Positions 1-64,000 of a DNA stretch of 64,000 nucleotides are shown here, piece by piece (the stretch's first letter is position 1; each line of letters opens with the position of its first letter). The stretch is from Alloascoidea hylecoeti (lineage: Eukaryota). Location: the NCBI GenBank assembly GCA_001600815.1, contig BCKZ01000008.1, forward strand, positions 310,001 through 374,000, in the 5' to 3' direction. The notes below the pieces were generated by a model that was not told the origin of the DNA, made no database searches, and was given only the letters and a program-made list of their open reading frames with translations. A program made the position numbers and the translations under genes.

Positions 1-1938
1 CAAAATGAAAAAAAAAAATATGAAGAACGATTTTCAAAATTGTTAGAATCATGTTCACCAAAAGTTAAATCATCACTCACTAGAAATGTTCAAACGGGTC
101 ATAAGTTCCCTTTTACGGCTCTTGAACTATTCATGAAGGAAGAAAAAGAAAAATTAAATAAAAACTTTGTACTTAAAAATTGTTATTTAACATGGGAAAA
201 TCTGTCACAACAAGAAAAGGATAAATATAAAGAGAAATTTAAAACCTTATATGTAAAACCATCTTTGACGTCAGATTCATCTACAACTACAGAAGAAAAT
301 TGTACATATTATAAAATCCCAACACAATCTTTTCTTTTATTTTTGGTTGAGCAACAAGAAAAACTTGGTGAAGATTATAATTATAAAGATTGTTTTGAAG
401 TCTGGAAACAACTTCCGGAGCAGGAAAAGGATGAATACAGAGAGAGAGTTAATGCTATTCACAAAGATATAGATATTGATAAATATAATCCTTCAAGACC
501 AATTATTAGACAATATACTTCACGAAAAATTGAAACAACACCTATAAAGGACATTTCTGATGATGATATTCCAACCACAGAAAGTCACCCTAAAACCTTA
601 AGCTTGAAAAATTCATCACAAACGACAAGACAAATACAAAATAAACTTAATTCCATACTAACCGAACCCAATGAAAACAACACTATACCTAAGAATGGTT
701 ATCAGCTTTTCATAAAAGAAGACAAGCAAGATCTTGGCGATGAATATTTGTACAATAACGCGCTTGAAACATGGAAAAATATGTCACAAGTAGGAAAGAA
801 TATATATATAGAGACACTCAATGCCCTTAAAATTTTCATAGAAGAAAACAAAAAAACACTTGGAGAGAAATATATAGAAAAAGATTGTCTTAAAACTTGG
901 AGAAATATGTCACAAGAAGAAAAAGACATTTATCAAGAGAAACAAATTAATGATACATTAATTGAAAATAGTACTAATAGTATTCCTAAGAATGGTTATT
1001 GTCTATTTTTACAGGAAAAAAACGAAGAGCTTGGGAGAAATTATAGACTAAAAGATTGTATTAATACATGGAAAACAATGTCACAAGAAGAAAAGGATGT
1101 ATATAAAGAAAAACTTGATACCATGAAACTTTTCATAAAGGAAACTAAAGAAAAACTTGGAAAAAAATATATTGAAAAAGATTGTCTTAAAACTTGGAGA
1201 AATATGTCACAAGAAGAAAAAAATGTATATCAAGATAAACTTAATGGTGGTATATTGGTTACATCCAACAAAATTCCAAAGCTTGCTCGTCATGTTTTTA
1301 TACAGGAAACAAAAGAAAAACTTGGGGATAATTATGTGGAAGAAGACTGCGTTGCGACTTGGAAAAAGATGTCACAAAAAGAAAAAAATGCTTATAAAAA
1401 GAAATCAAAGATTGTATCAAATGAGGATAATAACATACTTAAGGATTCCTTTTTGCTTTTTCTACAGGAAATAAAACAAGAACTTAACGATGATTATGTC
1501 CACAATGAATGTGTAATAACCTGGAAAAACATGACACAAGAGGAAAAAAATGTATATAAAGAAAAACTTGATGCCATGAATTTTTTTATACAGGAAACGA
1601 AAAGAGAACTTGGAAACAAATATGTATCAAAAGATTGGATTATAGCTTGGAGAGATATGACACAAAAACAAAAGGATTCTTACAAAGAGAAACTTAATGC
1701 TACATTAGTTGAAATAAATGAACTGCCTGGGTTTGGTCGTCATATTTTTATACAAGAAAAAAAAGAAGAACTTGGGGAAAAGTTTAATCTCAAGAATTGT
1801 CTTGCTGCATGGGGAAAAATGTCAAGAAAAAACAAAAATGTATATAAAGAGAAACTTGATATTGCAAAACATTCTATGGAGAAAACAAAAAAAGAACTTG
1901 GGGAAAATTATGTTGAAAAAGACGATCTAAAAATATGA
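1..1938 (+). CDS. Poly-HMG-box-like repeat protein (5'-truncated by window edge)
   Basis: Frame is open from base 1 (QNEKKKYEE..., the tail of a further repeat). Ten complete ~40-aa units F(I/L)xExKxxLGxxYxxKDCxxxWxxMSxxEKxxYxEK match the HMG helix-1 aromatic/F core and the helix-3 W..LS..EK..Y motif. Confidence 0.75.
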   Translation, partial: QNEKKKYEERFSKLLESCSPKVKSSLTRNVQTGHKFPFTALELFMKEEKEKLNKNFVLKNCYLTWENLSQQEKDKYKEKFKTLYVKPSLTSDSSTTTEENCTYYKIPTQSFLLFLVEQQEKLGEDYNYKDCFEVWKQLPEQEKDEYRERVNAIHKDIDIDKYNPSRPIIRQYTSRKIETTPIKDISDDDIPTTESHPKTLSLKNSSQTTRQIQNKLNSILTEPNENNTIPKNGYQLFIKEDKQDLGDEYLYNNALETWKNMSQVGKNIYIETLNALKIFIEENKKTLGEKYIEKDCLKTWRNMSQEEKDIYQEKQINDTLIENSTNSIPKNGYCLFLQEKNEELGRNYRLKDCINTWKTMSQEEKDVYKEKLDTMKLFIKETKEKLGKKYIEKDCLKTWRNMSQEEKNVYQDKLNGGILVTSNKIPKLARHVFIQETKEKLGDNYVEEDCVATWKKMSQKEKNAYKKKSKIVSNEDNNILKDSFLLFLQEIKQELNDDYVHNECVITWKNMTQEEKNVYKEKLDAMNFFIQETKRELGNKYVSKDWIIAWRDMTQKQKDSYKEKLNATLVEINELPGFGRHIFIQEKKEELGEKFNLKNCLAAWGKMSRKNKNVYKEKLDIAKHSMEKTKKELGENYVEKDDLKI

Positions 1939-2158
1939 TATGTTTAAAAATGGAAACCCAATGAATAATATATAGCATTTTTAATTAATATCCACTTTAT
2001 ATTAATTTACCATCATGTACCTATTCATGAATTATAGGATAATTACCCACTAATTAGTTGTAGTTTTAAAATTTGGACACTAGAAGAATCTGTAATTACT
2101 ATAAGTTATAGGTTATACCTATTAAACCTTTCGATCATTTATCGCAAGTAGCGTAAAA

Positions 2159-2226
2159 TATTAACATGAAAAATGATGGCTGGAATATTAATTATTAACA
2201 TGAAAAATGATGGCTGGAATATTAAT
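2159..2226. repeat. Perfect 34-bp tandem duplication
   Basis: tattaacatgaaaaatgatggctggaatattaat x2. Confidence 0.9.
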
Positions 2227-2812
2227 TAGCATATGGTCAAACTAAACGGTAAAAATCATATTTTTTTAGACCAACGTTTTTGTAGTTCTATCATAAACCT
2301 TTTTAACATATGTGTACATGTACACATAGTTACTCTCAACTTGCAATATATTTAATTGCAATATTCATTAAATCAAAAATGAATAGTTTAAGGTTTAAAA
2401 CGTGAGCAAATACATGTATGTCTGATGGGCATCCCCAAATGGGGATAGTTCTTTGTTTGACTATTAGTGTCTCTATTGGGCAAGAGGTAAACACAAAATC
2501 TGACACTAGAAAATATTGAAGTTGGGTTATGCATCTGCATAATAACTTCTTACTGTTTTAGTTTAAATTTATCATGTGTGCCACGCGAATATCAGTGCGC
2601 TTATCGTTGTAAGTATATTGTAATTATAAAGTTCAGCTTACTTGTTTATTTTGTTGCTTGGTTTATTTGATTTTGAACTACAATTGCTTCTTTTTATATA
2701 GACCCATATATATAAATTTTTATATTCTACTTGAAACTATCTTTTTGTTTATTTTCCTTACAATTTCTCTTCATAATTAATGATATATCTTTAAATAAAC
2801 ATTCAATTTCAA

Positions 2813-4222
2813 ATGAATTGTGATTCAGAGTTATTTTTGTTTGAAAACACAACAGATTATATCTATCCTAATTACAAGAAGAAAAACATAATCGCTATAG
2901 GCCATGATAATTATCAATTCGACCAAAATGATCATGAATATATGACGGTGGATTATAAGGCCTTAAAGCATATTAATCGAGATCTTAAAAAGAATATTAA
3001 TGATTCAAATCTAGCACATGTGCGGAACTCTCTGATCACTAAAGAACTGGATTTAATTAAAAGCAATCGACTACAATCGAGGGAAATACAAGAACCGGCG
3101 CTTGATGTAACTTTTAAATCAGAAAGAATAAAGATACCTTGTGATAATTATAATACTCCTTATAATCATGCACATGATGATGGAACAGCTAATGCAACGA
3201 AAGATTTGATAAAACTACGACTTGTTGAAGGAATAACGAAAGAAAAATTAAATGCGGTTGAAGAAGACCGATTAATATGGGAAAAGGAAAATGGGGAAAA
3301 AGTTAAACGGAGAACTGGTTTAGGCATACACTTTGACTTAATAAATAATAATTCTATTAATCTACAGAATCCAAAAACTTTTATGATGATGAAAGCTCCA
3401 GCAAATGAATCAATATATTCAAATTCACTTAATACTAAAGGTTCTGATTATCTATCAATATCCTCTAATTATAACCGAATTTTAAATAGTAGTTTAAACG
3501 CTTCAAAGACTACACATTCTATGAATAATACTACTATGGAATACCCAGATGTGCTAAATCATTATTTCTATAGGCTGGCAGAGAAAAAAAGACAGATAGT
3601 GGAGCTTTCAGAAAAGCTACAAGAAGCACAACAGAATTATCAAATCATGGAAAGGAATAGCCCTATATTAGGTTTTTCACCTCAATTGTCAAATTTTCCT
3701 AATTCATCAACTTCTAATTCACCTCTAGTGCATTTAGAGAATTTGGAGGATATGTTTACTTTCGAATCACCAAAACTAAATCTGAATCTTTTTGGGGAAC
3801 ATTTTGGTAATGATTCAAACGATCATTTTAAAAGTGGTAAAGTTAACATATACTTGTCTAACACTCCACCTCAAACTTCCCATTCTCCTATGGCAGATCC
3901 TACTCTTGCTCCTAATTGTCTTTCCAGTATTCCTCATCCTATTTACACTGCTTTAAATCCTCCTCCTTCTGTTCCTTCCAAAAGTAATGCATCTGCTTAT
4001 CCTAAAACAAATTCAAAGAATTCAAGAGACCTCAGTAATGCTGAAGCAAAACCAAAGGAAAATGAATTAATAAGATCAATATCAATATTAATTAAAACAT
4101 TTTTAAGATCATTATTATCAAGATTTAGATCATTATCATTAAGTTGTAAATCGATACTAAGAACAAAAAATAATAGCAGTGACAAATATAATAGTCATAA
4201 TATCGATATCAATAACAACTAA
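2813..4222 (+). CDS. Hypothetical protein with a central coiled coil and an S/P/N-rich region
   Basis: 469-aa ORF with ATG after a TATA-rich promoter. RLAEKKRQIVELSEKLQEAQQ looks like a coiled coil. No family recognised. Confidence 0.6.
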   Translation: MNCDSELFLFENTTDYIYPNYKKKNIIAIGHDNYQFDQNDHEYMTVDYKALKHINRDLKKNINDSNLAHVRNSLITKELDLIKSNRLQSREIQEPALDVTFKSERIKIPCDNYNTPYNHAHDDGTANATKDLIKLRLVEGITKEKLNAVEEDRLIWEKENGEKVKRRTGLGIHFDLINNNSINLQNPKTFMMMKAPANESIYSNSLNTKGSDYLSISSNYNRILNSSLNASKTTHSMNNTTMEYPDVLNHYFYRLAEKKRQIVELSEKLQEAQQNYQIMERNSPILGFSPQLSNFPNSSTSNSPLVHLENLEDMFTFESPKLNLNLFGEHFGNDSNDHFKSGKVNIYLSNTPPQTSHSPMADPTLAPNCLSSIPHPIYTALNPPPSVPSKSNASAYPKTNSKNSRDLSNAEAKPKENELIRSISILIKTFLRSLLSRFRSLSLSCKSILRTKNNSSDKYNSHNIDINNN

Positions 4223-4619
4223 CCATAGTCAAAATTTTAGTCCCATTTTTCATAAATTATGTGAACGAAAACGAAATGTAGCCATAGCACTGTACATAAT
4301 TATATAATTATCCGATTTTGAACCGGACAGGTATTAATATAATTGACTGAGTGAACGCTGAACACTGCGCTTAACGAATTCGAAGTAAAAAAATACATTA
4401 ATAACTTATGAATTCCATAAGTTATATGTAACTTAATTTAGTTTTGTGATTGAGAATGTTGGCCTTCAGCGTTCAATTCGGAAATCTTCGATCCCCGTAT
4501 ACTATCATGAATTTCCCTTTCTCTCATTCTTTTACTTTTATTCCTTCGAATACAAAGCACTTTAAACCCCGTTGTCTTGATGAATAGGATATCATCAACA
4601 TAAGTCAGGTAATTAGAAA

Positions 4620-5367
4620 AAAGCATGATTAGTGGGGGGGATACCGAAATCCAGAAATTAAATGGAAATAGGAGCTAGCGCTACAAGAACTATCTTTTAA
4701 AGATGGAGTTACAGATTATGCTATTTCAGAATTGAAAATTTACCATATTTTTAAACATAATTTGTTAAATATATACCTCAACTCATTTCCTAATAAGGTT
4801 TTGGATATCGTCCACCCCTTCGAATTCATAATAACTTACAATATACAATGCATTATCTGGAGGAATCTCTAAACCTTATATTAAAATCTAGGTACGTCCA
4901 TACATGGATGATAAGATTGAAGATGATTTTCTAAACGAATATGGAATGTTCGATCAAGAGGGATTTACGTAGTGGTGGAATAATCTACCTTTACCTAACT
5001 GAAAATAAAATTTGACCATATTCCTTCAATGAAAGAGTTTGATGTAAAAGGTCTACAATTAAAAGTTATTACTAAATTAGCTAACATTAACATTCAATTA
5101 ATCCTTATTATGAAGGTGTCACTTGACATATTGAAGATCAAATTAATGACGATATCATTGCTACTATCATATCCATCATATACCTATTATGATTCTGTAA
5201 ATATAACAGACTCTCGGCTTTCATTTAAAAAACCATTCAATGAGCCCAAATATGCACTAAATGATGATGTTGGAATGGGGATCATGTATGGATTAAAAAA
5301 TAAAGATCGAGCTGTTAAACAAATTGGTGATATTGAATGTGTGGAGGACGTGTGCCTAATATATTAA
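4620..5367 (+). pseudogene. DUF4246-family pseudogene (frameshifts and stops)
   Basis: Motifs spread over different frames: DYAISEL, NKVLDIVHP, GLQLKVITKLANI, YEGVT*HIEDQINDDIIAT, YYDSVNITDSRLSF, YGL...QIGDIEC. These match DUF4246 VLDLVHPS / LQVIVKLANI / YEGGSWHVEG / YYYDSENITESRLSF. Confidence 0.7.
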
Positions 5368-5369
5368 TA

Positions 5370-6382
5370 TCATCTGAGTATTGCCTAACTTTATTTTTCT
5401 CCAACCGCGTAAAACTATTTATAAACTTTATTTTAGAATATCTAAGCCAAACTTAATAATTTTTGACCAATCAAAATATATATGAGGAGGCTAACTGATG
5501 AAGAAAAGTATCATATCGTTCATTTGGCTGTTGAAGGTAAAACTTATAGTCAAACTGTAAGAATTATAGGTTGATCCAAGTACAGCAAGACGCGTCTGGA
5601 AACGTTACAAAACACCGGCACTGTAGATAATTACAGCACAGATTCCAAGAAACCGAAGTTATCTTCCTGAGGTTGTAGATCCTTAGTAAGGGAATTGTAA
5701 AGAAGTCCAACAAAAAATGTCAAAGAATTGGCTGTTTCGGGGAGATATGAAGTAGCGCCTATCATTCGGAGAACAGCCGTAAAGAAACACAATCATATAT
5801 GAATGGAAAAAAATGCAAGCGAAACCTATGTTAACGGATAAACATGAAGCTAACCGACTCTTAATAATTGCATTTTACCATTGATGATTGGAAGAAAGTA
5901 ATATTTTCTGGTGAAACATCCATCTCAAAAGTTGGCTCAACAGCCCACAAGTATTGCTTCCAGACTATGGGTGATAGATACAATACAAAGTATATAGTAC
6001 CAAGATTTAAAACCAAAGATGTCTCCGTGATGCTGGTGCGATTAATTCTGGGAGATACATAGAAGAAGTGTTAAACCCAGTAGCTCAAAATTGAGCTGAG
6101 AAAACAACATAAAGAAATCGCCATCATGAAAGAAGGTGTAGATACGGTTTGAAGACGCCTTTCAGAAGTACTCCCAGAGCTATGGGATAGTATAAATCAT
6201 TCATATTTTGATAAACTACTGAATTTGTGTCTAGCGATACTCACAGAGATAGAGAAGCTGAATTTTATTTTATTTCATTATATTTACTTTAGAATTGATG
6301 TTTTAATCAAGATTTTATGTTTATAAATTATGCATATTTTAGGTTGCAACATGTATTAGGCATATCTAGAGATGACTCACTG
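5370..6382 (+). mobile_element. Degenerate Tc1/mariner transposon
   Basis: HTH-like start MRRLTDEEKYHIVHLAVEGKTYSQ (5482), DDWKKVIFSGE (first-D motif, D>G), LNPVAQN*AE (LNPIENLW relic), many stops. Right end ...gactcactg|TA at 6382, with a degenerate inverted counterpart near 5370-5440. Confidence 0.75.
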
Positions 6383-9025
6383 TATGTTGTTGACCGTGAT
6401 CCGTGGTACAACCCTTATATGTATATATTGAATTTGACGATGATCATAAACTGTTTGGTGGGACTTTTTTTTTGTGAGAATTAACCTATAAGACCTTAAA
6501 GATGAATCGAAAATCTCGCCAATAACACTTACTATATATATATATGCACATATGATGGCTTACTGTATATGGTAATGTATTGAGTAGAATGGGAAAAAAG
6601 AACGTTATCACCAAATTGATTCTATTTGCATACAACTTCAGAATTGTTATTTGTTGGAAGTGACAGTTGGTAGAGTTAGTTTCCACTGAATCATCCACAA
6701 GACCTTAAAAGGTTCGGTTCTCAAAATAATGCATTATAATATATATTAATGTTTCGTAGATACTTGAGATTATATTAGTCTACAAAATGAAATCTTAAGT
6801 TTACTGTTAGACAGTGTTAGTGTTCTAAGAGGCATGGATTATTAGAATCTCAGATTCCCAACCAGCTTATACACAATGAAGTACGACTTCCTTTCCAAAA
6901 TCCAGTTCATGCCGGTATGTAGTATGCACCATGTTTATCATATACGTATAATTATAGACTTACAGAGCCATGCTTCCCTGTAATAAATACTTTTTGGTTC
7001 AAAGAACTGCATAAGAGGTTTATACTTTTTCGAATGCAGATCTTGTAGCACCCGGCCATTTAAATACAATGGCCATGCAAATGCATTCATTGCATTACCT
7101 CTTCAAAGTTGCGTTCTTGTAAAAGTTGACCTGCATATTTTCCAAATCTTTATTATTTGCAACAAGGTTTTTAAAAAACATATAAGTAGCAAAGAAATCC
7201 TACGATACCAAACTAGAAACTTATTTCAAGATATTGTCTTCTAAATTCAATAAAATGGGTAGCTGTTTTTCATCTACAAAGGGCACAACAAGTGTTAATG
7301 GTGTCCCTATCTGGTACAAAACCTAGAAAACAAAGTACAATCACTAAACCAGAGGTTCCTAAACCATACCGAACTTTACCAAATGATAAACATTATCATC
7401 CTACATCTTCGAATACTGCTCATGGTGATGCGTTAGACAATTCAATTGCATTTGCTACTCCAATGTACTCCGTTCATTCTAGTGGAAGAAAAGGAAGTAT
7501 GAATTTACGAGCCTGAATTTAACCACGTCTAAGACTCATTAACACTAAACGGAACAATGATTTTGCACTTTATTTTTGTTTCTGTTATAGTGATTGTTTC
7601 AATTGTTGAAATTTTTCGAGATGCAACATTTGTTCCCATTAATATCTATGCATTCATTGATGATAAATTAGTTTTATAGTTAGCGGTATATGTATGTCAT
7701 TTCAGGTTGCTTAACTTTTCTGAATCATCAGTATTAATTATTGTATAAACTTTATAAGGCTATATACGGTTATAATTATATTATAAAATAAAAGTAAAAA
7801 AATTAAAGAAAAAGTAGCAGTAAAGAGATAAGATAAAACTTTTTAAATACATGAATTTATATTTCAAAATCATTGTTTTAAGAAAAAGGTAAAAGAAAGG
7901 AGTTTTATAATTGAAATCTAGAAATTTCATATCATTTGTATCAATCACCCAATATTGTAAAGTGTAATTGTTATATTAAATTAGCAGGAATAACTTTGTA
8001 AGAAGTTTTAGTAATTGTAACTGGAAGTGTAGAGTAATAATATATGATTAAGCATAAAATATAAAGCAATAAGATATAAAGTAATAATGACAATAATAGT
8101 AATATTTTAATTAAAATAAAGAGAATCAAAAATCCTAGTCTTTTTCATATAATAATAAGATAATATGAGCACATTTTCAACGTAGATTTTGATTTTCATA
8201 GGCAATTGTTTTCCAGATTTATCAAATGAGCACCACACTATTCCTTCTGGCCAAACACCACCTAGTAATTAATAGCCGAAACCCAATGATCATGGGGGTG
8301 AGCAGATGTGGCGAAACTTGAAAAGTGACCTGCCGTAAGGTTGGGGTGCTGGATATTATACCGCCCTTAGAACAGTTCACAATAGGTCAATTGGATTTTT
8401 GGCATAACTGGGAGAAACAGGCACTTAGAACTTTACCATTGGGATCACACACTGGGCTAAACATTTCAACCCCATAATAAGCAGAATTAAAGGTTCTTTT
8501 CCAGTACAAACACCATCACTAGCAAATTTACAAGAAGTTTTCTATCCATCCGCTACAAACAGTAACACGCGTATTCCTCTAGAATAAACAGTATTAGATA
8601 TACAGCCGTATTGTAGGTTCCGCCTTCTTTGCTATTCAAAACTCACAATCTTTGTTCCAAAAGGTTCCTCATTATTTCAGGCTACCGCTACGGAAGCAAC
8701 AGCTCAGATTTCAGTTTTCTTCATACATTCATCACCTCACTATTCTCTGGTTCACTATGATCAGACTTGAATGGATACCCATTGGATAGAATTCAAAGAT
8801 TGTGGGTTAAACACTCCATAATCAACAGTAGCAGGGAAGCAGCCTCATTTACAGTGTTTACACCACAACCTTCCAATCGACTAGAAGTACCTTATCAACA
8901 CATCGCACGTATCCCACACTCCTGGTAACCACATAAGCTATACCTTCTCCATCACATTTATTGTGCACAAATTTCTCTCAGTTTATCAATAATTTTTTAA
9001 GCTCACCACCATACAACAGCGTGAC

Positions 9026-9122
9026 TCAATCCAAAACACGTTTAAAAACTTGTTCCCTACAAGTGATAGTTACAAATTTATTTTGGTTATGGGAACAAGT
9101 TTAGAAACGTGTTTTGGATTGA
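9026..9122. repeat. 32-bp inverted repeat with 33-nt loop
   Basis: tcaatccaaaacacgtttaaaaacttgttccc (9026-9057) pairs with gggaacaagtttagaaacgtgttttggattga (9091-9122); 2 mismatches. Confidence 0.85.
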
Positions 9123-9777
9123 AGAAATCGACGAAACTCTATTTATTAGATAATAATTGGAATAATGTGGAATATAATCAATACGTGAACTTTTAAAAGC
9201 AAAGGAAGCAGAATGATACAATGAAAATGAGAATACAATAAATATCAGTAAATCCTGAGGGATCATCATTAACTTATAACCAAATAACGAAAACTCCCGC
9301 GATCGAATGTCTACAATCACGACTCCTTTTTTGTTTTTAGCTGTAACGGTAACTTGTTGTAAATTAAAGATATCTCTTATATAGAATGTACTTGTTAGTT
9401 AAAAACAAAATCTCTGATTAAACCTGATAAATATAATGCTACGATGATTTCACTTACTTTCGCCCATTCTGATTATAAATTATCAGCCGTGGCCATTTCT
9501 GAGTTTTGACTCCGTTATCACCGGTATAACCCGTTAATGCTCAGGAATATGGAACAACTTTGGGGACTAAATCCGGCTGAATTTTAGTGATGATGGTGGC
9601 CGATAATCATTAGTCATTATGGCCGAAAATAAGTATAATCACCATATATATCCCGTAAGTTTTGTATCAGTTCACCCGGGTTTGTGTCAGCTGCAGGAAT
9701 CTCAATGCTTCTGAATTTCTTATAAAGTCGTATCGTCAAAAGTACCGCGCTTTACATATAAATTTAAGTAATATATC

Positions 9778-11908
9778 ATGATAGGAATCACTAACACTCT
9801 CCAGAAACGTGTAAGTAACAATTGGTAATATCTTATAATTAATTATGATGAAGAAACTAATACAAATTCTACAATATAATATAAAGTTACTAATAAATTC
9901 ATCATCAATTACAACTACGAAATTATGCTTAAAAAACTATAATCAATCGTATTTAAGAAACATATTCACAACTAAGACCAAAACTTCTCTTATTTCCTTA
10001 AGACTTAATTCAACATCTGCATCAACGTCGAACACAAATCAAACTATTATAGGTATTGATCTCGGAACAACAAATTCAGCAGTTGCCCATCTAGAAGGAA
10101 CCGAACCCAAAATCATTGAAAATTCAGAAGGTGAAAGAACAACCCCTTCAATCGTAGCATTTACAATAGATGGCGGTAGGATAGTTGGAACAAGTGCCAA
10201 AAGACAAGCAATTGTAAATCCCGAAAATACATTATTTGCAACAAAAAGATTAATTGGTAGAAGATTCGGTGATCCTGAAGTTCAAAGAGATGTTAAAGAA
10301 TTACCATATAAAATTGTTGAACATGATAATGGAGATGTTTGGATTGAAGCAAGAAATAATAAATATTCTCCTGCTCAAATTGGTGGATTTATATTAGAAA
10401 AATTAAAAGATGATGCAGAAAATTATCTTAATAATAAAAAAATTACAAATGCTGTTGTTACTGTACCTGCTTATTTTAATGATGCTCAAAGACATGCTAC
10501 AAAAAATGCTGGGAAAGTAGTTGGTTTAAATATTTTAAGAGTTATTAATGAACCAACTGCTGCTGCATTAGCATATGGTTTAAATCAAAAGGAAAATAGT
10601 TTAATTGCTGTTTTTGATCTTGGTGGTGGTACTTTTGATATATCAATTTTAGATATTGAAAATGGTGTATTTGAAGTAAGGTCAACAAATGGTGATACTC
10701 ATTTAGGTGGTGAAGACTTTGATAATAAATTATTAAAATTAATGATTTCAAATTTTGAAAAAGATTATAAAATTAATTTATCAATTGATAGAACTGCAAT
10801 TCAAAGATTAAGAGAAGCTTCAGAAAGGGCAAAAATTGATTTATCAAGTAATGAATTTACAAAAATTGATTTGCCTTTTATTACAAAGGATAAGCATTTT
10901 AATATGAAGATTACTAGAAAAGAATATGAAGAACTTACAAAGGATTTAATTGAAAGAACTATTAGTCCTGTTAAAAGAGCATTACGTGATGCAGATATAG
11001 AGGCAAATGATATTGAAGAAGTTATATTAGTTGGTGGAATGAGTAGAATGCCAAAAGTTCAACAAACTGTTGAAGAATTGTTCTTTAAAGAGAGACCAAA
11101 TTATAATCCAAATAAAGTCACTTTTTTGAAACCTACAGTAAATCCTGATGAAGCAGTTGCATTAGGTGCTGCTATTCAAGGTGCTGTTTTAGCTGGTGAA
11201 GTTAAAGATTTATTATTACTAGATGTTATGCCATTATCTCTTGGTATTGAAACATTGGGAGGTATATTCTCTCCATTAATTCCTAGAAATACTACAGTAC
11301 CAACGAAAACATCACAATCTTTCTCAACAGGTGTTGATGGACAAACAAAAATTTTAATCAATGTTTATCAAGGAGAAAGACAATTAGTAGATGATAATAA
11401 ATTCATTGGACATTTTATTCTATCAGGTATTGACCCATTACCAAAAGGTGTACCACAAATAACTGTTACATTTGATATTGATGCAGATGGTATTATAACA
11501 GTTTCTGCAAGGGATAAAATATCAAATAAAGATGCTTCAATTACAGTTGCTGGATCATCAGGATTATCGAAAGGAGAAATTGAAAAGATGGTTAAGGATG
11601 CAATTAAATTTAAAGATGCTGATAAATTAAAGAAGGACACAATTGAACAAGCAGCAAGAGCGGATTCTGTTTGTAATGATACAGAAGCATCATTAAAACA
11701 ATTTAGTAAACAAATTGATGAAAATAAAGCAAATGAATTATTAGCAAGGATTGAAGAAGTCAGACCAATTCTAAAAGAAGGATTAAAAGGTAAACAATTC
11801 AATTATACTGAAACTAAAGCAAAATGTGAAGAAATACAGAAAGAAGCAGCCTTATTATTTGAAACAGTTTTTAAAACTGCTTCTGAAAAAAATAAGAGTC
11901 AAGAATAG
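9778..11908 (+). CDS. SSQ1: Mitochondrial Hsp70, Ssq1 type (Fe-S cluster biogenesis chaperone)
   Basis: Presequence-like N-terminus and [10 protein letters not shown]. Ssq1-type [12 protein letters not shown] and FSTGVDGQ, plus a shortened PFITKDKH loop. Likely first exon 9778-9810 and phase-0 intron 9811-9886 (gtaagt...actaat...aag). Confidence 0.8.
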
Positions 11909-12879
11909 CTTTACTAACATTAACATTAATACAAATTTCATAAAAATAAGAAATCACCCATAAATCCTACTTTCTCAAAATTCCTTTACACAGCCATAAT
12001 CATTCTGGTTGTACATAATCCTCCCAATTCAATCTTTCTTATCTTCCAGTTTTAAAAATCAGTACAGTGAACATTTCCAAGATATTCTTCTTTAAAACGA
12101 ATTTCCTTTTTGTTACCCAGGTGAATACATAACCTTATATTTTCCGAAGGTTTGGTAAACCTCATCTTTATTTTCATTTAAATCAAACTCACTTGTCAAA
12201 TTTCAAATAGATTTTTCATATATAAGTTATATATCCTCTCATCTCAATCTTTCTTATAACCAATTTTAATAAAAAAACCCAGCACTCACCTGGGAATTTT
12301 GAGAAATCTACCCGCCTAAAGTTACCGTCAGATCTAACCAAACTTGTGGTCAAGTTCAAGCTCCAATTCTATCTGCTCTTTTTAACCATTAAGATCCTCA
12401 TTAGGTAAAGGTTTTTTGCTACCATAGTCAAATACCTGATGATATTATAGTATAGATTGAGAACGTTAACTTATGAAAAATGATTAAATGATAAATCTAT
12501 TTGACTTAATTGATTAAAAAAAAACCTACCGAATATTTAACTCTTCATATATAATATAAATACACTAATAAACACATCATAGGGATCAGATTTTATCTGC
12601 CGTCAACCATTCCTTTGCCTTCAACTCATCAGACTTCCTCTTGTCCGATTTAAATCAACCTCATTCTTTTTAGTTAGCTTTTCCATAACTTGATCCTAAG
12701 CAATATGAGGAGTAGTGCTGTAGATGATGTACCTTCTCCTCATATATCACTAGCTCGGTTTTGAGGAACTTGGTTATTTAGGATATTATTTTCTAGTGTC
12801 ATGCATATACCATAAAAAGTCTTTAAAGTTTCAATAATAATATTAGTGCTGATAATTACTCGGTATAATACTTACACCC

Positions 12880-13370
12880 TTAGATAGACTGAAATATACG
12901 CATGGAATTTACTGCAGAGCACACTCCATCGTTTTATCCATATGCGTAGTTTTTGTGAAAGCATTATAATTATAGTCTTTGCTATTTAAAGAAAAAGACC
13001 TGAATTTGTTTATTGAAAGACTTGTTATATTAATCACTAGCTTTGTGGCTTTTAATTCTTCTTCAATTAAATCAATTCTATTGTATATTATGGAAAGTCA
13101 CAAATTTCACCACCTTGGGGTACTCATAGTTTTAATATATAGTATACAAAATGTTCATTATATGTTAAAGCCATCAATTTCCATAATAAAAACTTTATAG
13201 CTTTTACAATTTTCTGTTTAGGTCAACAGTTCAAAATAGATATTTTCTAAAGCTAGATCTTCGCTACATTATTAAAGAAAATTGAACTGATATCCGGACT
13301 CTTACCTTACTAATATTTCATCTATAATATTCTCCAGTTCGTTATACAAAAGACTATGAAGACCATGTTA
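12880..13370 (-). pseudogene. Possible Mutator/MULE transposase relic
   Basis: Stop-ridden translation with GYQFNFL..SEDLALENIYF and a SWIM-like MECALQ*IPCVY. Weak resemblance only. Confidence 0.2.
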
Positions 13371-13421
13371 TGAAAGAATTTGATTTTAAGCATTAGTATT
13401 TAACATATAATATGAATAATT

Positions 13422-14532
13422 TTAATCTATATCCATTCTATTTGATGTATCAGCGTCATCGGTAGCATTTCCTGTTGTTGACTCAGTAGTATTTTCTATA
13501 GCAGCATCTGTCGTAGTAGCTGGTGCAGCAGTTTCAGTAGCAGTATCATCATCATCATCAGAATCAGAATCATTATCATCACCTCTTGTTCTAGTATTTG
13601 AAACTGAACCTAATTTCTCTAACCAAACTTGAACTTTTGCATCATCTAATATAGTAAATTCTTCACCTTTACCAACAAAGGCAATAGTTGTATTTTTTTG
13701 ATTTAATTCCCGATCTTGAGCTAAAGTATCTCTTAAAGCAATTAAAGCATGATTAATTAATTCCTCTAAACTTGAATCAGCAAATAATTCAAAAGATTTT
13801 TCTAAATAAGTTCTTGCAGCTTGTGATCTTGCACCAATAGCAGCACCAAAATATTCTAAAACTGACCCACTTGGTTGAAATTCAAATAAATGTGGACCAG
13901 ATTCATCAATACCAACAACTAATAAACCAACACCATATGGTCTACCACCATAACTTTGAGTATTTGATTGTGCTTTATCAGCAATTGAATTAACTGCTCT
14001 TTCAATTGGTAATGGTAAATTTAAAATTAATTTTGAATGTAAGGCTTGTTTTCTTAAATAATTTGATAAAACTCTTGCATCTGGTGCTAAACCTGCTAAT
14101 GCAATACCTATATGATCATCAATTTTGATAACTTTTTTTTGATATGAGCCTAGTTCTTCAGCATTTCTCTAATTATAATTTTATAAAAATATTAATGACT
14201 AAAGATTTGATAAAATTGGATGGCAAAAACACAAAGTTGAAAAATACATACCTTTAAAGCAACGAGAACAGCATGAGTTTTGGAAACTAGACCAACGGCA
14301 GCACTTCCTTGTTTGATTGCTTCAAGTGCATATTCGACCTATTATTTGAGAAGAAATTGTTAAGAATTGACTTTTTGTGCTTCATAAATTGAAAGTGAAC
14401 ATACTTGAAATAATCTGCCTGTAGGGGAGTATGTAGTTGTATCATTGTCATAATTATTTCTAAACTTCGGATGATGATGTAAAATTAGCAATTGAGACAG
14501 TTATATGCAACTTTAATGAAAAACCATACCAT
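13422..14532 (-). CDS. PRE5: 20S proteasome alpha-6 subunit, 3 introns
   Basis: Exons 14530-14532 (ATG only), 14405-14464, 14252-14338 and 13422-14168 give [38 protein letters not shown]...[12 protein letters not shown]...MDID*. Missed by the ORF track. Confidence 0.95.
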
Positions 14533-14590
14533 TTTGGAGATGAAGATGAAGATACACACCAAACTTGAATTTGAAGGTGAGTTTGGACAA

Positions 14591-14598
14591 TTGCCACT
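14591..14598 (-). promoter_or_regulatory. Candidate Rpn4/PACE-like site
   Basis: AGTGGCAA ~60 bp upstream of the PRE5 ATG. Confidence 0.4.
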
Positions 14599-15762
14599 TG
14601 TGGGAGGATGGGTGTTCTGTGGTTTGGATATACTCACAATTACGCAGGCACGGGTAAACTTGAGCAGGTTCTGAGTAGCATTAGCGGCAAACACAAACAA
14701 GGAAAACACCAAAAAGAATGGAAACAACACTGCAATTGGCGTCTCCGCTGAACAAACTGATTTTGTTGGCTGTTGTTTTGGCGGTGGGTTTTCTATTTAA
14801 CATTCTGGCAGGCGCTCTGTACGGAAACTGGCTGAGTTGGTTAGTTTGTATGTTTTCTGTATAACTATATAATATAATTTTCAGCAACTAAAATAGATAC
14901 GAGTACTAATATATTTATATAGTGGCTTTATTTGCGTTTTCACCTATGCCAAATTTGTTATGTGATCGAGTTGCTCAAGATGATGATTTTATGAACGAAA
15001 ATACAAAGTATGTATGCTATTTATGACTTGAAAGTAACTCCCTGGATTTTTCTAACTTTATATTACTTTATTTATAAATTTAGTTATGTGAAAGATTTCG
15101 GAAGGTGGGCTTCTGCTTTTATGTTGGTTTCAAGTTTTGGTGAGTAAATATAAAAATACACCTAATTATAAGTTTAATTCTTCGAGCTAACGGGAAACAG
15201 GTTTACCAATAATGTTATGTCATTGTGATATTTTCACTACTGGAGCAGCTATGTTGTCGATCCTTGGCGGGTTCCTGGTATATTTAACAATTGTGATCTT
15301 CACATTATTATTCGATTCAAAGGATACTTTAGCCCTCTAGTCACAAATATTTTGACCTATAACAAATCAAAGAAAATCAAAGAAAATTAGAATAAATCAA
15401 CGAAAATTAACGAAAATCAAAGTAAATCAACAGAAATTGAAGGAAAGTAAAATAAAAGTAAAGTTTATATAAATCCGAGTCCGGGAAATGTTTTCGGAGT
15501 TCCGCTATTTATTATGTGGGAGAACGGCATTTCGGAATCGGTAAAGTTTATTTTATAATACTCCACTTTTGATACATAACTTATTGTTTTATTCATATTT
15601 ATATATCACGCAATTCCCGTTTTTTTCATTTTCCGAGTGAATTTTCTTCATCTTTTATAGATAGTAATTATTGAAGAACTACCTCCTCTTTTTAACCCAA
15701 CTCTCCATTTCAGTGTATTCTGTCTACAGTAGTAGGAGCCGCGCGATATTTCAAAACAATAC

Positions 15763-16443
15763 ATGCTTAATATAAATAACACCATGACTTTTAGCGACTT
15801 TATTGCTGCCGAAGAAGAAGACTTGGCCAAAGATACACAAGATAATCAAACATTAATACAATTACACAATCAATTAGAATCAAAAGCAACATATTGGGGT
15901 AAAAAATCTTTTTCAATTTTTTCAAAAGATGATGATGATTTTGAAACTGTTTGGAGAGTTGGTGGTACTGGAACAGCAGTTCCATATAAAAGAGAATCAT
16001 TTTATCAACAATTCCCAAGAAAGGCAAGTAATTTAGATGGTGAATATCATAATTCAGATTTAACATTTTATACAAGATGGTTTCCAAATAAATGGTTTGT
16101 TGATTTTATTAAAAAAATTTTAGATTCAAAAACAAATTTAAATCAATCAAATGAACAATTAACTGCTTTTCCTGTACCAACAAAAATTGAGGTTGATACA
16201 TGTGATAATTTAAAAGGTGTTGGAGTTTGGGATAGGAAAGGAATTTGGAAATGTTTATCAAAACATTCAAAAATTAATTTAAATTTAAAAGATATTCAAG
16301 GTCCAAAATATTTTACAAAATATGGTGAATATTTAGGTTGGAAAAATGAATTTAAAAATGCAATTAAAATTGCAAATGAAGCAGGTAAAACGAAATTAGC
16401 TAATAGATTACAAGAGAAATTTGATGATTATGATCATCGTTAA
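15763..16443 (+). CDS. Orphan hypothetical protein (226 aa, W/G/aromatic-rich)
   Basis: Intact ORF with host-like AT codon bias and a CGG-rich upstream region. No family recognised. Confidence 0.6.
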   Translation: MLNINNTMTFSDFIAAEEEDLAKDTQDNQTLIQLHNQLESKATYWGKKSFSIFSKDDDDFETVWRVGGTGTAVPYKRESFYQQFPRKASNLDGEYHNSDLTFYTRWFPNKWFVDFIKKILDSKTNLNQSNEQLTAFPVPTKIEVDTCDNLKGVGVWDRKGIWKCLSKHSKINLNLKDIQGPKYFTKYGEYLGWKNEFKNAIKIANEAGKTKLANRLQEKFDDYDHR

Positions 16444-17249
16444 TCTTTTAATTCTGTAATTTATTAACATATTCATTTTTGGCTTTTGTTTACATTTAAT
16501 TGGCTATTCAAAATCATTTTTAATTTTTCAATTTTCTACTGTAACTCAAAACTCAAACACTTTGTTTTTCTTTATTTGAATTCTATTAATTTTACTTACT
16601 TTGACTTTTTGTTTCTGTTATAATTATGAACCTACAATGACATTTTACATCTAGTCCTTTAATTTCATCTTATTTATTCCTTGTCTCTTACAAGCGGCTT
16701 TTTGAATTATAATCCACCATTTTTCTTATTTTTTGTTATTATATGCATACCAATGGCGTTGTTATCATTATATTATTTATAGTTATTTCTTTATACTATT
16801 GAAAAGTTATGTTTGTTCTTTTTATCGATTTTAATTTAAATTGTTTATTTTACATTAAATTGTTTATTTTACATTAAATAATATTAAATTTTAGTTATAT
16901 ATATTTGGAATTTAACCACTTATATTGATCGATACTATGGTTTTCCTGGTTTGTTCAAATTTGTCTATAACCACTGATACCGTACGTCTTCGACCAACAT
17001 CTAAGCCGATATAAGCTTATAATAAAAAGTGAATTCGAACCATTAATATTGACATTCTTGAAAATCAAAGAGAACAATGCTTCAGCTTTGTGATGTTTTA
17101 TTTGTATGGTACTACAGCTACTCTGGTGGATCACATCAATTGAAATATAAAAGTAAACATCTATAAATAAACCTTTTTCCATTTCTTCATTTACAAAAAG
17201 TTTCAAATTTAACTTTAATCCAAAAACAACTATAGAAAGATTCCTGATA

Positions 17250-17620
17250 GCAAAACCGAAACGATTCACTGAAGCTGAAAAAGTTAAAATGCGGTGCATG
17301 AGAAATGATTTTGTACTCTCTAATCGGGAGATTTCAACAGTTGAACGTGTTGTAAATTGTACAGTTTATATTCCCTTCAAGGGATTAATTAATACTCAAG
17401 ACCTCGGTATTTCAAGATACCAAACCCGTGGGTAAAAAACCAATAAATACGCCTACCACCAGGCTCTTCTCATGTTTAGCGCTTTCCGAGCGTTATTTTC
17501 CGTTAGCGAATCTCGTCAAACAATCACCGATTTCATGTTCTGAATAGCAACAGTCAAAAAGTATCTGTCTAACGCTTCTTAATACTGTTGAAATAAAGTG
17601 TCGAGTTCGTAAATTCCCAT
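17250..17620 (+). mobile_element. Tc1-like transposase N-terminal (HTH) relic
   Basis: KPKRFTEAEKVKMRCMRNDFVLSNREISTVERV...ATVKKYL..CRVRKFP, with stops and frameshifts. Confidence 0.4.
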
Positions 17621-19126
17621 TGAAGAAATTTAAATGCAGACTTTAATGAGGTTGAAATCTGAAAATTTACACGAACAACTCATTACCAATTTTACTAAGA
17701 TACCAAGAAAGAAAAAGAACTTTATAGAAACCTCAAGGATTTTCAATTATTGGCTAATGAGAGATATCTGTTTATAATTGAAGGTTCAGCAGGTAAATCA
17801 GCTGCTATATTTGATTTATTAGAGTATAAAGCAGCAAAATATAAAAAGCTTGGTGAAAATACTTGATCTATGAAGTTACTATAAACGTATGAATTAATTA
17901 TGCATAATAAGGAAAAGTACTATAGCTACAAGATTATTTAATTCATATGAAGAGGATATTGAACAAGATTTATATAGTGAACATGAAAATGATATTGATG
18001 ATAATAATAATGGTACTAAATTATCCACGTGCAGCCAACTAGACAACCCATCCACACCACAATCCACGCACGCACACAAAGGGAGAAAAAACCGTTTCTA
18101 CTTTAAATCCCATGAGAAAATGCGATACATGGACCCTAAGAGTGAATCCTCATTTTGGTGTTCCTAAGTGGTTGATGTCTTGCAAGTAGTGCATTTTACT
18201 GTTGCAGGTTGTGCATTAATGCTAACGTAGTTTGTGCTTGAGCTCTCTCTGTGGAAGAAGGGATGGATAACGTCTACAAGCTATCTCTAACCCGATGAAT
18301 TCATGTACTATGCATATGCGTATAATAGCCGCGCCTTCGCTCTAGCACACAGTTACATTTAAGATCAAATAATAGCATATTAAAGGATCATTTCCAGTCA
18401 GGAAAATGTTTTTTGGTTCAAATATTTAGATGCCTTAGAGATATAGATATTATCTAAATTGTCCGTGCATATTTTCCCTGCACCCTTTCTTAAAATTGTG
18501 CATAATTGCCAATTAGTCAATATCACCCACATACACCCCAATCAGAGTCTGATAGTTTCTTAAAAATATGACCATCGTACTATGATCATAGGCGTGTTTG
18601 CATCAAAGACTTGATTTTGCGTTATTTTAAGTGGCTTATTATATCGAATCATAGATTCACGACGCTATCCCTGAGGGCACTAACCGAAAACAGAAGAACA
18701 TGATAAACAAAAATGAAATGCGATTGACACCATTATTTTTCCAGAGATATGGAAATATTTTAAGACAAGCAGATTGGTCTTAACTTAACTAGATTCATGC
18801 TGATAATTATTAGGGTTCCCAATCAATTCATTCTATTTAAGTTATCTATAATTAAAACTTGATCTAGAACTATAAGATCAATTGTTTATAAAATTCAACT
18901 GTAAAGGTAAGATTCTCAATTCAGCTATAATTGAAACTAATGAAGTATCTCGAAGGAAAAATATATCGACCAGTAAATAGAATATATATTTGTAATTAGA
19001 AATACATTAATTACTCGTAACTATGAGCGATTCCTTCTTTTTTTTATATATATAATAGCTATAGTAATTGCTTAAATCTTTAAAAAAACATACACCCTTT
19101 CCTATTTGAATTAAATCAGTGTTTAA

Positions 19127-21751
19127 ATGAGTCTCTTTAATACATATGAATCCGACTCCTCTGATGATATTTATGATGAAGGTGAGAGCTCAAGAACATC
19201 GGAAGATATTCATACTTCTTTGGAGCGAGAGGCTTCAGAAATTGTGAGACACCAAGGCTCACAATTTGCTAATATTGTATTGAACTGGCCCTGTAATGGG
19301 AGGAATTTTACTTTATCCAGAGAGTTAGAAAACTGTACTAAAGTTCCACTCCATTTCACTTCTCTGCATCAATATAAAAGTATATTCAGATCATTGGTGA
19401 AACTTGAATGTTGGGATGCTCTAAGAGGAGCTAAAAAAGGTCAAATGTTGAAAAAGGGTATGTCAATTAACATTTTGACTGCGAGTCAAATGACTGATGG
19501 TTGGACAGTTGTTGAAGCTCATGTCAATAAGAAAGAAGCAATACAAGTTAATATTGCAGAACATGACTTGTTGCTTGTCTGTACTTTGAGTGGTAGAAGA
19601 ACTGAACTTCCTAACAGATTGAAGATTTTTGAAGAGTCAGTTCATAATTCCTGTTATGCAAAAATCGCAAGGACAGAGCTAACTGATGATGACCGGAAAC
19701 TTAATATTAATTCACCACAATTGAATATAAATACAAAGTTAAAATTACTTTTCCTTACTTCCAAGTTTAATAATCAACGATTAATCTCTACTAATAGTAA
19801 AATATTTGCGTTAAATACTATTAATTTGATTTCTGCTGAGAGGGAGTACAGCGCAATCGATGAAGATTTTCCAATTTGGCTGGAAGATAGTATTGTTAAA
19901 GGTCGAACAGAACCTCTTTTTACATTGAACTCTAATGTTAGTGAAATGTTAAGGAAAGAATATAGGCTTAATGAATCACAAGCTTGTGCAGCAGCTGGAA
20001 CCATTAAAACTAACAAAGGGATTTCAATGATTCATGGTCCTCCAGGTACAGGGAAAACGAGTACAATTACCGCGATAATTAAATGCGCGAGCGATGAGCA
20101 GTTTCTCCAAAAATTGAAGGAAGTAGACCCAGAATTTGCATCTATAAAACCTGCCAAGAAAATATTGGTTTGTACACCAAGTAATGCGGCGGTGGATGAG
20201 CTGGTTAAGAGACTAAATATTATTTATCCGATTGATATCAGATCACCAAAAGTTATGCGAGTTGGTAACTCAAAACTCACAAGTAAAGGATCTAATAGAA
20301 ATACATTATCATCAGCAATCAAAAATAATAATATTTTCGAGCTTTTAAATAATGCTGGTGTTAAAGTGGAAGCGGGTCAATTTAATGAGGATTATTTGGA
20401 ACAAAAGCTTAGGGAAACTAATGAGTCTATACAAATATATCGTCAATTTCTCAGAGAAATTGGAAGAAGGCTCGATATTATCCCAGAAGAAGAGCATTCC
20501 AAACGAGAAGAGTTGGAAAACAGATCATCTAAATATTTCGCCAGCATACTTAGTCTTGAACACATTTTACAAATTTTAACTTCTTCCGGAAATCAGTCAT
20601 CACTAGAAAAAATGGATTTGTCCTCCAAAAGAGACGAAAAACTAAGATTGAAGGAGCAAAAGATGGATATTATAAGGAATGCTTCCGTTATATGTACAAC
20701 TTTAAGTGCCTCTGTTAGTGCATTCATAAAAGATTCAGCAATATTTTTTGACATTATTATCATCGATGAAGCTGGTCAATGTACAGAACCTAGTTTACTG
20801 GTACCTCTAAAGTACGAAACAAGTCATGTTATTCTTGTTGGAGACTCAAAACAACTCCCACCGACTGTGATGTCAAAAACAGCTCTGCAAGAGTTCAATT
20901 ACGAACAAAGTTTGTTTCTTCGTTTAGAGAAGACAAATCCCGCACAAAATTATTTCTTGAATACACAGTATCGAATGAATCCTAGAATATCAGAATTTCC
21001 AAATAATACCTTCTATCAGGGCAAACTAATTAACGGAACTGATATGTCAACGAAAACCAAAAAAAATTGGCATAATAAATCAATATCTGGAATTAAAGCT
21101 TCAGAATACGCATTTTTCGATGTTACATATGGAATGCATCGGAAAGTTGAGTATGGTTTCTCCATATACAATGAAGAGGAGATTGATTTTGCGATTAGTC
21201 TAGTTGAGGGTCTAGAAAAGTTAGACAATTCTTTATGGAATACGGCTTCAGAGGAAGAATTAATGGAAACTATAACTGACGTTGCATCAAAAGAAGAAAA
21301 AATGGTGATGTTACAGGAGATTAGGTCCCAATCAGGTAAATTGGGAGTTATAAGTCCTTATAAGGAACAATCAAAGAGAATGAAGGAGGCATTTGAAAAG
21401 AAATTTGGCATTGAAAAGTCAAATACAATACAATTCAATACGGTCGATGGGTTTCAGGGCCAAGAGAAAGAAGTAATTATTTTCTCAAGCGTTCGTACAG
21501 GTGAGGGTGTTGGATTTTTGAGAGATCTTAGAAGGCTAAATGTTGGTATCACTAGAGCCAAAAGCAGTCTTTGGATTCTTGGAAATTCCAAATGTTTGAC
21601 TGAAAACCAAACATGGAAAGCTCTCATAGATGATGCAAAGCAAAGAGGCTGTTATAATAGAGTTGAGTCTCCTATGCACGAAAATACTGAAGAGCTCAAT
21701 GAGGAACATGTTTTGACTCTTTTCGATAGATTAAGTTTAAGAGAAGATTAA
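19127..21751 (+). CDS. Sen1-like SF1B (Upf1-family) helicase, helicase module only
   Basis: FRSLVKLECW, EREY, LNESQ, IHGPPGTGKT, LVCTPSNAAVDEL, IIIDEAGQC, LVGDSKQLPPTV, LNTQYRMNP, GVISPYKEQ, TVDGFQGQEK, RRLNVGITRAK. The large Sen1 N-terminal domain is absent. Confidence 0.9.
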   Translation: MSLFNTYESDSSDDIYDEGESSRTSEDIHTSLEREASEIVRHQGSQFANIVLNWPCNGRNFTLSRELENCTKVPLHFTSLHQYKSIFRSLVKLECWDALRGAKKGQMLKKGMSINILTASQMTDGWTVVEAHVNKKEAIQVNIAEHDLLLVCTLSGRRTELPNRLKIFEESVHNSCYAKIARTELTDDDRKLNINSPQLNINTKLKLLFLTSKFNNQRLISTNSKIFALNTINLISAEREYSAIDEDFPIWLEDSIVKGRTEPLFTLNSNVSEMLRKEYRLNESQACAAAGTIKTNKGISMIHGPPGTGKTSTITAIIKCASDEQFLQKLKEVDPEFASIKPAKKILVCTPSNAAVDELVKRLNIIYPIDIRSPKVMRVGNSKLTSKGSNRNTLSSAIKNNNIFELLNNAGVKVEAGQFNEDYLEQKLRETNESIQIYRQFLREIGRRLDIIPEEEHSKREELENRSSKYFASILSLEHILQILTSSGNQSSLEKMDLSSKRDEKLRLKEQKMDIIRNASVICTTLSASVSAFIKDSAIFFDIIIIDEAGQCTEPSLLVPLKYETSHVILVGDSKQLPPTVMSKTALQEFNYEQSLFLRLEKTNPAQNYFLNTQYRMNPRISEFPNNTFYQGKLINGTDMSTKTKKNWHNKSISGIKASEYAFFDVTYGMHRKVEYGFSIYNEEEIDFAISLVEGLEKLDNSLWNTASEEELMETITDVASKEEKMVMLQEIRSQSGKLGVISPYKEQSKRMKEAFEKKFGIEKSNTIQFNTVDGFQGQEKEVIIFSSVRTGEGVGFLRDLRRLNVGITRAKSSLWILGNSKCLTENQTWKALIDDAKQRGCYNRVESPMHENTEELNEEHVLTLFDRLSLRED

Positions 21752-22149
21752 GATATTGAATAATCAAAAGGCACAGATTTCGCGGGAATAGAGATTGGAA
21801 TATTTATAATAACTATTGTACGTATACTTTTATGTTTCATGCAACAAATTTTAAAACTTTCGCATACAGAGACCACAAATATTAATGAAGTTGAATATCA
21901 TACACATAGAAATTTAAAGATAGTTTTTTTCTTCATAATGGGTGTAAGAGAATTTATACCCCCTCTCTTTCTAGTCTGGAATATGTGTTATATAATCCTA
22001 ATAATTTCCAAAAATAATTAGATCGAGAGAAAAACTTATTGAAGACAGTATACATATTTTATGATCTACTAATTTTTTTAATCCATCCAATAGCTCCTTG
22101 TGCCTATGTATGGGATCCTATTCCATGAGTTAGAGATACCGTGTACCAT

Positions 22150-22830
22150 ACTAAATTGAATTACTCTCAATCTCTTAAATATTTCCAGCTACAGATTCTT
22201 GATACTTTCTCGACTTCGGATCATAACACTCATTAAAACTCATCTAGTTTATACCTTGATTTCATTGTTAATTAAACTATTAATTGCATGTTTAATATCT
22301 AAAGTTAATGACGTTTTAGATAATCCTTTACTTGTCAAATCGGAAACTGTTAACTCACAGAACGTATTGAGATCTAACAATCAATTGAGTATAGGTATAT
22401 ACTATATAGCATTAAATATTTTCACCAACTCATAATTATCAAACGTCACATAACTTGGTGTACAATAATATTTTCTCAGTCAATGCAAATTCAGGATTCA
22501 CTCCAATCAATTTTCGGAAAAATTGTTCACCAGTTGCGCATCTAATTATTGCAGTAATGGTGGTGATTGTTTGCCCCATACCTGGAGGACCATGAATCAT
22601 TGGAATTCCTTTGGTGGTTTTAATTGCACCAGAAGCTACGAGCTTGCGATTCATTAAGTTTATATTCTTTCATTATTATTTTACCAGCATTAGAGTTCAA
22701 TCTAAACAGAAGTTCCGTTCGATCTTCAAACAATACCATGTTCCAGCCAATTTGGAGTTCCTCATCAATTGGACTTCAATCCACCTCACCAGAAATCAAA
22801 GTGCAATTAACAGTATCTAATTCAAATATT
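22150..22830 (-). pseudogene. Inverted degenerate copy of the Sen1-like gene (about aa 225-450)
   Basis: Translates KEYKLNESQA and MIHGPPGMGQT..ITAIIRCATGEQF..VNPEFA. Nucleotide similarity to ~19800-20480, with frameshifts. Confidence 0.85.
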
Positions 22831-23039
22831 TTAGTATAACATTATAGTAAAATGAAATAAGTTGGAAATTATAATCTTGCGGCTGCACTATATTAGAAAG
22901 AGGAGCACCAAAGGAAGATAAAGGAACCCCATAATTATATAAGATTATGTAGTATAGAAGTTTCAGTTAGCTATATCTACTATATATAGTGCATTCATTG
23001 CAATATTAATTAATTAATGATTTTGTAATAACGTTTGAT

Positions 23040-23468
23040 ATCCTAATATTACCATCGATGAAGCAAGTCAATGTAGCGAATCTTCTTTAAAGCTTTAAAG
23101 TATGAGACAAAAAGAGAGGTCTAAACCGACTTCTATAGGACAATGTCTAAAATAGCTGTCTAATAATATATTATCCGAAATTTAAAATTCCTAATATTAA
23201 ACTTGCCTCCGAATAAAACCATGATGTGGTGAACTTATCGATGGGTGAGCAGAAAAATAGACAGAACAATCGGTGTTTCAGTCGGGAATAATCATAAGGG
23301 AAAAATAAGGCGAATGAACGAAAGAAGTAATGGAATTTGACGTTTTTCAGGGACAAATTGGATAAATTTTAAAATTGAACGATTATTATTTTCTCAAGCG
23401 TTCGTACAGTAAAAAACTATAAACACACAATAACAAGAGCCAAAAGCAGTTTTTGGAATATGGAAATG
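23040..23468 (+). pseudogene. Degenerate copy of the C-terminal half of the Sen1-like gene
   Basis: NITIDEASQC, LKYET, FQGQ, IIFSSVRT (attattttctcaagcgttcgtacag identical to ~21475-21500) and ITRAKSSFW, with large deletions. Confidence 0.8.
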
Positions 23469-23711
23469 CTTGAGCCGGGATGACAATAACGACCTCAAAC
23501 AAAACAAAGCAAAACAGCCGCCCCGAGCAAGTTTAGCATCAATTGAAATACATGTATCAACACAAATAACAAAAATCCAAAAATCGGTATATATAAAAGA
23601 CTTGCACGTGCAGATGGCAACGCCTACCTAACCAAACACCCAGACATTTATATTGTCTCAGTGCTCCTTAAATATCAAACCTCCTTCTCTTCTTTTTTAT
23701 CACAATACATA

Positions 23712-24765
23712 ATGTCATTTCGATCTCACAGCCAGTTTAATATTCCGGTTTCTTCGGGACCGATGAGAGGATATCATCAGCCTGAAGCAGCTCCCAACTA
23801 TGGAAATACGGGGTTATCTTTTATTGAAAAATTTGAACGATTTAGTTCGAAGACAGAAGAGAAAGTTGATGAAGTTTTTGGTCCCATCAAACAGTGAGTA
23901 TACATATATGTTTATTGAATAAGAAATGTTATGTTAAGCCTAGCTTTCATATTGCGTTTTGATTTTTATCTAGTGGTCTCATGCTTTATACTAATTGGTT
24001 TCTTTGAATTTTAGTTACCTCCCACCTTTAGGTCGTTCTCTAATAGTTGCAACTTTTTTGGAAGATGGTTTTAGAATATTAACTCAATGGGAAGACCAAG
24101 TATACTATATGTGGAACTACAGGCACATCCCATATTCAATTACTATATTATTTTTCATCTACAACTTAATTGCTATGTTTTCTGGTTCAATAATGATAAT
24201 CATTCGAAGGAAAATCGAATGGGCTACAATCGCTTTATTAAGTGTTGTTGTAACACAAGCTCTGGCGTATGGCTTGATTTTTGAATGGACTTTCTTTTTA
24301 CGTAACCTTAGTGTAATTGGTGGGTTGGTCATTGTTTTTAGTGATTCTTATGTTAGAGATATGCGTGCTCTAAATATGCCAGGTTTACCAATGCTGGAAT
24401 TTAAAGATAATAAAAAATATTTTTTACTGGCTGGTCGTGTCTTGATTGTTTTCTTATTTATTGGATTTTCAATTTCTAAAAATTGGAGTTTTTGGAGAAT
24501 TTTAGTATCAATTATCGGTTTTATTGCGTGCGCTTTTATAATTATTGGTTATAAAGCAAAATTTGCCGCTTTATTACTTGGAAGTTTATTAACTATTTTT
24601 GATATAACTGTTAATCATTTCTGGGATTATCCTTATGGAAATCCAACAAGAGACTTTTTCAAATATGAATTCTTTCAAACTTTAAGTATTGTTGGTGGAT
24701 TGGTTTTAATTATAAATACTGGGGCTGGTGAACTTAGTATTGATGAAAAGAAGAAGGTTTATTAA
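23712..24765 (+). CDS. ERV29: SURF4-family ER cargo receptor, 1 intron
   Basis: Exon 1 23712-23893, intron 23894-24014 (gtgagt...tactaat...tag). YLPPLGRSLIVATFLED, KYEFFQTLSIVGG, and a C-terminal DEKKKVY dilysine signal. Confidence 0.95.
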
Positions 24766-26508
24766 ATTGATGAAATGATATGATATAAAAGAAGCAAAAT
24801 ATAAGAAATAAAGACTGAACAAGTAATGAAACAAGAAACAAAATACTAGAACATAAAACTGAAATAAACAAATTTAAAGAAATTAGGATTGTTTGTGTAT
24901 AATATGGAGTGAAGTATAATACTTTCATTCTAAAACAACCTTTATATATAAATTTATTAAACTATTATTACATTATTATATCTTTTCTATTTATCTTTTT
25001 TTAATTTCGGTTAACGTTATTATTATATATTTGAGGCGATATAGGTGTAATTTAGCTAGCTGCTATATGATGCAAAAAGTGCTACGTATACTATTCGTTC
25101 TTTGGTAAAATCATTTAATTTATTAATCACTTGTCGTCAAGTAGTTATAAAGTTTATATTCTTTTGATCGTCAACATTGAAAAGATCTACTGAATGTTCT
25201 CTTTTCTTTATAATTATCACTGTAGAATGGGAATCCGCCTAGAGAGACTTTAGTTACCCGCACTTAACATACAGTAGACATTCTGTCATCAGTGACAATT
25301 CTATGTTGCTATCTCAAGAGGAATAACAAATTCTTTTAACATCAGTTCAAATAGTTACAAAATGAGTATTTGTAGATAGCAGATACGTAATGATATTCTT
25401 TTAAAAATATTAGAAGATAATTTACCCTGAATCTTTAAATTAATAATAAATAGAAAAAAAAGTAAAATGCCCGTGGAAGTAAAGTCTTATATCAACAACA
25501 TCTATTCTTTTCTGTAAACTTATAGCTTTTTACTCGATTAGGCCTAGGGTATAATTGCGGGCATCAGAGATCCCGTATGTCTTAATCAACACAATCCACC
25601 TAATTAGTCACTCTCACATTATCATTATTAATCAAACTTACCTAGTGTTTAGTTCACACATCAATTAATCAGTTCCCTTTATATCTTAATTATTATTATT
25701 AGGTGGAGAGTTTTTGTTAGCATGTATTCTAATAAATAAATTTGATAATTATCTTTTTGATGTTTAAGAATCCAATTGACTTTCCATTCTTGTAAACATT
25801 CATGTAAAATATATCAAAATCAAATGGATACTCCCAAGACTTATTGAATGAATGATATAGTTTTAAAGATATAATAAACTCAATTTATTATAGATAAATC
25901 ATAAATTCGTTCATTAATTATCAATTTAAACATATTAACAGTATCAAGTCATAAGGGTTCATAAGAAAATCATCATTTATATACAACGCTTTAATCTTTG
26001 CAGAAGGTTGTATTTTACTGGAGTTTCGTTCCAGCAACATGGCTAATGTAGACGAATTTGTGCTAATTTACAATAACAGGGCGAACAGTCTTAAAAAAAA
26101 TAAGGATTTATGAATTGGAACTCCGGGTAACCTTTAAAGGGAGGCATGCTTCTGAAGTTGGAAGTTTAGAGTTAATCTAAGTCACATCTTCATAGATGAA
26201 TTTGATAAGGAAATTCAATAATTGAGATTTTGTAAGACCATTTGCAGATTTCACCTCAATGCTATATTAAACTAGATGAGAAGTAAAGTTCGGATCACCA
26301 AATATGTAATGTGTATGAGTATTAGTTGATGCTGTTTAAATTTTGTGTGAATTTGTTGGTTTTTTACAAAAAGATTATTTTGGCATAAGAGATAAATTAT
26401 GAATTAGAATAAATGTACTATAAAATTATATTAATCTATTATTCACATTTCCATTCGCAATTCTCAATTTCATTATCAAACTCTATCGCATTACCATTAT
26501 CATTATCA

Positions 26509-29023
26509 TTAATTACCATTACCTGTATCGCTATCGCTATAATTACCGTCATCTTTAACAGTGACATTGTCATCGTCATTTTCATTATTATTCCAATGAT
26601 TATAATCATCAGGATATTTTCTAATCATATCAACTGACATTTCAAAATATCCTTTTCCAGGATTAAATTTTTCAAAATAAATACCAATATTAATATTAGA
26701 TTTTGAAATGTTTGATAATTCTTCTAAGAAATTTAAAGAATCTGGACTGTTTAAATTATTCAAATTAATTTCTTTTAAATTTGATTCAGAAGCATAAATA
26801 AATTTATCTTCTAATATTAATTCATAATAAATTTCAGGTTTATATGTGTCATCATAGCTCATACTATAAGTATGATCTAAACTTCCTTGACTAAGGTGAT
26901 CAGTATATCCATGTTTTCGAACACTCCATGATAATACAATACCAGTATGTTCATATCTATCATGTTTTAAAATTTGCCCGATATAATATTTTGGTTTTAT
27001 ATTGAAGGGTGATTGTGATAAAGAATCTCTTCTTCTTTTATCAATATGACTTAATGTTTTGAAAATTAAATGTGTTTTTGGATATATTGAATTTAAAGGA
27101 GCATTTATTAAACGTTCCAAAACTTTTGAAGATTCAGGAAATGCTTCACATATATAATTTGTTAATGTAAGTATTCTTGCTGTATTATTTGTAACGTTAA
27201 ATGGAGTTAAAAGAGAACTTTGATTAAAATCAACCCCATTATAACGTCGACTATAATCATACGTAATAAGATGTCGAAAAACAAAATCCATATTAACATT
27301 ATGATTGACATTATTATTATTATTATTATTATTAACACCAATATCTCTATTATATTTATGAATTATTAATTTTGTCACCAATAATTCAAGCATATCATTA
27401 TTTCTATGTTGTATTTTATCATCACCAATGAAATGATTAGTTGACGCTAAGGTTTCAAAATCCATTTTGTGTAATAAATCTTTAATAAATCGAAAAATTG
27501 ATATTGGTTCAATATATTTCCTTTTAAATGATAATGTTAATTGATGTAATCTTCTTCTTAGTTGATGTATTGTATATGATTTAAAACCAAATCCTCCAAA
27601 CTCACAATAAACGTAATGATTGTCAATTGAATCATCATGTTCATTTTCAACGTTTAGATCATTTTCATTGTTATGTGCATGAGATGGATCATAAACTCGT
27701 AGCATAAAAGTCCCCGGAAATGAAACAACATCAACTTTATAATTAAATTGTTTTGCAAGAGCAAACATTATTGCAACTAAACAGGCTGAAGAACCGGCAG
27801 ATTTACCAGCATATACTCTTAATATGAAGTTATTATTGAGGACTATTATATATATATAATTGTTAAAATTTAATGTTTTTGCAGTTTGTGAAAATTATAA
27901 AACTTACTAATTGGTGAATTATTTAAACCAGATTTAATATTAACAAATCTAACAAAAGTATTGAAAAGTAAATGAATTCCTTGTGTTGGGTTCTTTAAGC
28001 ATGATGATTGCATTGAATTTCTTACTATTACTGGAACCAATGTTAAAACCAGTTGTCGATACTAATTATATTTTAGATTAGTTATTAATTTTTTTAAAAA
28101 TGATTGTAATCCATATACTTACAATTAATAATTCATAATGTCTTTGATCAAAACAACTGAATGCAAAAACAGCGTCTTCAACATCTAAATCATTATCTGT
28201 CTCATCATTAATTGAAGATGGTTTCTCCTTATATTTTGGATTTGTTAAAAGTTCATTAAATATTTCAATAGCATCATTATGACGTATTATTCTAAATAAT
28301 TTTTCAGAATATGATATTTTTGATAAGTTGTTCAATCTGTAAAAATCATCCTTTGTTCCAATTAGATTTTTATAACGATTAACCTTATAAAATTTATTAC
28401 GGATTCTTGAGATTTCGGTTGTATTTAAATCTCGAATTAAATAATGGTTACTGTTAATAGATGATAGATCAATAGAAGATATATCAATATTTTTATTTGA
28501 AGATGATGATGATGATAATATTGCTTGTAAGAAATGATGATTAGTTTTATAATTGCAAATATCCATTAGTTTTGGAATTAATTTTTTATTATATTTTGAA
28601 TATAATCGTTGTAATGTTTGATATCGTGTTGTTGGATGAATGATAACGTTGTTTAATTTATCCATCAATTTTGAATCTATTAGAGATCGGGATTTATAAT
28701 CTTCTCTAAAATTTCTTATACATGTATTTCTTCTGTGTGATGAAGGATTTCGAATAAAGTTGATATCATTTGGGTCGATTATATTATGCCACCTAGAGAA
28801 GATAGATAGCTTTTTGTTAGAATAAAGAAATAGGTTTGGGAAAATATAAATATATATACCTTTGTAAATATAGTCGTTTCCATAGTTTATTATCATAGGT
28901 TAACTCATGGAACGAGTGTGAGACTTGTGATAATTCAGTAAATGTTTTGGGGTCATTAACTTGGGATAGTATATTAAGTAATATTTCTTCGGGCAGGCTG
29001 TTTAATGTAGGATGTCTCATCAT
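26509..29023 (-). CDS. FBXO21-like protein (F-box + transglutaminase-like + YccV/HspQ-like domain), 3 introns
   Basis: F-box LNSLPEEILLNIL..LW; VSFPGTFMLRV; PKYYIGQILKHDRYEHTGIVLSW..YASESNL..IGIYFEKF..YPDD. Introns 28793-28859, 28062-28122 and 27843-27907 join three track ORFs. Confidence 0.8.
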
Positions 29024-29197
29024 TTTTGTGAAATATATTTCTACGGGATCCGTGAATGAAAAGTGGATGGGATGCGGGACTAATTATATTTAAGTAAAAA
29101 ATATTGGAGGTGATCTTTCAACCTGACGGATGTGGAACACGCGTAAAAACAAGCGAATGAAAAGCAAAATTTAAATTATTAAATTATAAAGCTTTAT

Positions 29198-29626
29198 TTA
29201 TTTCTTAACACCATTGATAGTAGCAATGATGGTCCTAGACTGCTTATACTGTCTGAACTCACATAACCATATTCCTTGCCAGGTCCCAGTTGCTAATCTT
29301 CCGTCTTTGATCGGAACATTCAGACTTGCTCCCAGCAGACTTGATCTGATATGAGCCGGCATATCGTCCAATCCCTCGGCATCATGACGATACAAGGAGT
29401 CGTCCTCCGGAGCCAATCGTGCTAGAGCATCGTTCATATCGTAACGAACGTCCGGATCCCAATTTTCATTAAGAGTGAGTGCGGCAGAAGTGTGCTGCAG
29501 AAAGATGTTCAATTGTCCTATTTTATAATCTCTGATTTGTGGTACTTTTTGGAGAATTTCATCGGTTATCAAGTAGCATCCCCGAGAACGGTGAGGTAAA
29601 GAAAAGGTGACTTGATCCCAGGACAT
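29198..29626 (-). CDS. UPF0047/YjbQ family protein
   Basis: QHTSAALTLNENWDPDVR, HDAEGLDDMPAHIRSSL, LATGTWQGIWLCEFR. Confidence 0.92.
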   Translation of the reverse strand: MSWDQVTFSLPHRSRGCYLITDEILQKVPQIRDYKIGQLNIFLQHTSAALTLNENWDPDVRYDMNDALARLAPEDDSLYRHDAEGLDDMPAHIRSSLLGASLNVPIKDGRLATGTWQGIWLCEFRQYKQSRTIIATINGVKK

Positions 29627-29806
29627 TATATATTTATCTATATTTATTATGCTTATTGTTTGGAGTACTAATATTTATTTGGAGTGCTAATTATGTTTGT
29701 CTAGGTTGAACATCCAATCACACCCTATCGTAGTAATGCATAAATTATAATTAGTACCCCTCCTTCTCCTTGTAATGTCTCGATATCAATAAAAGATAAA
29801 GAAAAA

Positions 29807-30451
29807 ATGGTCTTGAAAACATTCAAATTATCAGATTCTCCTGAAATAACAGTTGAGCCACTGACTCCGGATTCATTCGCACCATACGGAGGTGTAATAT
29901 CAGCAGATCATCAAATCAAAAATACTAATCTTAAATCTAATTCTGCAAATTATGGAACTGCCATAAAAATTTTAAAAGTTTCTCCAATTATAAATAATTA
30001 TGAAAATGCTCCAAGTGGAAATAAAGCATCTGCAAATTGGAACATTTTCAGATGTTCTCCTCCTAATCATATTTTAAAATATAATGTTGATGGTATAAAT
30101 GGTAGAACTCAATATTATTCAAAAGTTTTGGAAAGACATCCATATTCAACTCAAACTTTTTTACCAATGGGTAGAAATAAAAATGATTTGGCATATCTTG
30201 TAATTGTTGCATCAAATGATAATGAAGGTCTACCTGATCCTACTTCTGTAAAAGCTTTCATTGCAAAGGGTAATCAAGCTGTTACTTATAACGTTGCAAC
30301 ATGGCATGCTCCAATGATTGCATTAATTGATACTTTGGATTTTGGTGTTTTGATTCATGAAAATAATGTAAATGAAGAAGATTGTCAAGAATGTTATTTT
30401 GACCCGGGTTTTACTGTTACATTTGATCTTAATGTAACATCTAGATTATAA
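29807..30451 (+). CDS. DAL3: Ureidoglycolate lyase
   Basis: PLTPDSFAPYG, SANYGTA, LERHPYSTQTFLPMG, QAVTYNVATWHAPM. Confidence 0.93.
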   Translation: MVLKTFKLSDSPEITVEPLTPDSFAPYGGVISADHQIKNTNLKSNSANYGTAIKILKVSPIINNYENAPSGNKASANWNIFRCSPPNHILKYNVDGINGRTQYYSKVLERHPYSTQTFLPMGRNKNDLAYLVIVASNDNEGLPDPTSVKAFIAKGNQAVTYNVATWHAPMIALIDTLDFGVLIHENNVNEEDCQECYFDPGFTVTFDLNVTSRL

Positions 30452-31006
30452 ACATATACATTTTATTTTATACGGAGCATTGATTGTATATAATTATATA
30501 TCGTATACAAAGTTATAATTCCCTAACTTATTTTAACAAACCATTAATTGCAACAACGCTTAATACTCTAAGTCTTATAATTATCCCAGCGATTGTTTAG
30601 TAGTTTCTTAAAGATGTACAGTATATCAGTTGAAACTTGAAGGTAAGTAAGAAATAATATCAATATCCATTCTTGAGCAGTAGTCGGCAAGAGGTAGTGT
30701 GACTTTATGGCTTAACTGTAACTGTTTCAACATGTCTTTAATAAAATCAGACAGACGTTACACTTAATTGCAGCCATAGTGATTATTAACTATTGGAAAC
30801 CTCCACAACTTAATTTCGGTCGAGCTCACTCCTACATATTGACGGGTCTTACCGCTAATAATGTGGCCGAAAAATAGTTGTAGAGAGAGCCGATAGCTAC
30901 TAATCATAATGGCCGAACATCAGTGTATTTGATTAAGTTACCCGCCCTTTCCACCGATATATTTAATCTTCACCAACCAAAATCAAAATATAAAATCTCA
31001 TAAAGA

Positions 31007-31672
31007 ATGGTTTGGCCCTTTTCTTCTTCTTCTTCAAACTCCAATAAGAATACTGTTACTGACAATGATGCTTCACAATCTTCACAGATATTTGAAAAAA
31101 TAGACCCTTCTTTAAAAACTTTTTTTAATTCTGAAGATCCAAATCCGAATCCATCTCCAATTTCATCAAATTCATCAGATCCATCAAATAAAAATACGAA
31201 ATTTAAACCAGAACCAGTAAACGACCCAGAAATTATAAGGCAGAAATCTCAATTAACAGGTAAATACTACGGCCCTCAAGTTTCTATTTCAGCAGCAGCA
31301 AGGGAAAATTGTGCAGAATTACAATTACTTTTGTCAAATTGTTTATATAATACAGGAGATGATAATTCCAAAAAACAATCATTTTGGAAATTAAAAACAA
31401 CATCATGTTTTTCTAAATCAATTAATTTTTCAAATTGTATTGTTAATCAAAAGAAAGCAATGCGTACAATGGGATATGATAATGTTGATACACCACGAGA
31501 AAAAGAATTAATTAAATGGAAAAGTGATGATTTATATTTAAATTTGTTTGGAGAAAATGGTGATGCAGATGGTCATTATGAGGAGAATCTAAAAGTTTTA
31601 AATGAACAAGCGGCTTTTGAAAGAAGGAGGTTTCTGGGGGAAGAAGCGGATACAATAAAAGTTGAAAATTGA
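31007..31672 (+). CDS. Conserved fungal twin-CX9C-like protein (probably mitochondrial)
   Basis: MVWPF start, IDPSLKTFF, AARENCAELQLLLSNC...CFSKSINFSNC..Q...MGY. Confidence 0.65.
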   Translation: MVWPFSSSSSNSNKNTVTDNDASQSSQIFEKIDPSLKTFFNSEDPNPNPSPISSNSSDPSNKNTKFKPEPVNDPEIIRQKSQLTGKYYGPQVSISAAARENCAELQLLLSNCLYNTGDDNSKKQSFWKLKTTSCFSKSINFSNCIVNQKKAMRTMGYDNVDTPREKELIKWKSDDLYLNLFGENGDADGHYEENLKVLNEQAAFERRRFLGEEADTIKVEN

Positions 31673-31884
31673 TAAATCAATATGTTTCAACCGATTACAT
31701 TGAACACGAGCATACTTAACAAGGGTTAAAGTCCTTTGAAGATCTATATAAAAATATGTATATAATATATAACCTGATTCCAATTCATATCCACTATTTC
31801 TTAATAATATATACCAAATTAACTCATCTTCTTCACGCTATTTTATATTTAATTCTTGAAAGTTTCGGAGTCCATCAATGATTA

Positions 31885-32117
31885 TGAGTCAACTTCGAAA
31901 TAACTTTATACCGTTTAAATTTAAAACGTGGGCGTTCAATAATTAAATAAAATAGAATGAAGATTATTAAAACACAAGGAAAAAATGTATATCTTTCAAG
32001 TTTTAACGTTGTCAAAGTTGTCAATTTTAATTAAAATATCTCTAATCAATGTTATATTATAATTATATTATTATAGAAAAAGATTTCGGAGCTCCTATGT
32101 GTGAGTCATTTGAGTCA
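31885..32117 (+). promoter_or_regulatory. Three Gcn4/AP-1-type TGAGTCA sites
   Basis: Perfect TGAGTCA at 31885, 32102 and 32111, upstream of the F-box gene ATG at 32306. Confidence 0.55.
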
Positions 32118-32305
32118 TGTTGGTAACATACGTACATTGTTCCATTTATTTGAAAATATATGTTGGCCAACCGGAAAAACATCAGGATATAACTCTACAC
32201 ATATTAATAATACTGAGGCATTTATTTATCAGTGTAATATTTAAACATGTCTGGATCTTAAAAATTCAAAAAAATTCAAAAAATCTTTGTATAGCATTGA
32301 CAATC

Positions 32306-34138
32306 ATGGTCTCATTATCAAATCATATAGCTAAAAACTATATATCATCACTTCCTTGTGAAATACTCAATTATATTTTTAAATATATTGAAACTGAAGA
32401 AGATGTTTATAAAGTTTCATTATGCTGTAAAGAGTTTTATCTTTTAATACACCAAGAAAATTTAAATGAAAATTCAATTATAAACAAATATCTTAAACAT
32501 TTAAAAAGATATATAAATATTGAAAATAATGGTCTTTTAAATGATGAACTTAATATTAATAACATTAATTATATTCGAACTTTATCATCATTAAATAATA
32601 AAGATCCAATATTGTTTGATGAAAATTTAAAAAATATTGAAATATTTAAATCTGATTATCAATATGGTTTTTATAATTATGGTCATGGACCAATTATTTC
32701 ATCATTAAAACTTGAAAATTTAAAAGATAATAAATTCCGTTATAATTATAACATTGCTTATATTTCAAATGATGATATAAATGATGATGATAAAAGAATA
32801 AAAATATGGAAACAACCAAATATAATTGATATTAATAATAATCAATTTATTTCCAAATATAATGAAGAATCATTAGAAATTTACTTTAAAGATGATTTTA
32901 TTATTGGTTATGTTAAAAATAATTGGAATTCTTATGTAATAAGACTAATTCAATCAGTTAAAAATTATACAAATATATGGACTTTTTATGATTATGAAAA
33001 TGATGATGATAATGATTTTGAAATATCAGATATTAATCAAATTAAAAATTTATTAAAAATTGATAATGATAAATTATTTGTTTATTATAAAGGGAAAGTA
33101 ACTTGTTTTAAATCAAGTAGAATAATTGATTTACCAGAGGTTGATTCGTCTACTTCTTCAATTATAAACTCTACTTTTAATGAAACTGCTGTTGAAAGTA
33201 ACAAGCTGAATGATAATATCAATAGAACAACTGATAGAAATGGTCATACCAATCACAATTCAAATTTACAAAAGACAAATATTATTGAAATTGATAATGT
33301 GACTGTTTCAGCAAAGTCAGAAAAATTATGGATACAAGAAATAGATACAAGCACCAATAATTCATATGAACATATTTATAATTATAATCAAAAGAATTCT
33401 ATATCGTTTGAATCATACAAAAATTACTTATTCCTTGGAATTTTTTTAAACAATTGCAATTCTTGCTCATCAATTATAAATCATAATAATCATAATTGGA
33501 TTTGTCAATTTATGGTATTTGATAAAAAATCAGGTAAATTAATAAGGAATTTAAACTCTAAAGCAACATGTTCTCTGCGTCTGGCTAGTTTTAAATCTAA
33601 TCGGAATGAAAATGAGAATGATAATGATAATGAAATAATTGGAAATTTCATATTGGAAGGTATAAAAGAGCCATTTATTTTAAAAAAAATTGGTGATCAT
33701 TTACTTTTCATTTTAAAAGATAATATATTAATTAAATCAATACCTAAACTATTAGATTTAATATCAACCCCACCATCATCCTCATCTTCAAGTTTAAATT
33801 CAAAATTAAATTCAAATTTAAATTCAAATTCATATATTTCAAATTTACTGAGCACAAGTAGATCATTAAAATTAAAAATTCCACCATCAAAATTACAGTC
33901 CATAACAATATCACCATCTCAAAACTATATAATGCTAATATATCATACATTAACTTCAAATACACCATTTACGATAATAATTGATATTGAAAAAGGACAG
34001 ATTAGTAAGAATTTTCAAGATTTTAGTTTAAATATAAATGGAATGGTTGTTGGATGGTGTATTGATGGTGAAGGAAATACTTATTGTATTAGTGAATATT
34101 GGTTTGAAGGTGCAATACAGAAACTTCGTAATATATAG
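32306..34138 (+). CDS. F-box protein
   Basis: ISSLPCEILNYIFKYI..DVYKVSLCCKEFY F-box follows the ATG at 32306, so the track start at 32117 is probably too far upstream. Confidence 0.75.
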   Translation: MVSLSNHIAKNYISSLPCEILNYIFKYIETEEDVYKVSLCCKEFYLLIHQENLNENSIINKYLKHLKRYINIENNGLLNDELNINNINYIRTLSSLNNKDPILFDENLKNIEIFKSDYQYGFYNYGHGPIISSLKLENLKDNKFRYNYNIAYISNDDINDDDKRIKIWKQPNIIDINNNQFISKYNEESLEIYFKDDFIIGYVKNNWNSYVIRLIQSVKNYTNIWTFYDYENDDDNDFEISDINQIKNLLKIDNDKLFVYYKGKVTCFKSSRIIDLPEVDSSTSSIINSTFNETAVESNKLNDNINRTTDRNGHTNHNSNLQKTNIIEIDNVTVSAKSEKLWIQEIDTSTNNSYEHIYNYNQKNSISFESYKNYLFLGIFLNNCNSCSSIINHNNHNWICQFMVFDKKSGKLIRNLNSKATCSLRLASFKSNRNENENDNDNEIIGNFILEGIKEPFILKKIGDHLLFILKDNILIKSIPKLLDLISTPPSSSSSSLNSKLNSNLNSNSYISNLLSTSRSLKLKIPPSKLQSITISPSQNYIMLIYHTLTSNTPFTIIIDIEKGQISKNFQDFSLNINGMVVGWCIDGEGNTYCISEYWFEGAIQKLRNI

Positions 34139-34453
34139 CTTTGTTAAATAATGATAATATAAAACTTGTTAAATATCATTCTTGATAATCCTAAGATATT
34201 TAAATGCTATGCATATTTTCAAAGTGTAAAAGCTGCATGCACTCTAATATTTTTTTTTTTGTGGACTAAATTTTCTTTTGTACTCTTCCGATCGAGCTTA
34301 TCACATTTTTTACAATCTTTTTCATATCAACAAAACAAAACAAAAAATAGACACGAATATTAAAATTAAAAATTAATCTTCATTTATCATTATTGTGGTT
34401 AATGGCTATATAATCTATATTTGTCACAAGTTAATTGGCAATATTTAAAAGTG

Positions 34454-36373
34454 ATGTCTACAAGTATAAATACAATATCTCTAACTTCTAGAGATGTTGC
34501 TGCTTCAACAAGTTTATCGGAACTTGCGCAAGTTGAAATGGAAATAAATATAATGTTTTTGATTGTTGTTGCTGCTCTTGTTTTTGTTATGGTATGTCAT
34601 CATGATGTTTATAAATATTGGATCCATGAATATTAACTTTTATAATTAGGGGAGTGGAGTACGTTTTTTTTCTTTCTGATAAATATACATGGAAACAGGA
34701 GTATTAATGGTTCTTTCATAGGCTGCGTTGTTCTATGCTGGATTAACCACACGAAAATCGGCCTTGTCTCAACTGGCAGCTCCGTTGGTTGGATCTTGTA
34801 CTGCGCTGATCCAATGGATGGTTTGGGTATGTTTACTTTTATTCATCATTTATTTATATTTACACTAATTCTTATTGAAAAGGGTTACTCACTTACGTAT
34901 AGTGAATCAACTAGTCCATTTTTGGGGAACTTATCTCATGCTGGTTTGCGTGATACTTTTCGAGAAGAACCATCCTCAAGAGGTTCAACATCAATAGTCC
35001 CCATCTTATCAGAAGTGATTTTTCAAGGCGCCATATGTTGTACAGCTGTCTCTTTAACAGTTGGTTGTATCAATGAAAGGGGTCGTTATTTACCAATGAT
35101 TATTTTCATTTTCATATGGACAACTGTTGTTTATGATCCTGTTGCTTATTGGCATTGGAATCCAAATGGTTGGTTAGCAAAATTAGGAGTTTTAGATTTT
35201 GCTGGTGGAACCCCTGTTCATGTTCTTTGTGGTGTGACTGCTTTGGCTTATTCTTATCTATTAGGGAAAAGAATTGGTTTAGAAGATGATGAAGTTATTG
35301 AACAACTTAAAAAAAATGATGATATAAGTAGTACTGATGAATCCATAGTACGCGTTACAATCGATCCAAGAGCTTATGGACCACATAATAATACTTTTAT
35401 TATTATGGGAACTACTTGTTTCTGGATTGGTTGGTTAGGTTTTAATTCAGGAAATGCATATTCACCAAATATAACTGCATTGGTTTCTATTATAAATACA
35501 TTGATTGGTGGATCATTTGGTGGATTTACATGGTGTTTAATGGATTATAGAATTGATAATAAATTCTCTGTTGTTGGTTTCTGTTCTGGTGTTATTGCTG
35601 GACTTTGTGTTGTTACTCCTGGTAGTGGTTATATACCAATTTGGGCATCAGTTATATTTGGATGTGCTGGCGGTATAATTTGTAATTTTTCAACAAGAGT
35701 GAAATATTTATTAAATATTGATGACGCATTGGATGTATTTGCAGTTCATGGAGTTGGAGGAATGGTTGGTAATATCTTAACTGGTATATTTGCTGCTGAT
35801 TATATTGTTAATTTAACTGAAAATGATTTACATAATGGTAAAAACGGTGGTTGGATAACACATAATTGGGTTCAATTAGGTTATCAAATTGCAGGTATTA
35901 TAAGTAGTTCAGCTTATACATTTGTTGTAAGTTTTATCATATTATGGATCATAAATAAAATACCTGGCTTGCATTTAAGAGTTAGAACAAGAGGTGAAGT
36001 TTATGGATTAGATGATATTGAGCATGGGGAATTTGCGTATGATTATGTTGAAGTTTTAAGAAATGTACCAACTGCTAATCTTTATCATAATAATGAATCT
36101 GAAGAAATAAATGGTACTAGTGTTAATCATAATGAACATCATCATACTCACATATCATCAGCATCAAAAGTTGAAATTGAAAATCCTGATAAAGTTAGCT
36201 CAGAATTGCAAGAACGAGAACAGTCACAAGATCCACTACAAAGACGAATAATTCCTCTTACTGCTATTGAAATTTTAAATGGTGGTTCAAGTGTTGGTGA
36301 AGAAGATCCAACAACGTGGCCTAATTCAAACCCTGAACAAAATATTGAAATGAATACACTTGGAACGATATAA
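34454..36373 (+). CDS. Ammonium transporter (Amt/Mep), 3 introns including a 9-nt microexon
   Basis: Exons 34454-34591, 34650-34658, 34722-34826 and 34883-36373. YDPVAYWHW, DFAGGTPVH, WIGWLGFNSG, DDALDVFAVHGVGG. Confidence 0.93.
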
Positions 36374-37509
36374 TGAATGATTATGATATGAAGAAAAGAA
36401 AAGCAATGAAAAGACAATGAAACATTTCAAAAAAGAAGGACAATCTTAAACAAATACAGTTTAACGTGTGTATATTATTTCAAATTTAAACCATATGCAT
36501 CATTAAAAAAGAATTAAAAAGTGTTGATAATGAATTTGTATAACATTAAAATTATAGTTAATAATAGAATGTATCTAATATAAAATGCATGTTAATAATA
36601 ATTTAGTTTCCCCTTTCCCTCAATAAGGCCAGAAACATTTAAAGATCATATTGATGCTATTGATCCGTTTAACAGGGTTTTCATTTAATTTCTGTTATTA
36701 CGTAACAGTAAACCAGTAATATTCCTTATTCTTCACATGTGCCAAAATCAGTATCATTGATGATCATCATAACGGCTATAGCTACTACTAGTTTCGGTTT
36801 ATTTCCATGTTATAATAGCATTACTATTAAACACTATGGCTAGTGTAAAACACATTGATATCCACAGTTTTTGATATTGGAATGTAAAGTTTTGTATTAA
36901 ATACTCGTTAAGATGCTGAGTATGAAATTGGCGGTAACGGTGAAAAAATATTCGTTCATCGTATTTGTGATTTTAGTTACTGGAGTGATAATCCAGTAAG
37001 CGTGGGGGTGGGGTCTTGTTTCCCCCGCCTAGTCCCCATTCTGAACTCCACTATACCAGATCTGAAATTTAGTCCCCCACTCGCCCACACATTTACTGAA
37101 GAATTTTCACTCTGGTGTTGCAAATCACTTATACGACTGACGAATGTTTTGAACATATTACACACAATATCATAGTCAACATCTTACCGAATATTTAATG
37201 CAAAAGTGCATAGCATAACAATAAGAATTGACCAAGATATAAATTGATATCGCTTAATTAATAAAACTTGAACAAGCCTGCAATTTTGTATTTAATAACT
37301 AGTATGGAGTGAGTATAAAATATAAAATTAAATATAAATGTAACAAAAAGAACTGAAAAACTAAACGTTAACAAGTGTATAATCATGTAAATGTGTGTTT
37401 ATAATTAAGAAACAAGTGTATAATCATATGAAATGTGTTTATAAATAAAATGTATGCACAATTATATAAATTGTAATAGTTCAATAACAATTAAGTGATA
37501 TTGATGATT

Positions 37510-38561
37510 TTAACGAAATTCATAAGATCCAACATTTGAATTGGTATTAGTAACATGAGATAATTCTAATTGTTGAAAACTTTTTGAAGTTTGATGATAA
37601 TAAAAACCAGATATATTACCATCTAATTGATTAAAACAAATATAATAAAATCCAGCATATGATGTATTTTCATTAATATCTATTAAATTAAAAAAATTAT
37701 TAGTTGAATCACCTTGATTTGAATTTGGTGGGATTATAAATAATTCTTTCCATCTCATAAATATATAATCACTTTTTCTAAAATTTTCATCAAAGTAAAT
37801 ATTTGTTTTTAGATGTTGAAGGGATTTGAAAGATGGATTTGATAATGATAATGATCGTAGAGGTGTTTTGTTTAAATTTATATCATTACAACAATTACAA
37901 TTAACATTTGAATTTGATTTGTCTTTAAAACTTGATATATTTGTATTTGATCTATCTGCATTATTTTTATTATTACTGTATTGCTTTGAAATAATTGATT
38001 TTGTAATTATACTTGGTATACCTAAATTATCATTTGTTTTATATATTTCAGGTAAATTTCTCCATGCTTGAAAACGACTCCAATGCATTTTATCAATTTT
38101 TGGTGATGAACCCCATTCAGGATTTTCTGTATAAAAAGAATATTTGGGTCCAATAATTTCACCAGTAAAGAAAGTTGTTAATTCAGGTTGATATACAGTA
38201 AGATCTATGTGTAACGGTATTGGTTTTGGTTAGTATTCCGGGATTGGAACAAGGAACAAAGACGTTTGATTTTAGAATATGAATATAAATACGAATATAA
38301 GATATAAATATATATAGAAGAAGTAGTGAATATATGAATATATAATTTCAATATAAAATACATACTCTGTATTCTTAAAAAGCCCGATAATTTAGATTTA
38401 TCGAAATCAACTTCTTTTAAATGAATCTGTACCTCATGAGTTCTTTTATCAGAAAGTTGGGTACCAATAAAACACGACCCAGGTCTTAAAAAAGAAGTAT
38501 ATTGGCCTTTACTTTTTGAAAACAGATCATCATAATAACGAGAATTCATCCGGGAAATCAT
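37510..38561 (-). CDS. VID24: GID complex substrate receptor Gid4/Vid24, 1 intron
   Basis: SFLRPGSCFIGTQ, intron 38205-38365, LTTFFTGEII..WGS..D.MHWSRF, IFMRWKE, YAGFYYICF, GFYYH..FQQLEL. Confidence 0.9.
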
Positions 38562-38709
38562 TTTTGAGGTTTGTTCAAATATTAAAAGATATTAAAGATC
38601 GTTTATAATTATATTTTTGATATTCCGAGCCGGTTAAAAGGAACATATACCTGCATAAATACATAACTCTAACAATATTTAATATGAGAATCATTCCACT
38701 ATCTAATAT

Positions 38710-39513
38710 TTATCTTGCATTTAATGAATAACCATGAAACCAAGTCCATAATCCGACCATAAATAATGAAAATGCTGCCATATACCACTCCAAATCAAAA
38801 AATATATATACCCATAAAGTACCCATTGGTGGAATCTTTTGCATTGTGGCATAATAACCTTCGTTATTTGCACACCAAATCACATAGCATCCAATCCATG
38901 TGGATATACAAGTAAATAAATTCTTGACGTGTCTATTATTGACATATGGATGAATGAAATACATGATAAGGTAAAGAACTATAGCATTTAAGTTAGTTTT
39001 TGTTTCTTTACGATGTAATGATGTATGAAAGATTTGCTTACCTATTACCGCTTTTATTAAATGTTCAACAAGTTCAGTAAAGTTAACTTCTTCAGTATAT
39101 TGTTTATATACAAAATAATCAATGAGAAGATGAAAAGAACTTAATGGTATAACATACATGGTATAATCCAAAAACTTGAGTATTCCATATTCTTCTTTAA
39201 CTGGTGGTTGATTTATGTTTGTGGTTGAAGAAGAACCTTTATTTATAGGAACACCATTAAATGGAATATTTGTACCAGGTAATGTTGATTTCCCATTATT
39301 TGAATCAATTTCAGTAAATTGTATTTTTTCATATATTTTATATTCTTCTTCTGTTAATTCAACTGTTTTATTTTGATGCGGTTGATTATTTTTAGAATTA
39401 TTATTTGATATTGATTGAAGTTTTTCAATTAATGTATGCTCTGGTTTAGAACGAGTTCTTAATGCTTCTCTATTTGCTTGATATCGTAATGGTTTTTTCT
39501 TTCTTTCTGACAT
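38710..39513 (-). CDS. Conserved fungal membrane protein with in-frame intron 38979-39041
   Basis: Several TM segments, HLLIDYFVYKQY, GYYATMQKIPPMGTLWV. A gtaagc...actaac...tag intron lies inside the ORF. Confidence 0.75.
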   Translation of the reverse strand: MSERKKKPLRYQANREALRTRSKPEHTLIEKLQSISNNNSKNNQPHQNKTVELTEEEYKIYEKIQFTEIDSNNGKSTLPGTNIPFNGVPINKGSSSTTNINQPPVKEEYGILKFLDYTMYVIPLSSFHLLIDYFVYKQYTEEVNFTELVEHLIKAVIGKQIFHTSLHRKETKTNLNAIVLYLIMYFIHPYVNNRHVKNLFTCISTWIGCYVIWCANNEGYYATMQKIPPMGTLWVYIFFDLEWYMAAFSLFMVGLWTWFHGYSLNAR

Positions 39514-39795
39514 GTTGTGAATATCTTTTTTTGTTAATGTTCAATGATGTTGATGATTATGATGATGAGGTGTTAATAATTGTTAACCTCCTGACTGCTT
39601 TTAAATTTCAAACAATGAACTGCAAAAATTTCATATATAACGTATAAGCAATATATCAGCTAAATCATTATTATATTATATTATATTATATTATACAAAG
39701 TTTCCTATTTTTATATCTAGTAGTAACGTAGTAATTTAACTTAAATTTTTATTTTCTCTTTTTGAGTCCAATACAATTGAACTAGCAAATATCAA

Positions 39796-41772
39796 TCAAT
39801 TAACATTAACATCATCCCATTTTAAAACCACACTATCTCTATTTGAATAAGAAACTGAAATCATTTTAGAATCACTGCTCCATGAAATACAAGAAACTGA
39901 AAAGTTATTATTATTTGAAATTCCATCAGGTGTGAAAGATCCATATTGATTTAATGGTATCATTTTATCATTAACAGATAATCCAAATACTTTCCATATT
40001 GTAATTATACCAGTTATTCCGCCAACTGCTAACCATTTGCCATCTGGACTAATATCAGCAGCATAAATTGAATCTTTTAAAGATGATGATGATTTTGTAA
40101 TTGATAAAACATTTGATGATAAATAATTCCAAATTCTAATTGTACCATCTAATGAAGTTGATAAAATTAATGAAACATTTTCAATACTTATTATCCATTT
40201 AACAAATATAATTGGAGATGTATGACCATATAATATACATTTACTTTTATTTGAACCACTTTGCCATATTCTAATTGTTGTATCTTGAGAACCAGAAGCT
40301 AATAATTTTTTTGATGAATCAACAGCTAATGAATTAATACCATTTGTATGACCTTTTAATATACCAATTGGTGAAGTTTCACCAACTTGACAAAATAGTA
40401 TAATTCCGCCTTTTAAAGAAACTGTATAAGTATTTGAATCTAACCAAACAGCATCTAAACTTGAATCAATTAATGAATTTAGATTATTATCTGTATTTAT
40501 ATTTATATCATTCATAATTGTATCTTCATCATTAATTTGTAAAATTTTATTAATACTTAATGAATCTTCATGATGTAAAGGATCACCAGTAATTGAATCA
40601 ATTACAATTATTGTACCTAAGCAATCAATTGAAACTAAATAATTATTTTCATTATTCCAACGTATTACAAAAATTGGGGCATGTTGTAAACTTATTATAT
40701 TTCTTAATTTTCCATCAATTGTCCAAATTCTTAATTCACCTGATTCATCTGCTGTTGCTAATAATTTACCATTTGGGGACCAACTAATAACTGTTATCGA
40801 TTTATTATCACCTGGACTTATTGAATGTCTTAAAGGTATTACTGAATCATCTTGTGGATTTGTGGTTGTAGTTGGGATTTGAATCTTATTATCTTTTTCT
40901 TCTTCTATTGTTTTTGTTGTTGTGGAATTAATTGATTTAATACATGCAAATGATACTTTTTCACCCCATGCTAATATATTTGAATTTGAAGGATTCCATT
41001 GACAAGTTTCACTTGGTTTAAATTTATAAATTAATGATAATTGTTGTATGATTATTTTATTACTTCCATTACCATTTATATTTATATTTTGATATTGATT
41101 TTGAATTGTAATTGGAGTTGGAAGTGTTTGTGTTTGAGTTGACGTTGATGTTAAATCATTTACAACATTTCCATTACGCCTCATATTATCATTTATTATT
41201 CCATTATTGTTATTTATGTTTGATGAATCTTTTTCTATATTTGTATTATTGTTGTTATTTTGATTGATATTGCTGTTATTATTAATATGATCATTATCAA
41301 TTTTACCATTTTCTAAATTTTCATTTTCAGATTCTAAAGCACCAAATATTGTTAAAGGATTTGGAATTTTATATTTCCCACCAAAATTATAATCATAATC
41401 ATAATCATTATTATTAATTTTATCATTATCATTACCATTTAAATTTAAATTTGTATGAGAATTTGAATTTGTTATAGCATTATCTAAATTTTCTTGATCA
41501 TCAACTAAATGTTCACATTGACTATATAATATACCTCTTTGAACTAAATTTACAAGATAACCTTGTGGGATTAAATTTCCAAGTTCTTTATCAGATTCAT
41601 GAGCTTTTGATTCTTTTTGTAAAGCATATGTTGTTAATTCAAAACCTGAGATATTTCAGTGTTAGTTATATAAATATAAATATAAATACGAATATAAATA
41701 AATAAAAAACATACCAGATTCCTGGAGATATCTCCATATCATGTAGTTCAACTGATCGCTTGTTAGAGACAT
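39796..41772 (-). CDS. SIF2: LisH + WD40 protein of the Set3/TBL1 family, 1 intron
   Basis: MSLTSDQLNYMIWRYLQESG|FELTTYAL LisH across intron 41646-41714, LVNLVQRGILY, then WD40 repeats. Confidence 0.88.
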
Positions 41773-41902
41773 CTGATAAGTAAGTCATATAAATAAATAA
41801 ATAAGTTTTCTTGTTGGTGTTGCAAAACAATAAAATTCAAACTTCCACACATCATTTTCATATTCATTAAAATATCATAAACTTTCAGAAATATTCAAAA
41901 AT

Positions 41903-42931
41903 ATGAAGTTCTCAATAAATTGTATGAAATGTTTGATTCATGATCATTCAACTGGTTTTATAAACAATAAACCATCCATAAACATTAATAAATATCGATT
42001 TGTTCACACAACTTCAACCTCAAATTCTAATAATTACTCATTACCCCATTGGCCAACATCATTAAGTCCCACTCCATATGAAATATTTGGAACAACTCCT
42101 GAAACCTTTGATATTAAAAAGATTAAAAAAGTTTATCATCAATTAGTTAGAATTTATCATCCTGATTCTTCAATCTCTTTACATAATAACAATTATAATT
42201 TGAATGATAAGATTTCAAAATCACATTTAAATTTACATTCAACAAATATAACAAATACAAATACAACAAAATTAAAACTTGATAGATTTAAAAAAATAAC
42301 AAGTGCGTATGAAATTTTACGAGATGATCAAAAAAGAAGATTGTATGATAGATATAAAACTGGTTGGGAATATTCAGGATCTCCAACTTCAAGATCAAGA
42401 AATACAAACACAAATAGATACACAAAATCACCATATATGAATGATCCTGAATATTGGAATGCTGGAACATGGCAAGATTTTCAAAGAATGAAAGATCGTA
42501 AAGATGGTAAAACAAAAGATTATAAATGGCCAATATTAGGTGTTCTATTATTCTTATCAATTTCTTTCTCATATATTCAATTAATGCATATGATTGAAAG
42601 TGGTGCTTTTGGAGCAAGAGGTTCTGGTGGACATGGGAAAAGATATGGTAATACTCAATATCAAGAATCGTTAAGGGCAATTCAAAGAGAACAAGATAAT
42701 TTAAAATATTCAAGAGATGTAGGAGATGATGTGGATGATGAATTAATTGCAAAACAAGAAAGAATTCAAAGGTTTTTGGAAAGAAGGGAACAGGAGTTTA
42801 AACTCAAGGATGAATTAAGAAGACTTCAACATGGGAATTTAAATAATAATGTTAATAATAACATTAATAATGATGATAAATTTACAGGAAATACTTTATT
42901 AATTACAGATGGAAAAGATAAATCAAACTAA
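41903..42931 (+). CDS. JID1: Mitochondrial J-domain protein
   Basis: WPTSLSPTPYEIF, YHPD, RFKKITSAYEIL, YWNAGTWQD and one TM segment. Confidence 0.75.
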   Translation: MKFSINCMKCLIHDHSTGFINNKPSININKYRFVHTTSTSNSNNYSLPHWPTSLSPTPYEIFGTTPETFDIKKIKKVYHQLVRIYHPDSSISLHNNNYNLNDKISKSHLNLHSTNITNTNTTKLKLDRFKKITSAYEILRDDQKRRLYDRYKTGWEYSGSPTSRSRNTNTNRYTKSPYMNDPEYWNAGTWQDFQRMKDRKDGKTKDYKWPILGVLLFLSISFSYIQLMHMIESGAFGARGSGGHGKRYGNTQYQESLRAIQREQDNLKYSRDVGDDVDDELIAKQERIQRFLERREQEFKLKDELRRLQHGNLNNNVNNNINNDDKFTGNTLLITDGKDKSN

Positions 42932-43391
42932 TACCAATCTTATGGATAGATATACTAGATAAGTGTATAGTTATAGACTCAGAGCTGGTATCTGATAAAA
43001 CTAATTTTAATCAATTATAAATGAAGATTATAATAACAATAATAAAACACATTACTAGCTATAACTTATATGTTTGTATGAAATTAACATATTGAGGATA
43101 TTTTGAACCATTATTATGGTAAATAATATTGAGTATTCGTATTAGAATCTGTATTATATTATTTACTCTATATTATATAGCTTTTGGAATTTTCAATTGA
43201 ATAATAATGATCAAACTTGAATTCTTTAAGGATAGCAATCTATTTAGAATGTGTGGTATAGCAGTTTTGTTTGTTTTGTTTAAAAAGAATCATGATATTA
43301 TGTATATGGTGTACAAAATTGATATTTAATAAGAAATGATAAAATGATAAAAGATAAATAGAAGAGAAATATTAATATTATATGCAAAAAA

Positions 43392-44336
43392 TTAATAAAC
43401 CAAAGTTGAAGTTGAATTTGAATTAGAATTAGAATTTGAATTTGAATTTGAATTTGAATTTGAATTTGAATTTGAAGATTTTAATTTTTTATTTGAAATT
43501 GATAATGCTTGGGCCAATGCTTTTCTAGCATCAAAAGTTTGTCTTTTTATAAAATTTGATGATGATGATGGTAAATGAGTAGGTGTTTGAATATAATTTT
43601 TTTTAGAAGATTCTAAAAGTTTTTTAGTTGTTGACAAACCACCTGGAGTTGATAAACTAGGAGTTGATAAAAATAATGATTTATAATTAGATAATGGAGT
43701 TGCTGTTCCAATATCAAATAAACCATAATTATTTGAATTTTGTTCATCATCTATATTAATTGTTTTATCAAACATTTCAGTATCAATATCTAAACTTGCA
43801 GTTGGAAGTAATGGATCATTAATTTCTAATTCTGATGATTTTATAGTTTTGATGATGTTAATATTATTAGATGATGATAAATGGCATGGTGCCATATAAG
43901 TAAAACGAGGGGATTCTTTTGATATACATTGCTTTTTATGTTTGTGATAATCTTCATTTTGTTGATTATCTGATGCGAATTTTTCACGAATTATGGCTTT
44001 ACCATCAGGACCAATTGATAAAGATAATTTTCTTCGTCGATGTTTTTCAAAAGTACTTGATCGAGACGCAGATCTGGAAGCTGGAGCAGATTTCACAAGA
44101 CGAGTGTTCAAACACGGAGTACTTGAACTTGCATCAGGCTCTAATTTCCAATCAATTGGTTTCCATGATAAATGTAGGGCGGAAGGAGTAGGAGCATAGA
44201 ATCCATTCACAATTGGTGAAGAATACATGGTGAAGGGGAAATTTTGCTTGAGACTGACAGGTGTTGTGGGTATGTTGACACCAGAACCAACCAAATCACA
44301 CTGTGTCAAATTATCAGAATGAAGAGTGTCGTTCAT
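43392..44336 (-). CDS. Hypothetical S/T/P-rich protein with an (SN)n tail
   Basis: 314-aa ORF; the (gaattt)n microsatellite at ~43415-43474 encodes the SN repeats. Confidence 0.6.
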   Translation of the reverse strand: MNDTLHSDNLTQCDLVGSGVNIPTTPVSLKQNFPFTMYSSPIVNGFYAPTPSALHLSWKPIDWKLEPDASSSTPCLNTRLVKSAPASRSASRSSTFEKHRRRKLSLSIGPDGKAIIREKFASDNQQNEDYHKHKKQCISKESPRFTYMAPCHLSSSNNINIIKTIKSSELEINDPLLPTASLDIDTEMFDKTINIDDEQNSNNYGLFDIGTATPLSNYKSLFLSTPSLSTPGGLSTTKKLLESSKKNYIQTPTHLPSSSSNFIKRQTFDARKALAQALSISNKKLKSSNSNSNSNSNSNSNSNSNSNSTSTLVY

Positions 44337-44830
44337 ATTTTCTTATTAAACCTTTTGGAAATTGGTGGATAGTCGTAAAAAAAAAGGTCTTAAAAATCTA
44401 AAAAGGTTTTAAATAACAACACAAAGTTGAATTTTGCATCTGCCGTTTCCAGGAGGATCAGATCACGATTAAACATTTTAGTGAAATTGTCATAAATAAG
44501 ATAGAACCATGGCTTAATCCATCACCAAAATACTCGTTAACATTCCATTTTCATTAATATCACCCCAATAAAAACTTATGTATATCTCTTCTTTATCATT
44601 ATCGGTTATTAATATAGGTTAGGTTGGTATATAAATAGATAATCTTTCCTCTAATAAAAGACCATCTGAATATCATTCGCTCGGATTCATTCTTAATTAT
44701 TGTCTATAATCTACTACATATCTCTAAAATTAATGAAATTGATGAAAATGATGAAATTGAGAAATTGATGAAATTGGATTAAATAAATATTGCTACATCT
44801 TTTATTTACTTAATTATTTATAATCGATAT

Positions 44831-47338
44831 CTATATATACTCAGAATAACCTCCGTTTCCCATAAACATAACTCTAGTTTGTCTTTTCTGTATACGACTT
44901 GCCCTAAGTTTCTTCTTATCATTAAACTGTTGTTGTTGATATTCTCTGTTTCTCTGTCTTTCTTCTTCCTCTTTTTGATCTTGTAATTGTTCATTACGTT
45001 GATATTTTAATCCATGTCTTTCACAAAGTACTTTATCTTCAACAACAAAATAATCCCCTCCAATTTCTATACCACATTCCCAACATTTTAAACAATTTAA
45101 ATGAAATCTTTCAATTTCTTTCAAATAATTAAAACTTTCCAAACATTGCCCTTCAATTGGTTTATGACAATGATAACATAAGCTATTATTTAAATAATGA
45201 TAATGATATTGACAATATGGTAAATTATTATAAATATAAAATTCAAGATTATTTCTTGAATTTGAATTGGGATTTAATAATGTTTGAGAATCAGATTTTG
45301 ATTTTTTATGAGAATTAAAAAATTTAAATTCACAATTATCAAAAGAACATTTAAAGCAATGTTTATGCCACTTTCCTGATAATGAACCATCTTTACTCCA
45401 TACGGATTTTCCATGGATTGGTTTATCACATCCACGACATATATCTGTTGATGTACTTTCATTACCACTTCTTTTTTTATGTTGTTTTTTAATATTTTTT
45501 ACTTGTTTTGGTTTTGAATTTACTTCTTGTTGAATTGGTTGTTGTAATTGTAATTGTGGTTCTTGTTTTGGTTGGTTGGATATTCGTAATGGTTTAAGTG
45601 TTTGAGAATTGTAATTTGAAATTTTACTGTTTGAGCTACTGTTGGTAATTTGAGTTTGAATTGAATTAGATGATGATGATGATGATGTGACTGATTGAGG
45701 ACTTACTCTCTTCCTTCCAAGTTCTTTTTCTTGTCCATATGTATTTTCATTTTGGTACATATTTTCATGTTGATATGTATTCTCATCTTGATGTGCATTT
45801 TCATTTTGATATGGGGTTTGATATGGAGTTGGCTGTTGATTTGAATGTTGAGTTGGATATCGATTTCGATGCTGATTTGGATACTGATTCTGATATGAAT
45901 TTGGATTGGGATACTGATTGGGATACTGATTGGGATACTGATTTGGGTATTGATTTGAATGCTGATTAGGATGCTGGTTTAGATGCTGATTAGGATTTTG
46001 ATTTGGATGCTGATTTTGATATTCATTTGGATATTGAAATCGTGGATCAAAATTATTTCGATCTTGATATTGTTTTTGAAATTGCATTGCATTCTGTTGT
46101 TGCTGCTGCTGCTGCTGCTGTTGCTGTTTATATCCAACTGCATTAGGATTTGCACCATGCGGATATTGTTTCTGATTCATCTCATAATGATCATTATATT
46201 GAGAATTTAAACCTATCTGAGGTTTATAATCATCTTGATACTGAGATCCCATTTTTTTTGGAGTTCCCTCGTCATGGTGAAGTTCTAATGAATCATGAAC
46301 TGATGGTATATCATCACTTGAATAAACAGATGATGTAGTAGAAAATCGATTTTGATTCATAGTTGGTGGTGAATAATCATTTATATTATAATCATTATTA
46401 GTGAAAGGTGTTGGCTTGATTGGAGGTTCTTGGGAATAATTATTTGTAATAGATGAAGGTTTTGGTTGTAGAATATTAGGTTGTTGTTGATAATTGTTAT
46501 TATTAGACTGAGTATAATTATGATTAATATTAATATTAATTTGCGATTGACTTTCATTTGAAACTTTTCTGTTTATATTCCGTGGTGGTGGAGAATCCTG
46601 CCTTACACTTGAAGAAGAAGTAGTATGATAAGATTGTCCTTTTATACTTGAACTAATAACATTCGAATTTTGAGATTCATTTCTAGAACGATTATAACTA
46701 TTATTTAAACCTTTAGATTTACTTAATTTTTGATGAAGAGAGTGTGCTAATGCGGTGGGTGTTTGAATAGGGTCTGCCTTTAAGGGAGGTGTTACAAATG
46801 TTGCATATCCACGGCCGGGATTTCCAAAACTTGGATTTGTTGTAGGATTTCTATGATAATTTTGATTCATTGAATTTTGTAATAAACTTGGTTCTGTGCT
46901 GGCACGAGAAAGAGGTTTTAATTTGGAGTTTTGTTGAGAAAAAAGAGACTGGGTACTTCTGCTACTATTACTATAGTTTTTAGAGTGACGAGGAAAATTA
47001 TATGTGATATCGTTTGAAGATGAAGCAGGATGGTAACCAGAGTATCCATTTGCGAGATGTGAGTCCACAGCTAAATCTTTCGAAACAACCGGTGAATCAT
47101 GCGACTTATACAACAACCCTTGGTCCAGCCTTGGCGATGATGATCGTGCTAAGTTAATACTGGATTCAGCTATTTTCATTCTGTGAGATATTAAAGTAGG
47201 GCTAATGTCAAATCCTGCCCGTTCATAAACTCCCCGAACTGGGACGCCAAGTGCTAACGGAGGGAAAGGCGAAAACATATTGCTATGATCCATTCGGGGG
47301 ACGCCCTGGTCAAGTTCAGCTTGAGAATACATTGTCAA
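44831..47338 (-). CDS. PXL1: Paxillin-like double-LIM protein
   Basis: CRGCDKPIHGKSVWSKDGSLSGKWHKHCFKC...PYCQYHYH..C..C..PIEGQC..FHLNCLKC..C. Poly-Q and NQYP repeats in the N-terminal region. Confidence 0.85.
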   Translation of the reverse strand: MTMYSQAELDQGVPRMDHSNMFSPFPPLALGVPVRGVYERAGFDISPTLISHRMKIAESSINLARSSSPRLDQGLLYKSHDSPVVSKDLAVDSHLANGYSGYHPASSSNDITYNFPRHSKNYSNSSRSTQSLFSQQNSKLKPLSRASTEPSLLQNSMNQNYHRNPTTNPSFGNPGRGYATFVTPPLKADPIQTPTALAHSLHQKLSKSKGLNNSYNRSRNESQNSNVISSSIKGQSYHTTSSSSVRQDSPPPRNINRKVSNESQSQINININHNYTQSNNNNYQQQPNILQPKPSSITNNYSQEPPIKPTPFTNNDYNINDYSPPTMNQNRFSTTSSVYSSDDIPSVHDSLELHHDEGTPKKMGSQYQDDYKPQIGLNSQYNDHYEMNQKQYPHGANPNAVGYKQQQQQQQQQQQNAMQFQKQYQDRNNFDPRFQYPNEYQNQHPNQNPNQHLNQHPNQHSNQYPNQYPNQYPNQYPNPNSYQNQYPNQHRNRYPTQHSNQQPTPYQTPYQNENAHQDENTYQHENMYQNENTYGQEKELGRKRVSPQSVTSSSSSSNSIQTQITNSSSNSKISNYNSQTLKPLRISNQPKQEPQLQLQQPIQQEVNSKPKQVKNIKKQHKKRSGNESTSTDICRGCDKPIHGKSVWSKDGSLSGKWHKHCFKCSFDNCEFKFFNSHKKSKSDSQTLLNPNSNSRNNLEFYIYNNLPYCQYHYHYLNNSLCYHCHKPIEGQCLESFNYLKEIERFHLNCLKCWECGIEIGGDYFVVEDKVLCERHGLKYQRNEQLQDQKEEEERQRNREYQQQQFNDKKKLRASRIQKRQTRVMFMGNGGYSEYI

Positions 47339-50300
47339 TGTGTTTTAATAGAAAAAAAAAAAAGAAGGTGCGAAATGAATATATTGACGGAATTATTGAG
47401 ATCAAATTAAAATCAGTTCAGTCCGCATTTTTAAGATTATTGTCCTGCATGGCCGCTGCTATTTAGATACGCCTCTTGATCCTTTGAGTTTTTAAGTATA
47501 ACTTCTGCATCTCGTATCGTGAATACACCCAATCACACCCTCTCGTATATTTCGCAAACATTAATCTTTATACTTTTTAGGGGTTTTCTTGCATCCAAGG
47601 GTTGAAAACTTGCAACTGATATAAATACTTAACTCTTTAAACACTTCAAAGCACCGAAGATTTATTAGTTATCCTCTATTGAAGTAATTAATCATGATGT
47701 ATTTTGAAAGATCTGAAACATAACTAGTCATTAACTATATATTAAATTTCATTGTCTTTATATAATATACTTAGTTGATCATGATTCTTGTTATATATTA
47801 GCTATATATAGTCTTTAGTTAGCTTCCATATACCATGAAAAATTCGTTAGCCGTTATTAATTTGCTGACTATTTTAATTTGTTCATTGATATATAACGGT
47901 ATAACTACTTAGCCATCTACTTGTTTACTTTGTAATTATTTAAATGATACATTGTTAAATGACTATTAAATGATTACAACTTATGCCGGTCCCCGCAAGA
48001 TTTATTTTTTTCTTTGTTAAATTAATCAATATATTATATTGTTCTATGTGTAGTTTTATTTAATTTCTTATATCTATTTCAACCTCTTAATCACTTTTTA
48101 TTCGAAAGTTTTACGAGTTTTGATGAATCTTCATCTAAAATCAACAAAACATAAATATTTTAATTTTATTGTTAATTCGTAACTGTAGGTGTGTGTCAAA
48201 CACATAACGTCTCATAATTTTGACATCTTAATTGGATTCTCAAAATCATTATATTATAATCTACGTTTCGAAAATTTCTCGTATAGAAAATACAAAGAGA
48301 ATCCTAGTGATTCGTATAGGTTCTTTCATATTACAGTACAAGGTAAATTGCATATCCAGGCTAAATTATATAATCCTATTGAACTATAAATAGCGCATAA
48401 ATAAAGAGGATTATTCTCTCGAACTCGGGTGTTCTTCCCCGATCCTCCTGCTGTATACGTAACAGTATACCTTAGAAAGTAACGCCTTGGGTAGCTCAAA
48501 TCTTTGTAAAGATCTGTTATCTGTCTGCTTGCAATTGGTAGTTGGAATGATTTGCAAGGCGAGACTAGTTTTATATATCTAATAAAGATTAATATTTGTT
48601 ATCAGATTTAATTTAAGAATGATGTTTTAACTTCATTTGAATTATTCGTCATTATTATATTATTACCCGCCGTGCATAATGATTATAAATATTTATAATT
48701 CAGCACGCTTCAAGGTTGAAAATTTTCAAATTTCAAATAAATTAAATTTAGAGATTTAGTATGGCACTGTTTGATACAATTGATAAGGAATTTGGTTTTT
48801 ATCTACTGATACTAGTGCTTAATAATAATGATTATTGATGATTAACGCCCTTAAGTTTAAATTTTAAGAATCGATAGAATCGATATCTTGCATATATGAT
48901 ACAGTATAAGAAAAATGAATTCGTGCAACAACACAATATCATTTGGCCATGCCTGACAATTCACTTTTGCCTATAGATCTACAAGTAATTATAACTTACA
49001 ATCATATTTTAGTTTGTTGTATAGGATGTTGTATAGGATGATTCGTTCATCCAGGCCTGTAACTACGAACTCAATTCGACAAATGTCAGACACAATTAGT
49101 ATTTCTGCACGAATTCATTTTTGTTACTCATGATTGTTTAGATAATCTCCTGTTATATCGATAGTACATGCTAGTGTTTAGCGTTTAGCCTATATAGTTC
49201 TCTTTACATACTTTTCCACTTAATGTTCTTTTGTTTTAGTATGTAGTACTAGCGGATCGTCAACCTCTTTGTTAAATCCTTTCGATTATCTTCCTTGTGT
49301 CTAATTGATAACTTATATCATTAACCTTGTGTTGCAATTGTATCTGAGCTCGCTACAATATACATGCATTTGGGGGAACTTTTATAAGATCTCAATCAAA
49401 ACCAAGTTTCAGGAAGCCAAAATTTTGGAAATCATAGCTTCCTTCTGGTTTCGGGGTATGGATATTTTGTTAATTATGTGATAATATATATACTAATCAC
49501 TCTTGGGATTTCCGTCAACTTGACGATCACAAGATGACACACGTATGGGCTAACGCACGCCAGTTATAAAAGAAATATGTCATATCACATGGCGTAACTT
49601 TCATTACATTATTGAATAAGTAAATTAGCTGGAATTACTATGCATATCATATATGCTTCCTAGATTATTTTAGAAAGAATTAGCTTCGGCAAGGGTGAAA
49701 ACGAGAAGGAGTAGTAATTTGGTGTCCTTAAGTTAGGGGACAAATCCCAGCGGTTTACGAAAAATTGTCGAATACTTACGATATATAATAATTCCAGCCG
49801 ATATATATAATAATAAAAGTGATTGTGCCATGTGATGATACATATCTGTTTTTTTAACGAGTGATATTGATGTATCATCATCTAGCTAACTATAGGCCTA
49901 GATAAGTTTCGTAACAACATATGCATCATAAGAAACAAAAAAAGTAAAACATTTTTTAAAAATTAACAAAATTGTTTAATATCTATATCACATGTAATCA
50001 TCTTAGGTGAGACACAGGAGAATCTGATGGAGCTTTTTATAGATTTCACAAGCGTTTGGTGTTGTTCGGTATGCGAAATATGCCATAAAGATGGAGGCCG
50101 TTTTCCGTATCATTCACAGTTGCACCGGTTCATCATTGTTAAGAATAGGTACAGTCTTGAAAATCCCTTCTTCACACTTGAATTAACTCTAGAAGATGGT
50201 CCATCCAAGTTTTCGAGTAAATTGAGATCTTTGAGTGGCTCTGACATAGGCCTAGATGAAGTAGCGCCAATAGCTCACATGTGCAGCAGATGAACAGCCT

Positions 50301-50489
50301 TCTCATCAAAATCGAATATTCTTCCATAAAATTACCCAACCACTTCATATTTTGTTCTTCTGCCTTTTTTAGTTATCTGCCCTTTTTAGTGAGCCCTACA
50401 CATGCAATAGATGTATTTTAAATCGGTTCAGTTGTGTGTGTGTTTTTTTATTAGGAATATAGTTGTATTATTCGGCAACATTTTCTACC

Positions 50490-51130
50490 GCTCCACTTCT
50501 TCAAGACTTCTTTTGCATTAAATAGTGATGTTATTTTTGAAACGAGAAAGTATGTTTTTGGCATTGCTTCAATACTTATCATATAGTTCCAATAAGTTAG
50601 CTTTATGTGAATTCCTGACCAGAGTGGGATAGATTGTTTGTCTTAGTTATAATTGTTGATTCTATTCAACAATAATTCCTGAAAGCGACCGTAGCAAATG
50701 GAGGCACCAATTGACCCAGTTGGTACTAGCACCTTAACCAATTCATTAACCTCACCGATCAAAAGCATTCTTTCATTTAAATTCCAAATTTTCTTTTTAT
50801 TATAATCATAATACCTACATAGTAATCTCTGTTGAATAATTACCTATATAAAACCTCTTCTCTATTGGAAACAAATTTATGTTTATATTTCAACTCAAGA
50901 TGCCGATTCTTAAAGGAACAGACAGCCATCCATCACCCATATAGTGACCGTTAACGGATTTTTTGAAACCTCTGCTATTGTCGGGCTTGTGTAAAATACG
51001 CGCTTCCATATGGTAAGAAATCCTGGTTTATCTGGGGTATAGCGAAACTTTGCAATTTCTTGAATATGGCTTGATGTTTCAGCATCCTTTAGAACTGGTC
51101 GCTGATGCCTGTGGAAACTGTGCTCTTTTT
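50490..51130 (-). mobile_element. pogo/Fot1 (Tc5-type) transposase relic
   Basis: MGDGWLS/FKNRHLELKY (CENP-B HTH-like W..F..RH..L) followed by YDYNKKKIWNLNERMLLIGEVNELVKVLV (IWNxDETG first-D region). Frameshifted. Confidence 0.55.
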
Positions 51131-51524
51131 GGTATTGAGTTAGGTTTTAAGGGGGCATGAAATTTCGAGATCGCTGCTACGAGGCTCACGGTTACGAAAT
51201 TTACCCTAGCTATATAATATTATAGTGAGTATTTTGATATCAATAGTAAATATTTAAATGCCTGTTGGAACCAGTTAAGCGAAAAAGCCGCACGACCCTT
51301 TGTTGACTGCCCATGAGTGCAATATTCAACATTATCTACTTCAAAAACTATTAGTTCTTTATAGGAGTTGTTAATTTGTCTTTCACTTTTTGAAAAATGC
51401 TATAATTGTAATTTTAGTTGAATCTGTTATCTCTATATTGATCAAGATCAAATCTTCAATATTAGGTTAAATATATGTAAATATACCATATACGTATTGA
51501 AATTGTTATTACTATTGTCAATTT

Positions 51525-51650
51525 GATTAATTAGATCGAAATATATTGTGATGTTTTAAAAACTTAACTAAAAATAACTCATCTTCGGATTAATTAGATC
51601 GAAATATATTGTGATGTTTTAAAAACTTAACTAAAAATAACTCATCTTCG
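51525..51650. repeat. Perfect 63-bp tandem duplication
   Basis: gattaattagatcgaaatatattgtgatgttttaaaaacttaactaaaaataactcatcttcg x2. Confidence 0.9.
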
Positions 51651-51869
51651 GTAAATCCAAAGATATAATTTACTACTTATAATTACAAATACCATTAGCA
51701 CTGTTGATTAATGAACGTGATTTAAAGAATTATCTTTGAACCCATCCAATATGTATCATTAAGAATAAATCATTGAATAGTTTCATATTAAAAATAGTAA
51801 CGACTCGAGTATTATTTAGCTATGCCACCACACGTATCTTACAGCTATGGCAGACACTAGACAGCAATA

Positions 51870-52680
51870 CAGTCCTTCTACCTATTAATAGCGCTATTTT
51901 CGAAAATAATTAGCGATCTGTCTGAGAATTAATTAGCGTTATTTCCGTAAATTAATTAGTGTTGGCTCTGGAAATCAATTAAAATAAAATTTGATAATTA
52001 ATTAGTGTTGCTTCAGATAATTATTTAGCGTTACCTAGGATAATTTGGTAGTGCTATTTTCGAAAATTGTTTGGTCAAATTTAGCGTTACTTACGAAAAT
52101 TAATTAGCGCTATTCTATAAAATTATTTAGCGATCCGTATTAATTATTAATTAGCCACTTACTCGAAAATTAACTAGTGATCCGTGCAAAAGATTATTGG
52201 TGAAGTTGATGAAAATTAATTAGATTTATCTTTGAAATTTAATTGGCGCTATCTGTAAAAATTAATTCTCAAACAGAGCACCAATTAATTTTTACAGATA
52301 GCGCCAATTAAATTTCAAAGATAAATCTAATTAATTTTCATCAACTTCACCAATAATCTTTTGCACGGATCACTAGTTAATTTTCGAGTAAGTGGCTAAT
52401 TAATAATTAATACGGATCGCTAAATAATTTTATAGAATAGCGCTAATTAATTTTCGTAAGTAACGCTAAATTTGACCAAACAATTTTCGAAAATAGCACT
52501 ACCAAATTATCCTAGGTAACGCTAAATAATTATCTGAAGCAACACTAATTAATTATCAAATTTTATTTTAATTGATTTCCAGAGCCAACACTAATTAATT
52601 TACGGAAATAACGCTAATTAATTCTCAGACAGATCGCTAATTATTTTCAAAAATAGCGCTATTAATAGGTGGAAGGACTG
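51870..52680. mobile_element. Non-autonomous foldback element (Tc1/mariner/pogo-type ends) with ~398-bp inverted arms built from 23-bp subrepeats
   Basis: TA|CAGTCCTTC...GAAGGACTG|TA. Arms 51870-52267 and 52283-52680 differ at 2 positions; 15-bp spacer ctcaaacagagcacc. Confidence 0.8.
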
Positions 52681-55049
52681 TATGATCTTACAGATGTGGT
52701 GCTTCAGCTGCAGGTTTGTTGCACCTATAACTATAAAACAAGCAGTCAGAGAAATTAATGGGTGTTTGTAACTAATTGAGAGATGCTGAACATTCTGCTG
52801 ATAATGATTATGATGCAAAGTTAAGTCATAAGCTCAGGAAAATGAGTCTTTGCGAGACAGTAGACTGAATGGAAAGTTAAAAATAGATATATTTTCACTT
52901 ACTCGATATATATGACTTTATTGATATCTATTTCTTAATATGAACATCCAGTTACGTTTGTAAATACCATCTTCTTGAGTTTGTTTACCGGTATGTAAAT
53001 ACCATCTTCAGGCTGTATTTGTTCATTATTATCGCGTTTTCTAATTGTTTTGTTTGTTTATCTTAACATAAACTTCCTATTGTAAACAAAGTACTAAATT
53101 TAGATCTTTTCTGGTATTCTCAAATAACCGGAAAACTCAAAAGTTCTTAGAATCTGTTTTGTAACGTGAATCTTTCGGCTAGGGAATAATTGTTGAACCG
53201 ATTGTGTATGAACCTTCTCGTTTGTATACCTAGTACTATTTCTGAAATCTTTGTGGGTATTTTAGTGTTTCCATATGAATATCCTTACATTGAATTACTG
53301 AATAAAATATTTAGATTAGTATGTATATAGAATTTACTTTGAAGTTGTCTCAAGTTTTATTAAAGGCTGAGACTATAAAAAAGTTAAAGGAAGAGATTCA
53401 TGGGTATTTAATACAGAACTATCTAACTATTTATATTCTAGAAACTTCTAGAGCTAATTCATTTCATAATTACCCATATAAGACTTTTTTTAATAAGTAC
53501 ATCAAATCAATATACACTGTTTAAGGTCTTATAGCTGCTTAGCTGTACCTTAATATTGTTTAAAAGAGCATACTTGCTTATTCAACTTCGAGTGAGTGTT
53601 TTTAAAACTATCTAATACTTTCTTAAATCTCCTTTATTTAAATTACTGAGTGATATTAAGTCTAGATTTATCAATCCAAACGTCATACATTACAATGATT
53701 AGTTGTAATTAGAGTATTATACTGCACTCTCAGTTTTGGTGACAACATCTGCATCATAGTATTATTTATATTTGCTGTTTCAATATTATTTCAGATACCC
53801 TTGCTGAATTTCAACTCTGTATATAAGATTTATAAATATAGTCTTCGATGCAAGAGAAACAAATAATTTCAGATAATATGATTCTTTGCATGAATTCTTT
53901 CACCTGCAGATAAATTAAGGTTTATCTCAAAAAGTTGACAGAAAGCTCCTTGAACTATAAAATTAAAAAGAGAAAATCTACAATGGGGTTCAATAACTAT
54001 ATAGGTTTGCTAATCCATGTATTTATATTAGAATGGGCTTATATAATCAGACTTGAACATGAAAAGTATTAATGTAACTTACCTACTTACTTAGTTATGT
54101 ACAATCGCAAACAAATTTTCAAATATATATACTAGCTTTTTATATCCTTTAATATAAAACAAGAAAATTTGGACTGATTTGTTATAAGTTCAGCTAAATG
54201 AGAGTTACATTATGTCAAAGATAAATATCATTAGATTAAATACAAGCTTATTTTCACTACCTACGTAAAAAAGGTAACTTCACAATTGCAATCCAAAATA
54301 GGTCTCTTTGATTTTTGAGATTTTATTAAAAGCAAAATAACTCCTTCCAATTACATATAATTATAGTGAATAATACATTAATTTAATTTTGTATTTGGAC
54401 TCAACTTGGAATAACCGCCAAAATATTGGATACACAATTGCTCATATACAATCGTGCAATTATTGTTTTTAGAGATTTTTAGGATACAATTGCAAATTCA
54501 ATTGGAAGCTCAAGAAAAGCTTTACAATTGTATATGTAGCGCTCAGTCGTATTGGTCAATGGGATAAGTCGATTTTTAACTATTTGTGACCAATTTTCTG
54601 TTCAGTATTCCTTTTACAATTAACCACCACCTGAAATACAAGTGAAACAATAATTTCAATTTCTTATAACATATCTTGATATTTTAAAAATCTTCCAAAA
54701 TAAAACAGCCGCATTTTAACAACACAATTGCAAATTTTATGGATATATCAAAGAATAAGCCAATAACGCTAAAATTTACTAATAAATTGGTATGAGCGCT
54801 AAACCATCCATATATGCATTGAAAGATGAACTTTCTCTACATGGGAAAATATAGAAAAGCTTTTAATTATAATTATAATAAGATTTCAAGTAATCCTTTC
54901 CTCCATGCCACAAAAGTTAATACATGTACTAATTTATGTCATTTTTTTACAAAGTCATGTTCATAGTTTATACATCTTTGTTTGCAACTGCTTATATCTT
55001 GAGCCTCAGGATCAGTATTGTAGCTTATCATATAGACCTATATTATGGC

Positions 55050-55273
55050 GCGGAAACAGTCAACGTTATCCATCCCTAAAATTGATATCCAGCCATTTTA
55101 TCCTTTATAATTATAAAAACCAGCCAATAATAACCTTCTATTGATAGATAAGCTAGTGCTAGCACCATCAGTGTTTATCCCTCGGAAACAGTTAACGTTA
55201 CCCATCCCTCAAATATGTTTTATAATCAGCCGTGCCATCTTTTATAATTATGAAAACCAGTCAATTATAACCT
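55050..55273. repeat. Diverged ~85-90-bp direct repeat pair
   Basis: cggaaacagtYaacgttaYccatccct...tttataattatRaaaaccagYcaatWataacct at 55050 and 55183. Confidence 0.75.
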
Positions 55274-58200
55274 ACTTATTTGAATCTTTTGACTTTTTAT
55301 CACTAAATAATTAGAATAAAGATTATTCTTAAAGTCTAACGTAAACCACATTTTCATGGTAGCCGGTTTCAATCACAACGTTATTACTTTTTGGGAGTTT
55401 TAATAATGTAACACTATATATATAACCGATGTTAAGTGAAGTTAAATATATTTAATGACCATTTTTTTTTTTATTTCTGTTGTAGGTTTTATAACACCGA
55501 AGATAGAAGCTTAAAGCCGGTTTATATGAAACCCTAATTATTTTTTGCCGACCGCCGCTGCTGTTATATCAGAATCTTGTTAATGAAGTATATTTTTAAT
55601 AGTAAACATCTTTCAATGCCTCATATCGTTCAAAAGTATATTCAAGTTCTTATAGCTATCCCGATTAAATTTATCTCCATATAATATTACATAGCTGTTA
55701 TACTGTAGTGCCATATGGCTATCTTTGGGTCAAGTTTAAAATCACATATAACACACATGTGAAAGTACTTGCTACCATATGTATGATATCAAACAGTTTT
55801 CTTATAGTTACTTGCATATGTATTTAGATCTTTACTACACCTTTTTAGGAATAGCCTATTATAAAGATAATCATCTTCTCTAGATCTAACTACAAATGGC
55901 TCATATGTCATCAGTATGAATAACCATCAATAGATTTTACCATAATGAGACGGCCATAGTCATCGCAAGAATAATGATATTGACTAAGATATAGAGCTTT
56001 TTATATATACTGTGTTAACTAGTGAATCAACATCTTTTTCTTTGAAGTTAAGGTTCACGTGGTAATATTCTATCAAACAGTCTTTAATTTATAATCTTTA
56101 ATATTAATACATTTTATTCTTTGTGCTCCCTATATTTGATCTCACTTAATATTTTTAAAGGTGCTGTATAATAACGTAATATCAGTTTTGATTATTCATT
56201 TAGATATTACTGTTAGGTGAGATAGATAATAAAAAATATTCAGTCGGATGAATAATATACTCTAGACTCTCTTTTCCCTTGCATAATTATAACCTTTCAA
56301 AACTTTCATATTATGTAATGTTAATGTTTTATTATGCAGCTATAGGTTAAAAAATCGTCTTCATACATATAAGCTTATTCTTAATTTCAAAGAACAAATA
56401 TCTTCAGAAAATTGATGATGCAATTGAAAATTAAATCAATGAATGCTGATGAGTTAACCCCACACAATATTGAAAACAATGTATAAACACACAAATCACT
56501 ATATAAAATAGTATTAATATGGCATGTGCATTTGACACAGGTTATAACTGACTTCAGAAATGAGAAATATAGGACTATTCTTCGGCTCAGAAATGGCATA
56601 TATAATAGGAGGGAAGTTTAAATATAAAACATATTTATTACGTATTGTAGTATTGGAGCTGCTGTAGTAGTATTATTACTTGAGTCTTCACTTTAAGTCA
56701 CCAATCAGCTCTTAATTACTGTGGTTATAATAATAGAATATAATTAATCGTATTTTACACACTGCTTTAACAGTTCAATGGTTCTACTTGTACTAGATAG
56801 ATCTATTATCAATAATAACGCTTTATATCAATTTACTGTGAATCTACTTTACTATGTGTAGGTTAGCCTACTTGTAAACGTACAAGAATAAAATTGATAA
56901 ATAACAATGAAAGTATTTTATCAGAGTAGAAACACATAGTTCGTCTATCTAGGAAAATTTCAACTAATCACACAACTAACTAACAATACAATAGTATTTA
57001 TTGAAAATATATCCTAAGAGTAGACTAAGACCCTCGAGGTTTCGGATTAAGTTCTACTCACCTCTTTCTCACGATTCTTTGTAAACTCAAGTATCATGCC
57101 ATATGCATATATATGAATATAATGTCAAAGTTGTATTCTCATGATGACCTTTTCTAACTTAACGAAGGATGGCATACCAATATAGATCCCTATATGATTA
57201 TGTGAACTATCCAATTTCAGGAAGTTCAAACAATTGATTATTAAAAGTATAAAGTAGCCATAGAAAATAGCTATATATATAGCATCACTTTGTTTGGATT
57301 TAGTTTCAAATCTAGTAATATTAATAATATTGATAATTGTAATGGTTGGTATCACCCTTAGAGAATTTTATCAGTAATTAAATAATTTGCTCCATCATTA
57401 ACATTTAAAGCTGGTATTGTTTTTTTATAGTTCAGCTCGATCGCTAACTCTCACTCAAATGAGGAACAAGAGGATAAGCTTAAACCCGGTTTCAAATAAA
57501 TGGAGTCAGTATATGCATAACAATAGATCTATAGACATCCCTATAGTATATCTTTATCCTTTAAAAGTAAATAATACATAGCATTTGTTACAACTTCGTA
57601 TCGAGGAGCTTGTATAGAAGCTTATGCATACATGCACCAATATAGCTTTTGTTATTTATTTCCTTAAAGGTAATAGATATGCAACATTTGTTACAACATT
57701 GTGTCTTAACGCGACTAAAACAAGATGAATATTAATATGAAAACAAACGCGTAGCTGTGATCTTGGTTTATAAATATAGCTCTATATCCTCTTATCCTTT
57801 TAGTCCAAAACCAATAATATACATTTATTTATCGATTGTTATACTTAAATCTATGGGTATCTATGAAATGGATATTAATTAGTGAAATTGGAAGCCTCAT
57901 GTATATATATGTTTAAACAGTTGCTTACGGATAATCGATAATAAAACCGAATTATTTACTATGACATATGGATATTCTTGATATAAACTCCGTAAAAATA
58001 TTACTCACGTGTTTTATTAATGTTAATATTTCTATTGCAAATTAGAATTTATCTTTTCCGTAAAATTTCAGGTGTTGGAACATGAAGGTTACATGTAAAG
58101 ATTTGCCCTGCATCAAACTATCATCTGCTATGATCTGCTGAAACATGTAGAAAGTCGCAAGGTGAATTTAAAGTTTTTGTGATGAGCTCCGACCAAACGT

Positions 58201-58349
58201 GGATTTCAGATATATTGCATTTATAATCTTATGAAATCTATCAGCGAACATAAACTACCTAAAATTCTATATATAAACGTCGGTGAATCTGCTAAAAAAT
58301 AAAAAACAGATCTATCAACTTCAATCTTGATTAATTATATTTAATAATA

Positions 58350-59495
58350 ATGGTAAAATCAACAACAAAAGCGGTAACAGCCAAAGACGTTCAGAATAGC
58401 GGATTGGTATCTACATTTTGGTGTCATATCACTCCAAAGATTCCACCGCCATTCCCAGAATTAGAGGAATTCTTGAATAAAGTTTCCCATAATCAGTCAA
58501 ATAACCCCACGAAGAAAAGAAGAAGAAGAAAGCCTGCCAATCTTTCCCCCAATAAACCTAAAAGAATAAATGGATTTCTAGCATTTAGATCCTATTACTC
58601 AAGAGATCTAACATTTTTAATTCCTCAATGGGAACTCTCAAGCATATTTGCCCATCTATGGTCTCTAGAAAGTAGCCAACATGTCTGGGAAAGATTTGCT
58701 GAAGATTACAACACAACTACAAACAATCAACTTCCATTCTGCGATTGGATTTTAACAGTTACAAGTCCTACTTCTTCTCTACCTAAAATTTCTTCTCTTC
58801 CTAAAATTTCTACTCTACCTAAAATTTCTTCTCCTGCTCCTAAAAGAATCAATAAACTTACAGTGTCACCAAAAAAGAAATATTTTAACAAGTCGTTACC
58901 ATATCGAGCTGCAAAAGCCAGTCCAAAATCTCAATACATAAATTTTAGTGTGAGTCCAAACAACTCTAATGTTTATGTTACTCCAAATCAGACTCCGGAA
59001 CCAAGTATAAATTCATCTGTAATTGGCTCAGATAGAATGGTTTCACCCCCTTCAAGTCCTTACAACTATGGTAATATTTCTCCTTACACTCCTTCGCAGA
59101 CGCCCATATATAATTATGATGATGCATTTTCAAGTTTTATATCTCTTTCTTCTCCAGTAAAACCAAATTACAATTACTACACTGCTACAGATAATGGTCA
59201 ATATCAATATATGAACCCTGTTGAGAACATTTCATTAGAAGAATCTGCTGCTTCTAAAGTTTTGAAAAATAATATCGAATCATGGTTAGTAGATACAACG
59301 GAGCAGGTCTATGATGATAGATTAACACCAGAAGAAAATGATATGCTACGGGCTATACCAGCATTCTTAGAAGAGGACAGTAGAAACACAACATTCGAGG
59401 CCGAAGGAATGGATTATAATAATTATCTTGATCTGGAATTTGATCATAATCTGGAAGTAGATTCCAGCGCAAATATTTTTGGGTTTGGATTTTGA
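58350..59495 (+). CDS. MATalpha1: Mating-type alpha-box transcription factor (MATalpha1 / MAT1-1-1)
   Basis: KPKRINGFLAFRSYYSR..QWELSSIFAHLWSLE..QHVWERFAEDYN alpha-box. Tail-to-tail with SLA2, the conserved MAT neighbour. Confidence 0.9.
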   Translation: MVKSTTKAVTAKDVQNSGLVSTFWCHITPKIPPPFPELEEFLNKVSHNQSNNPTKKRRRRKPANLSPNKPKRINGFLAFRSYYSRDLTFLIPQWELSSIFAHLWSLESSQHVWERFAEDYNTTTNNQLPFCDWILTVTSPTSSLPKISSLPKISTLPKISSPAPKRINKLTVSPKKKYFNKSLPYRAAKASPKSQYINFSVSPNNSNVYVTPNQTPEPSINSSVIGSDRMVSPPSSPYNYGNISPYTPSQTPIYNYDDAFSSFISLSSPVKPNYNYYTATDNGQYQYMNPVENISLEESAASKVLKNNIESWLVDTTEQVYDDRLTPEENDMLRAIPAFLEEDSRNTTFEAEGMDYNNYLDLEFDHNLEVDSSANIFGFGF

Positions 59496-59862
59496 TATTG
59501 TAAGTAAACGTCATAAAAAAGACGTATAAAAATATAGATATGCCTGTACAATATATATAAAATATGTTATTTAGCTACAATTATTGAATTGAAACTAATT
59601 AATTATTTATTTTTAATTTTTATAAATTGTTTGTAGTTCACATGTCGAAATAAAAAAAAGTACCAAAAATTTCAAAGTGCATATGAGTAAAGGTATAGGG
59701 TTTATATAACTATTGACAATTTAAGTTGATATGGCTTTAAGGACAAAGGTGAATTATCAATACTATATTTTTAAATGATGTAGATATTGATAAGAAAGAC
59801 GAACAATAAACAGTAAAAAAATTATATATATAAAAATTGAGATTCCCTATGAAAAGGATTGT

Positions 59863-62800
59863 TTAACTTTCAACAATGCCTTCCTCGGCTTCATCCTTAT
59901 AACTATACTTTCTAATTTCACCTAATTTCTTTCTTGCTCCTTCTAATTCATTCTGTAATTTCAAAATTTCCACCTGTTGCTCCATTTCTGTTGTCTTCAG
60001 AACATGTGGAGCAAACTTGGAGTAGTCAATTTCCTCATGGCTTTCCTTATATCTCTTTGATAAGATTTCTTGAACTTGGTTAACCAATGACCTACAAGCA
60101 GATGTAACAGCCTTACTAGCAGATTCAAGACGGTCTTGAGTTTTACTCATAAATGTAGCCTTAACTCTTGAAGCAGCGACCAATTGGGCTGTAGAAGCAG
60201 CGACTTCATTAGAGGCAACAATCAGTTGTTCAGGACTATTTTTTGCGTTTAATACACCATCAGCCGTTTCAATCAAGATGTTTGTAGAAGCAGCAACAGC
60301 TTTAGCAGCAGATATTAAACCTTCAGTCCATCTATTATTTTTTTTGTAGAAAGTTGTTCTAGAATCCGAACCTCTACCTTGACTTACAATTTCACGTTGA
60401 GATTCAGTAGCCGCTCGAATCAATAAAGCAATGGCATTTGTAACAGCTATAGCAGCAGCTAAAATAGCTCTGTTAATCTTCATATCAAATTCAGAAATGG
60501 TTGGATCCTGTGGTCTTTCTAGGAGATTTGTTAATCTTTCACTTGCGGCAGCAATTGCATCAGCAGCAGATTCCATTTCACGATCAACTAATTCACCAAG
60601 ATCGCCATCCATTTTTTTAAGATTTGATCTTGGTAATAATGTATCGGCCAATGCAAACAATTTATCCAATTCTTCTTGGAAAACAAAGTTTTCATCAATA
60701 ACTTTATCAGTTTTTTCTTCAACTGATAAATTTTTAATATTTTCAGATAATAAGCTATTAAAAAATTTCCCTGCTGCTTGAGCAGATCTTCTAGCAGAAC
60801 CAATGATATTATCAGCATCTATATCAGTTTTAGCTAATCTTACAATACCTTTCGTATTCAAAACAATATCCGAAACAGCGGTTGTAAACGTTGCAGCAGT
60901 ATTAATAATTTCAGAATGATCATCACCATTTGGTCCCTCTGCCACAAAATTGTTAAAAGCTGTGGCAAAATCAGTCGCAGAAATAGATGCTTTTTCAATA
61001 ACAGATAATAAATATTCAGGTGATGAATTTTGATTACCAGCTTGCATAGGAGAATCCAATTCAAATAATGCATCTTGGATACGCTTTGAACTACTTAATA
61101 AAATTGAATCAATAATACTTGTTAATTTTCCCAAATGATCAAGAATTAATTTATCAATTTCATCATTTAATGCACTATCTTCTGCAGAACGATCATTTGT
61201 TGCATTAGCTAATTCTTGTAAAGCTGTATCTAAAGATTCTTGTAAAATTTCCAATTCTTCATCTTTATCACGAAGTTTAAATTCAAAATCTTCATTCAAA
61301 GCTCTTGAACCATCTTGTTCAGATAATCTTTTCTCCAAATCTGCAACTTCTTTTTGATGTTGTTTTAAAATTAATGATAAGTTTGAACTTTGGGATCTTT
61401 CAGTACTATCCAATTTTTCTTTTAATAAACGAATATCACGTTCTAATTTTTCAACTTCATCTTTAGAACCACCTCTAACTTTATCAAGTTCATATCTCGC
61501 TCTGTCACGTTCTCTAATCAAATCAGCTAATTCCAAGTTTTTAGTCTTTAAATCACGTTCAGCTTTTTCACGTTTTTCAATGGCTTCTTGAGCAGAAGCA
61601 GCTTTTTGTTTATATTGTTTATATTTATTTAATAAATCCAAATGTTCTTGTCTAAGTTGAGAATATAATTTAGCTAATGCTTCATATTTCGATTTCCATA
61701 AATTAATTTGTTCTTGTAATGTTTTAATCATATCATCTTTTGAATTAATTTGTAAAGCAGTATTTGAATTTACTTGAGCTAATTCAGTTTCCAAAGCACG
61801 AACACGTTGATCATATTGTTGTAACATTAATTGATCTTTTTCAAATTGACCACGCAAGTTCAAAATATCACGTTCCAATTCAGCAACACGACCTTGTGCT
61901 TGTGCTTGAACTTGTTGCTGTAATAATTGCTCTTGGGCTAGTCTTTGAGCTTCAGCCTGTTGTCTTTGTTGTTCTTCAAATTGTTGTTGTTGTTGAGCTG
62001 CTAATTGTTGTTGTCTTGCTAGTTCAGCTTCACGTTCTTGTTGTAATCGAAGTTGCTCTGCTTCATATTGTTGTTGAGCTTGTTCGGTAGACCAAAAATC
62101 CACAACGGGTGCAGGATCAGCAGCCGGTGCAGGTGAAGGAGTCACTTCACGAGAAGATTCTTCATTTTCTCGTCTTTTAGGTAAGCGTGGAGCATTACCA
62201 TCATCATCCAAGAATAAATCTGGAGGATCAACAGTCAATCTTGGAATGGTGATGAGGGAAGTTAAATATCTTAAAGATTGACAATCGCTGTAAAAATTAA
62301 ACAGTCTATGATGTTGAGAAGCATATCTTGTGCGTAATGGTTCCAAAGCATCATCAGAGCCTGTGACACTATGCATAGCTCGCAACATACTTGTGCAAAA
62401 CTTGTAAATTCCATAACTTTCAGCAATCAATGGAGTCAAGGCGGATATTTTGCATTCACTAGCTTTTGTGTGAGTTATGCTGGCAAAGATTAACTTTTGG
62501 AGGTCATCAATTGAATCTTGAAGAGACATTAAATCTAAAATAACTTCATATCCTTCATTGGGATCACTTGTAGATTTCAAACTAATGTATTCTTCATACT
62601 CGAACATTCCATTAAAAGCAGGGTGAAGTTTGTGGAAATTCAACTTTTGGAGGAGGTATCTGTCGTATTCACGGATAAGCCTACCATAACCCTTAAAACC
62701 ATCTCCATGAAAAACCCTTCCGAAAGACTCAATAAAACCAATATTTCTCTGGGCTTCAACCAATGCAGATGGATGGCCTTCTTGAAGAACTTTGTGAATC

Positions 62801-62991
62801 ATGATTAGAGCCTTGAAGGCCTGGACTTCATCCCCTTGTACCGGTTGAATTTTCAGAGCATTCCATAGGGCTCTGGAGGTTTTGTGGTCCCAAGTATAAA
62901 CAATGCAGTTACGGACATGTTTCCGCTTAGGGGCCGACTCTTCTTGACTGGTGGCCTTTTTGACGGCAACAGAAAGGTCTGTGCTGCTCAT
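59863..62991 (-). CDS. SLA2: Sla2/End4 endocytic adaptor (ANTH, coiled coil, I/LWEQ)
   Basis: APKRKHVRNCIVYTWDHK, FYKKNNRWTEGLISAAKAVA, ASTAQLVAASRVKA, EMEQQVEILKL. Confidence 0.98.
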   Translation of the reverse strand: MSSTDLSVAVKKATSQEESAPKRKHVRNCIVYTWDHKTSRALWNALKIQPVQGDEVQAFKALIMIHKVLQEGHPSALVEAQRNIGFIESFGRVFHGDGFKGYGRLIREYDRYLLQKLNFHKLHPAFNGMFEYEEYISLKSTSDPNEGYEVILDLMSLQDSIDDLQKLIFASITHTKASECKISALTPLIAESYGIYKFCTSMLRAMHSVTGSDDALEPLRTRYASQHHRLFNFYSDCQSLRYLTSLITIPRLTVDPPDLFLDDDGNAPRLPKRRENEESSREVTPSPAPAADPAPVVDFWSTEQAQQQYEAEQLRLQQEREAELARQQQLAAQQQQQFEEQQRQQAEAQRLAQEQLLQQQVQAQAQGRVAELERDILNLRGQFEKDQLMLQQYDQRVRALETELAQVNSNTALQINSKDDMIKTLQEQINLWKSKYEALAKLYSQLRQEHLDLLNKYKQYKQKAASAQEAIEKREKAERDLKTKNLELADLIRERDRARYELDKVRGGSKDEVEKLERDIRLLKEKLDSTERSQSSNLSLILKQHQKEVADLEKRLSEQDGSRALNEDFEFKLRDKDEELEILQESLDTALQELANATNDRSAEDSALNDEIDKLILDHLGKLTSIIDSILLSSSKRIQDALFELDSPMQAGNQNSSPEYLLSVIEKASISATDFATAFNNFVAEGPNGDDHSEIINTAATFTTAVSDIVLNTKGIVRLAKTDIDADNIIGSARRSAQAAGKFFNSLLSENIKNLSVEEKTDKVIDENFVFQEELDKLFALADTLLPRSNLKKMDGDLGELVDREMESAADAIAAASERLTNLLERPQDPTISEFDMKINRAILAAAIAVTNAIALLIRAATESQREIVSQGRGSDSRTTFYKKNNRWTEGLISAAKAVAASTNILIETADGVLNAKNSPEQLIVASNEVAASTAQLVAASRVKATFMSKTQDRLESASKAVTSACRSLVNQVQEILSKRYKESHEEIDYSKFAPHVLKTTEMEQQVEILKLQNELEGARKKLGEIRKYSYKDEAEEGIVES

Positions 62992-63875
62992 TTCTCTTAG
63001 TTTAAATTTAATAGGCTTTGGTGTCTGTTGGAGGAGTAGTAGAACCGAAGGCTATGAATCAGGCGTATGGGTGTCCCGGACGCATATGCACGTTAACCTT
63101 GGGTTAGCCTGTATATTTTAATTCTTAATGGTAAAACTACTTCCAAACAGCTTTTCGTAATGATATTCAGCTATTGGAAGTAGCTCATGGCAAGATCAAC
63201 GTTGAAGGTGAGACAAAAAAAGTGGCAAATTTTAAAGGATCATTATGCGACGATAAAATGCAACATGGTTTTGTTTTAAACTTCACTTTCTTGGTTTACA
63301 ATCCAGATCTGTTGTATTTACATGCAACTTAATCTCTTTTACAAACCTTTTTGATATAAACTCCAAATATATATAATATTACCAGCTTAATTTATTGAGT
63401 TTGACAGGAAATGGCCTTCTGATAGCGGAAAGGGCCTAGGCCTGATAAAGTACTATCCAGATCTGTTGAAATGACGTTTTTCAAAGCTTTCAATCTAGTT
63501 CTACTTTCAATTTCAAGGCAATCTATTCATGAACTTTATTTTGTCAGTAATGGTTGTACAAATGATTCATAAATTATTCAAATTTATATATATATATATT
63601 TAAAAATGGCATAAATATTCATAAGTATTTTATAACAAAAGAGAAACATGTATACTAAAAGATTTATAAATTTATAAAAAAAATAACGAAAAAAAAAAAA
63701 AAAAAAAAAATAACAAGAATATATTTAAATTTTAAACATTTCTTCTTTATAACGTACCACAATCATAACTTGACAAAGACATAATTAAGCGAAATAATAA
63801 AAATAATTTAACATAATTAACTAATCAGGAATTTATAACAAAAATAATAATAGTAGGAATAATTTTTTTTAATAA

Positions 63876-64000
63876 TTAAAGATGAAAATCTTTTAATGAT
63901 TCATCTATATCATTATCAATATTTAAATTTCCATCAATACTAGGAGTGATATTATTTATCGAATGAGCTCTGACAAAAGGAGTTTCACCTAAACCATATA
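63876..64000 (-). CDS. Probable 3' end of an unidentified gene running off the window
   Basis: Open frame YGLGETPFVRAHSINNITPSIDGNLNIDNDIDESLKDFHL* followed by an AT-rich 3' region. Confidence 0.45.
   Translation of the reverse strand, partial: YGLGETPFVRAHSINNITPSIDGNLNIDNDIDESLKDFHL

Follow-up and report, generated by a model that had tools for sequence, protein, structure and literature searches.

A sixteen-unit HMG-box protein of Alloascoidea hylecoeti and its possible role in the mitochondrial nucleoid

Introduction

What purpose might be served by a protein that carries sixteen HMG-box units, and from what did it arise? The question is raised by the first 1,938 nucleotides of the window, that is, of the whole 64,000-nucleotide stretch of DNA analysed here (Alloascoidea hylecoeti, assembly GCA_001600815.1, contig BCKZ01000008.1, positions 310,001 to 374,000 of the forward strand). 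A sequence-only reading had described there a tandem array of at least 10 miniaturised HMG-box-like repeats and proposed a lineage-specific, recently amplified DNA binder, possibly one that reads or bends a long repetitive target.

Results

Positions 1-1938 of the window (+ strand) form an open frame of 645 residues, the 3′ part (amino acids 416-1060 plus the stop) of a longer open reading frame, P0001. Its ATG is found 1,245 nt before the window begins (G000:C8:308756, L005:6756), and the complete product has 1,060 residues (~127 kDa), the first 415 of which are encoded upstream and comprise a presequence-like segment of 43 residues and units U1-U6. The array as a whole holds 16 complete HMG-type units and one truncated unit; ten complete, tryptophan-anchored units lie in the window with fragments at both ends, as first described. 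The gene is single-copy, at a single locus of the genome, and adjoins a PRE5 pseudogene (it lies 400 nt downstream of it) in a region with duplicated fragments. A second public record presents it as two products (amino acids 1-704 and 718-1060), and the full-length protein is absent from that collection. The split falls at the longest exact repeat of the gene, 48 nt at 877-924 (+ strand) that are identical to 1174-1221, which suggests an assembly gap; less probably, there is a nonsense allele at this point. Three metatranscriptome runs gave only chance matches of 23-33 nt to P0001 and are uninformative about expression. A transposon-borne HMG protein was considered and rejected: the Pfam search of P0001 found no TE family, including in the upstream part where TE domains had been envisaged, the gene has one locus, and no flanking inverted repeat exceeds chance.

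The tryptophan codons of the ten complete window units are at 193, 403, 772, 898, 1069, 1195, 1360, 1522, 1648, and 1810. Four fused pairs (U9-10, U11-12, U14-15, and U16-17) have a 42-residue period, and the remaining units are spaced 54-123 residues apart. Along the + strand, the window opens with the helix-3 end of U6 (1-30), whose tryptophan is residue 411, just upstream, followed by the cores of two solo units, U7 (121-234, W480) and U8 (331-444, W550), with Leu and Tyr, respectively, at the position equivalent to TFAM L182. A spacer of ~75 residues rich in S, T, D, and N (450-680), likely disordered given this composition, separates U8 from the fused pair U9-U10 (700-939; W673, W715). 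Then come the pair U11-U12 (997-1236; W772, W814), the solo unit U13 (1288-1401; W869), and the pairs U14-U15 (1450-1689; W923, W965) and U16-U17 (1738-1938). The linkers joining pairs are variable and of low complexity. Some had been described as ending in IPKNG or IPK, but this motif, which is present before U8, U9, U11, and U13 and replaced before U14 and U16, aligns with P158-Y162 of TFAM box B and more plausibly represents the N-terminal HMG strand with which the following unit opens. The truncated unit U17 (~1864-1938) is cut at its tryptophan position, exactly where the stop had been placed; as the cause, the TGG>TGA change proposed with it is less likely than a 5-nt deletion, which an alignment of U17 DNA with U10, U12, and U15 puts at this position, with decayed helix-3 DNA after the stop. 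The core F and C of U17 are lost, and its in-frame remainder includes the helix that would complete U16.

The assignment of the units to the HMG-box family is borne out by Pfam and by the predicted fold. Over the whole of P0001, PF00505 and PF09011 score 72.7 and 79.6 bits, in that order (cut-offs 25.4 and 22.4), and these models match 7 and 8, respectively, of 13 single units at E <= 0.05. The best PDB match of a profile of 13 units is TFAM box B (E 5e-5), and the best single-sequence PDB match is UBF box 3 (E 0.002). Tryptophan, the anchor by which the units were defined, is found in 16/16, as are K/R at W+8 (one Arg) and an aromatic residue at W+11; F at -21 is present in all ten of U7-U16. 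Six of the 38 columns of U7-U16 are invariant and neutral simulations gave at most three (1,600 runs), in agreement with the fixed scaffold amid variable positions that had been noted.

One pair, U11-U12, was modelled with AlphaFold2 from an alignment of P0001's own repeats (pLDDT 90.4, pTM 0.77). The model has five helices (10-25, 28-37, 40-67, 70-79, and 82-95), of which one continuous 28-residue helix is common to both units, and it predicts that, in a fused pair, the leading unit's helix 3 doubles as helix 1 of the trailing unit. Because it borrows the first helix of the next unit, the leading unit would form, according to the model, an almost complete HMG box with the L-shaped three-helix fold, and the term "miniaturised" would not suit it. 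In the modelled U12 the last helix has 14 residues (82-95), the N-terminal strand is absent, for which the 42-residue period leaves no room, and the long arm is incomplete; judged from sequence, helix 3 of the solo units ends early too. In the fold comparison (VIA), HMG-box chains are the best 25 of the 50 matches listed. Model residues 4-68 span all of UBF box 6 (Z 5.9, rmsd 2.5, 65 aligned). This best Z is modest and falls short of what the tool regards as reliable where a model is helical. Another of the best fold matches is UBF box 3. A Foldseek search with the model gave no match at E <= 0.001.

The descent of P0001 can be traced from its first units. The genome encodes three four-box HMG paralogues, P0005-P0007, on contig C11 (G000:C11), which have 323-327 residues, full-length boxes, and a presequence-like start. 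When the genome was searched with amino acids 36-215, the six best of 7 non-self matches were boxes 1 and 3 of these three proteins (E 7e-4 to 0.015). A box-1 profile matches U1 (E 4e-8) and a box-3 profile matches U2 (E 3e-9), far better than either matches other units; U1 aligns with box 1 without gaps (scores 88-96, shuffles reaching at most 57-62, 5,000 each), and the start of P0001 is collinear with the four-box family, U1 and U2 standing in the order of boxes 1 and 3. Judged by these comparisons, P0001 is a descendant of the genome's TFAM-like, presequence-bearing four-box HMG genes. P0006 finds its best PDB matches in an SRY/HMGB1 chimera and in TFAM (E 1e-12); this resemblance places the parent family with the non-specific HMGB/TFAM proteins, and we infer a mitochondrial role for P0005-P0007. 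In a tree of boxes on 50 columns, U3-U16 form one clade (support 95/99). The trees also support the higher-order organisation in pairs that had been noted, with a weak bootstrap: the clade of trailing units has 50%, and the AU test adds nothing here, as the free tree already satisfied the constraint. The sequences thus show U1 and U2 to be the family's boxes 1 and 3, with box 2 eroded and U3 at the place of box 4. U3-U16 arose via internal duplication of a shortened box, later perhaps partly as a two-unit module, the pair-wise step being the weakly supported one.

Beyond these paralogues, no homologue of P0001 outside A. hylecoeti was found in the databases searched, and the array is known from one species. 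Against 5.8 billion clusters, only its own fragment was recovered among the best 8,000 candidates scored (583-1855 residues), and P0006 recovered only the three paralogues. A phmmer search of 1.84 billion representatives returned the two P0001 fragments and one unrelated-looking multi-HMG protein of 512 residues (E 8e-4); the unit profile, run against longer proteins, found only the same two fragments (weak evidence), and the best ESM Atlas scores (0.85 and 0.78) belong to generic HMG clusters that are leads only. The lineage restriction first proposed is thus retained, but not the recent date: DNA identity among U9-U16 is 58-85% and pairwise dS among U7-U16 is 0.37-1.28, which points to a lineage-specific amplification that is not very recent.

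The first 43 residues of P0001 contain no D or E (chance ~4e-4 at the composition of P0001), the first acidic residue being at 44, and the leader has a net charge of +5 in 35 residues. Among 21 N-termini, only that of an mtHsp70-like gene has a later first acidic residue (72); in the three paralogues it is at 25-38 and in the other 16 at 3-20. Residues 36-40 form an R-3-like motif. Against a presequence count the K/Q/N-rich make-up of the leader, with one Arg, and its low hydrophobic moment: 0.30, where the paralogues reach 0.34-0.49 and the mtHsp70-like gene 0.51. On balance, with a leader of this composition, P0001 is likely imported into mitochondria, in keeping with the mitochondrial presequence guessed at before the N-terminus was recovered.

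The residues that enter the minor groove are Y50 and F51 in Abf2 and Y162, N163, and L182 in TFAM box B (PMC7463775), and the most variable columns of the units (-24, -23, -8, -7) include equivalents of these positions. Among U7-U16, the helix-1 intercalation site is non-polar (L, C, or L) in 3/10 units, and the TFAM-L182 site holds L or Y in five (U7, U8, U9, U11, and U16), H in U14, and E or S in U10, U12, U13, and U15. Basic residues recur in the same ten units at W+1 (K/R in 8) and W-16 (K in 8). The tryptophan and the W+8 lysine are required for Cim1 function and conserved in Abf2 and TFAM, according to the accessible part of PMC10681731. The net charge per unit ranges from -5 to +5, and the pI of P0001 is 8.8, compared with 9.4-9.7 for the paralogues. 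Given these near-neutral units and this pI, the array may bind DNA poorly.

Discussion

We favor the hypothesis that P0001 is an accessory protein of the mitochondrial nucleoid that binds mtDNA multivalently. We give this reading, in which both mitochondrial import and DNA binding are presumed, a probability of about 0.55. The first ~38-43 residues would, from their composition, be a cleavable matrix-targeting presequence. In a fused pair, the leading unit would keep its N-terminal strand and take helix 1 of the trailing unit as its long arm, which in the model yields a full L-shaped box; trailing and solo units would have the short arm and half of helix 3 only. All units retain the Trp and Lys with which Abf2 and TFAM touch the backbone of DNA. 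Most of them are polar at the helix-1 intercalation site, they have little net charge, and a bulky residue at the TFAM L182 site is kept only in leading and some solo units. Thus, each unit would grip DNA weakly and only some would bend it. Many individually weak contacts could bridge or hold long stretches of mtDNA, bulk packaging being left to the three more basic four-box paralogues. A more specific proposal, namely that helix-sharing, "telescoped" rigid HMG pairs are strung into mitochondrial arrays whose free-varying groove residues recognise or organise an extended mtDNA target, is doubtful, and we advance it tentatively.

The competing explanation that survives best, although we consider it improbable, also holds P0001 to be mitochondrial but anchored to DNA by U1 and U2 only. 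The array, its DNA binding largely lost, would then be a spacer of helices, a scaffold on which proteins dock, or a surface for RNA such as the many mitochondrial introns. The near-neutral units are consistent with it, as is an omega of ~1 at the DNA-wedge-equivalent sites (-24, -23, -7), in contrast to the fixed core. Furthermore, the mtDNA is rich in introns, with pieces of cox1 and cob on ~five contigs each, and TFAM is reported to bind RNA four-way junctions in a work cited by PMC4725248. However, a spacer has no obvious need for the basic residues that recur at W+8, W+1, and W-16.

An unlikely explanation is that the array reads DNA sequence or shape specifically and module by module, with the variable starts of helix 1 and helix 2 in each unit picking different DNA steps of an extended mtDNA site such as an origin, promoter, repeat, or invading element. 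It is true that the most variable columns cover groove-entering positions and that a rigid shared helix, as modelled, would set the spacing within a pair. Nevertheless, the idea that variable positions read a target gains no support from the test for positive selection on U7-U16 (lnL of M2a equal to M1a, p = 1; with 10 sequences and 38 codons, its power is low). The variable, low-complexity linkers between pairs and the non-specific type of the parent family also speak against it, as does an insensitive search for repeated 24-mers, which covered 7 low-GC contigs of 40 small, mostly non-mitochondrial contigs and gave no candidate target.

We regard it as very unlikely that the array lacks a present function because P0001 is an offshoot in decay or without expression, or because part of the population carries a truncated form. 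The lack of an orthologue in the databases searched, the broken last unit, the place beside a pseudogene among duplicated fragments, and the two-piece second record would fit such decay. Against it, there are 1,060 codons without a stop at ~28% GC, and none of 1,600 neutral simulations remained free of stops; the codon model of U7-U16 indicates purifying selection (omega 0.18, p 1.4e-10 against omega 1), and units that differ at 15-47% of their bases have no frameshift among them. The neighbouring PRE5 pseudogene has 19 gap openings and 135 mismatches in 772 aligned bases. As far as sequence can tell, this shows long-term selection on the array, though not function today. Least likely of all is a nuclear protein, or one dual-located like Aspergillus HmbB (as the accessible part of PMC6483251 describes it), that shapes the chromatin of rDNA or other repeats in the manner of UBF: the best fold matches include UBF boxes 6 and 3, and box 3 is the best single-sequence match, but P0001 descends from presequence-bearing paralogues, has no acidic tail and a single K-K/R-x-K/R motif, and shares its genome with two Hmo1-like and three Nhp6-like genes (named by resemblance).

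The 16 boxes of P0001 compare with two to three in reviewed mtHMG proteins and six in UBF. A helix that serves two boxes, as long arm of one and helix 1 of the next, as the model predicts, was not found in the literature searched, nor was any protein with at least seven HMG boxes or overlapping boxes (titles and starts of abstracts, few subscription papers, no supplements). Human TFAM box B shares with the units the F/Y...W...K...Y scaffold and the short helix 1-helix 2 connection, and the polar helix-1 wedge site of the P0001 units is like TFAM N163 (PMC7463775). TFAM, however, combines two boxes with a linker helix and a C-terminal tail. P0001 has 16 units and a fragment; its units fall 3 residues short of box B in length, and their pairwise overlap is predicted.

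Abf2, Cim1, Gcf1, and Mhb1 likewise have a presequence-like N-terminus and HMG boxes with W and K(+8), and they share fast divergence and a narrow lineage range (accessible parts of PMC4725248 and PMC10681731). Non-canonical boxes can bridge DNA without bending in Gcf1, as stated in the accessible part of PMC10287934. No sequence-level orthology to them was found, and these proteins have two boxes, whereas P0001 is a ~127 kDa protein that is less basic than its own paralogues. More broadly, the mtHMG nucleoid proteins are small and basic with one to three boxes, in contrast to the 16 units, 1,060 residues, and pI of 8.8 found here. Aspergillus nidulans HmbB and Podospora mtHMG1, compared by description, are fungal mitochondrial multi-HMG proteins with non-canonical extra boxes (the Shadow-HMG-box); they have three boxes, and the accessible part of PMC6483251 mentions no tandem expansion. 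UBF/UBTF, the vertebrate Pol I factor, also strings HMG boxes in tandem along a single chain, with short loops in some of them, but it is nuclear, and its six boxes are accompanied by a dimerisation domain at the N-terminus and by an acidic tail (accessible part of PMC10435976). In P0001, by contrast, a basic leader is followed directly by an HMG unit, the last unit is truncated, and Pfam gives no sign of the other parts of UBF.

Few mitochondrial proteins diverge as fast as the mtHMG proteins, for reasons that are unclear, according to the accessible part of PMC4725248. With three four-box paralogues and one sixteen-box derivative, a single genome displays steps of this divergence and is a test case for whether the number of boxes follows mtDNA size or intron load. 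These paralogues, P0005-P0007, are the family from which P0001 directly derives: they are shorter and more basic, with four full-length boxes each, and two of those boxes, 1 and 3, are kept in order in P0001 as U1 and U2, just after the presequence-like start.

Extent and Integrity of the Poly-HMG Gene

The HMG-type units at the window start belong to a gene for which searches of the assembly (24.8 Mb in 136 contigs, ~30% GC), at both DNA and protein level, give a single copy, the counts being lower bounds. Genes of the window (a MATalpha1 HMG gene next to an SLA2-type gene, an intron-containing proteasome subunit gene, and an Hsp70) suggest that the source is a budding yeast. Positions 1-1938 (+) form a single open frame that continues upstream of the window, with 1,082 codons open in total; the first ATG lies 1,245 nt before the window start and gives a protein of 1,060 aa (P0001). 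The sequence-only reading counted at least ten complete units. Anchoring on the conserved Trp, we find ten in the window and 16 in the whole protein, with the Trp at residues 79, 173, 243, 299, 345, 411, 480, 550, 673, 715, 772, 814, 869, 923, 965, and 1019; two further Trp (90, 961) are both unit-internal. A 13-unit profile picks out 16 stretches of P0001, although 13 of the strong matches are the training units themselves; U1 alone is missed and U2 is marginal (E = 0.16). The head-to-tail pairs fused without a linker are borne out, and there are four of them, with a 42-aa period (U9-U10, U11-U12, U14-U15, U16-U17). U17 is incomplete, and the stop codon does stand at its Trp position as first read, but the supposed TGG to TGA change is less likely: a 5-nt deletion explains the stop best, and decayed helix-3 DNA lies behind it.

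In one protein collection the gene appears as two products (aa 1-704 and 718-1060), both identical to P0001 and each on a 17,226-nt contig; the full-length protein is absent from that collection. The gap between the two coincides with a 48-nt exact repeat (aa 708-723 = 807-822), the one long repeat of this kind in the gene, and long exact repeats are places where short-read assemblies tend to break. Our assembly has no N across the window or the 18 kb upstream.

HMG Identity and Predicted Structure of the Units

The proposed HMG-box identity is upheld by PF00505 and PF09011 scores above the Pfam cut-offs. Against PDB sequences, the ten best matches of the unit profile are TFAM (E 5e-5 to 5e-4), aligned to box B, with the stretch joining helices 1 and 2 three residues shorter in the units. 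The core F and W lie 21 residues apart in P0001 units, 24 in TFAM box B and most boxes 1, 2, and 4 of the paralogues described below, and 28 in their box 3.

An AlphaFold2 model of U11-U12 (98 aa), whose input alignment was 12 pieces of P0001 itself, reached pLDDT 90.4 and pTM 0.77, with the five models at 83-90; its unbroken helix 40-67 spans helix 3 of U11 and helix 1 of U12. In a wide VIA structure search with 50 rows, the top 25 are all HMG-box chains (row 9rn2_W being counted as HMG by its entry title). Residues 4-68 match whole boxes, namely UBF box 6 (Z 5.9, rmsd 2.5, 65 aligned), SSRP1 (Z 5.7), TOX (rmsd 2.2), and TFAM 156-222 (Z 4.8), all Z values being modest. Foldseek gave no match to this model at E <= 0.001, most weak rows nonetheless being HMG boxes. 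In our reading of the model, the leading (first) unit of a pair would be a near-complete L-shaped box that takes the next unit's first helix as its long arm, and the trailing (second) unit would be a short-arm module. On the same reading, the in-frame U17 remnant could be kept because it would complete U16.

Origin from a Local Four-Box Family

A PF00505 search of the genome yields three genes on contig C11 (400088-402259, stretch L019, and 235289-236284, stretch L021; two in tandem) that encode four-box HMG proteins of 323-327 aa with presequence-like starts (P0005-P0007; 59-64% identical to P0006). These have no relatives outside the genome in a search of 5.8 billion clusters. They are likely the Abf2/TFAM equivalents of this yeast, which exceeds the yeasts covered by the papers cited here in both box number and gene copies.

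On these sequence comparisons, P0001 is traceable to this local four-box family. U1 aligns with paralogue box 1 without a gap (scores 88-96; shuffle maxima 57-62, 5,000 shuffles each), and U2 scores 86-102 against paralogue box 3. The box-1 profile selects U1 (E = 4e-8), the box-3 profile selects U2 (E = 3e-9), and the box-4 and box-2 profiles favor array units, with U11 scoring best (E = 1e-8 and 1e-7, respectively). When residues 36-215 are compared with the whole genome, six of seven non-self matches are paralogue boxes 1 and 3. P0001 and the paralogues align collinearly; box 2 has eroded, and U3 takes the position of box 4. In a tree of 34 boxes, based on only 50 columns and with long branches for U1, U2, and U5, U3-U16 are monophyletic (95/99), U1 groups with box 1 (94/92), and U2 falls within the box 1/box 3 group. 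Scores do not separate box 4 from box 2 as the source of the array; position favors box 4.

Age of the Array and Selection

DNA self-comparison gives long matches at offsets of ~99, 154, and 250 codons (68-71% identical), and an unconstrained tree of U7-U17 places the four trailing units (U10, U12, U15, U17) together with a bootstrap of only 50%. Because U9-U16 are 58-85% identical and their pairwise dS is 0.37-1.28 (28 pairs), the array is not newly amplified, contrary to the recent origin first suggested.

The array is real and under selection. Over 38 codons of U7-U16, pN/pS is 0.64, against neutral simulation means of 0.93-1.00; just 2 of 1,600 runs fell at or under the observed value, and none had six invariant columns or stayed stop-free. 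Under a codon model, omega is 0.18 (p = 1.4e-10 vs. omega 1), about a quarter of sites have omega ~1, and including a class for positive selection brings no improvement. The freest sites, relative to the Trp, are -24, -23, -19, -8, -7, and -2. U7-U16 align without any gap; the local yardstick, a PRE5 pseudogene upstream, has 19 gap openings and 135 mismatches in 772 aligned bases.

DNA-Contact Residues and Putative Targeting

According to PMC7463775, F51 of Abf2 intercalates and Y50, Y53, W81, and K89 touch the backbone, and in TFAM box B L182 intercalates and the helix-1 site is polar N163; substitution of the W and the W+8 K is reported to compromise Cim1 (PMC10681731). K/R stands at W+8 in all 16 complete units, and the helix-1 site is non-polar in only 3 of 10. 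At the TFAM-L182 site, the residues are Y, L, H, L in leading units and L, Y, E in unpaired U7, U8, and U13; in trailing units they are E, E, S, E, but those units are kin and so do not count as four independent events. Net charge per unit runs from -5 to +5, and pI is 8.8 for P0001 vs. 9.4-9.7 for the paralogues. These residues and charges are consistent with weak multivalent binding, with bending at some units only, but also with an array that no longer binds DNA.

The N-terminus, sought with a mitochondrial presequence in mind, was recovered upstream: an acid-free leader of 43 aa speaks for a presequence, and its low hydrophobic moment and small number of Arg speak against one. The first acidic residue is 44, which makes this the longest acid-free run of the protein, the second longest being 27. 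Of the 21 N-termini compared, only that of an mtHsp70-like gene has a longer one; the paralogues have 25-38 and the other 16 genes 3-20, these including a J-protein that is an unfair control, being trimmed at a wrong start. The mtDNA is assembled as short contigs (C53, C63, C64, C65, C67, C72, C76, C78, C79, C80, C84), and because cox1 and cob exons are fused to long intron ORFs we regard it as intron-rich. Its pieces, mostly so fused, number at least seven for cox1 on five contigs; cob-like pieces lie on five and a nad5-like piece on one, both identified by peptide resemblance. A tie between these introns and P0001 is speculation.

Neighborhood of the Gene

The PRE5-like pseudogene (L005:5493-6353 = contig C8:307493-308353), a copy of the intron-containing proteasome subunit gene at window 13729-14551, retains both introns, is 70% identical with many indels, and ends 400 nt upstream of the P0001 ATG. 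Non-coding DNA lying immediately downstream of an APSES/KilA-N gene is present in a second, 72%-identical copy (window 7764-8148 (-) and L006:2207-2662), which likewise points to local duplication and inversion. A 475-aa ORF at 2795-4222 (+) has no Pfam match and one paralogue (71% identical, C6:194628-195089), an orphan family. Upstream of an Hsp70 gene stands a near-perfect inverted repeat (9026-9122; 32-nt arms, 94% complementary, 33-nt spacer). The Sen1/Upf1-type helicase at 19127-21751 (+; 874 aa in one frame; AAA_11, AAA_12) apparently lacks a long N-terminal domain and is possibly a lineage-specific paralogue.

The mating-type locus, ~56 kb from the P0001 gene, has a MATalpha1 HMG gene (PF04769, E = 2.5e-11) adjoining an SLA2-type gene (58335-63051). 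About 6 kb from it, degenerate 23-nt tandem units (51880-52670; periods 23 and 56 either side of ~52270) form two halves that look mirrored and may be a large inverted-repeat element. Elsewhere, four related frames of 550-740 codons (L028, L029, L030, L035), with a C-terminal HMG box split by a long insertion, make up a small family of sequence-specific-type HMG factors that has expanded.

Comparison with Known Multi-HMG Proteins

Abf2, Cim1, TFAM, and Mhb1 have two boxes each (PMC10681731, PMC4725248), as does Gcf1, which bridges DNA (PMC10287934); a third, "Shadow" box is described for HmbB and mtHMG1 (PMC6483251), and UBF contains six boxes (PMC10435976). In literature seen mostly as titles and abstracts, we found no published protein with at least seven HMG boxes or with overlapping boxes. 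P0001 descends from mtHMG-like genes and probably acts in mtHMG-like fashion, but we do not class it as an Abf2/TFAM orthologue because it lacks their small two-box architecture. Long HMG arrays are not unique to P0001: P0004, a 512-aa JGI/IMG metagenomic protein, contains, by our count, about seven short HMG-like units and, differing from P0001 in its A/P/R-rich composition, likely represents an independent expansion.
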